Of a DNA stretch of 64,000 bases, positions 1 through 64,000 are shown piece by piece. Each line of letters opens with the position of its first letter. The first letter of the stretch is position 1. The stretch is from an uncultured Nitrososphaerota archaeon. GTDB lineage: Archaea; Thermoproteota; Nitrososphaeria; Nitrososphaerales; Nitrosopumilaceae. Below the pieces are notes generated by a model that did not search any database, was not told where the DNA came from, and saw nothing but the letters and a program-made list of their open reading frames with translations. The translations under genes were made by a program, and so were the position numbers. The DNA is taken from the NCBI GenBank assembly GCA_963824385.1, contig CAWGPD010000004.1:384001-448000 (forward strand). The letters are read 5' to 3'.

Positions 1-599
1 TTGATCCGACAGATGAAGATTCTTGGACTTGGGGTACTTCGCCTACTAACAACACCGTATTTTATCAAGCATTTTCTAGAAACGGAGAGCCTGATGCAGA
101 TGGAACTCTTGGAATGCAAGACCTAAGTGGAAACTTGACAGCTTTGATGTTCAATCATAACGGCATACTAACAACTTATCCCAGTCCACAAGGTGTACAG
201 GTTGCAGAATTACAAAGTAATGGAATACAAAAACTGTTCAAAGATAGTAACGGACATTATAGAACGCAATCAATTAGCGGACCGTCAGTTCCAACAACAT
301 TACTAGAGATTCAGCCAAATGCTGGAATCTTTGCAGATTATGATGCAGGCGGAATAGCAGATTTAAAGATTCTAGATCATGCTAAAAGGGACACGTCTTT
401 TACAGTAAAATACAATGACGTATCATATAGTGTAGTAGTAAAGTTTTACAATGCACAGTTAACAATGGGTTGGCCAAGCACTCAGACTACAAATATACAA
501 TATACAAATCAGCCAGAGAAACAATCTAGTTTTATTTCATTTTTGAAAGAATTTGTTTTAAAAAATCTATTTTTTATTGATTATTTGCAGTCCTTGTGA
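1..599 (+). CDS. Conserved thaumarchaeal exported/surface protein, 5' truncated by window edge
   Basis: Frame is open from base 3 (DPTDEDSWTWGTSPTNNTVFYQAF...) into the listed 114..599 ORF; DPTDEDSWT resembles thaumarchaeal surface 'peptidase'-labelled proteins (from memory). Confidence 0.55.
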   Translation, partial: DPTDEDSWTWGTSPTNNTVFYQAFSRNGEPDADGTLGMQDLSGNLTALMFNHNGILTTYPSPQGVQVAELQSNGIQKLFKDSNGHYRTQSISGPSVPTTLLEIQPNAGIFADYDAGGIADLKILDHAKRDTSFTVKYNDVSYSVVVKFYNAQLTMGWPSTQTTNIQYTNQPEKQSSFISFLKEFVLKNLFFIDYLQSL

Positions 600-827
600 A
601 ACCATAGTTCCCCAAATAGGATATCGCCTTGTTCAAATCTCATACAAGTTACGTAAAGATAAATCACAGGTAGAAACCTTAGTGCAATAAAATAATAACA
701 TTTCCATAATTAGGCAATAGTAGCATAGTGTTTTCATTTTTTAGACATCGTCATATCGTATGTGTTTGATCATTTTAGAAAATATAATACATAATATCTA
801 TAGAGGGACGAAAAATTTGAAAGAAAT

Positions 828-986
828 TTGTTTGTCGAGACAGCAAAAAGTAAACGTGGTGTCGAGTCGCCAAAATGTGGTGATTGTGGACATGTGTTAG
901 ATGAACATTATCACTTAAAATCTGAAGGCTATGGGTGTGTTGGAGAAGATATGAGGTGCACCTGTATGACATTTGTGATAAGATAA
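828..986 (+). CDS. 52-aa Cys/His-rich putative Zn-binding microprotein
   Basis: TTG start; MFVETAKSKRGVESPKCGDCGHVLDEHYHLKSEGYGCVGEDMRCTCMTFVIR; below ORF-track cutoff. Confidence 0.6.
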   Translation: MFVETAKSKRGVESPKCGDCGHVLDEHYHLKSEGYGCVGEDMRCTCMTFVIR

Positions 987-1054
987 TATTTTATTCATCT
1001 AGATTGGAACAACAAAAATAATACAAATGTTACAAACCCAACGTATTTGGTACA

Positions 1055-1981
1055 TTATCTGACAATAGGTGATAATTTTTCAACATCTTTTGGCAATAAT
1101 ATCGTAAAAGTTGTAGGATAGTTTCTTACCGAGAGCGTACCATGATGTTGTCTAATGATGTTTTTGCAACTTGGCAGACCTAGTCCAGTCCCATGTTCTT
1201 TGGTGGTAAATAATGGCTCAAAGATTCTATGAATAGCATCTTCAGGTATTGGCAAGCCAGAATTTTGAACATCTATTTGTATCTCATCGTCTTTCTTGAG
1301 AAATCTTATCAAAATTTCTCCAGAGGTCTTTTCTCCAATTGATTGTATTGCGTTTGTTATCAAGTTGTAGAAAACAACTTCCAATTTTGAACCATCACAT
1401 TTTAGTGAAATATCATTTTCTGGCACAATCATTTTAATATTTTCTGGAATTTTTATTCCCTCTAATGAATTGGAAATTATATCCAATAATGAATTTTTTT
1501 TCAACATCAACGGTTGGGTTTTAGCAAAATTCAAGACATCGCTTGTTAGCATATTCATTTTAGTGACAGCACGGCTTATTTTTGCAAAATGCTCAAAAAC
1601 TTCTTCATTAAACTTGTCTTTGTATCTGATTGTCATTATGTCTACTGCATTTTTGATTATAGACATTGGATTTCTCAAGTCATGTGCTAGATCAGATGCC
1701 AATTCACCCACAATTGCAAGTTTTTCTTCCTTGATGACTTGTTCAGTTTTAATTTGTTGTACGCCAGTAACAAATTCACATTTTAATCCAAGTGATTCAT
1801 GATGTTTCCAAATAGCTTCTTCGTTTGGAGCATCCAATACACAGTATAATCGATCTTCCTTTTTATTATAAAATATCTCTAAATGTTTAACTCTGAAACC
1901 ATCAACTGGTGAATTTACTGCTTTTTCTAGATCTTCTGGATTAAGACCTGCCATATTGTGTCCGTCGATGAAAATAGGCAT
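1055..1981 (-). CDS. Soluble sensor histidine kinase with N-terminal DUF4242 (SCO4226-like metal-binding) domain
   Basis: H-box LAHDLRNP, N-box NLITNAIQ, F/G2 boxes FEPLFTTK-GTGLGL; N-terminus MPIFIDGH...YCVLDAPNEEAIWKHH; no TM helix. Confidence 0.85.
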   Translation of the reverse strand: MPIFIDGHNMAGLNPEDLEKAVNSPVDGFRVKHLEIFYNKKEDRLYCVLDAPNEEAIWKHHESLGLKCEFVTGVQQIKTEQVIKEEKLAIVGELASDLAHDLRNPMSIIKNAVDIMTIRYKDKFNEEVFEHFAKISRAVTKMNMLTSDVLNFAKTQPLMLKKNSLLDIISNSLEGIKIPENIKMIVPENDISLKCDGSKLEVVFYNLITNAIQSIGEKTSGEILIRFLKKDDEIQIDVQNSGLPIPEDAIHRIFEPLFTTKEHGTGLGLPSCKNIIRQHHGTLSVRNYPTTFTILLPKDVEKLSPIVR

Positions 1982-2187
1982 GTTGATATTTTAATATGTA
2001 TTTTTCAAATAAAAGTGTTTTACTTGAAATTTGTTAGAATAAGCACTCAGGAGGCATGTAAAATTTATGTTAATTTTATTTTGAGTTTTAACCAGATTCA
2101 GCGAAGGTTTGAATTCTTGGACCCATCTACTCACATGGGCTTATTTTCAGGCCCACTTTGTAAGTAAAATCTCCATTCTGGCAAAAG

Positions 2188-3183
2188 TTAAGATTTATCG
2201 AGAAAATCTTTTGTTTCAAAAAACCCAGAGAGTTCTTTGGATATTTGCTCTGAGAATATTTCTAATACCTCAAAATCTGTAGGCGAGAACACCTTTTCAC
2301 TAAACATTCCTAATACTGCTACTGCTTCACCCTTGTAGATTAATGGATATCCTGCAAATGACTTGAGTTTGTCCTTTTTTGCCCATTCAGGATACTTTAT
2401 TCTAGGATCGTGAACTATGTCATTTGAGACTACAGGTTTTCGTGTTTTAGCAATAGAGCCTATTTTTAATGAGTTATACGGAATTTTTGAAAATTCACCG
2501 TGTATATTTTTGTATTTTCCTGCGCTATATTTTAGGACAAGTGATTTTGATTTTTTGTCAACAAACCAAACTCTGGCAAATTTGGCATCAAAATGCTTTA
2601 CAAGACTTTCAACTATGGCTTGTAATCTGTCATTTAGATTGTCGTGTTTTCGTATTGTGTTCAATATGGTATAGACTTCAAGTTTTCTTTCATGCAAAAC
2701 ATGCTCATCAAATAGAACATAGGGAGATGATTTTTTTACCTTTGATTCATAGGAGCGAAAATCAGCAATCAGATCCGCAAATCTGTTTAGTAAATTGTTT
2801 GTTTCAAGATCATATTGTTCAACTGATGAGAAAACAAAGTGACAAACCCAGTCAAAATCTCCTGATAGTCTTGTAGAATAGATACAGAAAGGTGATTCAT
2901 TTAGATAATCTGTTAGCCTTCGAATTGCTTCGTTAGTATTTTTTGAAAACTTGAATTTAACAAGTATAGTTCTATTAATTTTTTCCGAAACAATTTCAGG
3001 ATTTAAAATTGTGGAATATCCTATGATTGTTTTATTTTTCTCAAGCCTTGCCAATCGTTGTCTTACGGCTCTATCAGTGATTGTAAAACCCATGTCTTGA
3101 AGTTTTTTAGATATTTCATGAGAAGATATTCGGGCATTTTTTCCCAATTGGAAAAGAATTACCTTGTCAATCTCGTCTAGCAT
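2188..3183 (-). CDS. Lrp/AsnC-family regulator with C-terminal GAF domain
   Basis: N-terminal wHTH (LDEIDKVIL...RQRLARLE); AsnC ligand domain; GAF motifs PVVSNDIVHDPR, SFAGYPL, VLGMFS. Confidence 0.85.
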   Translation of the reverse strand: MLDEIDKVILFQLGKNARISSHEISKKLQDMGFTITDRAVRQRLARLEKNKTIIGYSTILNPEIVSEKINRTILVKFKFSKNTNEAIRRLTDYLNESPFCIYSTRLSGDFDWVCHFVFSSVEQYDLETNNLLNRFADLIADFRSYESKVKKSSPYVLFDEHVLHERKLEVYTILNTIRKHDNLNDRLQAIVESLVKHFDAKFARVWFVDKKSKSLVLKYSAGKYKNIHGEFSKIPYNSLKIGSIAKTRKPVVSNDIVHDPRIKYPEWAKKDKLKSFAGYPLIYKGEAVAVLGMFSEKVFSPTDFEVLEIFSEQISKELSGFFETKDFLDKS

Positions 3184-3215
3184 GAATGATACTGGTAGAT
3201 GTGATTAATATTGGT

Positions 3216-3281
3216 TTTCCGAATCGGAAATTTCGAGCACATATTACATATAATATTAGTCATTTTACTTCCGAATCGGAA
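3216..3281. promoter_or_regulatory. Two copies of palindrome TTCCGA-A-TCGGAA (putative operators)
   Basis: Copies at 3217-3229 and 3269-3281, plus half-site ACTTCCG at about 3299-3305, in a divergent intergenic region. Confidence 0.65.
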
Positions 3282-3337
3282 ATTTTTCTTTTGTAATTAC
3301 TTCCGTATACAATATCAAGGAACGAGTCTAATGAAAT

Positions 3338-3619
3338 ATGATAATCATGAATTGGAAATCTGTCAATAAATTTGCAATACTGGTCATACTAATGGTCGCA
3401 GTTCCTGAAATTGCAGGTCATACTTTATTTGAGAAATCTCATCCACCTGATTCCTCAGTCTTGGCTGCAGTATCATTTGCAAATAATCTACGAGATAATA
3501 CTGAAAAAACAGGAATATGTCATTTGGCAATACAAGATGATCAATCAGGTTCACATGTGGATAGAGTTGCAGGCTTGGAATCAAAATATGGAAACTTTAC
3601 CTGCAATCAAGGAACTTGA
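3338..3619 (+). CDS. Small exported hypothetical protein
   Basis: Basic N-terminus, hydrophobic signal-like segment, two Cys. Confidence 0.5.
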   Translation: MIIMNWKSVNKFAILVILMVAVPEIAGHTLFEKSHPPDSSVLAAVSFANNLRDNTEKTGICHLAIQDDQSGSHVDRVAGLESKYGNFTCNQGT

Positions 3620-3722
3620 TTCCAGATACCAACATGGAAATAATTTTAGTTCTACTTGCATCTGCATCAGGGAGATTCGTGTACCATCGTGGTCTTAATT
3701 TCAGGCCCATTTTGTACGTAAA

Positions 3723-5357
3723 TCAATTAGAGTCTTCAGTTTTCATTTTATGATTTTGCTTGGACATATCTTCGCTAATAAGATGAGATGTACGTGGAGG
3801 ATCCTTTCCAATATGAAATGAAATAGCATGTTGTTCTATGGCAAGGTCTGCTTTTGTCATGCGTTCATGGTGACGCAGATGGTCAGTCCAAGATTCCGAG
3901 GCAAACATCATGACATATCGACTTGGATTTTCAACATCGTGGAATAATTCCCAGCTGATTGCACCATCACGTAATAGGACAGAACGCATGTCATTCATTG
4001 CAGATTCAAACTCGCATGAACGTGTTGGATCAATTTGGAATTCCATCTCTACTAGTACAGATCCATCTGCATGATCATCAATGTCAATCATAGTACGGGG
4101 CATATGCCAATGCATTGACGGAGTAAGATCCACATCTGCAAGTGGTTTTAGTTTGTAACGAGTAGATGTAACAAGACCAACCACCAATCCAATTGCGGCA
4201 GCTATTAATGCAGTTGGAATTCCCCAAATTTCTGCAACAATCCCCCATAATATGCTGCCAAAAGCCACTCCTCCCCAATACATCATCTGATGAACTGAGA
4301 CTACACGTGTTCTTACCCATGAAGATACAGAATTGTATGCAACAAAATTCAAGCTCGATGATATTATAATCAAAGCTATTCCAATTGTAAATATTCCAAC
4401 AAACAAGATGGTAATGCCATGGTGTAATGATATGACAACCATTGCAACAGCATACAAAATTATCGCACCTGCTACACGCTTTTCTATTGAAATGTTCTTT
4501 ATCCGAGGTACTATAACAAAACCACTGAACAGACCACCTAGCCCAAATGCTCCAACCAAAATCCCAAAAAGAATTGAATTAGAACCTGCCTCGTTACGAG
4601 CCAACAGAGGCAAAAGTGATATCACTGCACTGCCACAAATTGTAATTGCAAAGTCTCGTACCAGCAGTGCACGTACATGTAATGAATGACGCATGTATCG
4701 CAATCCTGTGCTGATAGCCCCGATTACTTGCTCAGGTGGAAGAAGTTTGCGTTCTGACGGTTTATTCCACCTATGAAGAAAGATTATGATTCCTATGAAG
4801 GAGAGTGCGTTTAGCAGAAACACCATCCCAGGTCCTGCTACAGCAACTACAAGACCACCAAGAAGAGGACCTATTGCAAATCCAATGTAGATTGCCACAC
4901 TAAATAGTGTCATTGCAGCAAGAGCCATTTTTTTTGGTACAATCTCAGTTTGAATTACAACATTTACGGGTAAACTCATTGCGTTACCCAAGCCTAACAA
5001 TAAAGTAAACACGACAAGAATCGAAGATGTCGTAACGCCAGTAAAGGTAAGTAAGCTTAGGATTATAGCTACTGCAAGTGAAAAGTATTGTGTGACAAGG
5101 AAGAGCTTGCGTCTGTCAACAATATCTGCAAGGGCTCCGGCTGGAAATGCAAGTAGAAATATCGACAAGCTTGTCATCACTTGTAAAAGTGATACAACAA
5201 AGGGAGAAGGTGCAAGTGATGTCATCAGCCAACCAGAACCTGCAGTTTGCATGGATGCGCCTATGTCTGATGCAAACATTGTAATCCATAGAAATCTGTA
5301 CATTGTATTTTTCAATGGACTCTCTGATGCGGAATTTGTACTACTCATATAGCACAA
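3723..5357 (-). CDS. MFS transporter (MFS_3/DUF894 type) with C-terminal soluble domain
   Basis: About 12 TM segments, motif A GALADIVDRRKL, C-terminal ESWTDHLRHHERMT typical of this bacterial family. Confidence 0.85.
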   Translation of the reverse strand: MCYMSSTNSASESPLKNTMYRFLWITMFASDIGASMQTAGSGWLMTSLAPSPFVVSLLQVMTSLSIFLLAFPAGALADIVDRRKLFLVTQYFSLAVAIILSLLTFTGVTTSSILVVFTLLLGLGNAMSLPVNVVIQTEIVPKKMALAAMTLFSVAIYIGFAIGPLLGGLVVAVAGPGMVFLLNALSFIGIIIFLHRWNKPSERKLLPPEQVIGAISTGLRYMRHSLHVRALLVRDFAITICGSAVISLLPLLARNEAGSNSILFGILVGAFGLGGLFSGFVIVPRIKNISIEKRVAGAIILYAVAMVVISLHHGITILFVGIFTIGIALIIISSSLNFVAYNSVSSWVRTRVVSVHQMMYWGGVAFGSILWGIVAEIWGIPTALIAAAIGLVVGLVTSTRYKLKPLADVDLTPSMHWHMPRTMIDIDDHADGSVLVEMEFQIDPTRSCEFESAMNDMRSVLLRDGAISWELFHDVENPSRYVMMFASESWTDHLRHHERMTKADLAIEQHAISFHIGKDPPRTSHLISEDMSKQNHKMKTEDSN

Positions 5358-5478
5358 ATAATATTCATTGATTAAATCTATAAAGTAACCCCTTTCACTT
5401 TTTTATTTCCAAGTTCAAACTTGGTAGAAATTATGATTTGCTGGAAATAATTTCAAAAATAAACATTCAACAAGCTAG

Positions 5479-6312
5479 TCAGCTATTGAGAAAATCTAGT
5501 AGTGCCGAGTTTACTTCGTCTGCATGTGTCCACGATATACAATGTGGCCCATCCTTTACTATTACCAGTCTTGCATCTTTGACTATCTTTGCTGTTTTTG
5601 CTCCTGATGCTGATAGGGGGACAATACGATCCGCATCACCGTGAATGACAAGAGTTGGTACGTCAATTCGTAGTAGATCTTTCCTAAAATCTTCATGCCA
5701 AGTAGGTACGCAAGCATAGCTTGCCGTTGCGGATGCGCTAGCAGCCACATTCCAACATGCTTGGACTGCCTGTTCGCTTACTTTCTTGCCCATTAGCAAA
5801 TCAGTATTGAAGAAATTCTTGAAGAACTCTGTAAAGAATGTGTAACGATCAGATGCTACTGCCTTTTGAATCCCATCAAAGACAGCTTGGTCCACTCCTT
5901 CAGGATTGTCTTGCGTTTTAAGCAAAAAAGGCGGAACAGAAGCTATGAAGACTACATTTTTCACACCTTTGGATCCGTACTTTCCAAAGTATCGTGCAAT
6001 TTCGCCACCTCCCATCGAAAAACCAACCAAAGAAAAATCATGTAGCCCCAGATGTTTCACAATCTTATGAAGGTCTTCGGTAAAAGTATCATAGTTATAG
6101 CCTATAGTCGGCTTGCTTGAGTTACCAAAGCCTCTTCTATCATATGTGATGACTCGGAACCCAGCATCAAGTAAGATTGGAATTTGTTTTTCCCACGAAG
6201 CTCCATTAAGCGGGTACCCATGGATTAGTACAACTGGCTTGCCAGATCCGTGATCTTCATAATAGAGATCAATTGAATCAGAGTTTTCCTTACCGACACT
6301 TACAAACGGCAT
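5479..6312 (-). CDS. Alpha/beta hydrolase, non-heme haloperoxidase/arylesterase family
   Basis: HGYP, YDRRGFG, nucleophile elbow GFSMGGG, HGDADRIVP, catalytic His in GPH. Confidence 0.9.
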   Translation of the reverse strand: MPFVSVGKENSDSIDLYYEDHGSGKPVVLIHGYPLNGASWEKQIPILLDAGFRVITYDRRGFGNSSKPTIGYNYDTFTEDLHKIVKHLGLHDFSLVGFSMGGGEIARYFGKYGSKGVKNVVFIASVPPFLLKTQDNPEGVDQAVFDGIQKAVASDRYTFFTEFFKNFFNTDLLMGKKVSEQAVQACWNVAASASATASYACVPTWHEDFRKDLLRIDVPTLVIHGDADRIVPLSASGAKTAKIVKDARLVIVKDGPHCISWTHADEVNSALLDFLNS

Positions 6313-6412
6313 TATCTATCTCATGCCTCAATTTCTGGTAAGACTATCTGACTAATAAATAGACGGTGAGAAGATGGTAATTTTTAATTATTTTTTTAGA
6401 TTAATCTATTTT

Positions 6413-7118
6413 CTACTTTATAATCCCATCATGAAATTTGATACTTGCGTGACTGCCGTCACAAAACGGTTTATTGCTTGATGCTCCACAACGACACAGT
6501 GTTACACGGTTACGTTTTTCATAATGTGTTCCATCATGTGATTCAATTATAATTTCTCCACGTACCCAAAGCGGACCACTACATTTCAACGGCGGATCTT
6601 CAACTATTCCAATAGACGGGGGTAACTTGTCTTCGATTTCCTTGCCAGTTTTTTTGTCATGTATAGTTAGCCTACCGGATGGACAGTGCATAGCTTCTCG
6701 TATGACCAAGTCATGGATTTTTGGATCATCTGTTTTTTCAATCAAACTCCAGATTTTACCTTGAGGATCACAAAAGCGGGCAAACGCACAAAGGTTTTCC
6801 TGGTCATGTAGTTGCAAGGTAGGACCATCCATAGTTTGAGCCTGTGTGGCATAAGGTTCTTTGGATGTAGTTTCTTTTCCATCAAAATTTATTTTTGTAT
6901 GAGTACCATCGCAGAAAGGTTTGTTCTTTGAATTGCCACAACGACACAGATAATATTCAGATTTTGTTTCAAATGTTTTACCCTGTTTCCAATCCCATGA
7001 AAATCCATCTTTGTTATTTGTAATTATTTCAACTGTAAGAGGAATGTCTCCAGAAACAATGTATGGCCCATTCTTGTCTATAATGATTTTCTTTACTTTA
7101 GAGTGTTCATTAGGACAT
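6413..7118 (-). CDS. CDGSH iron-sulfur protein (two CDGSH domains around a divergent 4Fe-4S domain)
   Basis: Frame is open well upstream of 6832: ...LCRCGNSKNKPFCDGTH... then C-x5-C...CPSG, then LCRCGASSNKPFCDGSH; ATG at 7118 is out of frame by one base (probable indel). Confidence 0.85.
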
Positions 7119-7227
7119 AAAATGTCATATGTTAATTATAAGGATTTTACAGTTTTGTTAAATACCTTAGAACTGTTTGTTTTGCACATACAAGTCACTA
7201 TATGAAATATCATTCTCAGTATTATTC

Positions 7228-7725
7228 ATGGACGAAGAGAGATATCTACGAATACTAGTTGCTGAAGACAACAGGGAATTGACAGATGCATACAAAATGG
7301 CATTGGAGGAAAGAGGTCATGCAGTTACGATTACAAGAGATGGAATAGAATGTATGCAGACATACAAAGAGTTTGAAAAACGTGAGAATGCGGAAAAAAA
7401 ATCAGGCACATCATATTTTGATGCTGTTATACTGGATCATTTTATGCCCGGAATGGACGGAATAGACACAGCAATAGAGATACAGCGTATCAATCCAAAA
7501 CAAAGAATAATTTTCATAACAGGAGGAGGTAAACAAGTTTTAAGAAAATTGAGGGAAGTTGAAGAAAATGTAGAGTTTATGACCAAACCGCTTACATTAC
7601 AAGCCTTAATTAGACAAATCGAGAGTTGGCCAGTACACTTGTGGCGTCAAAGGGTCAAAGAAGGATTCAAGGAATGGGACGGGTATGTAGGAACATCAGT
7701 TCCAGTAGGACCAAGTAGAGCTTAA
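7228..7725 (+). CDS. Stand-alone response regulator receiver protein
   Basis: ILVAEDN, phospho-Asp in LDHFMPGMDG, IIFITG, KP; ATG 7228 preferred over TTG 7177. Confidence 0.85.
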   Translation: MDEERYLRILVAEDNRELTDAYKMALEERGHAVTITRDGIECMQTYKEFEKRENAEKKSGTSYFDAVILDHFMPGMDGIDTAIEIQRINPKQRIIFITGGGKQVLRKLREVEENVEFMTKPLTLQALIRQIESWPVHLWRQRVKEGFKEWDGYVGTSVPVGPSRA

Positions 7726-7841
7726 TAGAAATATTGCATGAAAAAGAAATAAACGATTTTAATAGAATGGCAAACATATTGGTAGATAATCAATTTTTTT
7801 CTAATGTAAAAATTTGTCGGGTAGATTTTACGTGATATACA

Positions 7842-8051
7842 TTACGTGTTCTTATTAAGAACATATAGGATGTTAATCAGCATGACTATACCAAAGGTAA
7901 CAAAGAGTAATGGAAGTTTTGTCTTAAAATTATCTGCTGTGAATTGATACTTTCGTATAATAAAGTAAGAAATTATTGAATAGATGGCAGTAATAGCAAT
8001 ACATCTTGTAACAAGTTCCTTAGCTAGTTCAGATGATAATATATCCACCAT
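7842..8051 (-). CDS. Small two-TM membrane protein
   Basis: 69 aa with two hydrophobic stretches. Confidence 0.5.
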   Translation of the reverse strand: MVDILSSELAKELVTRCIAITAIYSIISYFIIRKYQFTADNFKTKLPLLFVTFGIVMLINILYVLNKNT

Positions 8052-8061
8052 AAAGAGATGG

Positions 8062-8235
8062 CTATAATTTTGAAACGTCTCTTTCTATATTTTTGCCTTC
8101 GTTATCGATATAATAGTAGGTATCATGACCATCATTTTCAAAATGTAATGTGAAACTCTCATCTAAATCGTCTAATGTATCGCCTCTGACTTGAAATCCG
8201 CATTCGGTACAAATTCCCCTCATGTCTCTAGTCAT
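8062..8235 (-). CDS. 57-aa CxxC...H-x5-H metal-binding microprotein
   Basis: MTRDMRGICTECGFQVRGDTLDDLDESFTLHFENDGHDTYYYIDNEGKNIERDVSKL; fills the gap between co-oriented genes. Confidence 0.6.
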   Translation of the reverse strand: MTRDMRGICTECGFQVRGDTLDDLDESFTLHFENDGHDTYYYIDNEGKNIERDVSKL

Positions 8236-8272
8236 ATTGTAAATTTTGTTATTTCTTACTAATAAACAAGAT

Positions 8273-8737
8273 CTAGATTTTGTTATTAATCTGATATGGC
8301 AATTTTAATTCAAGTGGTTTAGCACCATCGGAGGCATTGTTTTTGAACTCTTGGTTTGTTGACAACCATGCTGCAATATCAGTTGTTGTTATCATTCCAG
8401 ATAGCTTGCCATCTATATCAACAACTACAAGTCGCTTTATTCCATAGATTGACATGACAAGTGCTGCCTGCTCTATTGTCTCTTCTTGCAGGATTGTTAT
8501 AATTGGACGAGACATTATTTCTTCAACAGATATTTTAGATGGGTTTACGTCTTGCGATACAACCTTTCCTACTATATCTCTCTCAGTTACAATGCCTACT
8601 GGGTTTCCTTTTTGTGTAGCAACAAGAGAACTTATCCTACCCTTTAACATCAATAGTGCTGCTTCTCGTACATCGGAATCTACTGGGATGGTAGTAACAT
8701 ATACTGTCATTATATCCTTGACAGTTGATTCAGACAT
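8273..8737 (-). CDS. CBS-domain pair protein
   Basis: VKDIMT, GIVTERDIV, VEEIMSRP, GMITTTDI. Confidence 0.9.
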   Translation of the reverse strand: MSESTVKDIMTVYVTTIPVDSDVREAALLMLKGRISSLVATQKGNPVGIVTERDIVGKVVSQDVNPSKISVEEIMSRPIITILQEETIEQAALVMSIYGIKRLVVVDIDGKLSGMITTTDIAAWLSTNQEFKNNASDGAKPLELKLPYQINNKI

Positions 8738-8885
8738 GTTGTCATGGTGTTAGTTTTAATTTTTAATAAACAATGGCTACTCAAGATGACTGGATGATAA
8801 ATTAATTTAACCAAATTTTATGAGATAGATATTATTTTTCCATACGAGGGAATTATAGTTTCATCGACCTATGGCCTGGACTAGT

Positions 8886-9044
8886 TTAAAATTCATATAG
8901 TTTTACGATGCAGCCATATTTCTCAGATAGGCGATCATTACAAATTACCAAGCCAAATTTCCACGATTCTACAAGTTCTTTTACAACTTGGTTCACATCA
9001 TCATACTCATCTTCTACTAAATTCTCTTGCATTATTTGGTTCAT
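8886..9044 (-). CDS. Possible 52-aa hypothetical protein
   Basis: MNQIMQENLVEDEYDDVNQVVKELVESWKFGLVICNDRLSEKYGCIVKLYEF; protein-like composition only. Confidence 0.35.
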   Translation of the reverse strand: MNQIMQENLVEDEYDDVNQVVKELVESWKFGLVICNDRLSEKYGCIVKLYEF

Positions 9045-9152
9045 GATACACTATATGCATTTCAGATAATTATGCCATGTTCAACTTTGTTAGTTAACAA
9101 GGTTACTTGAGACTTGAATATCATTTTCTAAAAATCATTCCCAGAATGTTAT

Positions 9153-9260
9153 TTATTTTGAAAATTTATCCATCATCCCCTTTTTGTGGGCATGTATGCG
9201 ATGAACTTGCAATCCTTCATTAGAGTAGAATGTAGTATTACATTGCGTACAGGTAGGCAT
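9153..9260 (-). CDS. 35-aa stand-alone C2H2 zinc finger
   Basis: MPTCTQCNTTFYSNEGLQVHRIHAHKKGMMDKFSK matches C-x2-C-x3-F-x5-L-x2-H-x4-H. Confidence 0.7.
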   Translation of the reverse strand: MPTCTQCNTTFYSNEGLQVHRIHAHKKGMMDKFSK

Positions 9261-9540
9261 TGTATTTTGGTTGTGATGATTTTTGATTTTAATTGTATGA
9301 TTGAAGATGTATTGACTAGAGATTAATGTAAGTCGAAATCTTTTTTAATTTGTATTTGGAATGCATATAGTTGGCAAACCAACTCAGGTTTGGACGAGGA
9401 TATAGCCAATTCACCTCCAAGAACTTGATATTATTTTGTAAAAATTTAGGAAAGTAGTTTTAGCCAGTAACTTTCCTTTTGTGGAATATTTCTTTAAAAC
9501 TTTCAACATGTCAGATAACAGAGTGTCTAAAAATCAAAAG

Positions 9541-9615
9541 CGGGCCCGGGGGGATTCGAACCCACGACCTGACGCTCCGCAAGCGTCCGCACTATCCAAG
9601 CTATGCTACGGGTCC
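9541..9615 (-). tRNA. tRNA-Arg(GCG)
   Basis: Cloverleaf GGACCCG...CGGGCCC; anticodon arm GACGC-TTGCGGA-GCGTC; T-loop GTTCGAATC; TATA-like element about 25-30 bp upstream. Confidence 0.95.
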
Positions 9616-9671
9616 ACAAATAAAATTCAGCAAATGCCTGTTATAATACATTTCAAAATATACAAAAAAAT

Positions 9672-10379
9672 CTAGGCGACTTCTTTTTCAGCCTTTTTTA
9701 CAAAGATGTAATTCATGGCAAGTCCTGCAATTACAGCTCCCAGTATTGGTCCTACCCAATACATCCAGTCATAGTTCCAGTATCCCGATATGAGTGCAGG
9801 TCCAAAAGTTCTTGCAGGATTTACACTTGCTCCAGTCAATGGTACACCTACCAAGTGTATCAAAAATATCATCCCACCAATTGCAAGACCATACATTCCA
9901 GCCGCTGCTTTTTTATGAACTGCAGTCATGAATATAACAGTCACCAAGAAGAAGGTAAGAATTGCCTCAACTGCAACTCCAGAAGCTGCGCTATTGTGCA
10001 AAAGAGCACTAGGTCCTGCTTGTGTACCATAGTTTATCTTTGAACCAATGTCTGGCAAAATTAGTTTAAACGTGGCAGCTGCTGCAATTGCCCCAATTAT
10101 CTGAAATATGATATACGCTATACCGTCTTTGATATTGATTCGTCTTGTAACTAACATGGATATAGTAACAGCGGGGTTGATATGAGCACCTGAAACATGC
10201 CCAAATGTGTAAACCATTAATCCAATTGCAGCACCATGTGCTAATGCTATCATGACTATGGCAGGAATTGAGAGTCCTGCACCAAATGCAACAACTGCAA
10301 GGCCAATGGACAAAGGTCCAAAGAAGACAAGACAGTATGTGGATATTGCTTCTGCAAGCCAAGCACGTGGATTAACCAT
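9672..10379 (-). CDS. Aquaporin (MIP family)
   Basis: SGAHINPAVT and SVNPARTFGP (two NPA motifs), six TM segments. Confidence 0.95.
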   Translation of the reverse strand: MVNPRAWLAEAISTYCLVFFGPLSIGLAVVAFGAGLSIPAIVMIALAHGAAIGLMVYTFGHVSGAHINPAVTISMLVTRRINIKDGIAYIIFQIIGAIAAAATFKLILPDIGSKINYGTQAGPSALLHNSAASGVAVEAILTFFLVTVIFMTAVHKKAAAGMYGLAIGGMIFLIHLVGVPLTGASVNPARTFGPALISGYWNYDWMYWVGPILGAVIAGLAMNYIFVKKAEKEVA

Positions 10380-10466
10380 TGATTACTCGACCTCTAAATA
10401 TACAATATAAAAGATTCGAATCAATCAGGCAAAAAATAAGTAGGGATAATCCAATTCATTTGTTAG

Positions 10467-10926
10467 ATGTTATCAGAAGGAGATCCAGTTCCAGATTTTG
10501 CACTAAAAGATTCAGAAGGTAAGACTGTAAAAAAATCAGATTCTCAAAGGAAAAAAATATGTTGTATACTTTTATCCTAAAGATTTCACTCCAGGATGCA
10601 CAACAGAGGCTGCCGAGTTTGCCCAAGATTACAAGAAATTCAAGACTGCAGGAATTGAGATTATAGGAATTAGTCCTGATGACGAAGAATCCCACAAAAA
10701 GTTTGGAGAAAAAATGAAAGTGCCTTTCATATTGCTTGCAGACACTGAAAAAGAGATATCAAAGAAATTTGGCGTTTGGGGAAAGAAGCAGTTTATGGGT
10801 CGTGAATACATGGGAGTAAATAGATCAACTTTTCTGGTTGATGAAAAAGGAAAAATATTAAAGGTTTTTGAAAAAGTAAAACCTGTAGGTCATGCACAAC
10901 AAGTGCTAGATGCCTTTAAGGCTTGA
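10467..10926 (+). CDS. bcp: Peroxiredoxin, BCP family (apparent frameshift near 10543)
   Basis: MLSEGDPVPDFALKD... then, one frame over, YFYPKDFTPGCTTEAAEF...RSTFLVD; no resolving Cys at +5. Confidence 0.85.
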
Positions 10927-12064
10927 ATCCTGCTGGAAGTGTAGTTCGGATTGTAGATTTTGGTTTTGGTGGCTCTGGAGTGGTGGAGGAGCTGTTGTTG
11001 TAGTAGTTGAACTACCAGTAAATTGTTTATCCATTGGATGATATGACAATCTTTTTCTTGTTGCAAAATACTTGTTGCCAGTATATCCTGTTGAGTGAAT
11101 CTGTGCATAAGCAGGTGCTACTTCTCCTGAACTTGGTTCATTGTAACTAGACTGTTGTGAAGATTCTGGTTTTGGAGATTCAGCTGGCTTTGGAGCTTCT
11201 GCTGGTTTGAATCCTGCAGGTAATGTACCATGAGTTGGACCTGATGCAGCTGGTCTTGGTTTTGCAGCTTCTGGTTTTGGTGCTTCAGCTGGCTTTGGAG
11301 ATTCTGATTTGAATCCGGCAGGTAAAGTACCGTGAGTTGGACCTGATGCAGCTGGTTTTGGTGGAGGTGGTGGTGCATGATGTGTCTCTTCTGCAGCATA
11401 TGTCTCTGCCACTTCAGAACCCTTTGCTTTCCACATTGACTTCTTTTCTTGTGGTTTCATACCTGCTGGCAATGTTCCACGTTGAGTCTTTGGTTCATCA
11501 TGTTCTGGTTCAGGTGCTGGTGGAGGAGCTGTTGTTGTAGTTTGAGTTGTAGTTGGACTACCAGTGAATTGTTTGTCCATTGGATGATATGACAATCTTT
11601 TTCTTGTTGCAAAATACTTGTTGCCAGTATATCCTGTTGAGCTGAATCTGTGCATAAGCAGGTGCTACTTCTCCCAAGTTTGGTTCATTGTAACTAGACT
11701 GTTGTGAAGATTCTGGTTTTGGAGATTCAGCTGGCTTTGGAGCTTCTGCTGGTTTGAATCCTGCAGGTAATGTACCATGAGTTGGACCTGATGCAGCTGG
11801 TCTTGGTTTTGCAGCTTCTGGTTTTGGTGCTTCAGCTGGCTTTGGAGATTCTGATTTGAATCCTGCTGGTAAAGTACCACGAGTTGAACCTGATGCAGCT
11901 GGTTTTGGCGCTGGTTTTGAAGTCTCAGATGTCTTAACCTGAGATGATAAATTAGAAAGCTTTGCTTCAAGCTCTGCTATTTTAGATTCTAGTTCGGCAG
12001 TGTTGGATCCTTCTGAAACTTTTTTAGTAGAACGTGTTTTTTTTGGCTGTGATTCTTTGGACAT
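10916..12064 (-). CDS. Pro/Ala/Glu/Lys-rich repetitive protein with N-terminal coiled coil (two apparent frameshifts, near 11642 and 10980)
   Basis: Listed ORFs 11558..12064 and 10906..11655 join after removing one base; repeated (H/R)GTLPAGFK and two YTGNKYFATRKRLSYHPMDKQFTG modules; corrected end TLPAGFKP*. Confidence 0.75.
11010..11908. repeat. Intragenic near-identical direct repeat, about 350 bp, 546-547 bp apart
   Basis: About 11010-11360 vs 11556-11908; e.g. ccattggatgatatgacaatc at 11031 and 11577. Confidence 0.9.
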
Positions 12065-12167
12065 GTTATAGTTGTGTGATATAGCAGTTTATTTACATTT
12101 TGATCAAGTTCAGATCTGATAGGCTGAGCATAGAAGTTTTATATGAAGCAGGAGCGTATTTTAGGCG

Positions 12168-12545
12168 TTGGACGACTTTGAGAAGGAATATCCAGGCTTT
12201 GACTGGAAAAACATCCCAGCATACAAGCATCCAGGAGGAAGAAATTGTCCATGTCCAAAGCATGAATTTATTCGAGAACAAGTAGGTGTAGCAAGGACTG
12301 TAAGCCAGACATCAAAGGAGGCAAGCAATATCACACTCAAGTTTTGCCCCGATCATTACAAAGTATACCTTACTGAAGTAATTCCATCCATGCCGCTAAA
12401 GTATAGAATTTTAACAAAAATTGCACTAAAAATAGGTGCGATTAAGATTGAACAATTAAAGTACATGCAATCAGACCAATGTTTTTACTGCAGATTTGGC
12501 TCTGGTGGGCATGACAAGAAAAACGAGCTTCCTCCCATTTCCTAA
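12168..12545 (+). CDS. Hypothetical Cys/His-rich protein
   Basis: CPCPKH, FCPDH and CFYC motifs. Confidence 0.7.
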   Translation: MDDFEKEYPGFDWKNIPAYKHPGGRNCPCPKHEFIREQVGVARTVSQTSKEASNITLKFCPDHYKVYLTEVIPSMPLKYRILTKIALKIGAIKIEQLKYMQSDQCFYCRFGSGGHDKKNELPPIS

Positions 12546-12772
12546 ATTGGACTGATCAAGACTTTGGGTTTGTTTGGCGTGTCATGATGACATTTTTTTC
12601 CACATAATGGACAGGTTATCCTGTCAAGAAAGATACATTGACAGATATGAGATTTCATATAGCTGTCAGCAGTTTTAGAAAACTCACCTGTTCCGTTACA
12701 AAATGAGCACTGGGTATCAAGAAGTAGAATTTTTCCCTGACCTCCACAAACTGCACATTTTTGTTCGGTCAA
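12542..12772 (-). CDS. Small Cys-rich zinc-finger protein
   Basis: Two DnaJ-type CxxCxGxG repeats plus HICQC...CPLCGKKCHH. Confidence 0.75.
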   Translation of the reverse strand: MTEQKCAVCGGQGKILLLDTQCSFCNGTGEFSKTADSYMKSHICQCIFLDRITCPLCGKKCHHDTPNKPKVLISPI

Positions 12773-12884
12773 CTTGATGGCATTCCCTCTTTAGGATAAT
12801 TAAAGTTCTTTTGTTAGAACTTTTTTTTCAGGCATTAGATGAGAATCTAGTTAAGCTTATACAATATACAAATCCAGTAAAGAC

Positions 12885-14327
12885 GTGCCTATTGAAGACA
12901 TTTCAGAGTTTGTTGAAAAATTAGATAAAGCAGGTGAACTTAGAAGAGTAAAAACACAAGTTGATACAAACCTTGAGATCTCTGAAATTCTAAGCAGGGT
13001 GATGTATTCCAATGGTCCGGCTATACTTTTTGAAAATGTCAAAAATTATGACATGCCAGTTCTAGCAAACGCATTTGGTTCTCTGAAGAGACTTGAGATA
13101 GGATTGGAGACTACAGACTTTACTGAAATAGGTCAAAGAATTGTAGATATAACAAAGATGGAGATGCCTACTGGAATTTTTGACAAGCTAAGAAAACTTC
13201 CAGAACTCTCAAAGATGGCAGACATTGCACCAAAGCTGCAAAAGAGCGGTCCTGTCACAGAAGTAATAGAGGATGTACCATCATTTGACAAGATTCCAAT
13301 TCTTAAAACATGGCCAAAGGATGCAGGCAAGTTTATCACATTTGGACTAGTTGCCACTCGTCATCCTGAAACGGGTATAAGAAATCTTGGAGTATACAGG
13401 ATGCAGATTCTTGATAATACCCATGCACTCATGCATTGGCAAAAACACAAACGCGGTGCACATCATTATGATATCAAAAAAGATTCCGGAAGTAAGATAG
13501 AAGTTGCAATAATAATTGGAGGAGATCCTGCTACAGTATTTTCTGCAGTAACTCCTGTACCAGAAGGACTAGACAAGTATGTCTTTTCTGGAATTACAAG
13601 AAAAACAGGAATCAAGACAGTAAAATGCAAAACAGTTGATCTTGAAGTTCCTGCCAATGCAGAGATAGTATTGGAAGGATATGTTGACCCGTCAGATATC
13701 AGAATGGAAGGGCCGTTTGGAGACCATACAGGATACTATACACCGCCCGAACCATATCCCGTATTTACATTAACTGGAGTGATGCGAAGACAAAAACCGA
13801 TTTATCTAACAACTATAGTTGGAAAACCAATACTGGAAGATGCATATATTGGAAAGGTAATTGAGCGTTCATTTTTACCTCTAATCAAAATGTTTCATCC
13901 AGAGGTTGTGGATTTTTCAATGCCTGCTTCAGGATGGTTCCAAGGCATGGCAATTATATCAATCAAGAAAAGATACCCAGGACAGGCAAAAAAAGTCATG
14001 ATGGGCCTTTGGGGAATGGGCCAGCTTGCACTAACTAAATTCTTTGTAGTAGTTGATGAAGATGTAAACGTACATGACCTAAATAATGTAATTTGGGCAA
14101 TTACTACAAGGGCAGATGCTGCAAGAGATACTACAATAATTAACAACACTCCAACAGATACACTTGATCCTGCATCTCCACTTGTAAACTTGGGCTCTAA
14201 ACTTGGAATTGATGCAACCCAGAAAACAAAGGAAGAAGGATACCAAAGAGAGATACAAGAACTTGTAAAATCAGACGAGGTTACAAAAAAGACAGTAGAC
14301 TCTAAGTGGTCAAGCTATGGCATCTAG
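12885..14327 (+). CDS. ubiD: UbiD-family decarboxylase (menaquinone biosynthesis)
   Basis: NLGVYRMQ, EGPFGDHTGYY, DTLDPAS, KLGIDAT. Confidence 0.92.
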   Translation: MPIEDISEFVEKLDKAGELRRVKTQVDTNLEISEILSRVMYSNGPAILFENVKNYDMPVLANAFGSLKRLEIGLETTDFTEIGQRIVDITKMEMPTGIFDKLRKLPELSKMADIAPKLQKSGPVTEVIEDVPSFDKIPILKTWPKDAGKFITFGLVATRHPETGIRNLGVYRMQILDNTHALMHWQKHKRGAHHYDIKKDSGSKIEVAIIIGGDPATVFSAVTPVPEGLDKYVFSGITRKTGIKTVKCKTVDLEVPANAEIVLEGYVDPSDIRMEGPFGDHTGYYTPPEPYPVFTLTGVMRRQKPIYLTTIVGKPILEDAYIGKVIERSFLPLIKMFHPEVVDFSMPASGWFQGMAIISIKKRYPGQAKKVMMGLWGMGQLALTKFFVVVDEDVNVHDLNNVIWAITTRADAARDTTIINNTPTDTLDPASPLVNLGSKLGIDATQKTKEEGYQREIQELVKSDEVTKKTVDSKWSSYGI

Positions 14328-15442
14328 TATGTTCTAACTATATTATAGAAATTATCGCGTTCGTCAACATTATACCCTATCTGTTTTACTGCCTGAATAA
14401 TTTTTGCGCCAGTAAGCTCTGTAGAACGAGCCCCCGTACAAGATACAACTTCCTCACCAAGAAGCGTTCCACCAAAGTCATCGGCTCCATATTGCAATGC
14501 CATTTGTGCCATTGCAACTCCATTTGTAAGCCATGAAGATTGGATATGAGAAATTAATCCATTATACATTATTCTAGATATTGCAATCATCTTTAGAAGT
14601 TGAGTTCCACCTGCAGCATATTGCACAGTTTCTTGCTTTTGCATCAATGTGTTATTTGGCTCAAAACTCCATGGGATAAATGCCATGAAACCGTTTGTCT
14701 TTTCTTGCAATTTTGCAATTTTTACAAAGTGTTCTGCAATGTCATCTTTAGTTTCAACATGTCCATACATCATGGTAGCAGATGCCGGAATTCCAAGACC
14801 ATGTGCCTCTTCCATTATCCTAAGCCATGTATCACTTGAGATCTTTTTTGGACTGATGATTTGCTTTACTTTGTCAACTAGAATCTCAGCACCCGCACCT
14901 GGAATTGATTGCATTCCAGATTCTTTTAGTCTTGATAAAACCTCTTTTGTACTGGTATGTTCAACTTTTGAGATCATATCAATCTCAGATGCAGAGAGTC
15001 CATGAACTCCGACTTTGGGAAATTTTTTTCTTATCAACTTGAATGCATCTTCAAAATATTCAATGTGAAGAGATGGGTTGTGTCCTCCCTGAAACATCAC
15101 TTGTGTTACACCAAACATATCCCAGGCGGCTTTAACTCTGGATTCTATTTGATCAAGTGTTACAGTATAAGACTCCTCATGACCAGGAGGTCTGTAAAAC
15201 GCACAAAATTTACAATCTGTTATACACACATTTGTATAATTTAAAATCATATTATTTACAAAAGAAGAACGTAGTCCAAACTTTTTTCTTGTCAGGTAAC
15301 CTGCAACAAGTCCCATCAGATGCACATCATTAGAATCCAATAGTCTTCTACATTCTTCAATACCTGGCCTTTTACCAACAAGAGAATTTTCTAATATATC
15401 ACCAATTTGAGAATGATGAAGTTGTTCTGTCAGTTGACTCAA
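14324..15442 (-). CDS. mqnC: Radical SAM CofH/MqnC-family protein, likely dehypoxanthine futalosine cyclase
   Basis: NYTNVCITDCKFCAF (CxxxCxxC), PGAGAEIL, ATMMYGHVE, IQSSW, GADDFGGT. Confidence 0.85.
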   Translation of the reverse strand: MSQLTEQLHHSQIGDILENSLVGKRPGIEECRRLLDSNDVHLMGLVAGYLTRKKFGLRSSFVNNMILNYTNVCITDCKFCAFYRPPGHEESYTVTLDQIESRVKAAWDMFGVTQVMFQGGHNPSLHIEYFEDAFKLIRKKFPKVGVHGLSASEIDMISKVEHTSTKEVLSRLKESGMQSIPGAGAEILVDKVKQIISPKKISSDTWLRIMEEAHGLGIPASATMMYGHVETKDDIAEHFVKIAKLQEKTNGFMAFIPWSFEPNNTLMQKQETVQYAAGGTQLLKMIAISRIMYNGLISHIQSSWLTNGVAMAQMALQYGADDFGGTLLGEEVVSCTGARSTELTGAKIIQAVKQIGYNVDERDNFYNIVRTY

Positions 15443-15610
15443 TTGACTGTGTTTTCCTTTTATTGTATTTAATCCTTTGAAAGTAAAATAATTTTAAAAA
15501 AAAGTATTCATACAATTCGGATTTTGATTACAGTTTTTACAGATATCAAAATAGAAATCCGTTGTATTTTCCCGCTATTTTTAAGTAGGGCACAGCAACG
15601 ATTAACTCCA

Positions 15611-16393
15611 ATGGTAACTGGCCACCAGATTCGAATGAATCGTATTCTACGCAATGGCAAGATGCTTTGCATACCTATGGATCATGGGATATCTAGTGGC
15701 CCACTAAAAGGAATTGAGGACCCTTTTGCTTTGATTTACAATTGCCAACATTTTGGACTTACTTCGGTCATAATCAATAAAGGAATTTTTAAGAATTTGC
15801 CAAAACCCACCAAGATTGGGCTTATTGTGCATTTTTCAGGTAGCACTTCGCTTTCCATGTCACCAAACAGAAAGATGTTGACAGGCTCAGTTGAAGAGGC
15901 ATTACGATTAGGTGCTGACGGAGTTTCACTTCATATCAACATAGGCGGAAAAGAAGAACCAGAAATGATAGAGCAACTTGGCAGAATTGCAGATGACTGT
16001 CATAAATGGAGTATGCCTCTTTTAGCAATGATGTATCCGCGAGGCGAGAATATCAAGAATCCTCACGACCCAGAAATAGTTGGACATGTTGCAAGAATTG
16101 GAGCAGAATGCGGTGCAGATATTGTAAAGACACTTTACACAGGAGACATTGATTCATTTAAAAAAATTGTCAAGAGCACTCCAGTACCTATTGTAATAGC
16201 AGGAGGCCCCAAGGCAAAGACAGACAAGGATGTATTACTAATGACTCAAGAAGCTATGGAGGCTGGAGCCAAAGGAGTAACATATGGTAGAAATATTTTT
16301 GAGCATAAAGATCCAGGTAAGATGACCCGAGCTCTTTCTGCAATAATATTTAGTAAAGAATCAGCAAAGGATGCAGCGAAGTATCTTGAGTAA
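15611..16393 (+). CDS. aroA': 2-amino-3,7-dideoxy-D-threo-hept-6-ulosonate synthase (AroA', class I aldolase fold)
   Basis: PMDHG, MMYPRG, GADIVKT, AGGPK, YGRNIF; directly upstream of DHQ synthase II. Confidence 0.9.
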   Translation: MVTGHQIRMNRILRNGKMLCIPMDHGISSGPLKGIEDPFALIYNCQHFGLTSVIINKGIFKNLPKPTKIGLIVHFSGSTSLSMSPNRKMLTGSVEEALRLGADGVSLHINIGGKEEPEMIEQLGRIADDCHKWSMPLLAMMYPRGENIKNPHDPEIVGHVARIGAECGADIVKTLYTGDIDSFKKIVKSTPVPIVIAGGPKAKTDKDVLLMTQEAMEAGAKGVTYGRNIFEHKDPGKMTRALSAIIFSKESAKDAAKYLE

Positions 16394-17443
16394 GAACAGG
16401 GAATTAATCATAGCCCCAAAAATTTCAAGGGGTCAGATTGCCAAATTTTTGTCTGAGATAGAAAAAGAAGGAATCAAGATTGTAAATATAGATCCCAACA
16501 GCATCAAAGGAATCAAGACAAAACTTTCTACAATACATACTTCTACAAATGCAGATTATGTTATAGTTGACAAGGTTACAAAACTTCGAGGTAAAAAGAC
16601 TGGAATGAAGTTCAAGGTTCTTTCAAATACAGATATAGAAAAAATACTGTCATTTGCAAAGGCAGGGTTAGATTTTGTCATAATTGAGGTAAAAGACTGG
16701 AAAATAATTCCCTTGGAGAACATCATAGCAAAACTACACAAGATTCACACAAAGGTATTTGCTGTAGCCAACACCCCAGACGAGGCCCGTAAGATGTTTT
16801 CAATCTTAGAGATAGGAGTAGACGGAGTCATATTTTCAACCAATTCATTAAACGAGGTAAAAGAGACACTTGTCTACCTTGGTTCAAAGAGTTTTGATCT
16901 CAAGTCTGCTAAAATTTTAGAGATAAAGGAGGTTGGAAATGGCGAACGTGTCTGTGTTGATACTGCCTCAATGCTAGGACGGGGTGAAGGAATGCTGATT
17001 GGTAGCAGGGCAAATTTTCTCTTTCTTGTACATAACGAGTCAGTTGGTTCATCATTTACATCGCCAAGACCTTTTAGAGTAAATGCAGGTGCAGTACATT
17101 GCTACACTTTATCCCCAGATGGAACAACAAATTATTTATCAGAATTAGAAACTGGCTCAGAAGTTCTTGTCATAGATTCACATGGCAAGGCAAGAAGAGA
17201 GCTACAGTTGGTCGTTCCAAAATAGAGAGCAGACCCATGCTAATGATTAAAGCACAAATTGGAAATGAGATTGGTGGAATAATTGCACAAAATGCCGAGA
17301 CAATTCGCTTTGTACGTCCAGATGGTCACCTTGTCTCAGTCACACATCTAAAGAAAGGAGACACTGTCCTTGCATATTCAAAACCTGCAACAGGAAGACA
17401 TTTTGGCATGGAAGTAGACGATGAATATATCATAGAAAAATAG
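16386..17443 (+). CDS. aroB': 3-dehydroquinate synthase II (apparent frameshift near 17200)
   Basis: DWKIIPLENIIA, RVCVDT, RPFRVNAGAVH, then VGRSKIESRP...QNAETIR...GRHFG in the next frame. Confidence 0.92.
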
Positions 17444-17513
17444 TTTTTTACACACAATACAAATTTAAAAAAAGTTGTAAAATTCTTATACAGATATACA
17501 ATAAGATAATCCA

Positions 17514-17675
17514 TTGAACCTACGTTGCAATATATGTGCCATAGAGATTGATGAAAAGGAAGTAGATTCTCATGTAGGTACACCCCAGCATCTAGAGAAC
17601 AAATCAAAAATTTCTACGAACGGAAAAGGTTTAGACAAGAGTGTTACAGACATGTGGTACAATTCATTAGGCTAA
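17514..17675 (+). CDS. 53-aa CxxC-x11-H-x5-H zinc-finger microprotein
   Basis: TTG start; MNLRCNICAIEIDEKEVDSHVGTPQHLENKSKISTNGKGLDKSVTDMWYNSLG. Confidence 0.65.
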   Translation: MNLRCNICAIEIDEKEVDSHVGTPQHLENKSKISTNGKGLDKSVTDMWYNSLG

Positions 17676-17707
17676 AAATATCATTTATAGAAAAATAAAA
17701 AAATGTG

Positions 17708-17911
17708 TCACTCGAATTTCTTTTTAAGCTGAATTATTTCAGCCATCTCTTCTTTGAGATGTCTTTTCAAAAGAGACTCGTGTTCTCTTTTATGTCTCCA
17801 GTACAAATTCATGACAGATTGTCTGGATTTGGCATGCTTTAATGCAGCAGTGTATTTTCTGTGACTTTGTTCAACAATTCGGAAATACGATTTGCTGTTA
17901 GAAGTTACCAT
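17708..17911 (-). CDS. Small basic His-rich helical hypothetical protein
   Basis: 67-aa ORF filling the intergenic gap. Confidence 0.55.
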   Translation of the reverse strand: MVTSNSKSYFRIVEQSHRKYTAALKHAKSRQSVMNLYWRHKREHESLLKRHLKEEMAEIIQLKKKFE

Positions 17912-17976
17912 ATGTGAATTTTTGATTCTTAATAGATAACCTTTCCTATTTAGTAAAGTTCATTCATGTAAAAAAT

Positions 17977-18828
17977 CTACAATGGTTCTGGTTTTTTCCA
18001 GTTAGGAACCAATTGCATCTTACGAAGGGAGGGCGGCTCTAGAGTCCTTTTCTTGGCAATTTTGACGTATTTTGATGATTTGTCTACCCCAATGTATTTT
18101 CGGTGGAGAAATCTTGCCATCTTTGTGGTTTGGCCACTCCCAACAAACGGATCAAGTACAGTATCACCCATGTTACTATAAAGTTGGATTAAACGGTAAG
18201 GTATCTCTTCTGGAAATGCAGCAGGATGAAATCGCCTATAGCTTGGCGGCATTGGAGCTATGTGCCAGATTGAATTTGCAATTTCTTTTTTCATCAAATC
18301 ATTAAGGACCAATTTACTTTTTTTGTCTTTGAAATTATGAAATGGCATTTTTCGCAGAATTATAATTTGTTCATGCATAATATTTGGATAATAATACGTA
18401 GGATAAGGATGCTGAACTGTTACTCTGAATCTTTTTTTTCCGCCAGTAACTTTATTCCATATTATTTCTTCAAAAAAATACCAGCCAATTTCTTTCTTGG
18501 ATAACTCTACAAGAAGTAATGCAGGAAGTGGAAGTTTACTTTTTCCTTCAATGATTTCATTTCCTATCACAATACAGCAAAATCCCCCAGGTTTAGTTAC
18601 ACGATAAACTTCAGAAAAAACACTTTTCATCTCTTCAAGCCAGTCTTCAATTGATACCTCAACAGTTCCACGATACCATTTCTTTGTATCCTGGTGTTCT
18701 TGGTAGTTTATTGCGTTATGATATGGTGGAGATGTTACAGTTAATGCAATTGTATTGTCTTTTATCTGAGAAAGATCTTTTGAATTTCCAATCATTACAG
18801 AATTTGGCTTCCACATTACCTTCCTCAA
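17977..18828 (-). CDS. Site-specific DNA methyltransferase (N4-C/N6-A, beta class)
   Basis: Catalytic TSPPY before HPAAFPEE and SAM-binding VLDPFVGSGQT. Confidence 0.9.
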   Translation of the reverse strand: MRKVMWKPNSVMIGNSKDLSQIKDNTIALTVTSPPYHNAINYQEHQDTKKWYRGTVEVSIEDWLEEMKSVFSEVYRVTKPGGFCCIVIGNEIIEGKSKLPLPALLLVELSKKEIGWYFFEEIIWNKVTGGKKRFRVTVQHPYPTYYYPNIMHEQIIILRKMPFHNFKDKKSKLVLNDLMKKEIANSIWHIAPMPPSYRRFHPAAFPEEIPYRLIQLYSNMGDTVLDPFVGSGQTTKMARFLHRKYIGVDKSSKYVKIAKKRTLEPPSLRKMQLVPNWKKPEPL

Positions 18829-18899
18829 TTGTTTTAATATTTAACAGTTGTAAAAATAGAAAAAACATTTTCACATAAAATTAAAACAAAGAAAATCAG

Positions 18900-18926
18900 C
18901 TAAAACATGTCACGCGCATGTTTTAG
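18900..18926 (-). terminator. Hairpin just after the alba stop, followed by a U-rich tract
   Basis: CTAAAACATG-tcacgcg-CATGTTTTAG, perfect 10-bp stem. Confidence 0.5.
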
Positions 18927-18930
18927 ACGA

Positions 18931-19230
18931 TCATGAAGTTTTCTTTACTTCTATTTCTATAGTGGATACATTTCTTGACCTTCCGTCCAATGATTGAAGT
19001 TGCTCTGATCCTATTTTTATTTCTCCTATAGAATATCCTCCAGAAGTATCAGCCCTTCTTGCAATTATTTGTGCAACATCTACTGCTCTACCTATGCTAA
19101 GCCCTCTTGCTTTTATTGAGACTCGCGGATTGTTGGCTAGTTGGATTAGTGCAGATGTTACATATGCCATTATGGGCTTTTTTCCTATGAAGACTGTGTC
19201 TTTTGCGTCGCGTCGTTCGTCTCTACTCAT
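18931..19230 (-). CDS. albA: DNA/RNA-binding protein Alba
   Basis: VFIGKKPIMAYV, IKARGLSIGRAVDVA, NVSTIEI. Confidence 0.95.
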   Translation of the reverse strand: MSRDERRDAKDTVFIGKKPIMAYVTSALIQLANNPRVSIKARGLSIGRAVDVAQIIARRADTSGGYSIGEIKIGSEQLQSLDGRSRNVSTIEIEVKKTS

Positions 19231-19477
19231 GTATATCCTCTGGAAATGATCGTTTCATAAAAGTTTCTTCCACAAGGAGGACATCCGCCAGATATGCAAT
19301 AGATCACACCAGTCATTGGATAAATTACACCATGAAAAATACATCTAAAATCAGATCTTGTCAAAATAAAGTCGTCAGAATAACATGAATTTTTAGATCT
19401 GATAATGAAAATTCTTTATTAAATTTACGAAGAATTTGATGCTAATCTAAATATACTAGTGAAATGTAGTTCAACTA

Positions 19478-19783
19478 ATGTTTAACCAACAAATTAAGAT
19501 AGGTTTGGTCGCAATAGTATTAATGGCAATCATGGTTTCTGCAGGAACAGCATTACCAGCTGCAAATGCACTAACACCAAGTACAATATACTATCAACAC
19601 AGCCACAAAACAGATAGATTTCCAGGTGGACAACACATCTGTGGAGAGCAACTATGTTCACCAGATGTTTGGTCAAAAATGGATAATGCACTTAACAAAT
19701 CACAACACAATGCAAGCATTTGCTCTGATTTGAAAGCATGGATATACTGTGGCCAACATGTCACTGCACCAAAGACTTCCTAA
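19478..19783 (+). CDS. Small secreted protein with four Cys
   Basis: Signal peptide ending ...PAANA; ICGEQLCS. Confidence 0.65.
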   Translation: MFNQQIKIGLVAIVLMAIMVSAGTALPAANALTPSTIYYQHSHKTDRFPGGQHICGEQLCSPDVWSKMDNALNKSQHNASICSDLKAWIYCGQHVTAPKTS

Positions 19784-19798
19784 GTCATCTAAAATACA

Positions 19799-20479
19799 AT
19801 GTCAACTAAGGTCTGTGTAACAATCGCAGAGTCTAACCCTAGAAAAATTGTTAAAGAGATGAAGAAGGCTCTTGCAGACTCGGACTATGTAGAGATTAGA
19901 CTTGATTTTTTAAAACCAAATCAAATTCCTTTTTGTTTATCCCTGTCAAAAAAATATCTCAATCGTTGCATATGTACAGTACGGCCAACTACAGAGGGAG
20001 GAAAATTTCAAGGTACTGAAAAAGAAAGAATCTCCATATTAAAATTAATTTCTGAGTTTGATCCATATCTTTTAGATGTAGAGTATAACACATTAAGAAA
20101 AAATCAAGGATTGCAAAAATATCTCAAAAGCACCAGAACTAACATACTTGTATCATGGCACGACTTTGTAAAAACGCCAAAGGAGCAAACTCTTAGAGTA
20201 ATGCTTCAGAGAATGTCCAAGTTTTCAAACAATGTCAAAATTGTTACTACTGCAAAGACAATAGGTGATACTATCAGTATTCTTTCACTATACAAAAATC
20301 ATGCAAAGAAAATCAAGCTAGTTTGCTTTGCAATGGGAGATTATGGTAGAATGTCAAGAATATTGTGTACAAAGCTTGGGAGTCCTTACACATATGTTTC
20401 ACAAGGCAAACCAGTAGCCCCAGGTCAATTCAGCCTCAAGGAAATGAAAAGCATATTGGCGTTGGAAGGTAAAAGTTAG
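19799..20479 (+). CDS. aroD: Type I 3-dehydroquinate dehydratase
   Basis: EIRLD, EGG, VSWHDF, Schiff-base KIV, AMG..GRMSR, APGQ. Confidence 0.93.
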   Translation: MSTKVCVTIAESNPRKIVKEMKKALADSDYVEIRLDFLKPNQIPFCLSLSKKYLNRCICTVRPTTEGGKFQGTEKERISILKLISEFDPYLLDVEYNTLRKNQGLQKYLKSTRTNILVSWHDFVKTPKEQTLRVMLQRMSKFSNNVKIVTTAKTIGDTISILSLYKNHAKKIKLVCFAMGDYGRMSRILCTKLGSPYTYVSQGKPVAPGQFSLKEMKSILALEGKS

Positions 20480-20528
20480 AAAGATACTAGGGTTGCAATA
20501 GAGAGTATTTTACTATTCAATTATACTA

Positions 20529-20786
20529 TTAATCAGAGTTTTTTTCCAATAATCTTCTAACAAAATTAAATTCCGCTTTTTTAATTTTTGTAGAATCAGA
20601 AACTTCATGAGCCATATCTACAAGATCATCTTTGGTCAAATCAGTTACCACGGTATCTTCTTTTTCAGATTGAAGTGAGTAATCTATATCGTTTAAAACA
20701 TCCACATTTTCATCAAGTAGCTTAGCACAATCATCAAGCATATCGATAAATTCTTCCATATCGTCCAATACTTGATCAAAACACAT
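20529..20786 (-). CDS. Small acidic hypothetical protein
   Basis: 85-aa Asp/Glu-rich ORF. Confidence 0.5.
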   Translation of the reverse strand: MCFDQVLDDMEEFIDMLDDCAKLLDENVDVLNDIDYSLQSEKEDTVVTDLTKDDLVDMAHEVSDSTKIKKAEFNFVRRLLEKNSD

Positions 20787-20866
20787 TACATTAATTAATT
20801 AATCTGTGTTCATAGGCATCAAACTCAATGCCACCATTATTATAAAAGAAACAAGAAAAGTATACC

Positions 20867-21149
20867 ATGAAACTCAAGTCGTCTCAGAATAACACACCTA
20901 GAAACACAATAATTTTAGCTACAATTGTAACAATTCTATTAGGAGTATTTCGATTAGTGTTATTTTTGGTACTTGTTTGGATAGACTGCAATAGCATTCA
21001 TCATAGTTTACCAATACAGAGCATCTAGATCAAACACAGGAAATTTTGTTTGTCTAGATTGCGCTACAATCCATCAAGATTTAGCCTGCCCAAAATGCGG
21101 TTCAAAACTTAAGAAAATATATTCTAAAGACAACAAGTATGGAATTTAA
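20867..21149 (+). CDS. Membrane-anchored zinc-ribbon protein (apparent frameshift near 20985)
   Basis: Hydrophobic N-terminus, then in shifted frame IAFIIVYQYR...FVCLDCATIHQDLACPKCGSK. Confidence 0.55.
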
Positions 21150-21208
21150 CCTGTTACAGTTACTAGAAACGTCCATAATCGCTTAAATCACTATTCATCA
21201 AGTAAAAT

Positions 21209-22033
21209 ATGATGACAAAAACTTATGCAGTCATAGGAGATCCGATTGATCATTCGTTTTCGCCTGCACTACATAATGCAGCTTTTTTATTCACGGGTCT
21301 TGATTGCACCTATATCGCATATAGAATTCCAAAAGGAGAATTAGAGTTTGGAATTGAGGCCTTGAAGAAGATAAGCATTGCAGGATTCAATGTTACAATA
21401 CCCCACAAGGTTGACATGATGAAATTTCTTGATGACATGGATGATGAATGTAAATTGGTAGGAGCTACAAATACAGTAATCAATAATGCAGGATTCCTCA
21501 AGGGATACAATACAGATGTAGAAGGGTTCTTAGATCCTATAAAAAAGCGAAAAATTGATTCCAAAGATTCTGATGTTTTACTAATGGGGGCAGGTGGAGT
21601 TGCAAGAGCCATAATAGTTGGATTTGGCAAGGAAAAAGTTCGTAAAATCACTATTGCAAATAGGACTCGTGATAGAGCAGATGAATTGATCAAATTTGCC
21701 CAGAATCTAGGCATAGAATCAGATTACTTGGATCTTCAATCAGCTGGAGAGACTGCCAACAAATACAAATTTGTAGTAAATGCAACATCAGTTGGACTAA
21801 AAGGAATAGGCTGTCCCATATCTACAAAAAATATTAATCGTGATTGTATAGTATATGACATTGTCTATGTGCCAGTTGAAACTCCTTTAATCGAACAGTC
21901 AAAAAATCAAGGTGCGACGATCATATATGGATGGGAAATGCTTCTTGCTCAAGCAATGAAGTCATTTGAGATTTGGACTGGTAAGCAGGCCCCATACGAA
22001 GCCATGAAATTGACCTTACTTGGTAGGTTTTAG
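21209..22033 (+). CDS. aroE: Shikimate dehydrogenase
   Basis: GDPIDHSFSP, NVTIPHK, NTD, GAGGVA, NRT. Confidence 0.95.
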   Translation: MMTKTYAVIGDPIDHSFSPALHNAAFLFTGLDCTYIAYRIPKGELEFGIEALKKISIAGFNVTIPHKVDMMKFLDDMDDECKLVGATNTVINNAGFLKGYNTDVEGFLDPIKKRKIDSKDSDVLLMGAGGVARAIIVGFGKEKVRKITIANRTRDRADELIKFAQNLGIESDYLDLQSAGETANKYKFVVNATSVGLKGIGCPISTKNINRDCIVYDIVYVPVETPLIEQSKNQGATIIYGWEMLLAQAMKSFEIWTGKQAPYEAMKLTLLGRF

Positions 22034-22035
22034 AG

Positions 22036-22890
22036 ATGCGCAAAGCAAAAGCAAGCATGCATGGTGCAGTATCAATAGTAAACGCTATTGCTACAGGAAA
22101 GGGTTCCACCCTTGGCATATCATTAGGCATAGAGGCAATAGTAGAAACAGAACCTGGTAAAGGAATAATATTTGAAAATAGAGAGTCAAATCTTAGTTCT
22201 AGACTAATACGTAAAGTAGTTGAAACATCAGTTCCAAAATCTGAACTTGAAAAAAATAAAATAATAATTTCTGTAAAATCTGAAATTCCTTCAGGATATG
22301 GACTCAAAAGCTCAAGTGCCATTTCATCTGTAATATCGCTTGCATGTGCAAAATTATTTAATCCAAAAGCAACTGATCTTGACATTTTAAGATATGGAGT
22401 ACAGGCATCCATAGAATCCAAAGTAAGCATAACAGGAGCTTTTGATGACGCATGTGGGTGCTATTTTGGAGGATTTGTTGTAACAGATAATTCCAACATA
22501 AAAATAATAAAATCAGAAAAAGCACCCGAAGATTTGTCTGCAATAATATTTATTCCAAAGTCTAGAAGAAGAGGCAATGTGAAAAAATTAAAAATTCTAG
22601 AGGGAGTTTTTTCACAAGCATTGGATCTTGCAAGCAAGTCAGACTATTGGAATGCAATGATACTTAACGGTCTTGCTACATCTGCAATCTTAGGTTCTGA
22701 TCCAAAAATCATAACTGATCTCATAGATAGTGGAGCACTTGGTGCATCAGTATCTGGAAATGGACCTTCAATAGCTGCTATAGTAAAAAATGACAGAATA
22801 TCAAGTGTAAAGAAAGTATTCTCATCCTTAGAGGGAGGAACCATAGTTTCTCCAATAAACAATAGGAAGGCAGAAGTTTATGAAATGTAG
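22036..22890 (+). CDS. aroK: Archaeal shikimate kinase (GHMP family)
   Basis: VNAIATGKG, PSGYGLKSSSA, TGAFDDA, SGNGP. Confidence 0.95.
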   Translation: MRKAKASMHGAVSIVNAIATGKGSTLGISLGIEAIVETEPGKGIIFENRESNLSSRLIRKVVETSVPKSELEKNKIIISVKSEIPSGYGLKSSSAISSVISLACAKLFNPKATDLDILRYGVQASIESKVSITGAFDDACGCYFGGFVVTDNSNIKIIKSEKAPEDLSAIIFIPKSRRRGNVKKLKILEGVFSQALDLASKSDYWNAMILNGLATSAILGSDPKIITDLIDSGALGASVSGNGPSIAAIVKNDRISSVKKVFSSLEGGTIVSPINNRKAEVYEM

Positions 22891-24142
22891 TGTTGACAAG
22901 TCACGTCTTTCTGGTACCATAAGATGCCCTCCAAACAAGAGTTATTCTCATCGTGCTGTTTTTCTTGCCTCACTTGCAAATGGAAAAAGTACCTTGAGAA
23001 ACGTTTTACTGTCTAGAGACACTTTGGCAACAATTAATGCATGCAAAGTCTTTGGGGCAAAGATAGAGATTAACAATTCAACTGTAATAGTTGAAAGCAA
23101 AGGAGAAGTAATCCCACAGACTTGTGACATAGACGCATCAAATTCAGGCACTACAATTAGAATTTCAACTGCAATTGCATCTCTTTCAGATAATACAATA
23201 ACGCTCACTGGAGATTCAAGTCTAAAAAAGAGACCCATGCAACCACTACTTGATGCATTAGAGCAACTTGGAGTATTTTACACATCAACAGATGGCAAGC
23301 CACCAGTCACTGTGAAAGGAAAGGCAGTTGGTGGAACAACTCACATTTCAGGTTCGATTTCAAGCCAATTTATTTCCGCACTCTTGATTGCAGGTCCAAA
23401 GATGAAGAATGGACTTGCATTAGAAATTGATGGAGATCTAGTATCAAAGCCATATCTTGATTCCACCATTGCTACAATGAAAAAATTTGGTGTCACAGTT
23501 GATGTAATTTTACCATACAAAAAATACAATGTTGCAAATCAAGAATACAAATCTGCAGAGTTTGCAGTTCCTTCAGATTTCTCAAGTATGGCACTCTTAC
23601 TTTCTGCAGCAGTATTGTTAGGAGAAGATATGACAATTGAAGCATCCATTGGAGATCTACCACAAGGAGATCAAGAAATTATATCATATTTAGAAAAATT
23701 AGGTGTAAAAATAAACATGGGTGAAAAGATAACCATATCATCTCCAAAACTTCTCAATGGAGGAAAGTTTGATCTGTCAAACAATCCAGACCTCCTTCCG
23801 CCAATGGCAATTCTAGCTCTTAAGACATCAAAACCAATTGAGATTTACAATGTAAAACATGCACGATTTAAAGAAACAGACAGAATTGCAATTTTAGCAA
23901 AAGAACTTGCAAAGATTGGAGTCATAGTAACAGAAAAAGAGGACGGATTAATTCTACAAGCCCCAAAAATTCTAAAGAGTGCCGAATTAGATTCTTCTGA
24001 AGATCATAGACTATTCATGGCACTTTCCATTGCAGGCATGTTTGTTGGAAATTGTACTGTTACTGATCCTGATTCTGTAGATGTCTCATATCCAACATTT
24101 GTTGAAGATATGAAGAAAATTGGTGCAAAAATAATAGTTTGA
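22880..24142 (+). CDS. aroA: EPSP synthase
   Basis: KSYSHRA, NSGTTIR, RPM, SSQFISA, KETDRI, DHR. Confidence 0.95.
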   Translation: MKCSVDKSRLSGTIRCPPNKSYSHRAVFLASLANGKSTLRNVLLSRDTLATINACKVFGAKIEINNSTVIVESKGEVIPQTCDIDASNSGTTIRISTAIASLSDNTITLTGDSSLKKRPMQPLLDALEQLGVFYTSTDGKPPVTVKGKAVGGTTHISGSISSQFISALLIAGPKMKNGLALEIDGDLVSKPYLDSTIATMKKFGVTVDVILPYKKYNVANQEYKSAEFAVPSDFSSMALLLSAAVLLGEDMTIEASIGDLPQGDQEIISYLEKLGVKINMGEKITISSPKLLNGGKFDLSNNPDLLPPMAILALKTSKPIEIYNVKHARFKETDRIAILAKELAKIGVIVTEKEDGLILQAPKILKSAELDSSEDHRLFMALSIAGMFVGNCTVTDPDSVDVSYPTFVEDMKKIGAKIIV

Positions 24143-24225
24143 GAAAAGATAGATTTTTCAACAATTTCATCATATAGAGCCCTATTTCCTAGAAAGATTA
24201 TAAACGCGTAAAAGGAAATTTTATC

Positions 24226-25323
24226 ATGTCATCAAGTTCCATAGGACAGCGTTTTGTTTTTACAAGTTTTGGTGAAAGCCATGGAAGATGTATAGGTGCA
24301 ACAGTTGATGGATGTCCAGCAGGATTAGAGATTGAAGAAAAAGACATTCAGACTATGCTTGATTTACGCAAACCAGGCCAGTCCATCATTACAACCCAAA
24401 GAAAAGAGGATGATAAAGTAGAGATTCTTTCAGGAGTATACAAAGGATATACTACTGGAGCACCCATTACAATGATCATCTGGAATAAAGACCAGCATTC
24501 AATAGATTATGACAATCTAACTCTAAAACCAAGACCTGGTCATTCTGATTATCCAGCATATATCAAGTACAAAGGATTTAACGATATTAGAGGAGGAGGC
24601 AGATTTTCAGGAAGGCTAACAGTTACATTTGTCATGGCAGGAGCTATTGCAAGAAAACTTCTTTTGAAAACTTTGGGAATTGAGACTTTTTCCTATACAT
24701 GCCAAGTTGGAAATATAAAAATGAAAGAGCATGCATCGTTGAAAATGAAAAATTCCATATACAGTAATGAAGTGAGATGTCCAGATCCAAATATTGCAGG
24801 TAAGATGCGTCAGACAATTCTTGCAGCAAGACGAAGTGGAGATTCAGTGGGCGGTGTCATCGAATCATTAACAATGAACTTACCAGTAGGACTTGGTGAG
24901 CCCATTTTTGGCTCCCTAGAATCAGATTTGAGTAAAGCACTCTTTTCAATCCCTGCTGTAAAAGGGGTAGAATTTGGCTCTGGTTTTCATGGTTCCGCAT
25001 TACACGGTTCAGAAAATAATGATGAATTTCTAATTAAAAATGGGAAAATTCAAACCAAAACTAATAACGCTGGAGGAATTCTAGGAGGCATTTCCACAGG
25101 AATGCCAATTGTCTTGCGAGTTGCATTCAAACCAGCATCATCAATATCAAAAAAACAGCACACTGTTGATCTTAAAACAAAGAAACCATCTACTGTAATA
25201 GTTAAAGGAAGACATGATCCATGTGTAGTTCCTCGTGCACCCCCAGTAGTAGACTCGCTAGTATCAGTGGTACTTGCCGACCATGCAATTAGAGCAGGTT
25301 TTATTCCATTGGTCATCAGATAA
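24226..25323 (+). CDS. aroC: Chorismate synthase
   Basis: [26 protein letters not shown]. Confidence 0.96.
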
Positions 25324-25326
25324 GAA

Positions 25327-26697
25327 ATGACAGACATCAACAACTTGCGTGACAAAATAGACAAAATAACATTTGATATTCTAAAATTACTTAAAGAAAG
25401 AAATGATGTTGCAAAAGAAATTGGTAATTTAAAGAATAATCTAGGCATAGGAGTTACAGATGAAGAAAGAGAAAATCAACTTCGTGCAAGAGTCTTGACA
25501 TTATGCAAAGAGATAGGACTTGACGAAAAGACAGCCATGATAATGTTAAATTTCCTATTAAACGAATCTGTTAAAATTCAATCTTCAAACAAGCATACAC
25601 ATCTTGCAGTATTTTTGAAAGCAAAGAAAATGGAACAAGAAGGGAAAAAAATAATCCATATGGAGGTGGGCGAGCCAGATTTCTTACCACCAAAGATTGT
25701 CAAAGATGCACTCTCCGAAGTTTATGACATGGGGTATACAAAATATGGAGATTCAAAGGGAATGTCAGGATTTAGAGATGCACTTGCAAAGTATGTCACA
25801 GAAAAATTCCAAGTCAAAACATCATTGGAAAATATTTTAGTTTCCCCCGGAGCACGATTTTCCATATTTCTTGCAATTTCTAGCCTAATGAATCCAGGCA
25901 ATGAAATCATAATAATAGAACCAGCTTGGCCGGCATATCGTGATAATGCTCTTAATTCTGGAATAAAGATCAGAACTATTCACACTACACTTGAAGACAA
26001 GTGGGAGCCAAATATCAAAGATATAGAGAATGCAATAAATCAAAATACAAAGATGATAGTTCTCAACTATCCAAATAATCCAACTGGCAAGATTCTCCCA
26101 GTAAAATTACAAGATCAAATAATAGATTTAGCAGTTAAAAATGATCTGTATGTGTTAAGTGATGAGATTTACTCATCATATGCATACAAGTCATGGAAGA
26201 GTATACTTTCATATGGATATAACAAATCCATAGTTACACAGTCATTTTCAAAATCACATGCTATGACAGGCTTTAGAATCGGGTATGCAATATCCAGCCC
26301 CGATATAATAGAAAAAATGTCAAAGCTTCAGACTCTTGCATTAACAAATGTATCAGAACCAATCCAATACGTTGCCATGAAAGCATTAGAGGCAGATACA
26401 ACTAACAATACTAGAACCATTAAAAACAGAGTAGAATCAATATCAAAAAAAGCAAAAACAATGCAATTAGACTTTGTAGAGCCAGATGGTGCCATGTACA
26501 TATTTGCCAAGATAAGACAGGATAATTTTGATTCAGTAGATTTTACAAACAAACTTTTGGATGCAGGGGTTGCAATAGCACCAGGAGAAGGATTTGGCAA
26601 CTATCAAGGATTTGTTAGGATATCAGCCTGCCAGCCAGAAGATACACTTAATCAGGGAATGCAAATAATAGAGGACAGGTTAAAGAGTAAACAATGA
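25327..26697 (+). CDS. Chorismate mutase (AroQ)-class I aminotransferase fusion
   Basis: N-terminal LRDKIDKI...ER...IG..K...D.ERE; then VGEPDF, PNNPTG, DEIY, SFSKSHAMTGFRIG. Confidence 0.9.
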   Translation: MTDINNLRDKIDKITFDILKLLKERNDVAKEIGNLKNNLGIGVTDEERENQLRARVLTLCKEIGLDEKTAMIMLNFLLNESVKIQSSNKHTHLAVFLKAKKMEQEGKKIIHMEVGEPDFLPPKIVKDALSEVYDMGYTKYGDSKGMSGFRDALAKYVTEKFQVKTSLENILVSPGARFSIFLAISSLMNPGNEIIIIEPAWPAYRDNALNSGIKIRTIHTTLEDKWEPNIKDIENAINQNTKMIVLNYPNNPTGKILPVKLQDQIIDLAVKNDLYVLSDEIYSSYAYKSWKSILSYGYNKSIVTQSFSKSHAMTGFRIGYAISSPDIIEKMSKLQTLALTNVSEPIQYVAMKALEADTTNNTRTIKNRVESISKKAKTMQLDFVEPDGAMYIFAKIRQDNFDSVDFTNKLLDAGVAIAPGEGFGNYQGFVRISACQPEDTLNQGMQIIEDRLKSKQ

Positions 26698-27548
26698 AGA
26701 AGAAAATTGCCATAATTGGTGCTGAAGGTCAAATGGGAAAATGGTTCTCAAGGTATTTTCTTGAGAAAGATTATGACATAATTGGATATGACTCTGAAAA
26801 AGAGATTTTGAATAAATTAGTTACAAAGGCACAGTCACTTGTAGGTGCTATTTTAACAGCTGATTACGTTATTTTATGTATTCCAGTAAAACGTACACCT
26901 GAGACGATAAGACTCATTGCAAAAGAGATGAAGCGTGACTCTTATTTGATAGACATCTCTTCTCTTAAAACAAAAACTGCCGCTGCACTTTCCAAGATAC
27001 CAGACAAAGTAAACCCCATTTGCATCCATCCCATGTTTGGCCCTGGAACTAAGAAATTAAAAGGACAAAACATAATCTCAATCCCAATCAGGGATGCAAA
27101 AAAAGAGATGGCCGTAGCAAAATCATTGTTTGAAGAGGCAAGCTTTGTCCAGATAGATGCAGCAGAGCATGACAAGAAAATTGCAATTGTTCTTGGAATG
27201 CCTCACTTGGTAAATTTGGCACTTGCCAACATATTTGCAAAGGAAGAAAATTTCTCTCTAGTTGAAAAAATGGCAGGAACTACTTTCAAGGCTCAAAAAT
27301 ATCTCACTACTGGAATAATGACAGAACCACAAGAACTTATTGAAACAATAATTTCAAATCCTGAGATTAGAAGATACGCAGAAGAATTTTGGAAGGACAT
27401 AGGGAGAATGCTCATTTTGATTCAAGAGAATAAAACAGAGGAGATGATAAAATACATCTCAAGTGCCAAAGAAAGACTAGCCAAGAATGTAGATTTTGAC
27501 GAATCATACAAGAAACTTGTTACAATGGTAAATGCTGTAGAAAAATAA
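26694..27548 (+). CDS. tyrA: Prephenate/arogenate dehydrogenase
   Basis: IIGAEGQMG, DISSLK, HPMFGP, EHD. Confidence 0.92.
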   Translation: MKKKIAIIGAEGQMGKWFSRYFLEKDYDIIGYDSEKEILNKLVTKAQSLVGAILTADYVILCIPVKRTPETIRLIAKEMKRDSYLIDISSLKTKTAAALSKIPDKVNPICIHPMFGPGTKKLKGQNIISIPIRDAKKEMAVAKSLFEEASFVQIDAAEHDKKIAIVLGMPHLVNLALANIFAKEENFSLVEKMAGTTFKAQKYLTTGIMTEPQELIETIISNPEIRRYAEEFWKDIGRMLILIQENKTEEMIKYISSAKERLAKNVDFDESYKKLVTMVNAVEK

Positions 27549-27953
27549 TTGAAATCCACTAAAATTGTAACTTCTTTTTTAACTCAGGACGATCAGTATC
27601 TCATTTTAAAACGCAGTAGTAAGGTTAGGACAATGAAAGATCTTTGGGCAGGCATAAGTGGGATCATAGAAGGTAGTGAGGATCCGTTGTACAGGGCAAA
27701 AAAAGAGATTCTCGAAGAGACAAGTATTACAGAAAATCAAATTACATTGCTTAGAGCAGCATCCCAAATTAGAATAGATTCTCCCCAATATGCAAATCAT
27801 GAATGGTTGATCTTTCCATTTTTATTTTCTGTGAAAAAACCTCAAATTAGATTGAATTGGGAAAATTCAGAGTATCAGTGGATAGCCCCATCAGATATGA
27901 AAAAATTTCAAACGGTTCCAAGTCTTGAGAAAGTACTAGCTAGTCTGTTGTAA
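27549..27953 (+). CDS. NUDIX hydrolase
   Basis: ILKRS, Nudix box G-x5-E-x7-KEILEET, LNWEN. Confidence 0.85.
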   Translation: MKSTKIVTSFLTQDDQYLILKRSSKVRTMKDLWAGISGIIEGSEDPLYRAKKEILEETSITENQITLLRAASQIRIDSPQYANHEWLIFPFLFSVKKPQIRLNWENSEYQWIAPSDMKKFQTVPSLEKVLASLL

Positions 27954-29264
27954 TTTTTCTACTTCGGTTTTTGTAAATCTCTGTTGAGGAAGCATAATGT
28001 AAACACATGCTCCTCCACACATCGTACATGGAACTGTATTTCCTTTGAGCTGACCTGTTCTTGCATGAATGCGTGCTGCCTCTTCTGGATCAATTGAGAG
28101 TGCAATCTGTTTTTCCCAATTCAATGTTCTTCTTGCTTCAGTCATCTCCATATCCCATTTGATTGCCTTGTCTCTTAATTTGACAAGATCTCCAGCATGA
28201 GCTGCAATCCTATATGCAATAAGTCCAGCTTTTACTTCTTCGGCATTAGGCAATGCAAGATGTTCTGCAGGTGTTAGATAACATAGTAAATCAACTCCTT
28301 CACTTGCAGAGATTGCAGCACCTATTGCACTTGCAATATGATCATGTCCTGAAGCAACATCTGTTACAAGTGGCCCAAGAACATAATATGGAACCTCGCC
28401 AATTAGAGATTTTGCCAATCTAACATTGGCTGCAACTTCGTTGAGTGGTACATGTCCTGGTCCTTCAACCATCACTTGAACATCTTTTTCATGTGCAATT
28501 TTAGTAAGTCGTGAAATATTGATCATTTCCTGTACTTGGAGTTCATCGTGAGAATCAAGAATAGAACCTGGTCGTAGTGCATCTCCCAGACTAAAAGTAA
28601 CGTCATATTTTCTTGCAATCTCAATCAAATAATCAAAATGCTCAAAGTAAGGATTCTCCTTGTCATACTTTAACATCCATGCAGCTGTAATAGTGCCTCC
28701 TTTGCTTACGATGCCTCCGTGTCTTTTTACTGCAAGAATACGTTTTGCTATATCCTTAGTTATACCCGAATGAATTGTGGTATAATCAACTCCATCTTTT
28801 ACATTATGTTCAAAAGCATTTAGAAAATCATCCTCTGTGATGTCAAGTGGATTTTTGTGTTTTTCCACACCGTAATTATATGCCTCATAAACAGGAACTG
28901 TTCCAAAAGCAATAGGTGCAACTTCAAGTAGTTTTCTTCTATACAATCCCACATCACCTCCATCACTAAGATCCATGATGGTATCAGCATGATATTTTAT
29001 TGCGACCTGAGCTTTCTTGATCTCCTCTTCAAGATTCTGATTTAATGTAGAATTTCCAATGTTAACATTCACCTTAGTCTTCATGCCCTTTCCTATTCCA
29101 ACCACCCTAATTTTTTGCAGGCGAGTATTATTGTGAGGAATTATAATAGAACCGTTTGCAATTTTAGGAATAAGCCAATCCAATGTCACATCTTCATCAT
29201 GGGCAACTGCCTTCATTTCATCTGTGGCAACACCTCTTCGTGCTGCATTCATCTGTGTACTCAA
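27936..29264 (-). CDS. thiC: Phosphomethylpyrimidine synthase
   Basis: KVNVNIG, GTVPVY, EGPGHVP, TPAEHL, CTMCGGAC. Confidence 0.96.
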   Translation of the reverse strand: MSTQMNAARRGVATDEMKAVAHDEDVTLDWLIPKIANGSIIIPHNNTRLQKIRVVGIGKGMKTKVNVNIGNSTLNQNLEEEIKKAQVAIKYHADTIMDLSDGGDVGLYRRKLLEVAPIAFGTVPVYEAYNYGVEKHKNPLDITEDDFLNAFEHNVKDGVDYTTIHSGITKDIAKRILAVKRHGGIVSKGGTITAAWMLKYDKENPYFEHFDYLIEIARKYDVTFSLGDALRPGSILDSHDELQVQEMINISRLTKIAHEKDVQVMVEGPGHVPLNEVAANVRLAKSLIGEVPYYVLGPLVTDVASGHDHIASAIGAAISASEGVDLLCYLTPAEHLALPNAEEVKAGLIAYRIAAHAGDLVKLRDKAIKWDMEMTEARRTLNWEKQIALSIDPEEAARIHARTGQLKGNTVPCTMCGGACVYIMLPQQRFTKTEVEKLQQTS

Positions 29265-29319
29265 TTTACTATTTTTAGCGAGTAATTGGATTTAAACGTG
29301 AGTTTCTAAACCTAAGATC

Positions 29320-30627
29320 ATGCATGTGTTGTCAATTGCAGGTTCTGATCCATCCTCAGGAGCAGGCATTCAGGGAGACCTGAAGACATTTAGCTCATTT
29401 GGAGTAGATGGTCTAAGTGTAGTTACAGCAATTACTAGTCAGAATACATCAAGCTTTTTGGTGTAGAACCAGTTTCAAAATTACTTGTAAAAAGTCAGAT
29501 AAGGTCAATTCTAGAAGATTTTCACATAGATGCAATCAAGATAGGAATGGTTTACGACAAGCAAACTATTAGAGCAATACATTCAGAATTTGAAAAAATT
29601 AAAATTCCCATAATCCTTGATCCCATTTTCAAATCCACGACTGGTGGAATTCTACAAATGCAAAGTGCTTTTTCTGATTTCAAAAAGTTTCTAGTCCCTC
29701 TTTGCTATATAATCACTCCAAATATTATAGAAGCTGAGAAGATCTCAGGCATCAAGATAAAATCGTTAAAGGATGTGAAAAATGCCGCAATGAAAATTCA
29801 AAAAATGGGAGCAAAAAATGTGATAATAAAAGGCGGTCATTTTTTCAATGGAGACAAGGTCACAGATGTATTATTAGAAGATAAAAAATTTAGTATTTTT
29901 TCTCACACTAGACTAAAATTTGAAAGTCATGGAGGAGGATGTACTTTTTCAGCCGCTCTATGTGCAAACATTGCAAGAGGAAAAAAATTATCAGATGCAG
30001 TTGATTCTGCACGTCTTTTTACAGTAGAATCCATTAGAAACGCTACAAAGAGTGGAAGAGGCATACCAGTTATCAAAAGATCAAAGGGTGATGTGATTGA
30101 AAACCAGTTATCCAAAGCCATTTCAGAGTTTTGCTCAATTAAATCCATAAATGAATACATTCCAGAATGCCAAACAAATTTTGTATATTCCATATCAAAT
30201 CCAACAACTCTAAAAGATGTATTGGGGTTAGAAGGTAGAATTGTAAGAACTGGAAAGCTAGTAACAGTAGCAGGTCATCTCAAGTATGGAGGATCAAAGC
30301 ATATCGCATCAGCAGTATTAGAAATGGCAAGAAAATTTCCTTCCATAAGATCTAGTTTGAACATAAAGTATGATGAAAAGATAATCAAAAAATCAGTCTC
30401 CAAAGGATTGAAAGTTTCATCTTATGATAGAAGTGAAGAACCACTTGAGATTAGAGAAAAGGAGGGCAATACCATGTCATGGGGAATCAAGGTAGTCTAT
30501 AACAAATTTGAAAACTCCTCCAGATATTGTATTTCATAGAGGAGGTTTTGGAAAAGAAGCCATGATTTTAATTTTTGGAAAAAATCCAGCCGACGTATTA
30601 GGAAAAATTTCGAAGATATCAAGATAG
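29320..30627 (+). CDS. thiDN: Bifunctional HMP(-P) kinase / thiamine-phosphate synthase ThiN (apparent frameshifts near 29460 and 30495)
   Basis: [20 protein letters not shown] at 29320; [15 protein letters not shown]; ThiN motifs IPECQTN, GGSKHIA, GGFGKE. Confidence 0.9.
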
Positions 30628-30675
30628 AATTGTTTCATCCTTCAACATAAATACCAGAAATTTAGAATAAAATAC

Positions 30676-31377
30676 ATGAAAGCTGTCATTTTCACTGGTG
30701 GCCTTGGTACAAGACTTCAGCCATATACTACATTTCTTCCAAAAGCAATGCTTCCTCTTGGGGAAAAACCACTATTAGAACATCTAATAGAATGGGTAAA
30801 ACAAGCCGGGATTGATTCATTTGTACTTTGTGTAAGTTATTTGAGAAAAACAATTGAGGATTATTTTGAAGATGGAAGTAGATTTGGTGTAAAAATTGAA
30901 TATGCTGTTGCAAACAGGCCTCTTGCCACAGCTGGTCAACTAAAAACTGCAGAGGACCTCATAGACGACTCATTTGTTTGTCTGTATGGAGATTCTATAT
31001 TTGATTTTAATTTGAAAAGTATGATATCAGACCATCATAGAAAAAAATCATTTGTTACCATGGGGTTATTTGAATATAAAACTAAATTACAATACGGATT
31101 CATAGAGATGGACAAGGCCAACAAAGTAAAAGCATGGCGTGAAAAACCAGAAGTTAAAGGAAATATCAACATAGGATGTTATGTAATGGAGCCAGGAATA
31201 TTCAAGTTCATACCACCCAACAAACCATACGGTATGGATGATGTAATACGCAGTGCCATAACAAAGAAGAACAAGGTAAGTGGTTTTCTCATAAAGAAAG
31301 GATTTCTGGACATTGGAGACAAGAATTCTTACAGACGTGCATACCAGCAGTACATTGCACGATTAGGTCAGATTTAG
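30676..31377 (+). CDS. Sugar-phosphate nucleotidyltransferase
   Basis: GGLGTRLQP.T...PK, YGD, EKP. Confidence 0.9.
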   Translation: MKAVIFTGGLGTRLQPYTTFLPKAMLPLGEKPLLEHLIEWVKQAGIDSFVLCVSYLRKTIEDYFEDGSRFGVKIEYAVANRPLATAGQLKTAEDLIDDSFVCLYGDSIFDFNLKSMISDHHRKKSFVTMGLFEYKTKLQYGFIEMDKANKVKAWREKPEVKGNINIGCYVMEPGIFKFIPPNKPYGMDDVIRSAITKKNKVSGFLIKKGFLDIGDKNSYRRAYQQYIARLGQI

Positions 31378-31385
31378 ACCAAAGT

Positions 31386-31832
31386 ATGTCAACTATCAAG
31401 ATACGCAAATTACAAAGAAGAGATTTGTACAATGGGTTTTTACTTTCACTTGACTCGCTTAGGAAATCAAGCCAGATAAAACCAAAAAAAGCAGGTATCA
31501 TTTTCGACAAGATCTCAAAGAATCCAGATCATGTCATCTATGTTGCAATATACAATGAAGAAGTTATAGGTGCAACAACTCTTTTGATCGAACAAAAATT
31601 CATCCATGATGGAGGCAAAGTAGGTCATATTGAAGATGTAGTAGTAAGAAAAGAATACCAAGACAAAGGAGTAGGGAAAAAAATAGTCAGTGCACTTTTG
31701 AAATATGCCGAGAAAAAAGGCTGTTACAAAACAATTCTTGATTGTTCAGATGATCTTATTCCATTTTATGAAAATCTAGGGTTTAAGCGACATTCAAATT
31801 CATTGAGATTTGATCATCGATCAAAGAAATAA
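31386..31832 (+). CDS. GNAT acetyltransferase, glucosamine-6-phosphate N-acetyltransferase (GNA1)-like
   Basis: EQKFIH, GHIEDVVV, GCYKTILDC, FYENLGF. Confidence 0.85.
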   Translation: MSTIKIRKLQRRDLYNGFLLSLDSLRKSSQIKPKKAGIIFDKISKNPDHVIYVAIYNEEVIGATTLLIEQKFIHDGGKVGHIEDVVVRKEYQDKGVGKKIVSALLKYAEKKGCYKTILDCSDDLIPFYENLGFKRHSNSLRFDHRSKK

Positions 31833-32242
31833 TCTCGTTTAGGCATAGGTTTCAATCTAAACAATAATGCACCTATAATCATTACAGGAATTGAAGTTGC
31901 GATGAATACAAAAGGACCTATTGTAAGTTCTGGTACAAGATAGACAACCGGAATTTGTTTTATTAGAATAGTAACATAATACATTCCAATGATTGTAATT
32001 ATTCCGCCAGATATTATAACTGATCCAATAAATCGTGAACCGTATCTTCGTCCCATCATAAAAGCAGAGCCAGTTAAAACTATCGCAGGTGCAATACCAA
32101 TAGATATGAATTCTTTTACCTCAGATGAAGGATCAATATCTTCTGATGGATGAGTAAGATATATGGAAATTGATATCATCTGAGCTGCAAACATAATATA
32201 CAAACCAAGACTTGCAACAGATATCCATCTCTCAATTGCCAT
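31814..32242 (-). CDS. Four-TM hypothetical membrane protein
   Basis: Four hydrophobic segments. Confidence 0.7.
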   Translation of the reverse strand: MAIERWISVASLGLYIMFAAQMISISIYLTHPSEDIDPSSEVKEFISIGIAPAIVLTGSAFMMGRRYGSRFIGSVIISGGIITIIGMYYVTILIKQIPVVYLVPELTIGPFVFIATSIPVMIIGALLFRLKPMPKRDYFFDR

Positions 32243-32284
32243 TACAACCCATCTCTTACTTGAATAAATAAACCAAATGATTGT

Positions 32285-33301
32285 CTAAACTATTCCGACA
32301 AGACCTGCAAGTTCTTTTCTACATGCAGCACCAAGCTCCTCTGCAGCTTTTTCAGGAGGTACTTTGTTAAGAAATACTCCATATCCTCTTTCAAGTCCAG
32401 ACCAAGGATCAGCTTGCGGATACACTTCGATATGCCAATGAATCTGTCTATTGTTTTTCTTTTCAGGAGAAAGATGAAAGACCATGTTATATGACAGAGT
32501 TTTCATTGTATTTGCAAGTCCACCTAAAGTAGCGCGTAAAATAAGTGATAAATCATTTATCTCTTTTTGAGTTATTTTAGAAAAACTCGTAATGTGTTTT
32601 TTTGGATAAATCCAAAATTCATATGGATGAGATGGAGCCCATGGGCAGAAAGCAACAAAACCTTCTGTCTGAAGTATTTGTCTAGGTCCTCCAGTTTCAG
32701 TACCCACAGTCTGACACATTGGACATATTCCTTTTTCATTTAGGATTTTGTGCGCTGCCTCAGCCTCTTGTTCTATAACAGGAGGAATTGTGGAAAAAGT
32801 TACAACATTTAGGTTGGCGTGGTTAGTAGAGCCACCAGCTTCTTTTCCGTGATTTACGTATATTGAAACATATGTAACACCGCGTTGGGTGTATAGCCAC
32901 CTAAGCCTGTCTTGTATTACAACAAGTACATTAGACCATTGTTCAGTGGATATGCTTGCAAGGGAATCCTTGTGTTTTTCCGAGGCAACAACAACATAAT
33001 GATACCCGTAAGCAGGCTCGCTGTAAAGCGGTCTATCACTGTAAGAGTTTTCAGAAGTAGTTGTAACAACAGGATTTTTACTTTCAAATACTCTAACTGA
33101 CCAATTCTGTACATAGTTATCTTCAGTATCTTGAAGTCTTTGCAACATCCCATCTTTTGCAACCAGAGAAAGTGTTGATGGATTGGTCATGGATTCATTT
33201 CCAGGACAATAAGGACATTTCTTGGAATCATTAACAGAATTATTTTCAGGAGAAACTATAACAAATCTATCAATTGAATAATCCTTCCTTAAATCCCCCA
33301 T
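32285..33301 (-). CDS. galT: Galactose-1-phosphate uridylyltransferase (GalT)-like protein
   Basis: CPYCPGNE, GYHYVVV, CPMC, HWHIEVYP, GLERG; catalytic HxH reads HAN. Confidence 0.8.
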   Translation of the reverse strand: MGDLRKDYSIDRFVIVSPENNSVNDSKKCPYCPGNESMTNPSTLSLVAKDGMLQRLQDTEDNYVQNWSVRVFESKNPVVTTTSENSYSDRPLYSEPAYGYHYVVVASEKHKDSLASISTEQWSNVLVVIQDRLRWLYTQRGVTYVSIYVNHGKEAGGSTNHANLNVVTFSTIPPVIEQEAEAAHKILNEKGICPMCQTVGTETGGPRQILQTEGFVAFCPWAPSHPYEFWIYPKKHITSFSKITQKEINDLSLILRATLGGLANTMKTLSYNMVFHLSPEKKNNRQIHWHIEVYPQADPWSGLERGYGVFLNKVPPEKAAEELGAACRKELAGLVGIV

Positions 33302-33452
33302 ACTGCTAGATTTTAAACTAGCAATTTAAAACCTTTGCAAAGATCGGAAATTACCGCCAATACAGTACAATTTTGATTCCAACAGTCCAAAACAATCATT
33401 TTATTAAAAAAATTAAACTTAAATTGGAAGATCGAGATCTCTAAATTATTAC

Positions 33453-34007
33453 ATGTCAACAACATCATTAAGACGAGATCATGATTTAATAGAAAAAGTA
33501 CTAAAGTCAATGTGGTCTACTATTCCTCTACTACAATCTGGTAAGACCATACCAGAACCAATTCTAAACCAAGTGATTGATTTTTCAACAAATTTTACCG
33601 ATGTGTGCCATCATGGAAAAGAAGAAAACTCTCTGTTTCCAGAACTTGAGAAAAAGGGAATGCCAAAAAATACAGGCCCAATCACTGTTATGCTCATGGA
33701 ACATGAGGTCACCCGCAAGATAGGAGCAAGAATGGAAGTATCTGCAAAAACATACCTAAAAAGTAGTGATGCGACCCAATTAATTACAGACATGCAAGAA
33801 TACATCAATCATGTGGTACAGCACGTATGGAAGGAAAACAATAGGTTGTTTGAGATGGCCGAGATGGCTCTAAGAAATGAAGCAGAACAGGTCAATAATA
33901 GTCTGCTAGAGGTAGAGCATGCAAAACTCAAGGAGATAGGAAAGACAAGAGAGCATTATGAGAAATTTGCAGATGAATTTGCAAAGCAATTTCCGTCAAA
34001 CGACTAG
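33453..34007 (+). CDS. Hemerythrin/HHE cation-binding protein
   Basis: DH, HHGKEENSLFP, EH, HVWKENNRLF. Confidence 0.9.
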   Translation: MSTTSLRRDHDLIEKVLKSMWSTIPLLQSGKTIPEPILNQVIDFSTNFTDVCHHGKEENSLFPELEKKGMPKNTGPITVMLMEHEVTRKIGARMEVSAKTYLKSSDATQLITDMQEYINHVVQHVWKENNRLFEMAEMALRNEAEQVNNSLLEVEHAKLKEIGKTREHYEKFADEFAKQFPSND

Positions 34008-34108
34008 GTCTAGATTTACTACCAAAGGACTTTTCTAGTACACATTTGTGAGAAAAATATGAAGAAAATAAAACAATATTTTCGCATACAGGTATGGAGT
34101 GTTAAACC

Positions 34109-34543
34109 TTGACTGCAAAGACAGGAGACAAGGTCAAGATAGAATATACAGGAACTCTTGATGACGGAACAGTCTTTGATAGTAATGTTGATGAGGGAAA
34201 CCTATTAGAATTTGAAATCGGCGGAGGCCAGGTAATAAAGGGATTTGATGATGCAATACTTGGAATGAAGGAAGGAGAAGAAAAGCAATTTAGTATTTCT
34301 CCAGCAGAGGCATATGGTGAACACGATCTGACCCTAATTCAAAAGGTACCAAAAGAGATTTTCCCACCTGATGCAGAACTTGTTCCAGGACTATTGTTTG
34401 AAGCAGGACTGCCCACTGGAGAAAAGGTACCTGCAGTGATAACTGCAATAGAAGAAAATATAGTTTCAGTTGATTTGAATCATCCTCTTGCAGGAAAGAG
34501 ATTAAATTTTAAGATAAAATTATCTGCAGTCACATCATCTTAA
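34109..34543 (+). CDS. FKBP-type peptidyl-prolyl isomerase (SlyD-like, no His-rich tail)
   Basis: YTGTLDDGTVFDS, EAYG, DLNHPLAG. Confidence 0.93.
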   Translation: MTAKTGDKVKIEYTGTLDDGTVFDSNVDEGNLLEFEIGGGQVIKGFDDAILGMKEGEEKQFSISPAEAYGEHDLTLIQKVPKEIFPPDAELVPGLLFEAGLPTGEKVPAVITAIEENIVSVDLNHPLAGKRLNFKIKLSAVTSS

Positions 34544-34702
34544 TTTTCTTTCAGTTTAGATATCAAAAATTGGTTCTCATTATTGTAGAAAATCAATATT
34601 GAAAATATAACCAAGCAGAAATTTGTTTTAGAATTTAGATCGCTTAAAAAATCAAGGTTTATGTGTGATATGAAAAAACGGAAGCTTGGGAGATTTAGAA
34701 AA

Positions 34703-35983
34703 ATGGATAACTCCGATGTTCACATGATTTACGTTCTTCTTGATGGAATTGGCGACTTGCCTCATCCAGATTTGAAGGGTTCAACTCCGTTAAGTTATGC
34801 AAAAACTCCCAATCTTGATAGACTTGCAAGAAATGGTGCCATAGGAGAAGTTATTTCAGTAGGCAGGGGAATAGCCCCTCAATCAGATATTGCAGTGTTC
34901 AATATGCTTGGGTATAGATTTGAAAATACGCAATATGTTGGAAGAGGAGTAATTGAGGCAATTGGGGTAGGCATTGATTTTAAAAATGGTGATCTTGCAC
35001 TGCGAGGAAACTTTGCTACAGTAAATGATGAGAGAATTATAACAGATTGTAGAGCTGGAAGAAACATAGAGAAAGAAGACGCTATTGCAATTTCTCGGGA
35101 GCTAGAACAAAAAATCAAGTTTTCAAATCCAAAAGCATCAGTTGTCGTAGCCCCAACAATTGGACATAGGTTAATTGTTAGAATAAGATGTGATGGGATA
35201 TTTCTTACACCAGATATTAGCAATACTAATCCAGCTTATGCAAGAATAGACGGCATGGGAGTTGCCAAGGCAGTTGGGGATTACATGGAGGTAGAAAAGT
35301 CATTGCCCTTAAACGAGTCTGATGGTGCCAAACTTTCAGCATTACTTGTAAATGAATTTACAGACAAATCGCTTCAGATTATGAAAGATAGTACTGTAAA
35401 TAAAAATAGAAAAGAACAGGGCAAGAAGATGGTAAATTCAATTCTATTACGTGATGCTGGAAACAAGTTTCCAGATGTTACTCCAATAAACAAGTTGCAT
35501 GAGATGCAGTTTTCATGCATAGTAGACATGCCAGTAGAGATAGGCATTGCAAATGTTTTGAAGATGAAATCATTTAGTGCAGGTGGTCTTACTGATTATG
35601 AAGAAAAGGCACGTGTTGCAGCCAAAGCAATGCAGACAGAAAATGCAATTTATGTTCATATCAAGGGACCAGATGAATTTGGTCATGACGGAGATGCAGT
35701 GGGCAAGATGCAAAACGTAGAAGAAATAGACAAAAGATTCTTTGGGACTTTGCTTGATAATATAGACACATCAAAAGTTGCAGTTGTCATATCAGGAGAT
35801 CATTCTACACCATGCATAAACAAAAGCCATAGTGACGATCCAGTCCCTGTTTTGATTTCAGGAGATTTTATCAAAAAAGATGGAACTACAAGATTTACAG
35901 AAGAGCAGGCAAAGAAAGGCAGAATTGGACTCATCATGGGAGCAGATGTCATCAATACTGCAATAAAGGCCATTAAATCATAA
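34703..35983 (+). CDS. apgM: 2,3-BPG-independent phosphoglycerate mutase (archaeal type)
   Basis: LDGIGD, PQSDIA, KGPDEFGH, GDHSTP, HSDDPVP. Confidence 0.92.
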   Translation: MDNSDVHMIYVLLDGIGDLPHPDLKGSTPLSYAKTPNLDRLARNGAIGEVISVGRGIAPQSDIAVFNMLGYRFENTQYVGRGVIEAIGVGIDFKNGDLALRGNFATVNDERIITDCRAGRNIEKEDAIAISRELEQKIKFSNPKASVVVAPTIGHRLIVRIRCDGIFLTPDISNTNPAYARIDGMGVAKAVGDYMEVEKSLPLNESDGAKLSALLVNEFTDKSLQIMKDSTVNKNRKEQGKKMVNSILLRDAGNKFPDVTPINKLHEMQFSCIVDMPVEIGIANVLKMKSFSAGGLTDYEEKARVAAKAMQTENAIYVHIKGPDEFGHDGDAVGKMQNVEEIDKRFFGTLLDNIDTSKVAVVISGDHSTPCINKSHSDDPVPVLISGDFIKKDGTTRFTEEQAKKGRIGLIMGADVINTAIKAIKS

Positions 35984-36533
35984 ACGGTTCTATGTTTTTA
36001 GAAGAGATCATTTTCTCAATAGTTTTTCTAAACTTGTCCATGTCAATGTCATAATATATGCCAAAAGCGCTAGAGAGTTTTTCCATAGCCCTCTTCATTA
36101 TTGAAAGACATATGTCATTTTCATTTTTTTGATAATGAACTAGTGCCGCTGCAACAAGAATAATTCCTTGAACAAGATCTTTTTCTCCTTCATGTGTCTT
36201 TTTCCAAACACCCTCAAGGACTTCATGACACTCCCAATATTTTTCATCGTTAAAGTATTGTTTTGCTCTTTTTAGTGCCTCTTCTTTTTCAATTTTCTCT
36301 TCGACAACATGTCTTGCATCATCAAGAGGTCCAATGGACTGGAATTTTTTTACAACTTGATCCAGTTCTTCTTTTTTAACAGACACATCAAATTCTAAAT
36401 ATTTAGTTGAGACTCTCATGTCTCGTACAATTACATCCATTTCAGAAGTTAATTGATCAGCTTTTGCAAGTAGTGCTTTTGCATCAGTTGGAACATAACC
36501 TGAGTTTTTCAGGTGTACCATAAATCTATCCAC
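35973..36533 (-). CDS. DUF309-domain protein
   Basis: FN..KYWECHEVLEGVW, QGII..AAA..H. Confidence 0.85.
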   Translation of the reverse strand: MDRFMVHLKNSGYVPTDAKALLAKADQLTSEMDVIVRDMRVSTKYLEFDVSVKKEELDQVVKKFQSIGPLDDARHVVEEKIEKEEALKRAKQYFNDEKYWECHEVLEGVWKKTHEGEKDLVQGIILVAAALVHYQKNENDICLSIMKRAMEKLSSAFGIYYDIDMDKFRKTIEKMISSKNIEPFMI

Positions 36534-36616
36534 AGGCTTTAGATATCATGATTTCATAAATTTGTTGTCTAGCAGCCGTTAAGATTTATATGAACTATTA
36601 AAAGGACTTGGATTAC

Positions 36617-36973
36617 ATGTCCATGATCGAAGTTACACGTGATGTAAAGAATCCCTTACTGTCAAGAAGAGAGATTACTTGTAACTTCAAAGGGCTTTCT
36701 GGCAGACTAAAGAAACTAGAAGCAGTTGACATGATCTCAAAAAAATTCAATCTAGAAGGAAAAATTGTAATACCAATAATTTTGAAAAATGAAACTGGAA
36801 GACCAGTAGTATCAGGAAGTTTCTATGTATATGAAGATGAAAAACTTGCTAAAGAACATCTCAAGGCTGCAATTTTTGCAAGAATAGAAAAGGCAAAAGG
36901 TGCAGTTGCAAAACCAGAGGGTACTGAAGCATCAGCAGAGAAGACAGAAGCACCAAAGGAAGAGAGTAAGTAA
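36617..36973 (+). CDS. rps24e: 30S ribosomal protein S24e
   Basis: NPLLSRREI; adjacent to S27ae. Confidence 0.85.
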   Translation: MSMIEVTRDVKNPLLSRREITCNFKGLSGRLKKLEAVDMISKKFNLEGKIVIPIILKNETGRPVVSGSFYVYEDEKLAKEHLKAAIFARIEKAKGAVAKPEGTEASAEKTEAPKEESK

Positions 36974-37146
36974 TGGCAAGCAAAAAAGGCTCTAGCCCAC
37001 AAGTTTACAAGTATTACAAGGTGTCCGGAGATAAAACAGAGAGAAAAAGGAAGGAATGTTCAAGATGCGGTAAGGGCGTATTCATGTCCAACCATAAAAA
37101 TAGACACAGTTGTGGCAAGTGTGGATTTACCGAATTCATTCAATAA
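36973..37146 (+). CDS. rps27ae: 30S ribosomal protein S27ae
   Basis: MASKKGSSPQVYKYYKV...ECSRCGKGVFMSNHKNRHSCGKCGFTEF; missed by ORF track. Confidence 0.95.
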   Translation: MASKKGSSPQVYKYYKVSGDKTERKRKECSRCGKGVFMSNHKNRHSCGKCGFTEFIQ

Positions 37147-37220
37147 TTAATATAGCTTCTTTTTTCTAAGTCTAGAAACTTTTTGAGTCTATTTGATCTA
37201 ATTTCTGTAAAAGATTTGGT

Positions 37221-37856
37221 TCAAGTCACAGTATTTGCAATCACTGTTACTGGAATCTTGGCAATGTTTGTATCCATTGTAATGTTTATGATAGGAAGTT
37301 TCTTTTCTATCCACAATTTTAGAACTTTATCCTCAAGTTTATAGTCCCTAAATCCTTCTGGAAACTTTTTGGTTATGTGTGATAGAAGTGTTTTATCATC
37401 AAATACAGCCCTTGGGTCAAAAAGTCTGGTGGAATCAGAGTAACTACTCTCAAAAAGATTTCCGCTTAGTTCATCAGATATAATATCCATCTTTGATATT
37501 CTTCGAATCAGTTCTAAATAGTGGAGAAATTCATGTGCCAAGATAGCATGAATTGTACCTTTGAGGCCATATGCTACAAGTGGGGCAGTAATCTGTATTA
37601 TGATATTTAATTTATCACCAGAGACAATTGGAATTGTTCTTGCAAACAATATACCATAATCAAAAGAGCCAGATGATGGGTGAGATACTACTACTGACGG
37701 TTCTACATATGCAAGTGGAAAATTAATTCCGGATGCCTTTTCTATCCTTTGTATGCCGGACAAAGTCACCTCAAACCTCTTAATTATTAACGAGTGAATT
37801 TTCTCAGGAATTAGCCCATTTTTGTAAGCTTCGTGTACTCTAAGTAAAGGATCCAA
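37221..37856 (-). CDS. Hypothetical protein with HExxH motif; true stop may be near 37147 if 3' indels are errors
   Basis: AILAHEFLHY. Confidence 0.7.
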   Translation of the reverse strand: MDPLLRVHEAYKNGLIPEKIHSLIIKRFEVTLSGIQRIEKASGINFPLAYVEPSVVVSHPSSGSFDYGILFARTIPIVSGDKLNIIIQITAPLVAYGLKGTIHAILAHEFLHYLELIRRISKMDIISDELSGNLFESSYSDSTRLFDPRAVFDDKTLLSHITKKFPEGFRDYKLEDKVLKLWIEKKLPIINITMDTNIAKIPVTVIANTVT

Positions 37857-37962
37857 TCGAACAAGAGTGAATTAGACTATAATAAAAGCTTGACATAAAA
37901 TGACAAATTTCATTTAACCAGGGTAAATTAGGAAACTGTCCTTGTTTTATCACATTACAAAT

Positions 37963-39110
37963 TCAATTGCTAAGCACTATTTTATGAAAATCAAATGTAG
38001 TACATTTGCATGAATTTTCAAGCAGCATGCTAATGTTTGGTTCTACATTATTACCAGTCACAAGTCTCTTGAGTGGAATTCCCCCATCCAATTCTACAAG
38101 AATATTAAATGTTCTAGGATCTATTTTTTTGATCTTTACATTGTAGATTCTTTTTTGATTATTCCTAGATGTGTTTTCACTTATTGAAATAGGCATATCT
38201 TTTAGGCCTTCTAAAACGTTCAATGCTTCAGGGACCAGATCTTTTTCAGTGGATATTTCCAATAAAACATTTGTTTTGAATTTGATTTGATCAGTTGGTA
38301 CCTTTGAAACTATTCTTAGATGTAAAATAGAGACACCATCAAGTACAATATTTTTTGGCAAGATGATTTTTCTTTTATGGGGATTTATCAATTTAACAAA
38401 GAAAGGTCTTCCATTACCAAGAACAAGACTAGACTCATCCTCACCGCCAATCCAGGTCATTTTGGCTTGTTGGGCACCAAATTTTTCGAACAAAAACTTG
38501 GCAATCTTACCTTCTACACTATTAAATTCAGATATTCCGTGAAAGTCGCATACAAAACATCCTTTTCCGTCACATCTATTGCAAGATTTTTGTTTTTGTG
38601 GAATTCCACGCATATCTTTTGTATATCGCCCTTGCAGTATCAATGCTTTTGGCTTTACTTCGCATTGGTCTTTTTTGAAATCAATTGTAAAGACAATATC
38701 CGGATTTTGATAATCAACTTTAGTTCTAGTTTTTTTTCCAAATTGTTTTCCCATCTCTCTTGTAATGTCACTTTTGATTCCAGCAATTCCACGTAGCTTA
38801 AACTTTGAACGGACGATATCATCCCTATCCAAAATTGAAGGTTTAAGAATCGCCCCTATAAGAAATGTTGAAAATTCATATTTCTTTGAAATATCAAGTA
38901 TCTTGCTTAAGAAAACATCAAGTTCTGGCATTAGATTTTTGCATAAATAGCATGATTTTGGATTATTTTGCTTTATAATTTTCCTAATTTTTGTACCGAG
39001 ATTTTTGTGAGAAACTAATCCTAGTCTACTTGCAAACATTCTTCCAAGACAGTAATCACATAAATGATATTCCCGTAGGATTTGCTTGGTTTCCTCAATC
39101 ACTGTATCCA
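37963..39110 (-). CDS. pus10: tRNA pseudouridine(54/55) synthase Pus10
   Basis: LCDYCLGR Zn site, THUMP-like region, GRYTK..RGIPQ, GGED, GRPF, DGGIPLK. Confidence 0.85.
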
Positions 39111-39267
39111 TCTTAGTTTTTTTCAACAACATACAAAGCAAATGAGAGGTGTTTTAATCGTAATTAAACAGTCAAAAACATTATTGGATAAACTAATCCA
39201 TAGTACTGACAAGCGTATGTTAAGTTGGCATATGTGAACAACTGTTAAATAAAGTGAAGTCCCACCA

Positions 39268-39510
39268 TTGAATATGGTTTCAAGAGAACTCGTAATCATT
39301 CTGGCAGCCTGTTTTGGTGGCGCATGCGTCATAATGGTTGCAATGTCAACAGCAGGCGGTGGGGCACCCCCAGGAACTTACAGCGGAAACAGCAATGGTG
39401 CACATATGGTTTCTAATCCACAAAACTGTGATTCATTTCAGACAGGCTGTGCGATTAATAGCACATATGCGAACAGCAAGACTTGTCAGCGGTGCATATC
39501 TAAGTGGTAA
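39268..39510 (+). CDS. Small secreted Cys-containing protein
   Basis: N-terminal hydrophobic helix, Cys-rich C-terminus. Confidence 0.45.
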   Translation: MNMVSRELVIILAACFGGACVIMVAMSTAGGGAPPGTYSGNSNGAHMVSNPQNCDSFQTGCAINSTYANSKTCQRCISKW

Positions 39511-39561
39511 CTACAAGAACCTTAGTTAAATCACATAATTTTTTTTTCCTTTATTAAAATA

Positions 39562-39580
39562 ATTCCCGAAAATCGGGAAT
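39562..39580. terminator. Hairpin between convergent genes
   Basis: ATTCCCGA-aaa-TCGGGAAT with nearby T tracts. Confidence 0.35.
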
Positions 39581-39648
39581 GAATAATCATTTTTTTCTCA
39601 GTGATACCTGAGAATCTTAGGAACCGTAGATAGTCACAATTATATAAT

Positions 39649-40324
39649 TTACCACGGATATAGACGTCTACAGGATTCTTTTTCTGAAACACTAATGGCT
39701 TTGGTAGGACATGTTTGTGCAGCATCAAGTATTTTTTCTGACTTTGCGCCTTGTTCATTAATTACTGTAGATTTGGGATTTACTCTAACATTCTTTTCTA
39801 CCCTAAATACAGAAGGAGCAATTGTCTCGCAGCTACAGCATGCTATGCACCTACCAGGATCAACTTTTACAGATACGGAGACCTCTTGTTCTACATGTAT
39901 TGGTTCAGTTTCAGATCTTGTCTCGGTTCTTACTTTTTCATAATAATCCCAAAAAGTCTTTTCATAATGTGACCAAAAATTTTGATATTCATCTTCAGCA
40001 TATCTTGTATGTCTAGTCCAGTCTTCTTCTGGGTTTCTATCCGATTTTCTTGCACCCCATGAATAAGTCGAGTTAGAATTAGATTTTTTCTTGGAATCTT
40101 TATCATGATATTTTTCAGAAGACTTTGTTCCTATCTTGTTTTTGTATTCCGTACGAAGTGTTTGATATGCTTCAACTACCAGTCTTGAATTTGGTGCTTT
40201 CCTGATCCAGCGTATTTTTATCTGGATGAAATTTTAAAGCTAGTTTTCTATATGCCGATTTTACTTCCTTAATGGAGGCTCCTTCTTGGATACCCAGAGT
40301 CTGATAACACTGATAGGTGTTCAA
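39649..40324 (-). CDS. DnaJ-ferredoxin (J-domain plus Fe-S ferredoxin); two apparent frameshifts near 40185 and 40085
   Basis: TTG start, [15 protein letters not shown]-terminal [17 protein letters not shown]...[10 protein letters not shown]; absent from ORF track. Confidence 0.88.
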
Positions 40325-40383
40325 CAAGATGTTTAGATAATATCACATATGATATTTAGATACATCTTTATTTGAAAAATATT

Positions 40384-41712
40384 CTAACCCAAGCCCATCT
40401 TTCGTAGCATTCCCTGCATCTGTCTTCCTTTAGAAGCCTTCATCATGGTCTTTGAATTTTTGTATGCTTTGAGAAGTTCTTTTACCTCATGCTCTGGCCA
40501 CCCAGAACCTCGTGCAATTCTTTTCACTCTAGAAGCATTTATCAAATCAGGATCTGATTTTTCACCCTTTGTCATAGATTGGATAATAAAACGCCACTTT
40601 TCCATTCGTTGTTCTTGTTGCTCCACCTGATTCTTCTTTTACCATACCAGAAAAACCAGGCATGTTTTCTAGGATGTTACGCAATCCCCCTGCCTTTGTT
40701 GCCTCTTCAATTTGAAAGTAGAAATCTTCCATGTTCATTTTTCCATGTGAGATTCTCTTTAGTCTGTCCTCATTGCCCTCAGTCTCAAGTCTTTTTGCCA
40801 TGTCAAGCAATGCTTGAATGTCACCCATTCCAAGCATTCTTCCAACAAATCTTGTTGGCGAGAATTTTTCAAGAATCATCTATTCGTTCACCTGTTCCAA
40901 TGTACATTATTTGTGCACCCGTTGCAGCTGCTGCCGCAAGTGCACCACCGCCCTTTGCACTACTATCTAATTTTGTGACTATAATTCCTCCCACTGGAAC
41001 TGTTTTATGAAATGCTTCAGCTTGATTGTAACATTGTTGTCCAATAGTTCCATCAATTATCAATAATGCAAGGTCTGGGTTTGCAATTTTACCAATTCTT
41101 GTCATTTCATCAAGAAGATTCTTTTTCTTCCTTGTGTCTTCCAGCTGTATCGATTAGAATAATATCAAAATTTTGTCCCTCAAAATGCTTTAGACCATTT
41201 TTTACAAGTTCTGGAGAATCTTTGTTTCCTTCATCACCATACACTTCCACGTTTGCCTTTTCACACATTGTCTTAAGTTGGGTAAGTGCTCCAGGTCTGT
41301 AAGTATCTGCACCGATTACTGCAACTCTGTAACCTTGTCTTGTCAAGAGCTTGGCAAGTTTTGAAGTTACAGTAGTTTTTCCACTTCCCTGAATTCCAAG
41401 CATCAAAACCTTGTTTACTTTACCGGGTTGAAATACGAATTGTTCTTCTGTGCCTAATAATTTAGCAAGTTCTTCATATAGAATTTTCACAATGTGATCT
41501 TTTCTAGAAAGTCCAGGAGGAGGAGTCTCTTTGATAGATCTCTCCTCCAAGTTTTTAGTAATTTGAAAAACTAGTTTTACATTTACATCAGATTGTAGTA
41601 ATGCCCTTTGGATATCTTTTGAAAGTTCCTTGATTAGAGCCTCATCAATTCCCGAAGAATTTACTATTTTCTTTAACGCTGCTCTAAGACCTGTTTTTAG
41701 ACCGTCTAACAT
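40384..41712 (-). CDS. srp54: Signal recognition particle 54 kDa protein (apparent frameshifts near 41120, 40873, 40627)
   Basis: [33 protein letters not shown]-domain IIQSMT...[11 protein letters not shown]. Confidence 0.95.
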
Positions 41713-41714
41713 TG

Positions 41715-42396
41715 CTATGCTAAGACAGTCTTCGGTTATTTCAAATCTTCCTCTATAACCATCCCAGATCTTGTTTGCTTTAATTATTCTAATAGGAGAG
41801 TAAAACAATGGACAGTCTACAACAAATGTCTCAGCCTCTCCCCCTTCAAATGTTAAATTAAAACCATGTTTGGCAGACAATAAGACAAGTTGTCCTACAT
41901 CGTCTCTAGTTATTTCGCGCCCCAACCATGTTTCATCAAGTCCTGCTGAAGTTACGCTTGTTATAATAAACTTGAATTTAGAATCCAACAGTTCGTTTAA
42001 ATAATTTTTTTGATCAATATGCCAGAGCGGGGATAGTACTTTAAGATTCAGATTATTTCCAATTGTTTCAAACCGAATTCTTTGGTAATCACTAAACAAT
42101 CCCCCATGAACTATTCCATCTATTCCAAAATCCTTCTTTGCTTTTCCCAATAGGTTTTGTAATTCTTCAAGTTCGATTTTAGGATCAGTTGTATTTACTC
42201 TGCTTAGAATTTTAGGTATTTTCATTGCAGTAGATTGTAACGATGTGACTGAAATGTTTGGATAGTGTAAAAGATGGCTTTCTTCAGATTGTGGAAATAT
42301 TGAAGCAAGACATTCTATGCTATGACCCTCTTGCTTGGCTTTGTATATTGCATATGTACTATCCTTTCCACCTGAAAAAAGAGACGCTAATTTCAA
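41715..42396 (-). CDS. dph6: Diphthine-ammonia ligase (Dph6)
   Basis: SGGKDS PP-loop, SDYQ, PLW, EGGEAET; natural end EITEAVLA* after removing one base near 41728. Confidence 0.88.
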
Positions 42397-42421
42397 TTTA
42401 CTATCATACCTTTCAGGTCAA

Positions 42422-42535
42422 TTAATTTTTTTCCAGTACACGTACTTGCTTCAGACAGTTAGTACATAGTGAAAGATGGTCCTTTAGCGTAGTTTCAACG
42501 TTGGATGCCAGACAAACATGACAGAGTCCTTTCAC
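42422..42535 (-). CDS. 37-aa CxxC...CxxC zinc-finger microprotein
   Basis: GTG start; MKGLCHVCLASNVETTLKDHLSLCTNCLKQVRVLEKN. Confidence 0.6.
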   Translation of the reverse strand: MKGLCHVCLASNVETTLKDHLSLCTNCLKQVRVLEKN

Positions 42536-42588
42536 ATTGTACCCATACAAGTTGTACTGTATAACTAGTTCTAATATTTGAAAAGCCT

Positions 42589-42654
42589 GGATGCTTCAAT
42601 ACTCATAATCTTCATCATACCATCAGTTGGCTTTTCTAGTCATCATCAGCATCC
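42589..42654 (-). ncRNA. Box C/D guide sRNA
   Basis: GGATGCT-g-[C ATGATGA]-13 nt-[D' CTGA]-tggt-[C' ATGATGA]-12 nt-[D TTGA]-AGCATCC, perfect 7-bp terminal stem. Confidence 0.85.
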
Positions 42655-42659
42655 GAATT

Positions 42660-43073
42660 TTAATTCTTAATTCTAACTATAATAGTTCTGTCCATGACTT
42701 TCCAGTATTCAACGTCTGAACCCTGGGCAACTTTGTCTTTAATTTCGTCTTCAATTAGTTGTGCATCAAATACTTCAAAGGTTTCAGAGTCCATTATCTG
42801 GGTACTTACAGGTGTTTTTGAGATTATGGAGCCTACTCTTTTATCAATAAGAGGAACTTGAACTTGAGCACTGACTGGTGAGACGTGTGAATATTTTTTC
42901 TTGTCAAATATTCCAACTCCCACTATTCTTGCCTTTGCTGCACCGTGTTTACCTGGTTTACTTGTATCATATTCAACAATTCTACATGGCTCTTCATTGG
43001 GTCCACCTACTGGAAGTAATATGTAAGAGCCAATTTTTAGCGCACCAAGCTCAGATGGCTTACTCATTACCAA
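42660..43073 (-). CDS. eif5a: Translation factor aIF-5A
   Basis: Hypusine loop SKPGKHGAAKA. Confidence 0.97.
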   Translation of the reverse strand: MVMSKPSELGALKIGSYILLPVGGPNEEPCRIVEYDTSKPGKHGAAKARIVGVGIFDKKKYSHVSPVSAQVQVPLIDKRVGSIISKTPVSTQIMDSETFEVFDAQLIEDEIKDKVAQGSDVEYWKVMDRTIIVRIKN

Positions 43074-43155
43074 AACAGAATTTGGAAGAGTATATAACTT
43101 TTCTATTATTGTTTAGAATTACAAGTGATCTCTTGAAAAGAGATTCTCAAAAAAT

Positions 43156-43767
43156 CTATTTTATTTTCTCAATTACTGACAGATTGAGAAGAGTTGTCAT
43201 CCCAATTCCTTTTCTTTGAACCTCTTTTCTTGTTTTCTCACAATATTTGTTATCGGCCTGATGTTTGCTATCACTTGAAACTTCAAGAACTACCAAATTT
43301 CCCTCATATGGAAAAGTGAATTTTTGGGTTTGATTAGTAGACAGTTTGAGAGTTCCCATCTCTGCTCTTCTTACTCTGTTGCGCTTGGCAATAATAAAGC
43401 CAAGATCATCTAAATCAGATTGAGTGTCACCATATTCTAGATAGTAGAATGACAATAAATTCAAATTATGATCTGCTAATCTCTCAAAGAATTCGTCACT
43501 TTTTGTAAAAACAAATGTAGGAGTTTCTTGATTACATTTTTCAACTTCAGTCATAATTTGGGAACGATCTTTGAATCTTGCAAGAAGATACGTATTGGAG
43601 CGTGATGGAAAATATGCTCGACCGTCTTCTGAAAAAGTTGCAGTTACAAAATACATATTGTCGACAAGATCTGAATTTTCAAATGTATTCTTTAATGTAG
43701 TAAAGGAATCGTTTTGTAAATATGGTACACATACATATCCACCTTCAGCCATTTTTACCCCCGACAC
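43156..43767 (-). CDS. Hypothetical protein
   Basis: 203-aa ORF, no recognised motif. Confidence 0.7.
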   Translation of the reverse strand: MSGVKMAEGGYVCVPYLQNDSFTTLKNTFENSDLVDNMYFVTATFSEDGRAYFPSRSNTYLLARFKDRSQIMTEVEKCNQETPTFVFTKSDEFFERLADHNLNLLSFYYLEYGDTQSDLDDLGFIIAKRNRVRRAEMGTLKLSTNQTQKFTFPYEGNLVVLEVSSDSKHQADNKYCEKTRKEVQRKGIGMTTLLNLSVIEKIK

Positions 43768-43899
43768 ATCATCGAGACAATCAATCCCGTTTATATGTAA
43801 TATGATCAGCTGAAAAATTTAGCATCAAGATTAGAATTTTTTGAAAAAACATGGATTATCGATAGTTATTTAATACGAAAAAACTGCGTGAGAAACAGT

Positions 43900-44023
43900 C
43901 CCACGCTAGCTCAGCCTGGTAGAGCTTCCGGCTGTAGTGGTTGGCCATCGGCTAACTGTCATTCAGCCTATCAGGCTTACAGAAACCGGGTTGTCGCAGG
44001 TTCAAATCCTGCGCGTGGGACCA
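43900..44023 (+). tRNA. tRNA-Tyr(GTA) with 47-nt intron at 37/38 (43938-43984); CCA encoded
   Basis: Acceptor CCCACGC/GCGTGGG-A-CCA; anticodon CTGTAG|A; splice helix CTGT/ACAG; T-loop GTTCAAATC. Confidence 0.95.
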
Positions 44024-44061
44024 TCATAAACTTCAAAAAGTCATTACTCAAATAGAAAACC

Positions 44062-44568
44062 ATGTCAGATGATCAAAACTGGTCTACATTAGATGAGGTT
44101 GATCAAAAGATAATTAACATTCTTAACAAGAATGCAAGGACGCCATCAAAAGAAATAGCAAGTGAACTGAGAAATTTTGGAGTAGATGTATCAGACAGAA
44201 CAATTCGAAAAAGAATTGAAAGACTGGAGAAGAACGGAATCATAAAAGGCTACAAGGCAGTATTGAGTGGCATATCTTCAAATGATCTGTTTGAAGCATT
44301 ATTTCTCAAACTCAAAATAACAAGATCAATGGATACCATAACAGAATCCATAAAAAATTACGTCAAGACTTTGCCAAACTATCTCTTTGTTGCTACAGTA
44401 GATGGAGACTGGAATATGATCACAGTACTAAGAGTAGAAGGGACAGAAAAAACCCCATCAGCGCGAGTAGTAGAAAAATTCTCCGACCAGATTATAGATT
44501 ACAAGATAAATGGAATTCAAATCAAAGATGTGAATCTGCTTAACATGTCGATGTTATTACTTAATTGA
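44062..44568 (+). CDS. Lrp/AsnC-family transcriptional regulator
   Basis: LDEVDQKII..L..NARTP...RKRIERLEKNGIIKGY. Confidence 0.9.
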   Translation: MSDDQNWSTLDEVDQKIINILNKNARTPSKEIASELRNFGVDVSDRTIRKRIERLEKNGIIKGYKAVLSGISSNDLFEALFLKLKITRSMDTITESIKNYVKTLPNYLFVATVDGDWNMITVLRVEGTEKTPSARVVEKFSDQIIDYKINGIQIKDVNLLNMSMLLLN

Positions 44569-45305
44569 TTTCAGACAACTTAGCTGTATCTAGTGCATTT
44601 TTTAACTCGTTTATTGAAAAGGGTTTTTGAACAAACGCTGTTGAACCATAACCAATAGTACTTCGAACTCGCGGTGTTGATTTTTCATCGGCAGTAATTA
44701 ATATAATTGAAATATCCGGTTTAGCTTTTAGAAGCGTTTTTGCAATAACATCTCCTTTTAGGTCTGGCAATTCCATATCAAGTAATACAATCGGATTTTG
44801 CTTTGATTTTATAAGTGTCGAAACGAGATTAATTGCTGATTTTCCATTTGCAGTCTGTTTGGATATCATCATAACCTAACTGTTGGAGAAAATTTTTAAG
44901 TCTTAATAAAATTGCAGGGCTGTCATCAACTACAACAATCGGTCTTTTTTCCTCAATTACTTTTGGCGTATACCTTTGAGCAGATTCAAATGCTTTCATT
45001 GCGTCATCATAATGTCCAGTTCTTAGAAAACATCTTGCGGCACACTGATAGGCATAATTTGCATTAGTGGGATCCTTTTTTGCAATCTTGATATAGAAAT
45101 TAGCAGCTTCCAAAAGTTCTTCCTTTCTTTCCTTTCCCTGCTTTGATTTACATTCAGATGCCAGTATTAGGTAGAGTCCAGCTTTGTAGCTGTTATTTTT
45201 CATCTCTTTTTGGGCAAGTGCAGTAAACAAGTTGTGAGCTGCAGCACTCTGATCATTTTTAAGATAAGTGCAAGCTAGGTCAAATTTTTCCAAGTCTTGG
45301 TCCAT
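44561..45305 (-). CDS. TPR-like helical domain plus receiver-domain protein (apparent frameshift near 44855)
   Basis: Helical repeats, then IVVVDDS / VLLDMELPD / LITAD / KPF split across two listed ORFs. Confidence 0.8.
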
Positions 45306-45422
45306 TTCTAGAAATATACAAGATCCGCTTATAATATTTGGGATGTGTTAGAGGAAAACTCTTGACTTGAGCTGAGGAAAAGAGTAGATAAAACACGTAT
45401 TATAAACAAAAAAAGCAGTAAG

Positions 45423-46085
45423 ATGGTGAGCAAAGAAAATCCAGATGTAGGTATTTCTCAACCGCCAGTGAACATATTATTTAGTCCTCTAGATGTTTCA
45501 AAAAAGGATGTATGGAGTATAGATGTAATACGCATCCTAGATATTTTGATTAAAATTCTCAATCAGACAGATAAGAAAGATCTCAGAGTAGCAGGAATTG
45601 CGGCCTTGTCTTCAGCCATGATACACAGAATGAAGGTAGAAAGTATTTTTGCGCTACAAAAGGCAGCCATGGAGAAAAAACCTCTTACCCAAAGAGAAGA
45701 CATGGACATTGAAATAATTAACATGCCATACAGACACGAGTCTACATATCCAGTAACACTGGATGAATTGTTATCAGTTTTAGAAAATCTTATTGGAACA
45801 ATAGCAAATCCGCGTTCAAGTAGAAGACAACTTGAGTTTGAGCCAGTCCAAGCCCCCAATTTTGATGATTATTTCATCTCTCTTGAGAAGATCATAGGAC
45901 AATATGAAGAACTGATAATGAACAAAATTAAAGCCACAGGCTTTGGATCCTTTAAGAGTATAACATCGGAGTCTGAGCTCATTGATGTAATCAGATGTTT
46001 CTTTGCCATTCTCTTTTTGGCAAGGGATATGAAAGTAGACCTTGAACAGACTGAAGATGACATAGTAGTCTCTCTGATAAAATAG
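45423..46085 (+). CDS. scpA: Segregation and condensation protein A
   Basis: DVWSID, PVTLDELL, FFAILFLA...VDLEQ; adjacent to scpB. Confidence 0.85.
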   Translation: MVSKENPDVGISQPPVNILFSPLDVSKKDVWSIDVIRILDILIKILNQTDKKDLRVAGIAALSSAMIHRMKVESIFALQKAAMEKKPLTQREDMDIEIINMPYRHESTYPVTLDELLSVLENLIGTIANPRSSRRQLEFEPVQAPNFDDYFISLEKIIGQYEELIMNKIKATGFGSFKSITSESELIDVIRCFFAILFLARDMKVDLEQTEDDIVVSLIK

Positions 46086-46154
46086 AAATTTACAAGTAGA
46101 TCAACAGTCAGTAGGAATTTCATTTAAGTATGCTCCAACCCTTACTTGTTTCAT

Positions 46155-46736
46155 ATGGGAAAGATAGAAGATGATGAGGCAATGGCACGACTAGAAGCAT
46201 CACTATATTCAGCAGGAAGACCCCTAACCATAGAGGAATTGATAAGAGCATCTGGAACAGAATCCAGAACCAAGACTTTGGCCTTGATGACAAATCTTGT
46301 CAAAAAGACAAAATCAGCATTTCAAGCAATTGAGGTAGCTAGCCTACCAGACGGATCATATGTATTTCAACTAAAACCAGAGTATAACACAGTAATTCGA
46401 AAGTATGCATCAAAGCCACTTTTGCCTACTGCTACACTTAAGACATTATCGTATATTGCATACATGCAACCAGTCTCTTCAAAGAGGCTAGTAGAAGTAA
46501 GAGGATCTGGTGTATACATGCATCTAAAACTATTACAACAGCTGGACTATATCGAGCACCAAAATGTTGGAAGATTAAAGATTTACAATACGACTGAAAA
46601 ATTCCAGAAATACTTTGGCATTCAAGGAGACAAGGATCTTCTAAAACAGAAACTCTTTACAAAAGTAAGAAATCCAAGTCAGGTCCCAGTTGCAGAAGAA
46701 TCCTTACCTGCTGAACCCTTGACTCCAAGCCAATAA
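46155..46736 (+). CDS. scpB: Segregation and condensation protein B
   Basis: LEASLYSAGRPL, LKTLSYIAYMQPV, VRG, TTEKFQKYFG. Confidence 0.93.
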   Translation: MGKIEDDEAMARLEASLYSAGRPLTIEELIRASGTESRTKTLALMTNLVKKTKSAFQAIEVASLPDGSYVFQLKPEYNTVIRKYASKPLLPTATLKTLSYIAYMQPVSSKRLVEVRGSGVYMHLKLLQQLDYIEHQNVGRLKIYNTTEKFQKYFGIQGDKDLLKQKLFTKVRNPSQVPVAEESLPAEPLTPSQ

Positions 46737-46800
46737 TCAAACCAAAAATAGCATCCCATACTGTAAATGGTATAAATTAGAGTTACTTTATCGAATCAAC

Positions 46801-47181
46801 ATGAAGAAATCTGTGGAAAATCTTGCTACAAGTAAGATTACTGGTGGAAGAAGATATCCTCTACGATCAAGACGAAAATATGAAATCGACAGATATTCTG
46901 TAGAAGCAATTAAAGGAGAACAGGTAACCATATCGCGAAAGACTCGGGGAGGAAATCAAAAAACATCATTGAAGACCACAGATGTTGTAAATTTATCAGT
47001 TCCAGGTTCCAAGGTCAAGAAATTAAAAATTCTCAAGGTGTTAAAGAATTCATCAAACAAAGATTATGAAAGACGCGGAGTAATTTCAAAAGGAGCAATA
47101 TTAGAAACAGAAGCAGGTCAGTGCAGAGTGATTTCTAGACCTGGTCAAGATGGCGCAGTTAATGCAATCTTGATAAAGTGA
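46801..47181 (+). CDS. rps8e: 30S ribosomal protein S8e
   Basis: TGGR, RGGN.K, SRPGQDG. Confidence 0.96.
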   Translation: MKKSVENLATSKITGGRRYPLRSRRKYEIDRYSVEAIKGEQVTISRKTRGGNQKTSLKTTDVVNLSVPGSKVKKLKILKVLKNSSNKDYERRGVISKGAILETEAGQCRVISRPGQDGAVNAILIK

Positions 47182-47185
47182 TAAG

Positions 47186-47485
47186 ATGAAGGATTACGAA
47201 CACGTCGTAGTCTGGCTGGATTATTTTAATAAAACCATTACAAAGAAAATGGGTAGACGTGTATCCCGTGAAAAGAGCATCTTTGATCCATCATTAAATG
47301 AATTAATATCCGCTGCCAAAGCTGCAGGGCTTGAGCCAACTGAGACAAATGATCAAGTTAGATTTCCAAGAAGACCGTATGTCAGGTCTGGATATATCAC
47401 ACTTGTTAAGGCTCAGCCAAAATCAAAAATAATTTCTGCAATTTCTGAAAAACTAGTTTCAAGAAGAGCAAAGCAGACCAAGTAA
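47186..47485 (+). CDS. srp19: Signal recognition particle 19 kDa protein
   Basis: VVWLDYFN...GRRV...P...FPR. Confidence 0.92.
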   Translation: MKDYEHVVVWLDYFNKTITKKMGRRVSREKSIFDPSLNELISAAKAAGLEPTETNDQVRFPRRPYVRSGYITLVKAQPKSKIISAISEKLVSRRAKQTK

Positions 47486-47547
47486 ATAGTGTTTATAGCT
47501 TGAAGCTAAAGTAATTTTGACAGAACTCTATTGATAACAGTATTTGA

Positions 47548-47832
47548 TTGAGAATTCAATTGCAGGAGGTAGGCGAAGTATTGCATCTAGCGAGTAGCGG
47601 TAGAGTCATCATTAGGCTCACAAAACATCTAAGAGATAACCAGATAGTCGTAGACAACTCTGGAGTCAAAATCGCCAAAGTGTCAGAAATGATAGGTCCT
47701 GTTGATGCACCATATGCTTCAGCGGTTCCGCTTACCAACAATATCAAAAAATACATTGGGAAAAAAGTTTTCATCGTCGAAGAATCTCCTGTGATGAGAC
47801 CCAAAAGATTCAAAGGAAATAGAAGAAGATGA
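47548..47832 (+). CDS. gar1: H/ACA RNP component Gar1/Naf1
   Basis: VGEVLHLA, IGPVDAPY. Confidence 0.85.
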   Translation: MRIQLQEVGEVLHLASSGRVIIRLTKHLRDNQIVVDNSGVKIAKVSEMIGPVDAPYASAVPLTNNIKKYIGKKVFIVEESPVMRPKRFKGNRRR

Positions 47833-48788
47833 CCATGACAGAACTACAAACAAATTGCCCAGAATGTCATTCCAATTTAATTGACGACATTCACAACGGG
47901 GAGAAGATTTGTTCTGGCTGCGGATTGGTCGCAATGGAACAGATGCCAGATTACGGGCACGAATCAAGAGCAACAAATCCAGAAGACAAGATGAAGTTGA
48001 CACGAGCATCAGGACAGACAAGTTATGCACAACATGACTTGGGAATTAGAACAGAGATTGCCATGGGAACAAAAGACTTCAGTGGAAGAACAATATCAAG
48101 CGACATGGCAAATCAGATGTACAACCTAAGAAAGTGGCAGACTAGAATCAGAGTTGCATCACCAGAAGAACGACGACTTGCAAACATTTTAGCAAAGATA
48201 GGCGAAACATGTCATGCCCTGTCATTGCCAAGAAATGTAATCGAGTCGGCATCTATGATATACAGAAACTTTCAGGGACAAGCAGACGCAAAAGGTAAGT
48301 CAGTTGCATGCATGTCAGCTGCAACAATTTACATGGCATGCAAACAATGCGATGTTGTAAGATCCCTTGATGAGATCTGTGCTGCAACAGGAAGTTCAAA
48401 AGAAGAAAAGCTCAATGTCAAACTAACGGCAAAATACTATAGAACACTTGTGATGGAACTGGGTTCTACAACAGCACCAGTAGTAACTCTTGAAAAATAC
48501 ATATCAAAAATAGCAAATCTGGCAAAACTTGAAGTTCGTGTAGAAAGACTTGCTGCAGAAATTGCAGAAAAAACATCTGACCACAGTCTTGCCGACGGAA
48601 AAGCTCCAAACGGATTGGCTGCTGCCTATCTATACATAGCATCAACTCTCCTTGGACAGAGCATCCTTCAAAGAGATGTCTCAAGTGTAGCAGGAATAAC
48701 TGAGGTCACTATTAGAAACAGATGCAAGGAAATTCTCACAGCCTACAAGATCAAAGTGACATTACGACAATCGCTAGTCAAGAACTAA
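47829..48788 (+). CDS. tfb: Transcription initiation factor IIB (TFB)
   Basis: Zn ribbon CPEC...CSGCG, LRKWQ, GKAPNGLAAA, TEVTIRNR. Confidence 0.96.
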   Translation: MTMTELQTNCPECHSNLIDDIHNGEKICSGCGLVAMEQMPDYGHESRATNPEDKMKLTRASGQTSYAQHDLGIRTEIAMGTKDFSGRTISSDMANQMYNLRKWQTRIRVASPEERRLANILAKIGETCHALSLPRNVIESASMIYRNFQGQADAKGKSVACMSAATIYMACKQCDVVRSLDEICAATGSSKEEKLNVKLTAKYYRTLVMELGSTTAPVVTLEKYISKIANLAKLEVRVERLAAEIAEKTSDHSLADGKAPNGLAAAYLYIASTLLGQSILQRDVSSVAGITEVTIRNRCKEILTAYKIKVTLRQSLVKN

Positions 48789-48828
48789 CCCTTTTTCTTT
48801 ATTTTTAATCTAGTCCGTTAGGATGACC

Positions 48829-49017
48829 TTATCCAGATATGGCTATTTTTGTCAGATATCCCGCATTTGTACGATAAGAAAGACAAGAGGTATGTTGGTG
48901 CCTTAATGTTTCTCTGCTACACATCTTGCATATTTTTTGTATCGTCTTTCTGCAATTACTACACCAAAGATGTTTTACAAGTTCTCCTCCACATCTTCTG
49001 CAACTCTCATCAGGCAT
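48829..49017 (-). CDS. Small multi-CxxC zinc-ribbon protein
   Basis: CRRCGG, CSNC, CKMC, HTSC. Confidence 0.7.
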   Translation of the reverse strand: MPDESCRRCGGELVKHLWCSNCRKTIQKICKMCSRETLRHQHTSCLSYRTNAGYLTKIAISG

Positions 49018-49203
49018 TATACAATCACACTTGTGATTACAAGATCTTTGCTTTTAGTAGAGTGTAAATAGATTTAGTAGTTCACCATATGAATCAGATT
49101 TTATTTTAAAATAAAGACCAGTATGATACTGACTAGAATATATGATAGAATAGGGTGTTCCCTATGAAAAAACTAAAAATAAAAAAGAAAAGTTGGTTGT
49201 TCT

Positions 49204-50413
49204 TTATGGGTATGCCCAGATCTGTTGTCCGTTGTATTTTATTTGAGCAAGACCTGCATAGTCCAAGTTTTGTAGGACACCTGGTAATGGAGCATAACCT
49301 AGTTTTCCTGCATATTGCTGGCCGTCGGATAGCATCCAGTAGAGCATGTAGACTAGATCATTTGCTTTTTGTTGACTCTCACCCTTGATCTGATCAAGAT
49401 TTGGATTCACCAGTAGATATGTGAATGATGAGATAGGATATGAGTTTGGACCCGCTACATTAGCAATCGACACATGACTCCAATCTCCGTCTGAAGTTGG
49501 CAGTGAAGATATTGCACTTGATGCAGCTGCTTCAACATTTGTCATGGTTGGTTGAAGAAATGCAGTTCCGTCAGCGTTTTGAATATATGCATATGGCATA
49601 GGAACTTTGCCCGAGCCTGCAACTAAACCTGCACCGCTGCCGGTATTAGTTGTCAAGAAGTTATGTGTGGCATATCCATATTCAACATATCCTAGTGAGT
49701 CAGGAACGGTCTTGACTACATTGGCAACTCCAGCATTACCTGAGCCTCCAATTCCTCCTTTCCATGGAACAGATGTTCCTTTTCCTACTTCTCCAGCCCA
49801 GTCATCACTGACTTTGCTAAGATAATCGGTGAAGGCATATGTTGTTCCAGAACCATCAGATCTGTGTACAAGAACAATCTTGTTTCGATCATCTTTCAAT
49901 GCTTGTGCAATATTTGGATCTGTTTGAAGACTTACTATAGCTGGATCATTCCAGGTAGTAATTTCACCCAGATAGATTTTTGCTATAACATCTCCTGTTA
50001 ACAAGAGTCCATTATGACGAACTCCTTCAAGATTGTAAGTCATAACTATCGCGCCCATTGACTCTGGAATAGTAAGAGTTCCTGGTGGAGCTTTTGCAAT
50101 TTGAGCTGTCTGCAATGGAGCATCAGTTCCTGCAAAATCTACCTTACTTGTCAGAAACAAGCTTGATACCAGCGCCACTACCTACTGATTGATAGTTCAA
50201 TTTGATTCCTGGGTATATTTGATTAAATTTAACTCTCCATTTATCCATTAATGGATATATGAAAGTTGAACCCCCGGAATTGTATTTGAATTTATCACCA
50301 TCGGCAGGTGGTGTCGGACCGGGATTTGTACTCTGTGCATGCGCACTAAGAACAGTTGTCGGTACTAAAAGAATTAACATTAATGTTAATCCTAGTAAGA
50401 CTTTTTTTGTCAT
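49204..50413 (-). CDS. pstS: Phosphate ABC transporter substrate-binding protein, copy 1 (apparent frameshift near 50160)
   Basis: Signal peptide, GSTFIYP, YQSVGSGAG, DFAGTD, RSDGSGTT, YPISSFTY. Confidence 0.92.
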
Positions 50414-50619
50414 TGAGCTGATCTAAAACAATTGGTATTTACATAAGATCGACATAGATCATGTAACTAACTATATGCTACATTGATTTGTGAAATTCAT
50501 TTGTATACAACATAAGTTATAGAATCACCATAGTAAGAGATTAAAACACATTTATTGTGAATGAAAAAATCCAATAATTTTTAGGTGTTGTTTTAGAATC
50601 GTACGACTTGCAGATCAAA

Positions 50620-51085
50620 TTAATGTATTATCAGTACTGGACAGGTAGCATTTTCCAAAATATGTCTACTAACACTTCCTAGAACTTTTTTTTCAATACC
50701 TTTGTGCCCTTGACTACCCATAACAATTAGATCAACATCATTTGTTTTTACAAAATCAAGTACTGCGTCTCCTGGTTTAGGCTGAGATTATCTCATAGTC
50801 TGCCTCTACTCCCTGTTTCCTGCAATATTCCACAGTTTCTTGAAGTATGTGATCTGCCTTCTTTGCTGCAACATCTACATACTCATCAAATGATTTATTC
50901 CAGTCCACCCCCTGAACCATTCCAAAAAACATGCCTGGCGGTTCAAGCACTGGCGTATGCACCGCCATAATAATACTAAACTCAGAACCAAAATCTTTTG
51001 CAAGCTTGAGGGCTTCATCAAGTGCCCTCTGTGCATATTTCGAACCATCAAATGGAACTAAAATGTGCGAATAAATTTTTGTCAT
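50620..51085 (-). CDS. Universal stress protein (apparent frameshift near 50780)
   Basis: ILVPFDGS; shifted C-terminus DLIVMGSQG...LGSVS...CPVLII. Confidence 0.88.
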
Positions 51086-51396
51086 AACGTATGTTGTATC
51101 CCAATCTATTATAGTAGATGAAAAATATCACGTATGAGAACTATGAGTATTATGAAAATATGAATAGATAATAATTTATCTATAGAAATCATATATGAAG
51201 AAAAATCTATGTAATTCAATCCGAGGCATAATACTCAGATTGTCAATTGAATTGTTAACAATGTATTGAACATTGTAATACCTTAGACACTAGATTTGCG
51301 GATTTATCCAATTGTAGCAACTTAAGAATTGATAATTTTAAAAAAGTACCGAAATAAACCAACTGTGGAATGATAATTTTAAAAAAGAAAAAGAGT

Positions 51397-52613
51397 TTAG
51401 AGTTTTGGACTAAATCTCAGTCCAGTCTTTGCTGAAACTGCAATTATTGATACAATTGCAATTGCAAGAACTAGAGCTGACGATTGGGCCAAATTCTGGT
51501 ACTGCTGCATTACCTGCTGGTGCTATGGTACTGGTTATTGCTTGACCATTGAAGGTCACTGTAGCAAGTCCATCCATGTCTACCTTCTTAATGGAATCTG
51601 GTAATGGCACATACAACAACCCTGAAGCATATTGTTGACCATCATTAACTATCCAGGTGATGAAATTTATCACCTCGGTTGCCTTGTCCTGCGTTTCCCC
51701 CTTAATTGTACTCATGTCTTGATATATCATGACATAAGTCAATGTGGATATTGGGTACGAGTTACTTCCTGGTTGGTTAACAATTGATACTTTACTCCAG
51801 TCTCCGTTTGATGCTGGCAAGTTTGAACCAGCTGCTGCGGCGTCCGCTGCAACACTGTCAAGAGTTGGCTCTACAAATGCAGTTCCATCCGCATTTTGGA
51901 CAAATGCGTATGTCATATTGCTTTGATAAACATATGCAAGTTCTACATAGCCTACAGCGTATGGTGTAGTTTTTACTATGTTAGCAACACCTTCATTTCC
52001 TTTTCCTCCAGTACCAACTGGCCAAGGGACTGACTTTCCTTTACCTATTTTAGTATTCCAATCAGGACTGATTTTGGAAAGATAGTCAGTAAAAGCATAT
52101 GTTGTTCCAGAACCATCAGATCGGTGAGATACTACAATATTTTGACTTGGTAGAGTTGTTCCCGGATTGAGGTTTGCTATTGCAGGATCATTCCATGAGG
52201 TTATGTTGCCCATGAAGATCTGTGCAATTACAGGTCCTGTAAGTTTTAGGCCTTTATCAATTCCAGGAAGGTTATATGCAATTGTTATTCCCCCTATTGA
52301 ATCTGGAATGGTAAGTACTCCTGGTGCATTTTGTTGATCAGTTGTTGATAATGGTGCATCAGATGCTGCAAAATCCACATTCTTTGCTTCTAAGAGACTT
52401 TATTCCTGCTCCACTTCCAAGTGACTGGTAGTTGAGTTGGATGTTCTGGTAGATTTTGTTGTATTGAACTCTCCATGTATCCATTATTGGAAACACGAAT
52501 GTTGAACCTGCTCCTGTTATCGTATAACTTGTCTGTGCAAGCACCGGTAATGACATTGCTGGCACTATTAGAATTAGCATAAATGCTAATCCCAGAATGA
52601 CTTTGTTTGTCAT
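51397..52613 (-). CDS. pstS: Phosphate ABC transporter substrate-binding protein, copy 2, with PEFG-CTERM anchor (apparent frameshifts near 52390 and 51478)
   Basis: GAGSTF, GSGAG, DFAASD, RSDGSGTT; C-terminal AVPEFG plus TM helix after frame correction. Confidence 0.92.
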
Positions 52614-52673
52614 GTAAACTGTGCAAAAAATATCATATTTACCTTTGCCTACCATAGTTTTCATGTTAATATG

Positions 52674-52689
52674 AAATCTATATAGATTT
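52674..52689. promoter_or_regulatory. Perfect 16-bp palindrome AAATCTATATAGATTT upstream of pstS copy 2
   Basis: Core CTATATAG recurs at other phosphate-island promoters. Confidence 0.55.
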
Positions 52690-52722
52690 GACCTAGTGAA
52701 ATAATTTTTATAAATTAAACTA

Positions 52723-53346
52723 CTAATAGGTTCTCGTACCAGTTACAATATAGTTTACCGAGTCACCTACGAATGCCGCATGGTCTGCCATTCTCTCCAT
52801 ATATCTTAGAACCAAGGCATCAGCAAGAGCACATTTTACATTACCAAGCATTATCAACATTGGCAGGTGTTTGTTATAATATTTATCAACAAGATCTTCA
52901 TCAGTTCGCAATTCATGAGCCTTATTAAGATCAAGGGTTGCAAAACATTCTACAGCAAGTTTGACCATCTGTTTAATTTCACCAGATAAAGTATAGATTA
53001 CTTCATTCTTACATTCAGTGAGATCTCCAAAAGTTTCACGAACCATTGTTATGTCATATGCATATCTACTCAATCGTGTAAATCCATATGAAATCTCAAG
53101 TGAGGAACGAATAAGCCTAAAGTCACTTGCAACAGGCTGATACCTAAGAATCATTTCAAATGTCAAATCACCAACTTTGTCATACAAATTCATCATTTGA
53201 CTAGAGAGTTCATGAACCTGTTTTCTAGCATTTTGTCCACCCAAGTAAGAGTCGATTGCAAGATTTGCAGATTGGATAGACAAGTCTGACATTTGTTTCA
53301 TCATTTCAGATAAATTTTGTAAATGTGGATCTATAAGACGTGTCAT
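52723..53346 (-). CDS. phoU: Phosphate transport regulator PhoU
   Basis: YQPVASDFR, YMERMADHA; follows pstB. Confidence 0.92.
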   Translation of the reverse strand: MTRLIDPHLQNLSEMMKQMSDLSIQSANLAIDSYLGGQNARKQVHELSSQMMNLYDKVGDLTFEMILRYQPVASDFRLIRSSLEISYGFTRLSRYAYDITMVRETFGDLTECKNEVIYTLSGEIKQMVKLAVECFATLDLNKAHELRTDEDLVDKYYNKHLPMLIMLGNVKCALADALVLRYMERMADHAAFVGDSVNYIVTGTRTY

Positions 53347-54159
53347 TATCCAAAATGGCCTTGAACATACTTTGCGGTTAACTCATTTCTGGGATTTTCA
53401 AATATTTGTTTTGTTTCTCCAAATTCAACCAAGTCTCCAAGATACATAAAGCCAGTATAGTCAGAAACTCTGGTTGCTTGTTGCATATTGTGTGTCACAA
53501 TAATTATCGTGTATTCTTTTTTTAGTTCATGCATCATCTCTTCAATTTTCTGAGATGCTATAGGATCAAGAGCAGAAGTTGGTTCATCCATTAAAAGAAC
53601 TTCTGGTTGAATAGCAAGTGCTCTAGCAATACACAAACGCTGTTGTTGTCCTCCAGAAAGACCCATTCCTGGTTTTTTCAGATCTCCTTTTACTTCCTCC
53701 CAAAGTGATGCCATCTTAAGACATCCTTCCACCACTTCGTCAAGTATCTTTTTATCTCTGACTCCATTTAGTTTTAGACCACATGCAACATTATCGTAAA
53801 TGGACATTGTAGGGAAAGGATTTGGTTTTTGAAATACCATTCCTATTTTTCTTCGATTTATAATAGGATCTACTTTGGTAGAGTAAAGGTCCTCACCATC
53901 AAGCATAACTTTTCCTGTCAGTGTAGCATTCTTTGTAAGCTCATGCATTCTGTTTAAACATCTAAGAAATGTTGTCTTTCCACATCCAGAAGGTCCTATA
54001 AGAGTCTGTAACTGCCCTGTCTCGAAACTTCATTGATACATTCTTTACAGTTGCTATACCGTCATAGCTTGCAGTAATATCTTCTGCAATGAGTTTGTAT
54101 TTTACATCTTCAGTTGAAATCCCCTTTACAGGAGTTCTTGTAGTTGCTGTCTCCATCAT
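53346..54159 (-). CDS. pstB: Phosphate ABC transporter ATPase (apparent frameshift near 54005)
   Basis: GPSGCGKTT after frame correction, [25 protein letters not shown]. Confidence 0.95.
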
Positions 54160-55076
54160 GATACAGCTCTCTTTCTCTTGAACCTTAAAAATGTTTTTTC
54201 TTTATTTCTCAAAAATATATACCTCACACCAATATTTATTGAAAGAACCATGATTATCAAAATAAATGCTGCCCCCCATCCTTGAGTCACTGCACTGTCA
54301 TATGGGAGTGATGAGAGTCTCCATATCCTAAGCGGAAGTGCGTCAATTGGTCCATTAAAGTCTGATATGAAGTCGCTGCTACCAAGAATTGTGAATATAA
54401 GAGGTGCTGTTTCACCAGATATTCTTGCAACTGCTAACAAAATTCCAGTTACAAGACCATTTTTTGCACCACTGAGTACAATAGTAAAAACTACTCTATA
54501 TCTCCTAATTCCTAAAGCATATCCAGCTTCCCTATATGTGACAGGTACTAATTTGAGTGATTCTTCGGTTGTTCTCATTATTATTGGCAACATAACAATA
54601 GAAAGTGCAAATGAACCAGCCCAGACAGAAAAGTTCCCTACTGTTAAAACAATTAAAACAAATGCAAACACACCAATTACAATTGTTGGAAATTCTGCAA
54701 GTACGTCATTGAAAAATCTAACTGTCCTACCATATCTATTGTTACCATATTCTGAGAGAAATATTCCACCCATCACACCAACCGGAACTCCAATTAGACT
54801 AGACATTCCAATAAGCACCAAAGTTCCTTGAATAGCAGGACCAATTCCTCCTGGGTCATCACTTCCTACAGCTCCAGGTACTTCAGTGAGAAATTCCCAT
54901 GTTAACGCAGGTGCTCCATTACTAAAGACATTGACTAAGATAGCCAGCAGTGGGACAATGGCAACTATCACACATGAAAAGACGATACACTTAACAATTT
55001 TGTCCAGTACAAGTCTCCTACCTACGTTATAACGAAAATGTTTTCTAAATTCAGCTCTTTGTTCAGGAGTAATCAT
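54156..55076 (-). CDS. pstA: Phosphate ABC transporter permease PstA
   Basis: PTIVIG, EESLKLVP..YREA..ALG, ARISGETAPL. Confidence 0.95.
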   Translation of the reverse strand: MITPEQRAEFRKHFRYNVGRRLVLDKIVKCIVFSCVIVAIVPLLAILVNVFSNGAPALTWEFLTEVPGAVGSDDPGGIGPAIQGTLVLIGMSSLIGVPVGVMGGIFLSEYGNNRYGRTVRFFNDVLAEFPTIVIGVFAFVLIVLTVGNFSVWAGSFALSIVMLPIIMRTTEESLKLVPVTYREAGYALGIRRYRVVFTIVLSGAKNGLVTGILLAVARISGETAPLIFTILGSSDFISDFNGPIDALPLRIWRLSSLPYDSAVTQGWGAAFILIIMVLSINIGVRYIFLRNKEKTFLRFKRKRAVS

Positions 55077-56041
55077 GCCAGTACTGCTCCCTCGTGAGAC
55101 TTTACTACTCTAGCAACAAGAAGATGTGCAATTACATTGATGGTAAAGGCCATAAGGAAAAGAATTAGTCCAATACCAATAAGAGCTGCTAAATGAAGAC
55201 CACCTTGAGAGGCCTCAGCAAATTCATTTGCCATTATAGTAGCCAATGTTTGGCTAGGTTGGAATAATGAGGTTGGAATTGCAGCTGCTCCAGTTGCGTT
55301 TCCTATCAACATTGTAACTGCCATTGTCTCACCCACAGCTCTTCCAAGACCCAATATTGTAGCACCAATTAATCCAGATTTAGAATATGGCAATACTGCA
55401 AGTCTGAAAGCTTCCCATTTTGTAGCTCCAAGCATATATGCCGCTTCACGCTGACTATTTGGAACTGCCAACATAATCTCTTTTGAAATAGAAGCAATGG
55501 TAGGAATTATCATAATGGCTAAAATAATACTTGCTGTAAGAATATCTAGTCCAAAAGGAGTTCCTGCAAATATTATGCTCTTGTCTCCAAAGAAGTTATG
55601 AAGTGGAGTCTCTATCCAGTCTTGGATATAAAATCTGAATACAAGCAAGCCCCACAATCCATACACTACACTTGGAATAGCTGCAAGAAGCTCTATGATC
55701 ATAGAAAGAGGGGTCCTCAATAACCTAGGGGAAAGTTCAGAAAGAAACATGCCAATTCCAAAGCTTAGAGGTACTGCTATTAGCATGGCAATTCCAGCGT
55801 TAACTATAGTACCCATTATGTAAGGAAATGCACCATAAGATTCTCTGTCTTCAACAGAGTTCCAGTCAGAGCCTGTAAGAAATGATATTCCCTCTTGCTG
55901 CCAAACTTGTGCTGAACCGGTTACAAGATTAATTACAATCATTGCAATAACTACAAGAACATACGTGGCTGCCGCTAAGGCAACAATTTTAAAAATTTTA
56001 TCTACATGAGGTGACCCTTTATTCATTTTAATGGTCATCAT
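55073..56041 (-). CDS. pstC: Phosphate ABC transporter permease PstC
   Basis: ELLAAIPSVVYGLWG, EAAYMLGATKWE, GRAVGETMAV. Confidence 0.95.
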   Translation of the reverse strand: MMTIKMNKGSPHVDKIFKIVALAAATYVLVVIAMIVINLVTGSAQVWQQEGISFLTGSDWNSVEDRESYGAFPYIMGTIVNAGIAMLIAVPLSFGIGMFLSELSPRLLRTPLSMIIELLAAIPSVVYGLWGLLVFRFYIQDWIETPLHNFFGDKSIIFAGTPFGLDILTASIILAIMIIPTIASISKEIMLAVPNSQREAAYMLGATKWEAFRLAVLPYSKSGLIGATILGLGRAVGETMAVTMLIGNATGAAAIPTSLFQPSQTLATIMANEFAEASQGGLHLAALIGIGLILFLMAFTINVIAHLLVARVVKSHEGAVLA

Positions 56042-56100
56042 TACATATTTTCAAGACATTAGATTAGATATCAGAGGATCGACCATGATTTCTTAAATCT

Positions 56101-56135
56101 CATAGTTCAATATAGAACTATATAGTCATATATAG
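56101..56135. promoter_or_regulatory. Four (C/T)ATAG repeats phased at exactly 10 bp between divergent pstC and regulator
   Basis: catag 56101, tatag 56111, 56121, 56131; includes palindrome ACTATATAGT at 56117-56126. Confidence 0.55.
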
Positions 56136-56180
56136 AAATAGGGGGCAAGTGCTTTAATTATAGGATATATAATAAAATCA

Positions 56181-57233
56181 TTGTCCGAAGTACTAAACGA
56201 TAGAGAGGTTCGAAAACTACAACTTGTTGGGGGATCCACGTATGTTCTATCTCTTCCCAAAAAATGGGTCGATGAGCTGAAACTAAAGACAGGAGATTCT
56301 GTTTCAATAATTAAAAATGTCAACAAATCGCTTTCAATATTACCAACGACAAACACTTCAAGTCCAAAGCTTTCAAAATCAAAGACAGTCATTAGTCAAA
56401 AAGATAGTGTAGAATCAGTTCAAAGAAAGATCATTGCAATGTATCTATCAGGTTATCAGATTATAGAAATTCATGCAAAAGGAGGAAGAATTCAATTAGA
56501 ACACAAACAGGCAATAAGAGATCTTGTAAGAAAAAACATGATCGGAACTGAAATTGTAGAGTCTACACCCGAATCACTTACAATTCAGGTTTTAACCAGC
56601 CTTCCAGAACTTTCAATTAGTGATGCCCTCAAGAGGATGTTTTTACTCACGTCAACAATGCATAGACAGGCAATTGATGCCCTAAAAGAAATGGATGTGG
56701 AGTTAGGAGAAGAGATTACTCATCTAGATGATGAAGTAGATAGATTCAGTCTATACATACTTAGAAATTTAACACTTGCAGTTGAACATGAAAAGATCCT
56801 TCGAGATGTAGGACTCAAAAAACCATCAGATTGTATTAGTTATAGAATAGTGGTAAAATCAATTGAAAGAATTGCAGATCATGCAGTATCAATTGCAAGT
56901 AGGATAAAATTTTTAAAATCAACTTTGGAACCTGCGTTGATACAAAAGATAACTCGCCTAAGTGAAGAATCACTCAAAGTTTTCGAGGACTCTATTTTGG
57001 CATTAAATAAGAGAGACTATGCACTTGCAGATAGTGTTGCAACCAATGCGTGCAGGATAACTGAAAAAGAAAAAGAGTTTACAGATAGCCTTGAGGAATC
57101 AAAGAAATACTCTAGTGTGATCAAGTTTGTCTTAGAAGATATTCGTAGAACTGCAGAATATTCTAGTGACATTGCAGAAGCTGTAATTAATGAAACCGTT
57201 CAGGATGTAATTTCTGAGAACATATCTCCATAA
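56181..57233 (+). CDS. Archaeal phosphate uptake regulator (AbrB-like DNA-binding domain plus PhoU repeats)
   Basis: RKLQLVGGSTYVLSLPKKW, DDEVDRF, ERIADHA. Confidence 0.92.
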   Translation: MSEVLNDREVRKLQLVGGSTYVLSLPKKWVDELKLKTGDSVSIIKNVNKSLSILPTTNTSSPKLSKSKTVISQKDSVESVQRKIIAMYLSGYQIIEIHAKGGRIQLEHKQAIRDLVRKNMIGTEIVESTPESLTIQVLTSLPELSISDALKRMFLLTSTMHRQAIDALKEMDVELGEEITHLDDEVDRFSLYILRNLTLAVEHEKILRDVGLKKPSDCISYRIVVKSIERIADHAVSIASRIKFLKSTLEPALIQKITRLSEESLKVFEDSILALNKRDYALADSVATNACRITEKEKEFTDSLEESKKYSSVIKFVLEDIRRTAEYSSDIAEAVINETVQDVISENISP

Positions 57234-57317
57234 CAAGAAAACAAACACGTTTTATCTATATAGATCACTTGTCCTATATAGAGCAGGTATTTATCTATGA
57301 ATCTTATGAGACCCAAT

Positions 57318-57950
57318 ATGGCAAAATGGTTGTCTTGGATAAAATCAAATGACAAAGAAATTATTGCAATATTAAATGATTCTGCAGGCAAAGCAGAAGA
57401 GTCTGCAAAACTGCTAGTTGATTTATTTGCAAACTTTGATAAATTAAATGAGAATCATGCTGAAATTGAAAAACTAGAAAAAGAAGCAGACAAACTTACA
57501 CATTCCATTTTTGAAGAATTAAACAAGACATTCATTACCCCTCTAGACAGAGAAGATATTTCCAGGATTGCATCAAAGACAGATGATATCATAGATTACA
57601 TTGATGGAATAGTGGGAAGAATAATTGGTTTTAAAATAAAATCTCCTCCACCATACATGCTTGAAATGGCAAAAGAAATTCACAATTCCACAAAGGAAAT
57701 TAATTTAATGATTACAAGATTAAACAAAGTAAAGGCAGACAAATCACTAATTGAACACTGCCGGGTAGTAAATGAACAAGAGCACAACGTTGACGCTATT
57801 TTTCGTAAAGCCATAGGAGAATTATTTGAGACAACGGATGTTATTAATATTATAAAAATGAAAGATACCTATGAAGCACTTGAGAACGCTTCAGATAGAT
57901 GCCTTGATGTAACTGATTCCATAGAGGACATTGTTCTCAAATACACATAG
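57318..57950 (+). CDS. DUF47 (PhoU-like) PiT accessory protein
   Basis: EKEADKL, TFITPLDREDI, LENASDRC; upstream of pit; alternative start 57297. Confidence 0.9.
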   Translation: MAKWLSWIKSNDKEIIAILNDSAGKAEESAKLLVDLFANFDKLNENHAEIEKLEKEADKLTHSIFEELNKTFITPLDREDISRIASKTDDIIDYIDGIVGRIIGFKIKSPPPYMLEMAKEIHNSTKEINLMITRLNKVKADKSLIEHCRVVNEQEHNVDAIFRKAIGELFETTDVINIIKMKDTYEALENASDRCLDVTDSIEDIVLKYT

Positions 57951-57959
57951 GTATTTTCT

Positions 57960-58951
57960 ATGATTGAATTAGCCATAGGTGCGATTGTAGCAGCACTAGT
58001 TTTTGATTTCCTTAACGGATTCCATGATGCAGCAAATTCCGTTGCAACTGTAATAGGCACTAGAATTCTAAGACCACTTCACGCTGTATCAATAGCAGCA
58101 GCTGCCAATTTTATTGGTCCATTTCTCTTCGGAGTTGCAGTTGCAACAACAGTGGGAAAAGGAATCATCAATCCAGATTTTGTTACACTCAATATAATCA
58201 TCGGGGCTCTTGTTGGCGGCATAGTATGGGATATTTTCACATGGCTGCTTGGTTTGCCTACATCAAGTAGTCATGCATTGGTAGGTGGAATTATAGGCGC
58301 TGGAATAGCAGGAGCTGGAACCAAGGTAATAGTGATTGACGGGATACAAAAAGTTGTCATGGGAATTCTGGTCTCCCCCATTGCAGGTTTTGCAGCAGCA
58401 TTTGTAACTGGATTAGCGATAATGATGATATTTGCAAAAGCAAAACCTCATGCGGTAAACTCTGCGTTTGGAAAGCTGCAATTAGTTTCTGCTACATATT
58501 TTTCATTAACCCACGGAGCAAATGATGGACAAAAAACAATGGGAGTCATTGCTTTGATTTTACTAACTCAGGGAGTAATTACAAAATTTAGTGTTCCATA
58601 CTATGTGATCATAATGGCTGCATTAGTGTATAAGCCTTGGAACATTTTTTGGAGGATGGCGCATAGTAAAGACAATGGCAGTAAAGATTACTCAGCTTAG
58701 ACCATACCAAGGTTTTGCTGCAGAAACAAGTGCAGCTGACAATACTTGCAACTCTTGCATGGTTCGGAATTCCAGCAAGTACAACTCATGCCATATCTGG
58801 AAGCATAATGGGAGTAGGTGCAGTAAGAAGAATGTCAGCAGTAAGATGGGGCATAGGAAAAAGGATCGTATGGGCATGGATTATAACAATACCTGCTAGT
58901 GCGGCAGTATCATTTGTAATTATGCTACTCATAAAAGTAATATCACATTAA
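57960..58951 (+). CDS. pit: Inorganic phosphate transporter, PiT family (apparent frameshifts near 58628 and 58738)
   Basis: NGFHDAANS, PTSSSHA, HGANDGQK, PASTTH. Confidence 0.93.
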
Positions 58952-59068
58952 TTATAAAATTTCAATCATACCATAATCAGACATTTAATTAAAGTCAGTA
59001 TACAATTATCAAATTCTTTTCGTATCATAAAATAAACAGATCATAACTTAAAAGAACAGGGTATTATT

Positions 59069-59882
59069 ATGAATATAATGAAAGAAACTTTAGATTTTGA
59101 CAAGAAATTATTCTTCAAAAAATTTGAAAAAATTCAAGAGAAATTTTATCAGCAATTACAAGATTACATAAAAAAGCCAAGTGATGAAAATATCCATGAT
59201 ATTAGAGTTGCAATTAGACGTTTAGAGACAGCTTACAAAATTTTGCCAAAGAATTTGAGGAAAAAAGAAAAAAATACAAATTATGTAAAACAAGTTAAAA
59301 CACTTTTTAAATTAAATGCAAAGATAAGGGATTATGATATAATATGTGCAAAAATGGAATCCAAGTATAAAGACCAAACATATGATTTGGTAGTTATTCT
59401 AAAAAATGCCAGAATTGAAAAACTTCATAGTGCTAATGAAATTGCATTAAAAATCCTACATGCATCTACTCCCAAGATCTCTGTCCAACATGATAAAAGA
59501 ATCAAAATTGAATAAGAGATATTTCAAAATATTGGGCAAAATAGAATTGGACATTCAAAAAAATACAATTATTGCACTTGGAGATGAGAAAAAAATAGAA
59601 GAGCTGCATATGCTAAGAAAAGATTTTAAAAAATTACGATACTCATTTGAATTAGCATCAAGTAAAGGAAAAACAGTCCAAATCCTCAAAAATTTAAAAG
59701 AAATTCAAGATATGCTTGGCGATGTTCATGATAGTGACATAATTATCGATAATCTTAGAAGTATTGAACAAAATTCAAAATATTTAGACATCATAGAATC
59801 TGAAGTTTTAGAAAGGAGAAAAAAATACAATGCGTTTGTAGATGCCTTTAAGAAAATAAAACCAAAGGCAGGATATTTCTAA
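59069..59882 (+). CDS. CHAD-domain polyphosphate-binding protein (apparent frameshift near 59482)
   Basis: IHDIRVAIRRL, RDYDI, LHMLRKDFKKLRY, QDMLGDVHD. Confidence 0.9.
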
Positions 59883-61403
59883 CTATAATTCAAGGATGGA
59901 GCTTTGTGGACTTCCCAGATAGGGACGAGTTGAGAGAATAACTTTAACATCAAATACAATCTCAAACTTTTTCAAGGCATCTTTGAGTAAAAATTTCTGA
60001 GTAGAACGTGATTGGGTGATGGTGATTTCTATTATTCTTGTCCCATGTTGTTTTAATTCAATCTTTGACTTGGTTCTTTCAAGAATCTTTCTTAGAGTAA
60101 TCAATGCGGAGATTTTCTTCATAGATATCTTATCTTGTTGAGATAGAATTGTTCTGTATCGGGCAAATAACCAGTCGGATGTCTTAGTATGTCTTGCATG
60201 TACTAGAGAAAGTCCTAAGACTAGTTGATCATTATGATCAAGCGGAATATCTTCATCCATGATTGAATAAAACACACTCTGTGGACTACTAAATGATGAT
60301 TTCTCTGACATTATTTTTTCAGCATAATCAAGTATCTTTCGTCTCTCTTTTAGAAATGAGTTTGATAGATAAAGAGTGTTAAGAAAAGATTCTTTTTCCA
60401 GAACTTGTGATACGTGGTTCATCAAGACCGATTGTTTTTCTAATTTGTTCAGCAGTAAGGTATCCATCATGATACGCCTTTGGATCTTCCAAGAATATTG
60501 AAAGTGCTCCCTCTCTGAGTCCATGGTTACTTACATACAAATCTGAAAAATCGTATTTTTCCATCAATGTCTCAATTACATAAGAGCCTGCAATAATTGT
60601 CTCAGATCTACTAGAACCCAAGACTGAGATCTTTGAAATATCATCCGAACTCATTTTTGACAACCCACTAATTGTAGAATCAAGAGATTTACGACTAATT
60701 TTGTAATTATGAATTTTATCCAATGGATATAATGAAACTCTTTGCTCATATCTAGCCAAGGCACGCAATGCACCACCAACCCCAACAAGCTTTACATCTC
60801 GACTCATGCCCAAATCTTTTTTGCTAGGAAGAAGATTCCAGATGTGTCGTTTTAGGTCCTTGAGATTTTTTTCAGTGAATTTACCTCTTCTGCCATCAAA
60901 TTGATGTGTCAATCGTAGAGCTCCGAGAGGTAATGAGATTACTTTTTTTATCTTGAATCGTTCTGCGTAAACAATCTCCAAGCTACCACCTCCAATGTCA
61001 AAAAATAATGAATCGGGAATATGAAGTGATTTTATTGCACCCACATATGAGTACAGAGCTTCCTCTCGTTCAGATAGAACTTTGAAATTAAATCCAGTTT
61101 CTTTAGAAACAACATTTAGAAAGTTTTCCTTGTTACGTGCCTCTCTTACTGCACTAGTAGCAATAGGTAGGACTGATTTTATAGGATTTAATTGAATTAT
61201 ATCTCTAAAAACTTGTAGTGTATCTATTGCTCTTGACATGGGTTTTTTTCCCAATTTGCCTTTTTCGTCAAGTCCTTCTCCTAGTCTTACTTTGATTCCT
61301 TCTTGCTGATAAACATCAAACGAATCATCATCTTTGACATTATAGATGACCAATTTAGCAGAGTTAAAACCAAGATCGATTACAGATATTTTCAGTTAAA
61401 CAT
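59883..61403 (-). CDS. ppx: Exopolyphosphatase Ppx/GppA family (uncertain start; apparent frameshift near 60415)
   Basis: VIDLGFNS, ATSAVREA, EEA, DIGGGSLE, LPLGALRL, GLREG. Confidence 0.92.
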
Positions 61404-61487
61404 TACCTACTTTTTTACTAACATGAACTATTAATCTACTTCTGATTTACATTTTTTCACTAAATGAAAAACATAGGAAACGTAAAC

Positions 61488-61986
61488 CTACGATATTTTC
61501 TTCAAAAGTTTTGGAGTAAGCAACCATCTTAGATCTCCTTTGAGTTTAGGCAGTATAGCCAGTACTCTTATCCTAGCTAGTCCAGCTCTTCTTTAGATCT
61601 ATTCTACAATCAGATTGAGATATAGATTCACTAATCATTTGGCTCAGATATGGTTCATGACCCACTACAAGCACTACAGATTCTCGTTTTAACTTTGACA
61701 AGGCAGAGTAAAATTCTAGTCTGCTTCCTTCAGGTTTCAAGGCATCTAATTCTTCGATTTTACCTTTGTATTTGAGAGATTTTGCTACAAGTTCAGCTGT
61801 ATTTTTGGCTCGTAAGAGAGGACTAGTAAGGATATAATCCAATTTCACTTCCAAGAATTTTAGACCATTTGATAGATCTAGAATCTCTTGACGTCCATCA
61901 GGGGTAAGTGTTCTCTTAAAATCCCCCGATGATGGAGATCGTTTTCCCGCGTCACCGTGTCGTAGCACTAACAGATCCATAGACAA
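61488..61986 (-). CDS. sixA: Phosphohistidine phosphatase SixA (apparent frameshift near 61588)
   Basis: RHG, R.LT..G, SPLLRA, VGHEP; corrected tail KKAGLA...LRWLLTP. Confidence 0.9.
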
Positions 61987-62225
61987 GTCATCAGTTTTTC
62001 AAATATTTATGAGTTAAAGAAGGTTTGGCGTTACAACCATAATGTAGATTTGAAATGAAATTGCAAACCGTCTACACCATGAATTATTATTTTTTTTAGT
62101 GTTACATTTACTATATAGATCATAGTCATTAATTGATGAAATTTTACAAACCGCATGATAGATGGAAAAATGGCAGTAAAACCTAAAATTGCCGTCATGT
62201 CACAAAGTAACTCGAGATAAGAAAA

Positions 62226-62897
62226 ATGGAAAAAAGAGGAAAACTAATCATAGTTGAAGGCATAGACGGTTCAGGAAAATCAACTCAACTTCATCTTTTA
62301 GAAAAGTGGCTTGCATTCAAGGGTGTCAATGTTTTCAAGTCAGAATGGAATTCTTCTGAAATGGTAAAAGAGATCACATCCAAGGGGAAAAAGAAAGGAT
62401 TACTCACTCCAACTACGTTTAGTTTATTGCATGCTACAGACTTTGCAGATAGATATGAAAGAAATATCTCACCATTGTTAAGAGCAGGCTATTTTGTATT
62501 AGCAGATAGATTTGTCTACACTGCATTTGCAAGAGACATTGTAAGAGGTTGTAATCCTGCATGGGTAAAGAAAGTGTATGATTTTGCAGTCAAACCAGAT
62601 GTTGCGTTTTACTTTAAAGTTCCAGTAGACATTGCAGTTGATAGAATTCTCATTGGTAGACCCAAGCTAAAGTATTACGAAGCTGGAATGGATATGAACT
62701 TGAGTAATGACCCATATGAGAGTTATAGAATTTTTCAAGGAAGAATAATTGAGCAATATGACTCACTTGCAGAAAGTGAGGGGTTTACCATAATAGATGG
62801 AACACTAAACATTGAAGAACAACAAAATATGGTAAGAAAAAATATCATGCCACTTTTAGAAGACATGAAACCAACCAGGACGAGGGCAAGGAGATAA
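62226..62897 (+). CDS. Thymidylate-kinase-fold P-loop protein A (candidate polyphosphate kinase subunit)
   Basis: EGIDGSGKST, LADRFVYT, KPD, YYEAGMD. Confidence 0.8.
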   Translation: MEKRGKLIIVEGIDGSGKSTQLHLLEKWLAFKGVNVFKSEWNSSEMVKEITSKGKKKGLLTPTTFSLLHATDFADRYERNISPLLRAGYFVLADRFVYTAFARDIVRGCNPAWVKKVYDFAVKPDVAFYFKVPVDIAVDRILIGRPKLKYYEAGMDMNLSNDPYESYRIFQGRIIEQYDSLAESEGFTIIDGTLNIEEQQNMVRKNIMPLLEDMKPTRTRARR

Positions 62898-62900
62898 GAC

Positions 62901-63632
62901 ATGACGCGAGACAAATACAAGGATCTTGGAACCAGAACTGTGGAATTTTATGGTCATGGAATAAAGAATTTGCAAGACACTGAAATTAAGGGAAAATTGA
63001 TTGTTATTGAAGGTCCAGACGCATCAGGCCGTAGCACGCAGATCCAATCAATCACTACAAGATTGGAAGCAGATGGTCATGCAGTACTCAATACTGGCCT
63101 TAAAAGATTAGAACTTGTTGGCAAAGGAATATTGGAAGCAAAGGAAAATTACACATTGGGTAAGAAAACTCTAGCGTTATACTATGCCGCAGATTTTGCA
63201 GACCAATTTGAATACAAGATTATTCCCGCATTGCAAGCAGGATATATTGTCCTTGCAGACAGATACATCTACACACTCATAGCAAGAAATTTGGCAAGAG
63301 GTTTGGACAAAACTTGGTGTCACAATTTATACGGATTTGCAATCAAGCCAGACATTGTATTTTATTTAGATGTTGAACCATCAGTCTTGATACACAGAGT
63401 TTTCCAAAAGAATTCTACATTAGACTATTACGAATCAGGGGCAGACATGGGACTATCAAATGATATGTACGAATCATTTTTAATTTATCAAAAGAGAATA
63501 TCACAAGAGTTTCATTTGATGCAAAAAAGATATGGTCTTGTACCTATCAATGGCAACAGAACTATGCTCGAAATTCATAATGACTTACAGAAGAGAATAG
63601 ATAATTTTCTTCGTCGGGTTGGTCACAAATAA
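62901..63632 (+). CDS. Thymidylate-kinase-fold P-loop protein B with altered Walker A (candidate partner subunit)
   Basis: EGPDASGRST (K to R), LADRYIYT, KPD, YYESGAD. Confidence 0.8.
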   Translation: MTRDKYKDLGTRTVEFYGHGIKNLQDTEIKGKLIVIEGPDASGRSTQIQSITTRLEADGHAVLNTGLKRLELVGKGILEAKENYTLGKKTLALYYAADFADQFEYKIIPALQAGYIVLADRYIYTLIARNLARGLDKTWCHNLYGFAIKPDIVFYLDVEPSVLIHRVFQKNSTLDYYESGADMGLSNDMYESFLIYQKRISQEFHLMQKRYGLVPINGNRTMLEIHNDLQKRIDNFLRRVGHK

Positions 63633-63669
63633 ATAGAAAACTAACTTATTACACGTGCTCAAAAATTCC

Positions 63670-64000
63670 TTAAATTGGATCATGCGAAGATACTACATTT
63701 TTTACAGTATTTTCAGTTGTCTCATGAGATTTGACAAACTTGATCTCTGTTAGAGTAGCATACTCCGCTTTTCCTTTTGACATTGGAACTAGAATTTTTT
63801 TCAACTTTTTTAGATGTTCAGTTTTTTCATGTGTTTTCTTGGCATTTTTATCGGTAAAGGACATGATATGCACAAACGAGGAACTGTCATCAGCATCCTG
63901 AAACACTTTGTATTCAATTGTTCCCGGTTCATTCTTTTTTACTGCGTCTACATACTCGGACAGTGCATCTTTTGCTTTAGCAAGTTTTTTCTTTTTCACG
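63670..64000 (-). CDS. Antibiotic biosynthesis monooxygenase (ABM)-domain protein, 5' end beyond window
   Basis: NEPGTIEY.VFQ...FVH...F...A...H. Confidence 0.75.
   Translation of the reverse strand, partial: VKKKKLAKAKDALSEYVDAVKKNEPGTIEYKVFQDADDSSSFVHIMSFTDKNAKKTHEKTEHLKKLKKILVPMSKGKAEYATLTEIKFVKSHETTENTVKNVVSSHDPI

Follow-up and report, generated by a model that had tools for sequence, protein, structure and literature searches.

A tandem pair of thymidylate kinase-like genes in a Nitrosotalea-like archaeon likely encodes a two-subunit polyphosphate kinase of the PPK3 family

Two adjacent genes annotated as thymidylate kinases in an uncultured, ammonia-oxidizing Nitrososphaerota archaeon from soil (assembly GCA_963824385.1) are very probably members of the PPK3 family. 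By analogy with the characterized family member, their products, here termed A and B, would form a two-subunit polyphosphate (polyP) kinase, with A as the main catalytic subunit and B activating it by binding. Both genes lie in the window, by which we mean the whole stretch of 64,000 nucleotides that was analyzed (contig CAWGPD010000004.1, positions 384,001 to 448,000; Table 1).

PPK3 is a family of heteromeric polyphosphate kinases (Höfmann et al., J Biol Chem 2026, PMC12995831; preprint 10.1101/2024.08.28.610084). SaPPK3 from Sulfolobus acidocaldarius consists of Saci_2019 (cPPK3), which is a polyP kinase by assay, and Saci_2020 (rPPK3), which shows no activity alone but increases the activity 6- to 10-fold when combined 1:1 with Saci_2019; dTDP was produced by neither protein. 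The reaction is reversible with ADP as the preferred acceptor, an approximately 50-fold bias towards ATP formation and an equilibrium ATP/ADP of 3-4, and the enzyme is an alpha2beta2 heteromer in S. acidocaldarius (PMC12995831). A first-pass annotation of the window, made from the sequence alone, had pointed to a heteromeric PPK of this organism built from TMK-annotated proteins, and this paper is indeed in print.

The pair described here has already been predicted there: PPK3 and PPK2 are assigned to the genus Nitrosotalea, which was scored for PPK3 from tree and neighbourhood, Nitrosotalea okcheonensis is listed in Data S1 with PPK1 0, PPK2 1 and PPK3 1, and the Nitrososphaeraceae are named as a main PPK3 holder (PMC12995831). 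Judging by the names of the nearest database relatives of B (Nitrosotalea or Nitrosopumilales, 90-96% identity), our archaeon belongs to the same genus as N. okcheonensis, and its genome has the same PPK1/PPK2/PPK3 profile. In the literature searched we found no assay of a PPK3 from an ammonia oxidizer, a group for which the enzyme is predicted only, and the sole assayed PPK3 in these papers is that of the thermoacidophile.

Results

The ORFs of A and B are separated by 3 bp, as the first-pass annotation had described for two adjacent P-loop paralogues, and the proteins share 39% identity over 206 aligned amino acids (E 4e-54). The motifs it had listed are all present in the translations: GSGKST (Walker A), DRFVYTAFAR and YYEAGMD in A, and ASGRST, DRYIYTLIAR and YYESGAD in B, in which the Walker A lysine is changed to arginine (R44) and the DRX arginine is retained (R121). 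Neither protein has a REP/EP motif, the corresponding place being taken by EWNSS (A) and TGLKR (B). This absence had been taken as a mark against thymidylate kinases (Tmk); it holds as an observation but has little discriminating value alone, because the separate tmk of the genome also deviates there (SFPDY).

B is extended at its N-terminus by about 25 aa. Residues 1-27 (62901-62980) contain a Y/G-G-I-x-Y/N-L block that is conserved in Nitrososphaeria second copies, and an extension of this type is missing from the second copies of Sulfolobaceae. The YYE(A/S)GxD-type motif was found in 31/31 first and 28/29 second copies of Nitrososphaeria, in 60/62 first and 58/60 second copies of bacteria (in a sample that includes the best 80 of at least 545 loci) and in none of 30 Sulfolobaceae copies; on these counts it is a mark of lineage.

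The pair is intact in the assembly: one short-read contig (run X2) covers 62004-63664 with a single differing letter and no gaps. Compared with its counterpart in the related genome G429, B differs at 52 codons synonymously and at 9 non-synonymously, and is thus under purifying selection.

Table 1. Features of the window and related genes elsewhere in the genome (G000).
Feature	Position	Strand	Size	Basis or remark
Gene A, cPPK3-type (predicted catalytic) subunit	62226..62897	+	223 aa	
Gene B, rPPK3-type (predicted partner) subunit	62901..63632	+	243 aa	
Divergent intergenic region sixA / gene A	61987..62225		239 bp	
SixA-like histidine phosphatase	61573..61986	-		TIGR00249 76.4 bits (cut-off 74.5)
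Ppx exopolyphosphatase (Ppx-GppA)	59883..61353	-	ORFs 324 + 213 aa	PF02541 E 4e-52
CHAD-domain protein (polyP-binding family)	59069..59882	+		PF05235 on both pieces; break near 59483
Phosphate-uptake cluster: two pstS, phoU, pstB, pstA, pstC, AbrB-PhoU regulator, DUF47, PiT	49204..58951			
Separate canonical tmk	G000:C2:106573-107109 (L001:1471-2052)	-		PF02223 E 1.7e-38; TIGR00041 116.9 bits
PPK2	G000:C4:312113-312814 (L004:1426-2289)	-	287 aa	Sole PF03976 match in genome; ~72 kb before window

To place the pair, we identified the SaPPK3 references as the proteins whose sequences are identical to the accessions given in PMC12995831. Over 207 aligned residues, A shares 51% identity with Saci_2019 (E 2e-75). 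For B, the identity to Saci_2020 is 32% over 176 aa (E 2e-32), and that to Saci_2019 is slightly higher (34%, E 3e-42). The best solved relative of both is STK_15430 of Sulfurisphaera tokodaii (PDB 2plr, 4nzy, 4rzx, 5h70), which entered the PDB as a dTMP kinase and has been reclassified as a cPPK3 (PMC12995831). A matches it (2plr/5h70) at E 2.7e-65, fifty orders better than any true Tmk, with the next match at 2.6e-15; for B, the match by sequence is at E 2.3e-35. An AlphaFold2 model of B (pLDDT 85.5) adopts the dTMPK fold, with 5h70 as top Foldseek match (TMq 0.78).

Only thymidylate-kinase-type models match either protein: PF02223 with E 2e-21 for A and 8e-22 for B, and TIGR00041 with 86.9 and 84.0 bits, just over the cut-off of 83.25, which accounts for their annotation. 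Passing TIGR00041 does not discriminate, since the PPK3 protein Saci_2019 passes it as well (105.8). The PPK2 domain (PF03976) was matched by neither A nor B.

A maximum likelihood tree (IQ-TREE, LG+G4) was calculated from 63 of 225 collected sequences, comprising 26 pairs across lineages and 11 single tmk genes; 90%-cluster or congeneric neighbours (L023) stood in for the Saci pair itself. All 52 pair members were split from the 11 canonical Tmks at 100/100, and the first copies, including A and the Sulfolobaceae catalytic type, formed one clade (100/97). FastTree with all 225 rows, including the Saci pair, likewise placed the pair clade apart from canonical Tmk (0.936). In the unconstrained IQ-TREE tree, which came with a long-branch warning, the second copies were paraphyletic; a constrained tree with a single second-copy clade scored 2.6 lnL higher and passed the AU test (p 0.547). 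G66, Y95, Q102, L126 and D175 are common to B and Saci_2020 and differ from the first copies. Two bacterial second copies (L082:928-1602 and L116:5648-6316) took the sister position to the first copies as a whole, and the catalytic-type profile gives them the higher score; they are possibly the least diverged second subunits.

A matches 60 of the 61 columns that are near-invariant in first copies, columns common with Sulfolobaceae, and has K55, K56, K57, H69, R76, R95, R103, R107, R145 and K149, which agree with Saci_2019 by class and served as a proxy set for the polyP cleft. The pair thus consists of adjacent dTMPK-fold paralogues of which, by orthology, A is of the catalytic and B of the regulatory type. 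As in SaPPK3, the paralogues are in tandem with the catalytic type first and belong to the same clade, and the genome has a separate canonical tmk, no PPK1 match, and ppx, sixA and CHAD genes nearby. The phylogeny proposed as a check in the first-pass annotation therefore separates A and B from canonical Tmk and groups them with the Sulfolobaceae pair types. Its reading of a catalytic and a regulatory partner, drawn from the GRST sequence of B, stands as a type assignment by orthology; GRST marks most second subunits but is not the change held responsible for the inactivity of the assayed subunit (PMC12995831).

The inactivity of rPPK3 has been put down to two features, the exchange of the DRX arginine and the absence of a basic cleft, with Saci_2020 and STK_15420 as the only rPPK3s named in the alignment legend (PMC12995831). 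B shows the reverse state: Saci_2020 combines a Walker A lysine (SSGKTT) with DGY, and the S. tokodaii partner STK_15420 also reads DGY, whereas B combines a Walker A arginine (ASGRST) with an intact DRY. We therefore do not assign B to the Sulfolobaceae-type rPPK3 subtype, whose DRX arginine is replaced. Membership in PPK3 is independent of the residue, because the paper counts Nitrosotalea by tree and neighbourhood (PMC12995831).

We took a residue census of 108 first and 104 second copies, omitting one duplicate locus and one second copy of less than 150 aa. The sequences are related and were found through first-copy similarity, including the best 80 of at least 545 loci, so that all counts hold for this sample only. 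Within it, the DRX arginine occurred in 29/29 second copies from Nitrososphaeria and 60/60 from bacteria (89/89 outside the Sulfolobaceae) and in 0/15 from Sulfolobaceae, and the arginine equivalent to R103 of A was distributed identically. The Walker A arginine occurred in 29/29, 59/60 and 11/15 second copies of the same three groups, and an extra arginine at B69 in 28/29, 56/60 and 0/15, in a column that is serine in all 108 first copies. The published reason for inactivity is therefore not transferable to B. In the accessible text of PMC12995831 and its preprint we did not find the point that rPPK3s outside the Sulfolobaceae keep the DRX arginine.

B keeps 37 of the 61 near-invariant first-copy columns, compared with 24-29 in Sulfolobaceae second copies. 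It has lost K18, E40, W41, N42, H69, R76, R145, K149 and R204, which are fixed or nearly fixed in first copies, and because of these many losses it is most likely non-catalytic, by another route than Saci_2020. A purely regulatory role is not secured, because B retains the DRX arginine and is slightly closer to Saci_2019; it may retain an anion-binding site.

A PPK3 with a working second site, in which B binds nucleotide or polyP in an allosteric, chain-holding or slow second active site, would be compatible with the favoured reading, and we regard it as possible, if doubtful. It draws on the four conserved arginines of the census and on the conservation of the Nitrososphaeria second copies, which is about that of the first copies (mean identity 0.68 vs 0.70). 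The residues lost from B argue against it, the conserved arginines could have a structural role or belong to an interface, and the sample is one of related sequences chosen by first-copy similarity. Moreover, a Walker A lysine-to-arginine exchange usually abolishes phosphotransfer, an effect for which we found no passage in the literature searched. We consider somewhat less likely still a broader proposal: the tested Sulfolobus rPPK3 would be an eroded outlier, and the second PPK3 subunit of ammonia-oxidizing archaea and bacteria would keep an arginine-rich phosphate site (in B: R44, R69, R121, R129, R133, R166) for the binding of polyP or nucleotide; this site would sense them allosterically, hold the chain or be a second active site. 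If true, most PPK3 enzymes would be regulated otherwise than the published one.

Structure prediction supports the idea that A and B bind each other. The predicted 1:1 complex scored 0.61 in comparison to 0.00 for the best control, a pass that may reflect likeness to the solved Tmk and STK_15430 homodimers; as a rough guide, since own alignments were used, 116 of 157 solved complexes and 2 of 215 mismatched pairs score at least this high. At least 93% of contacts recurred between the model runs, and the partner pLDDT was at least 83. Contacts were predicted between the equivalent helices A61-79 and B86-105, which we take to be the usual Tmk dimer face, and additionally to B18-23 in the N-terminal arm. 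PDB-related searches returned no solved structure of STK_15430 together with its partner.

Occurrence of the two genes was strictly coupled in a phylum sample: 29 of 401 genomes, including our own, matched A at E 1e-25 or better, and in 29/29 the second copy lies directly downstream of the first. In a draw from the genus, 25 of 36 genomes hold the pair. A scan of species genomes yielded at least 600 candidates, of which at least 545 were confirmed; among the best 80 of these loci, both copies occur in the order first-then-second in 77, and the three single-copy loci comprise one at a contig edge and two from one MAG. The latter (L043:4246-4935 and L044:3500-4237) encode catalytic-type copies with no second copy within 5 kb and 1.7 kb downstream, respectively; their partner may be elsewhere or lost. 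In 63 of the same best 80 loci, at least one of ppx (60), sixA (43) and CHAD (29) lies within the 5-kb flanks.

In our window, ppx, sixA, CHAD and pst genes all adjoin the pair in a divergent arrangement. The proximity of SixA, Ppx and CHAD noted in the first-pass annotation is borne out by the TIGR00249, PF02541 and PF05235 matches. In the phosphate-uptake cluster, Pfam matches were obtained for PhoU, AbrB-PhoU, DUF47 and PHO4; the pst gene names were assigned from motifs in the translations and are thus presumptive. The neighbourhood does not form one operon, because sixA-ppx is divergent from the pair across the intergenic region and CHAD lies on the plus strand beyond ppx, facing it. This differs from S. 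acidocaldarius, where the pair is inside a sixA-ppx-c-r-CHAD operon, as does the full pst/pit cluster next to A and B. An AT-rich block in the intergenic region, CTATATAGA at 62111-62119, is invariant in 8/8 aligned relatives and is a candidate TATA element. On the other side, a small ABM-family (PF03992) gene (63670-63999+, minus strand) converges on B; it is found at the same place in G429 and not in G175.

Several genes of this region are interrupted by single-base indels (50159, 51480, 52398, 54005, 58627, 58738, 59483, 60340-60403, 61426 and 61588), namely both copies of pstS, pstB, pit, CHAD, ppx and sixA. The indels were seen against G429, and likewise against G422 and G175 where aligned. 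The broken genes are whole in G429 and G175, and the indels are missing in the short-read contigs; one of the runs may be the source of the window itself. The indel near 61588, which shortens sixA, was absent from 4/4 runs; in G429, sixA encodes 165 aa, ppx is one ORF of 489 aa and CHAD one of 267 aa, and the true ppx start is probably upstream of 61353. The indels are therefore likely assembly errors, and genes of this genome that look like pseudogenes should be treated with distrust. The stretch 57245-59119 (1.9 kb; DUF47 and PiT transporter) is missing from one contig of run X4, and in G422 the 57-64 kb block is joined to different DNA; the island therefore varies among close strains.

The first-pass annotation had seen no ppk1 or ppk2 in the vicinity and proposed the pair as the polyP enzyme of this archaeon. 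The relationship to PPK3 stands, but the pair is not the sole such enzyme. PPK1 was not found in the genome (assembly 86% complete), whereas a full-length PPK2 is encoded by a gene separate from A and B. PPK2 has a P-loop fold and carries out polyP-driven nucleotide phosphorylation (PMC12995831). The protein scores 497.6 with NF042973 (ADP-polyphosphate phosphotransferase, cut-off 450), and among solved structures it is closest to 6an9/6au0, labelled class III. The gene has a GC content of 0.398 in comparison to 0.359 for the genome and is flanked by what we take to be a stomatin-like and a universal-stress-like gene, named by their motifs. As the genome has a PPK2, the argument from a missing enzyme does not apply, and A and B make up only one of its two candidate polyP kinases. 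This also distinguishes the archaeon from the Sulfolobus system.

The co-occurrence of both kinases bears on a second alternative, namely a PPK3 relative with another acceptor or direction (e.g. mainly polyP synthesis, or GDP or AMP as acceptor) that divides the work with PPK2. PPK2 is patchy in the genus (30/61 genomes) and by hand count is present in 15 of the 25 genomes of the genus that have the pair and in 3 of the 11 that lack it; ppk2 is divergent just upstream of the pair in 6 of the best 80 of at least 545 loci (L091, L101, L106, L108, L112, L114), mostly from Acidobacteria; and the lid motif of the pair is unlike that of Sulfolobaceae. Yet A keeps nearly all of the near-invariant columns common with Sulfolobaceae, and only 5 of the 28 other genomes holding the pair encode a PPK2, with none among the 14 of the Sulfolobaceae family. 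The pair is thus not dependent on PPK2, because 23 of these 28 genomes have no PPK2 match, and we consider this alternative improbable.

The genome contains exactly three PF02223 matches: A, B and a stronger one on contig C2. The search for a separate tmk suggested in the first-pass annotation was therefore successful, and the pair is not the only tmk of the genome. The C2 protein is 22-24% identical to A and B; its best solved relatives are eukaryote-type thymidylate kinases, and it has FP and NRY in place of the usual EP and DRY. A and B share with canonical thymidylate kinases (PF02223, TIGR00041) the fold, the P-loop, the DRX motif and the lid arginine, but differ in the columns of the dTMP site and are separated by a long branch. 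At two columns, whose dTMP-binding roles we assume, 11/11 Tmks have arginine and tyrosine where A has F73 and R103, respectively. Neither protein clusters with single-copy dTMPKs or carries their dTMP-site residues. The annotation itself, under which at least one of the two proteins would be an additional thymidylate kinase or another NMP kinase, is highly improbable: the reading has on its side the PF02223 and TIGR00041 matches and the initial description of STK_15430 as an unusual thymidylate kinase (Biswas 2017, as cited in 10.1101/2024.08.28.610084), and against it the separate tmk, the tree and the dTMP-site columns, the lack of dTDP formation by Saci_2019 and Saci_2020 (PMC12995831) and the fact that the STK_15430 report monitored ADP formation only (via 10.1101/2024.08.28.610084).

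Discussion

If A and B form a PPK3 enzyme, its mechanism can be sketched from SaPPK3 (PMC12995831). ADP or ATP would be bound in the P-loop of A and polyP in a basic cleft in place of the dTMP pocket, with the DRX arginine R95 of A clamping both phosphates. The reaction would be Mg2+-dependent and reversible, with the formation of ATP from polyP and ADP favoured and polyP synthesis expected only at a high ATP/ADP ratio. A and B would pair through the predicted helices A61-79 and B86-105, and an alpha2beta2 tetramer is assumed from Sulfolobus. In the cell, phosphate imported by Pst and PiT may be stored as polyP and held by CHAD, and the store may be converted to Pi by Ppx or to ATP by PPK3, a job that PPK2 likely shares.

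With this assignment, two 'dTMP kinase' annotations would be corrected, and a Nitrosotalea-like archaeon would have two candidate polyP kinases, PPK3 and PPK2, with a phosphate-uptake island around the former. What our analysis adds to the published prediction is that the reported cause of inactivity of the regulatory subunit holds, within this sample, for the Sulfolobaceae alone. A pair such as A and B, from a soil organism, would exemplify the form of the enzyme that is in the majority here and might be used to regenerate ATP from polyP at moderate temperature.
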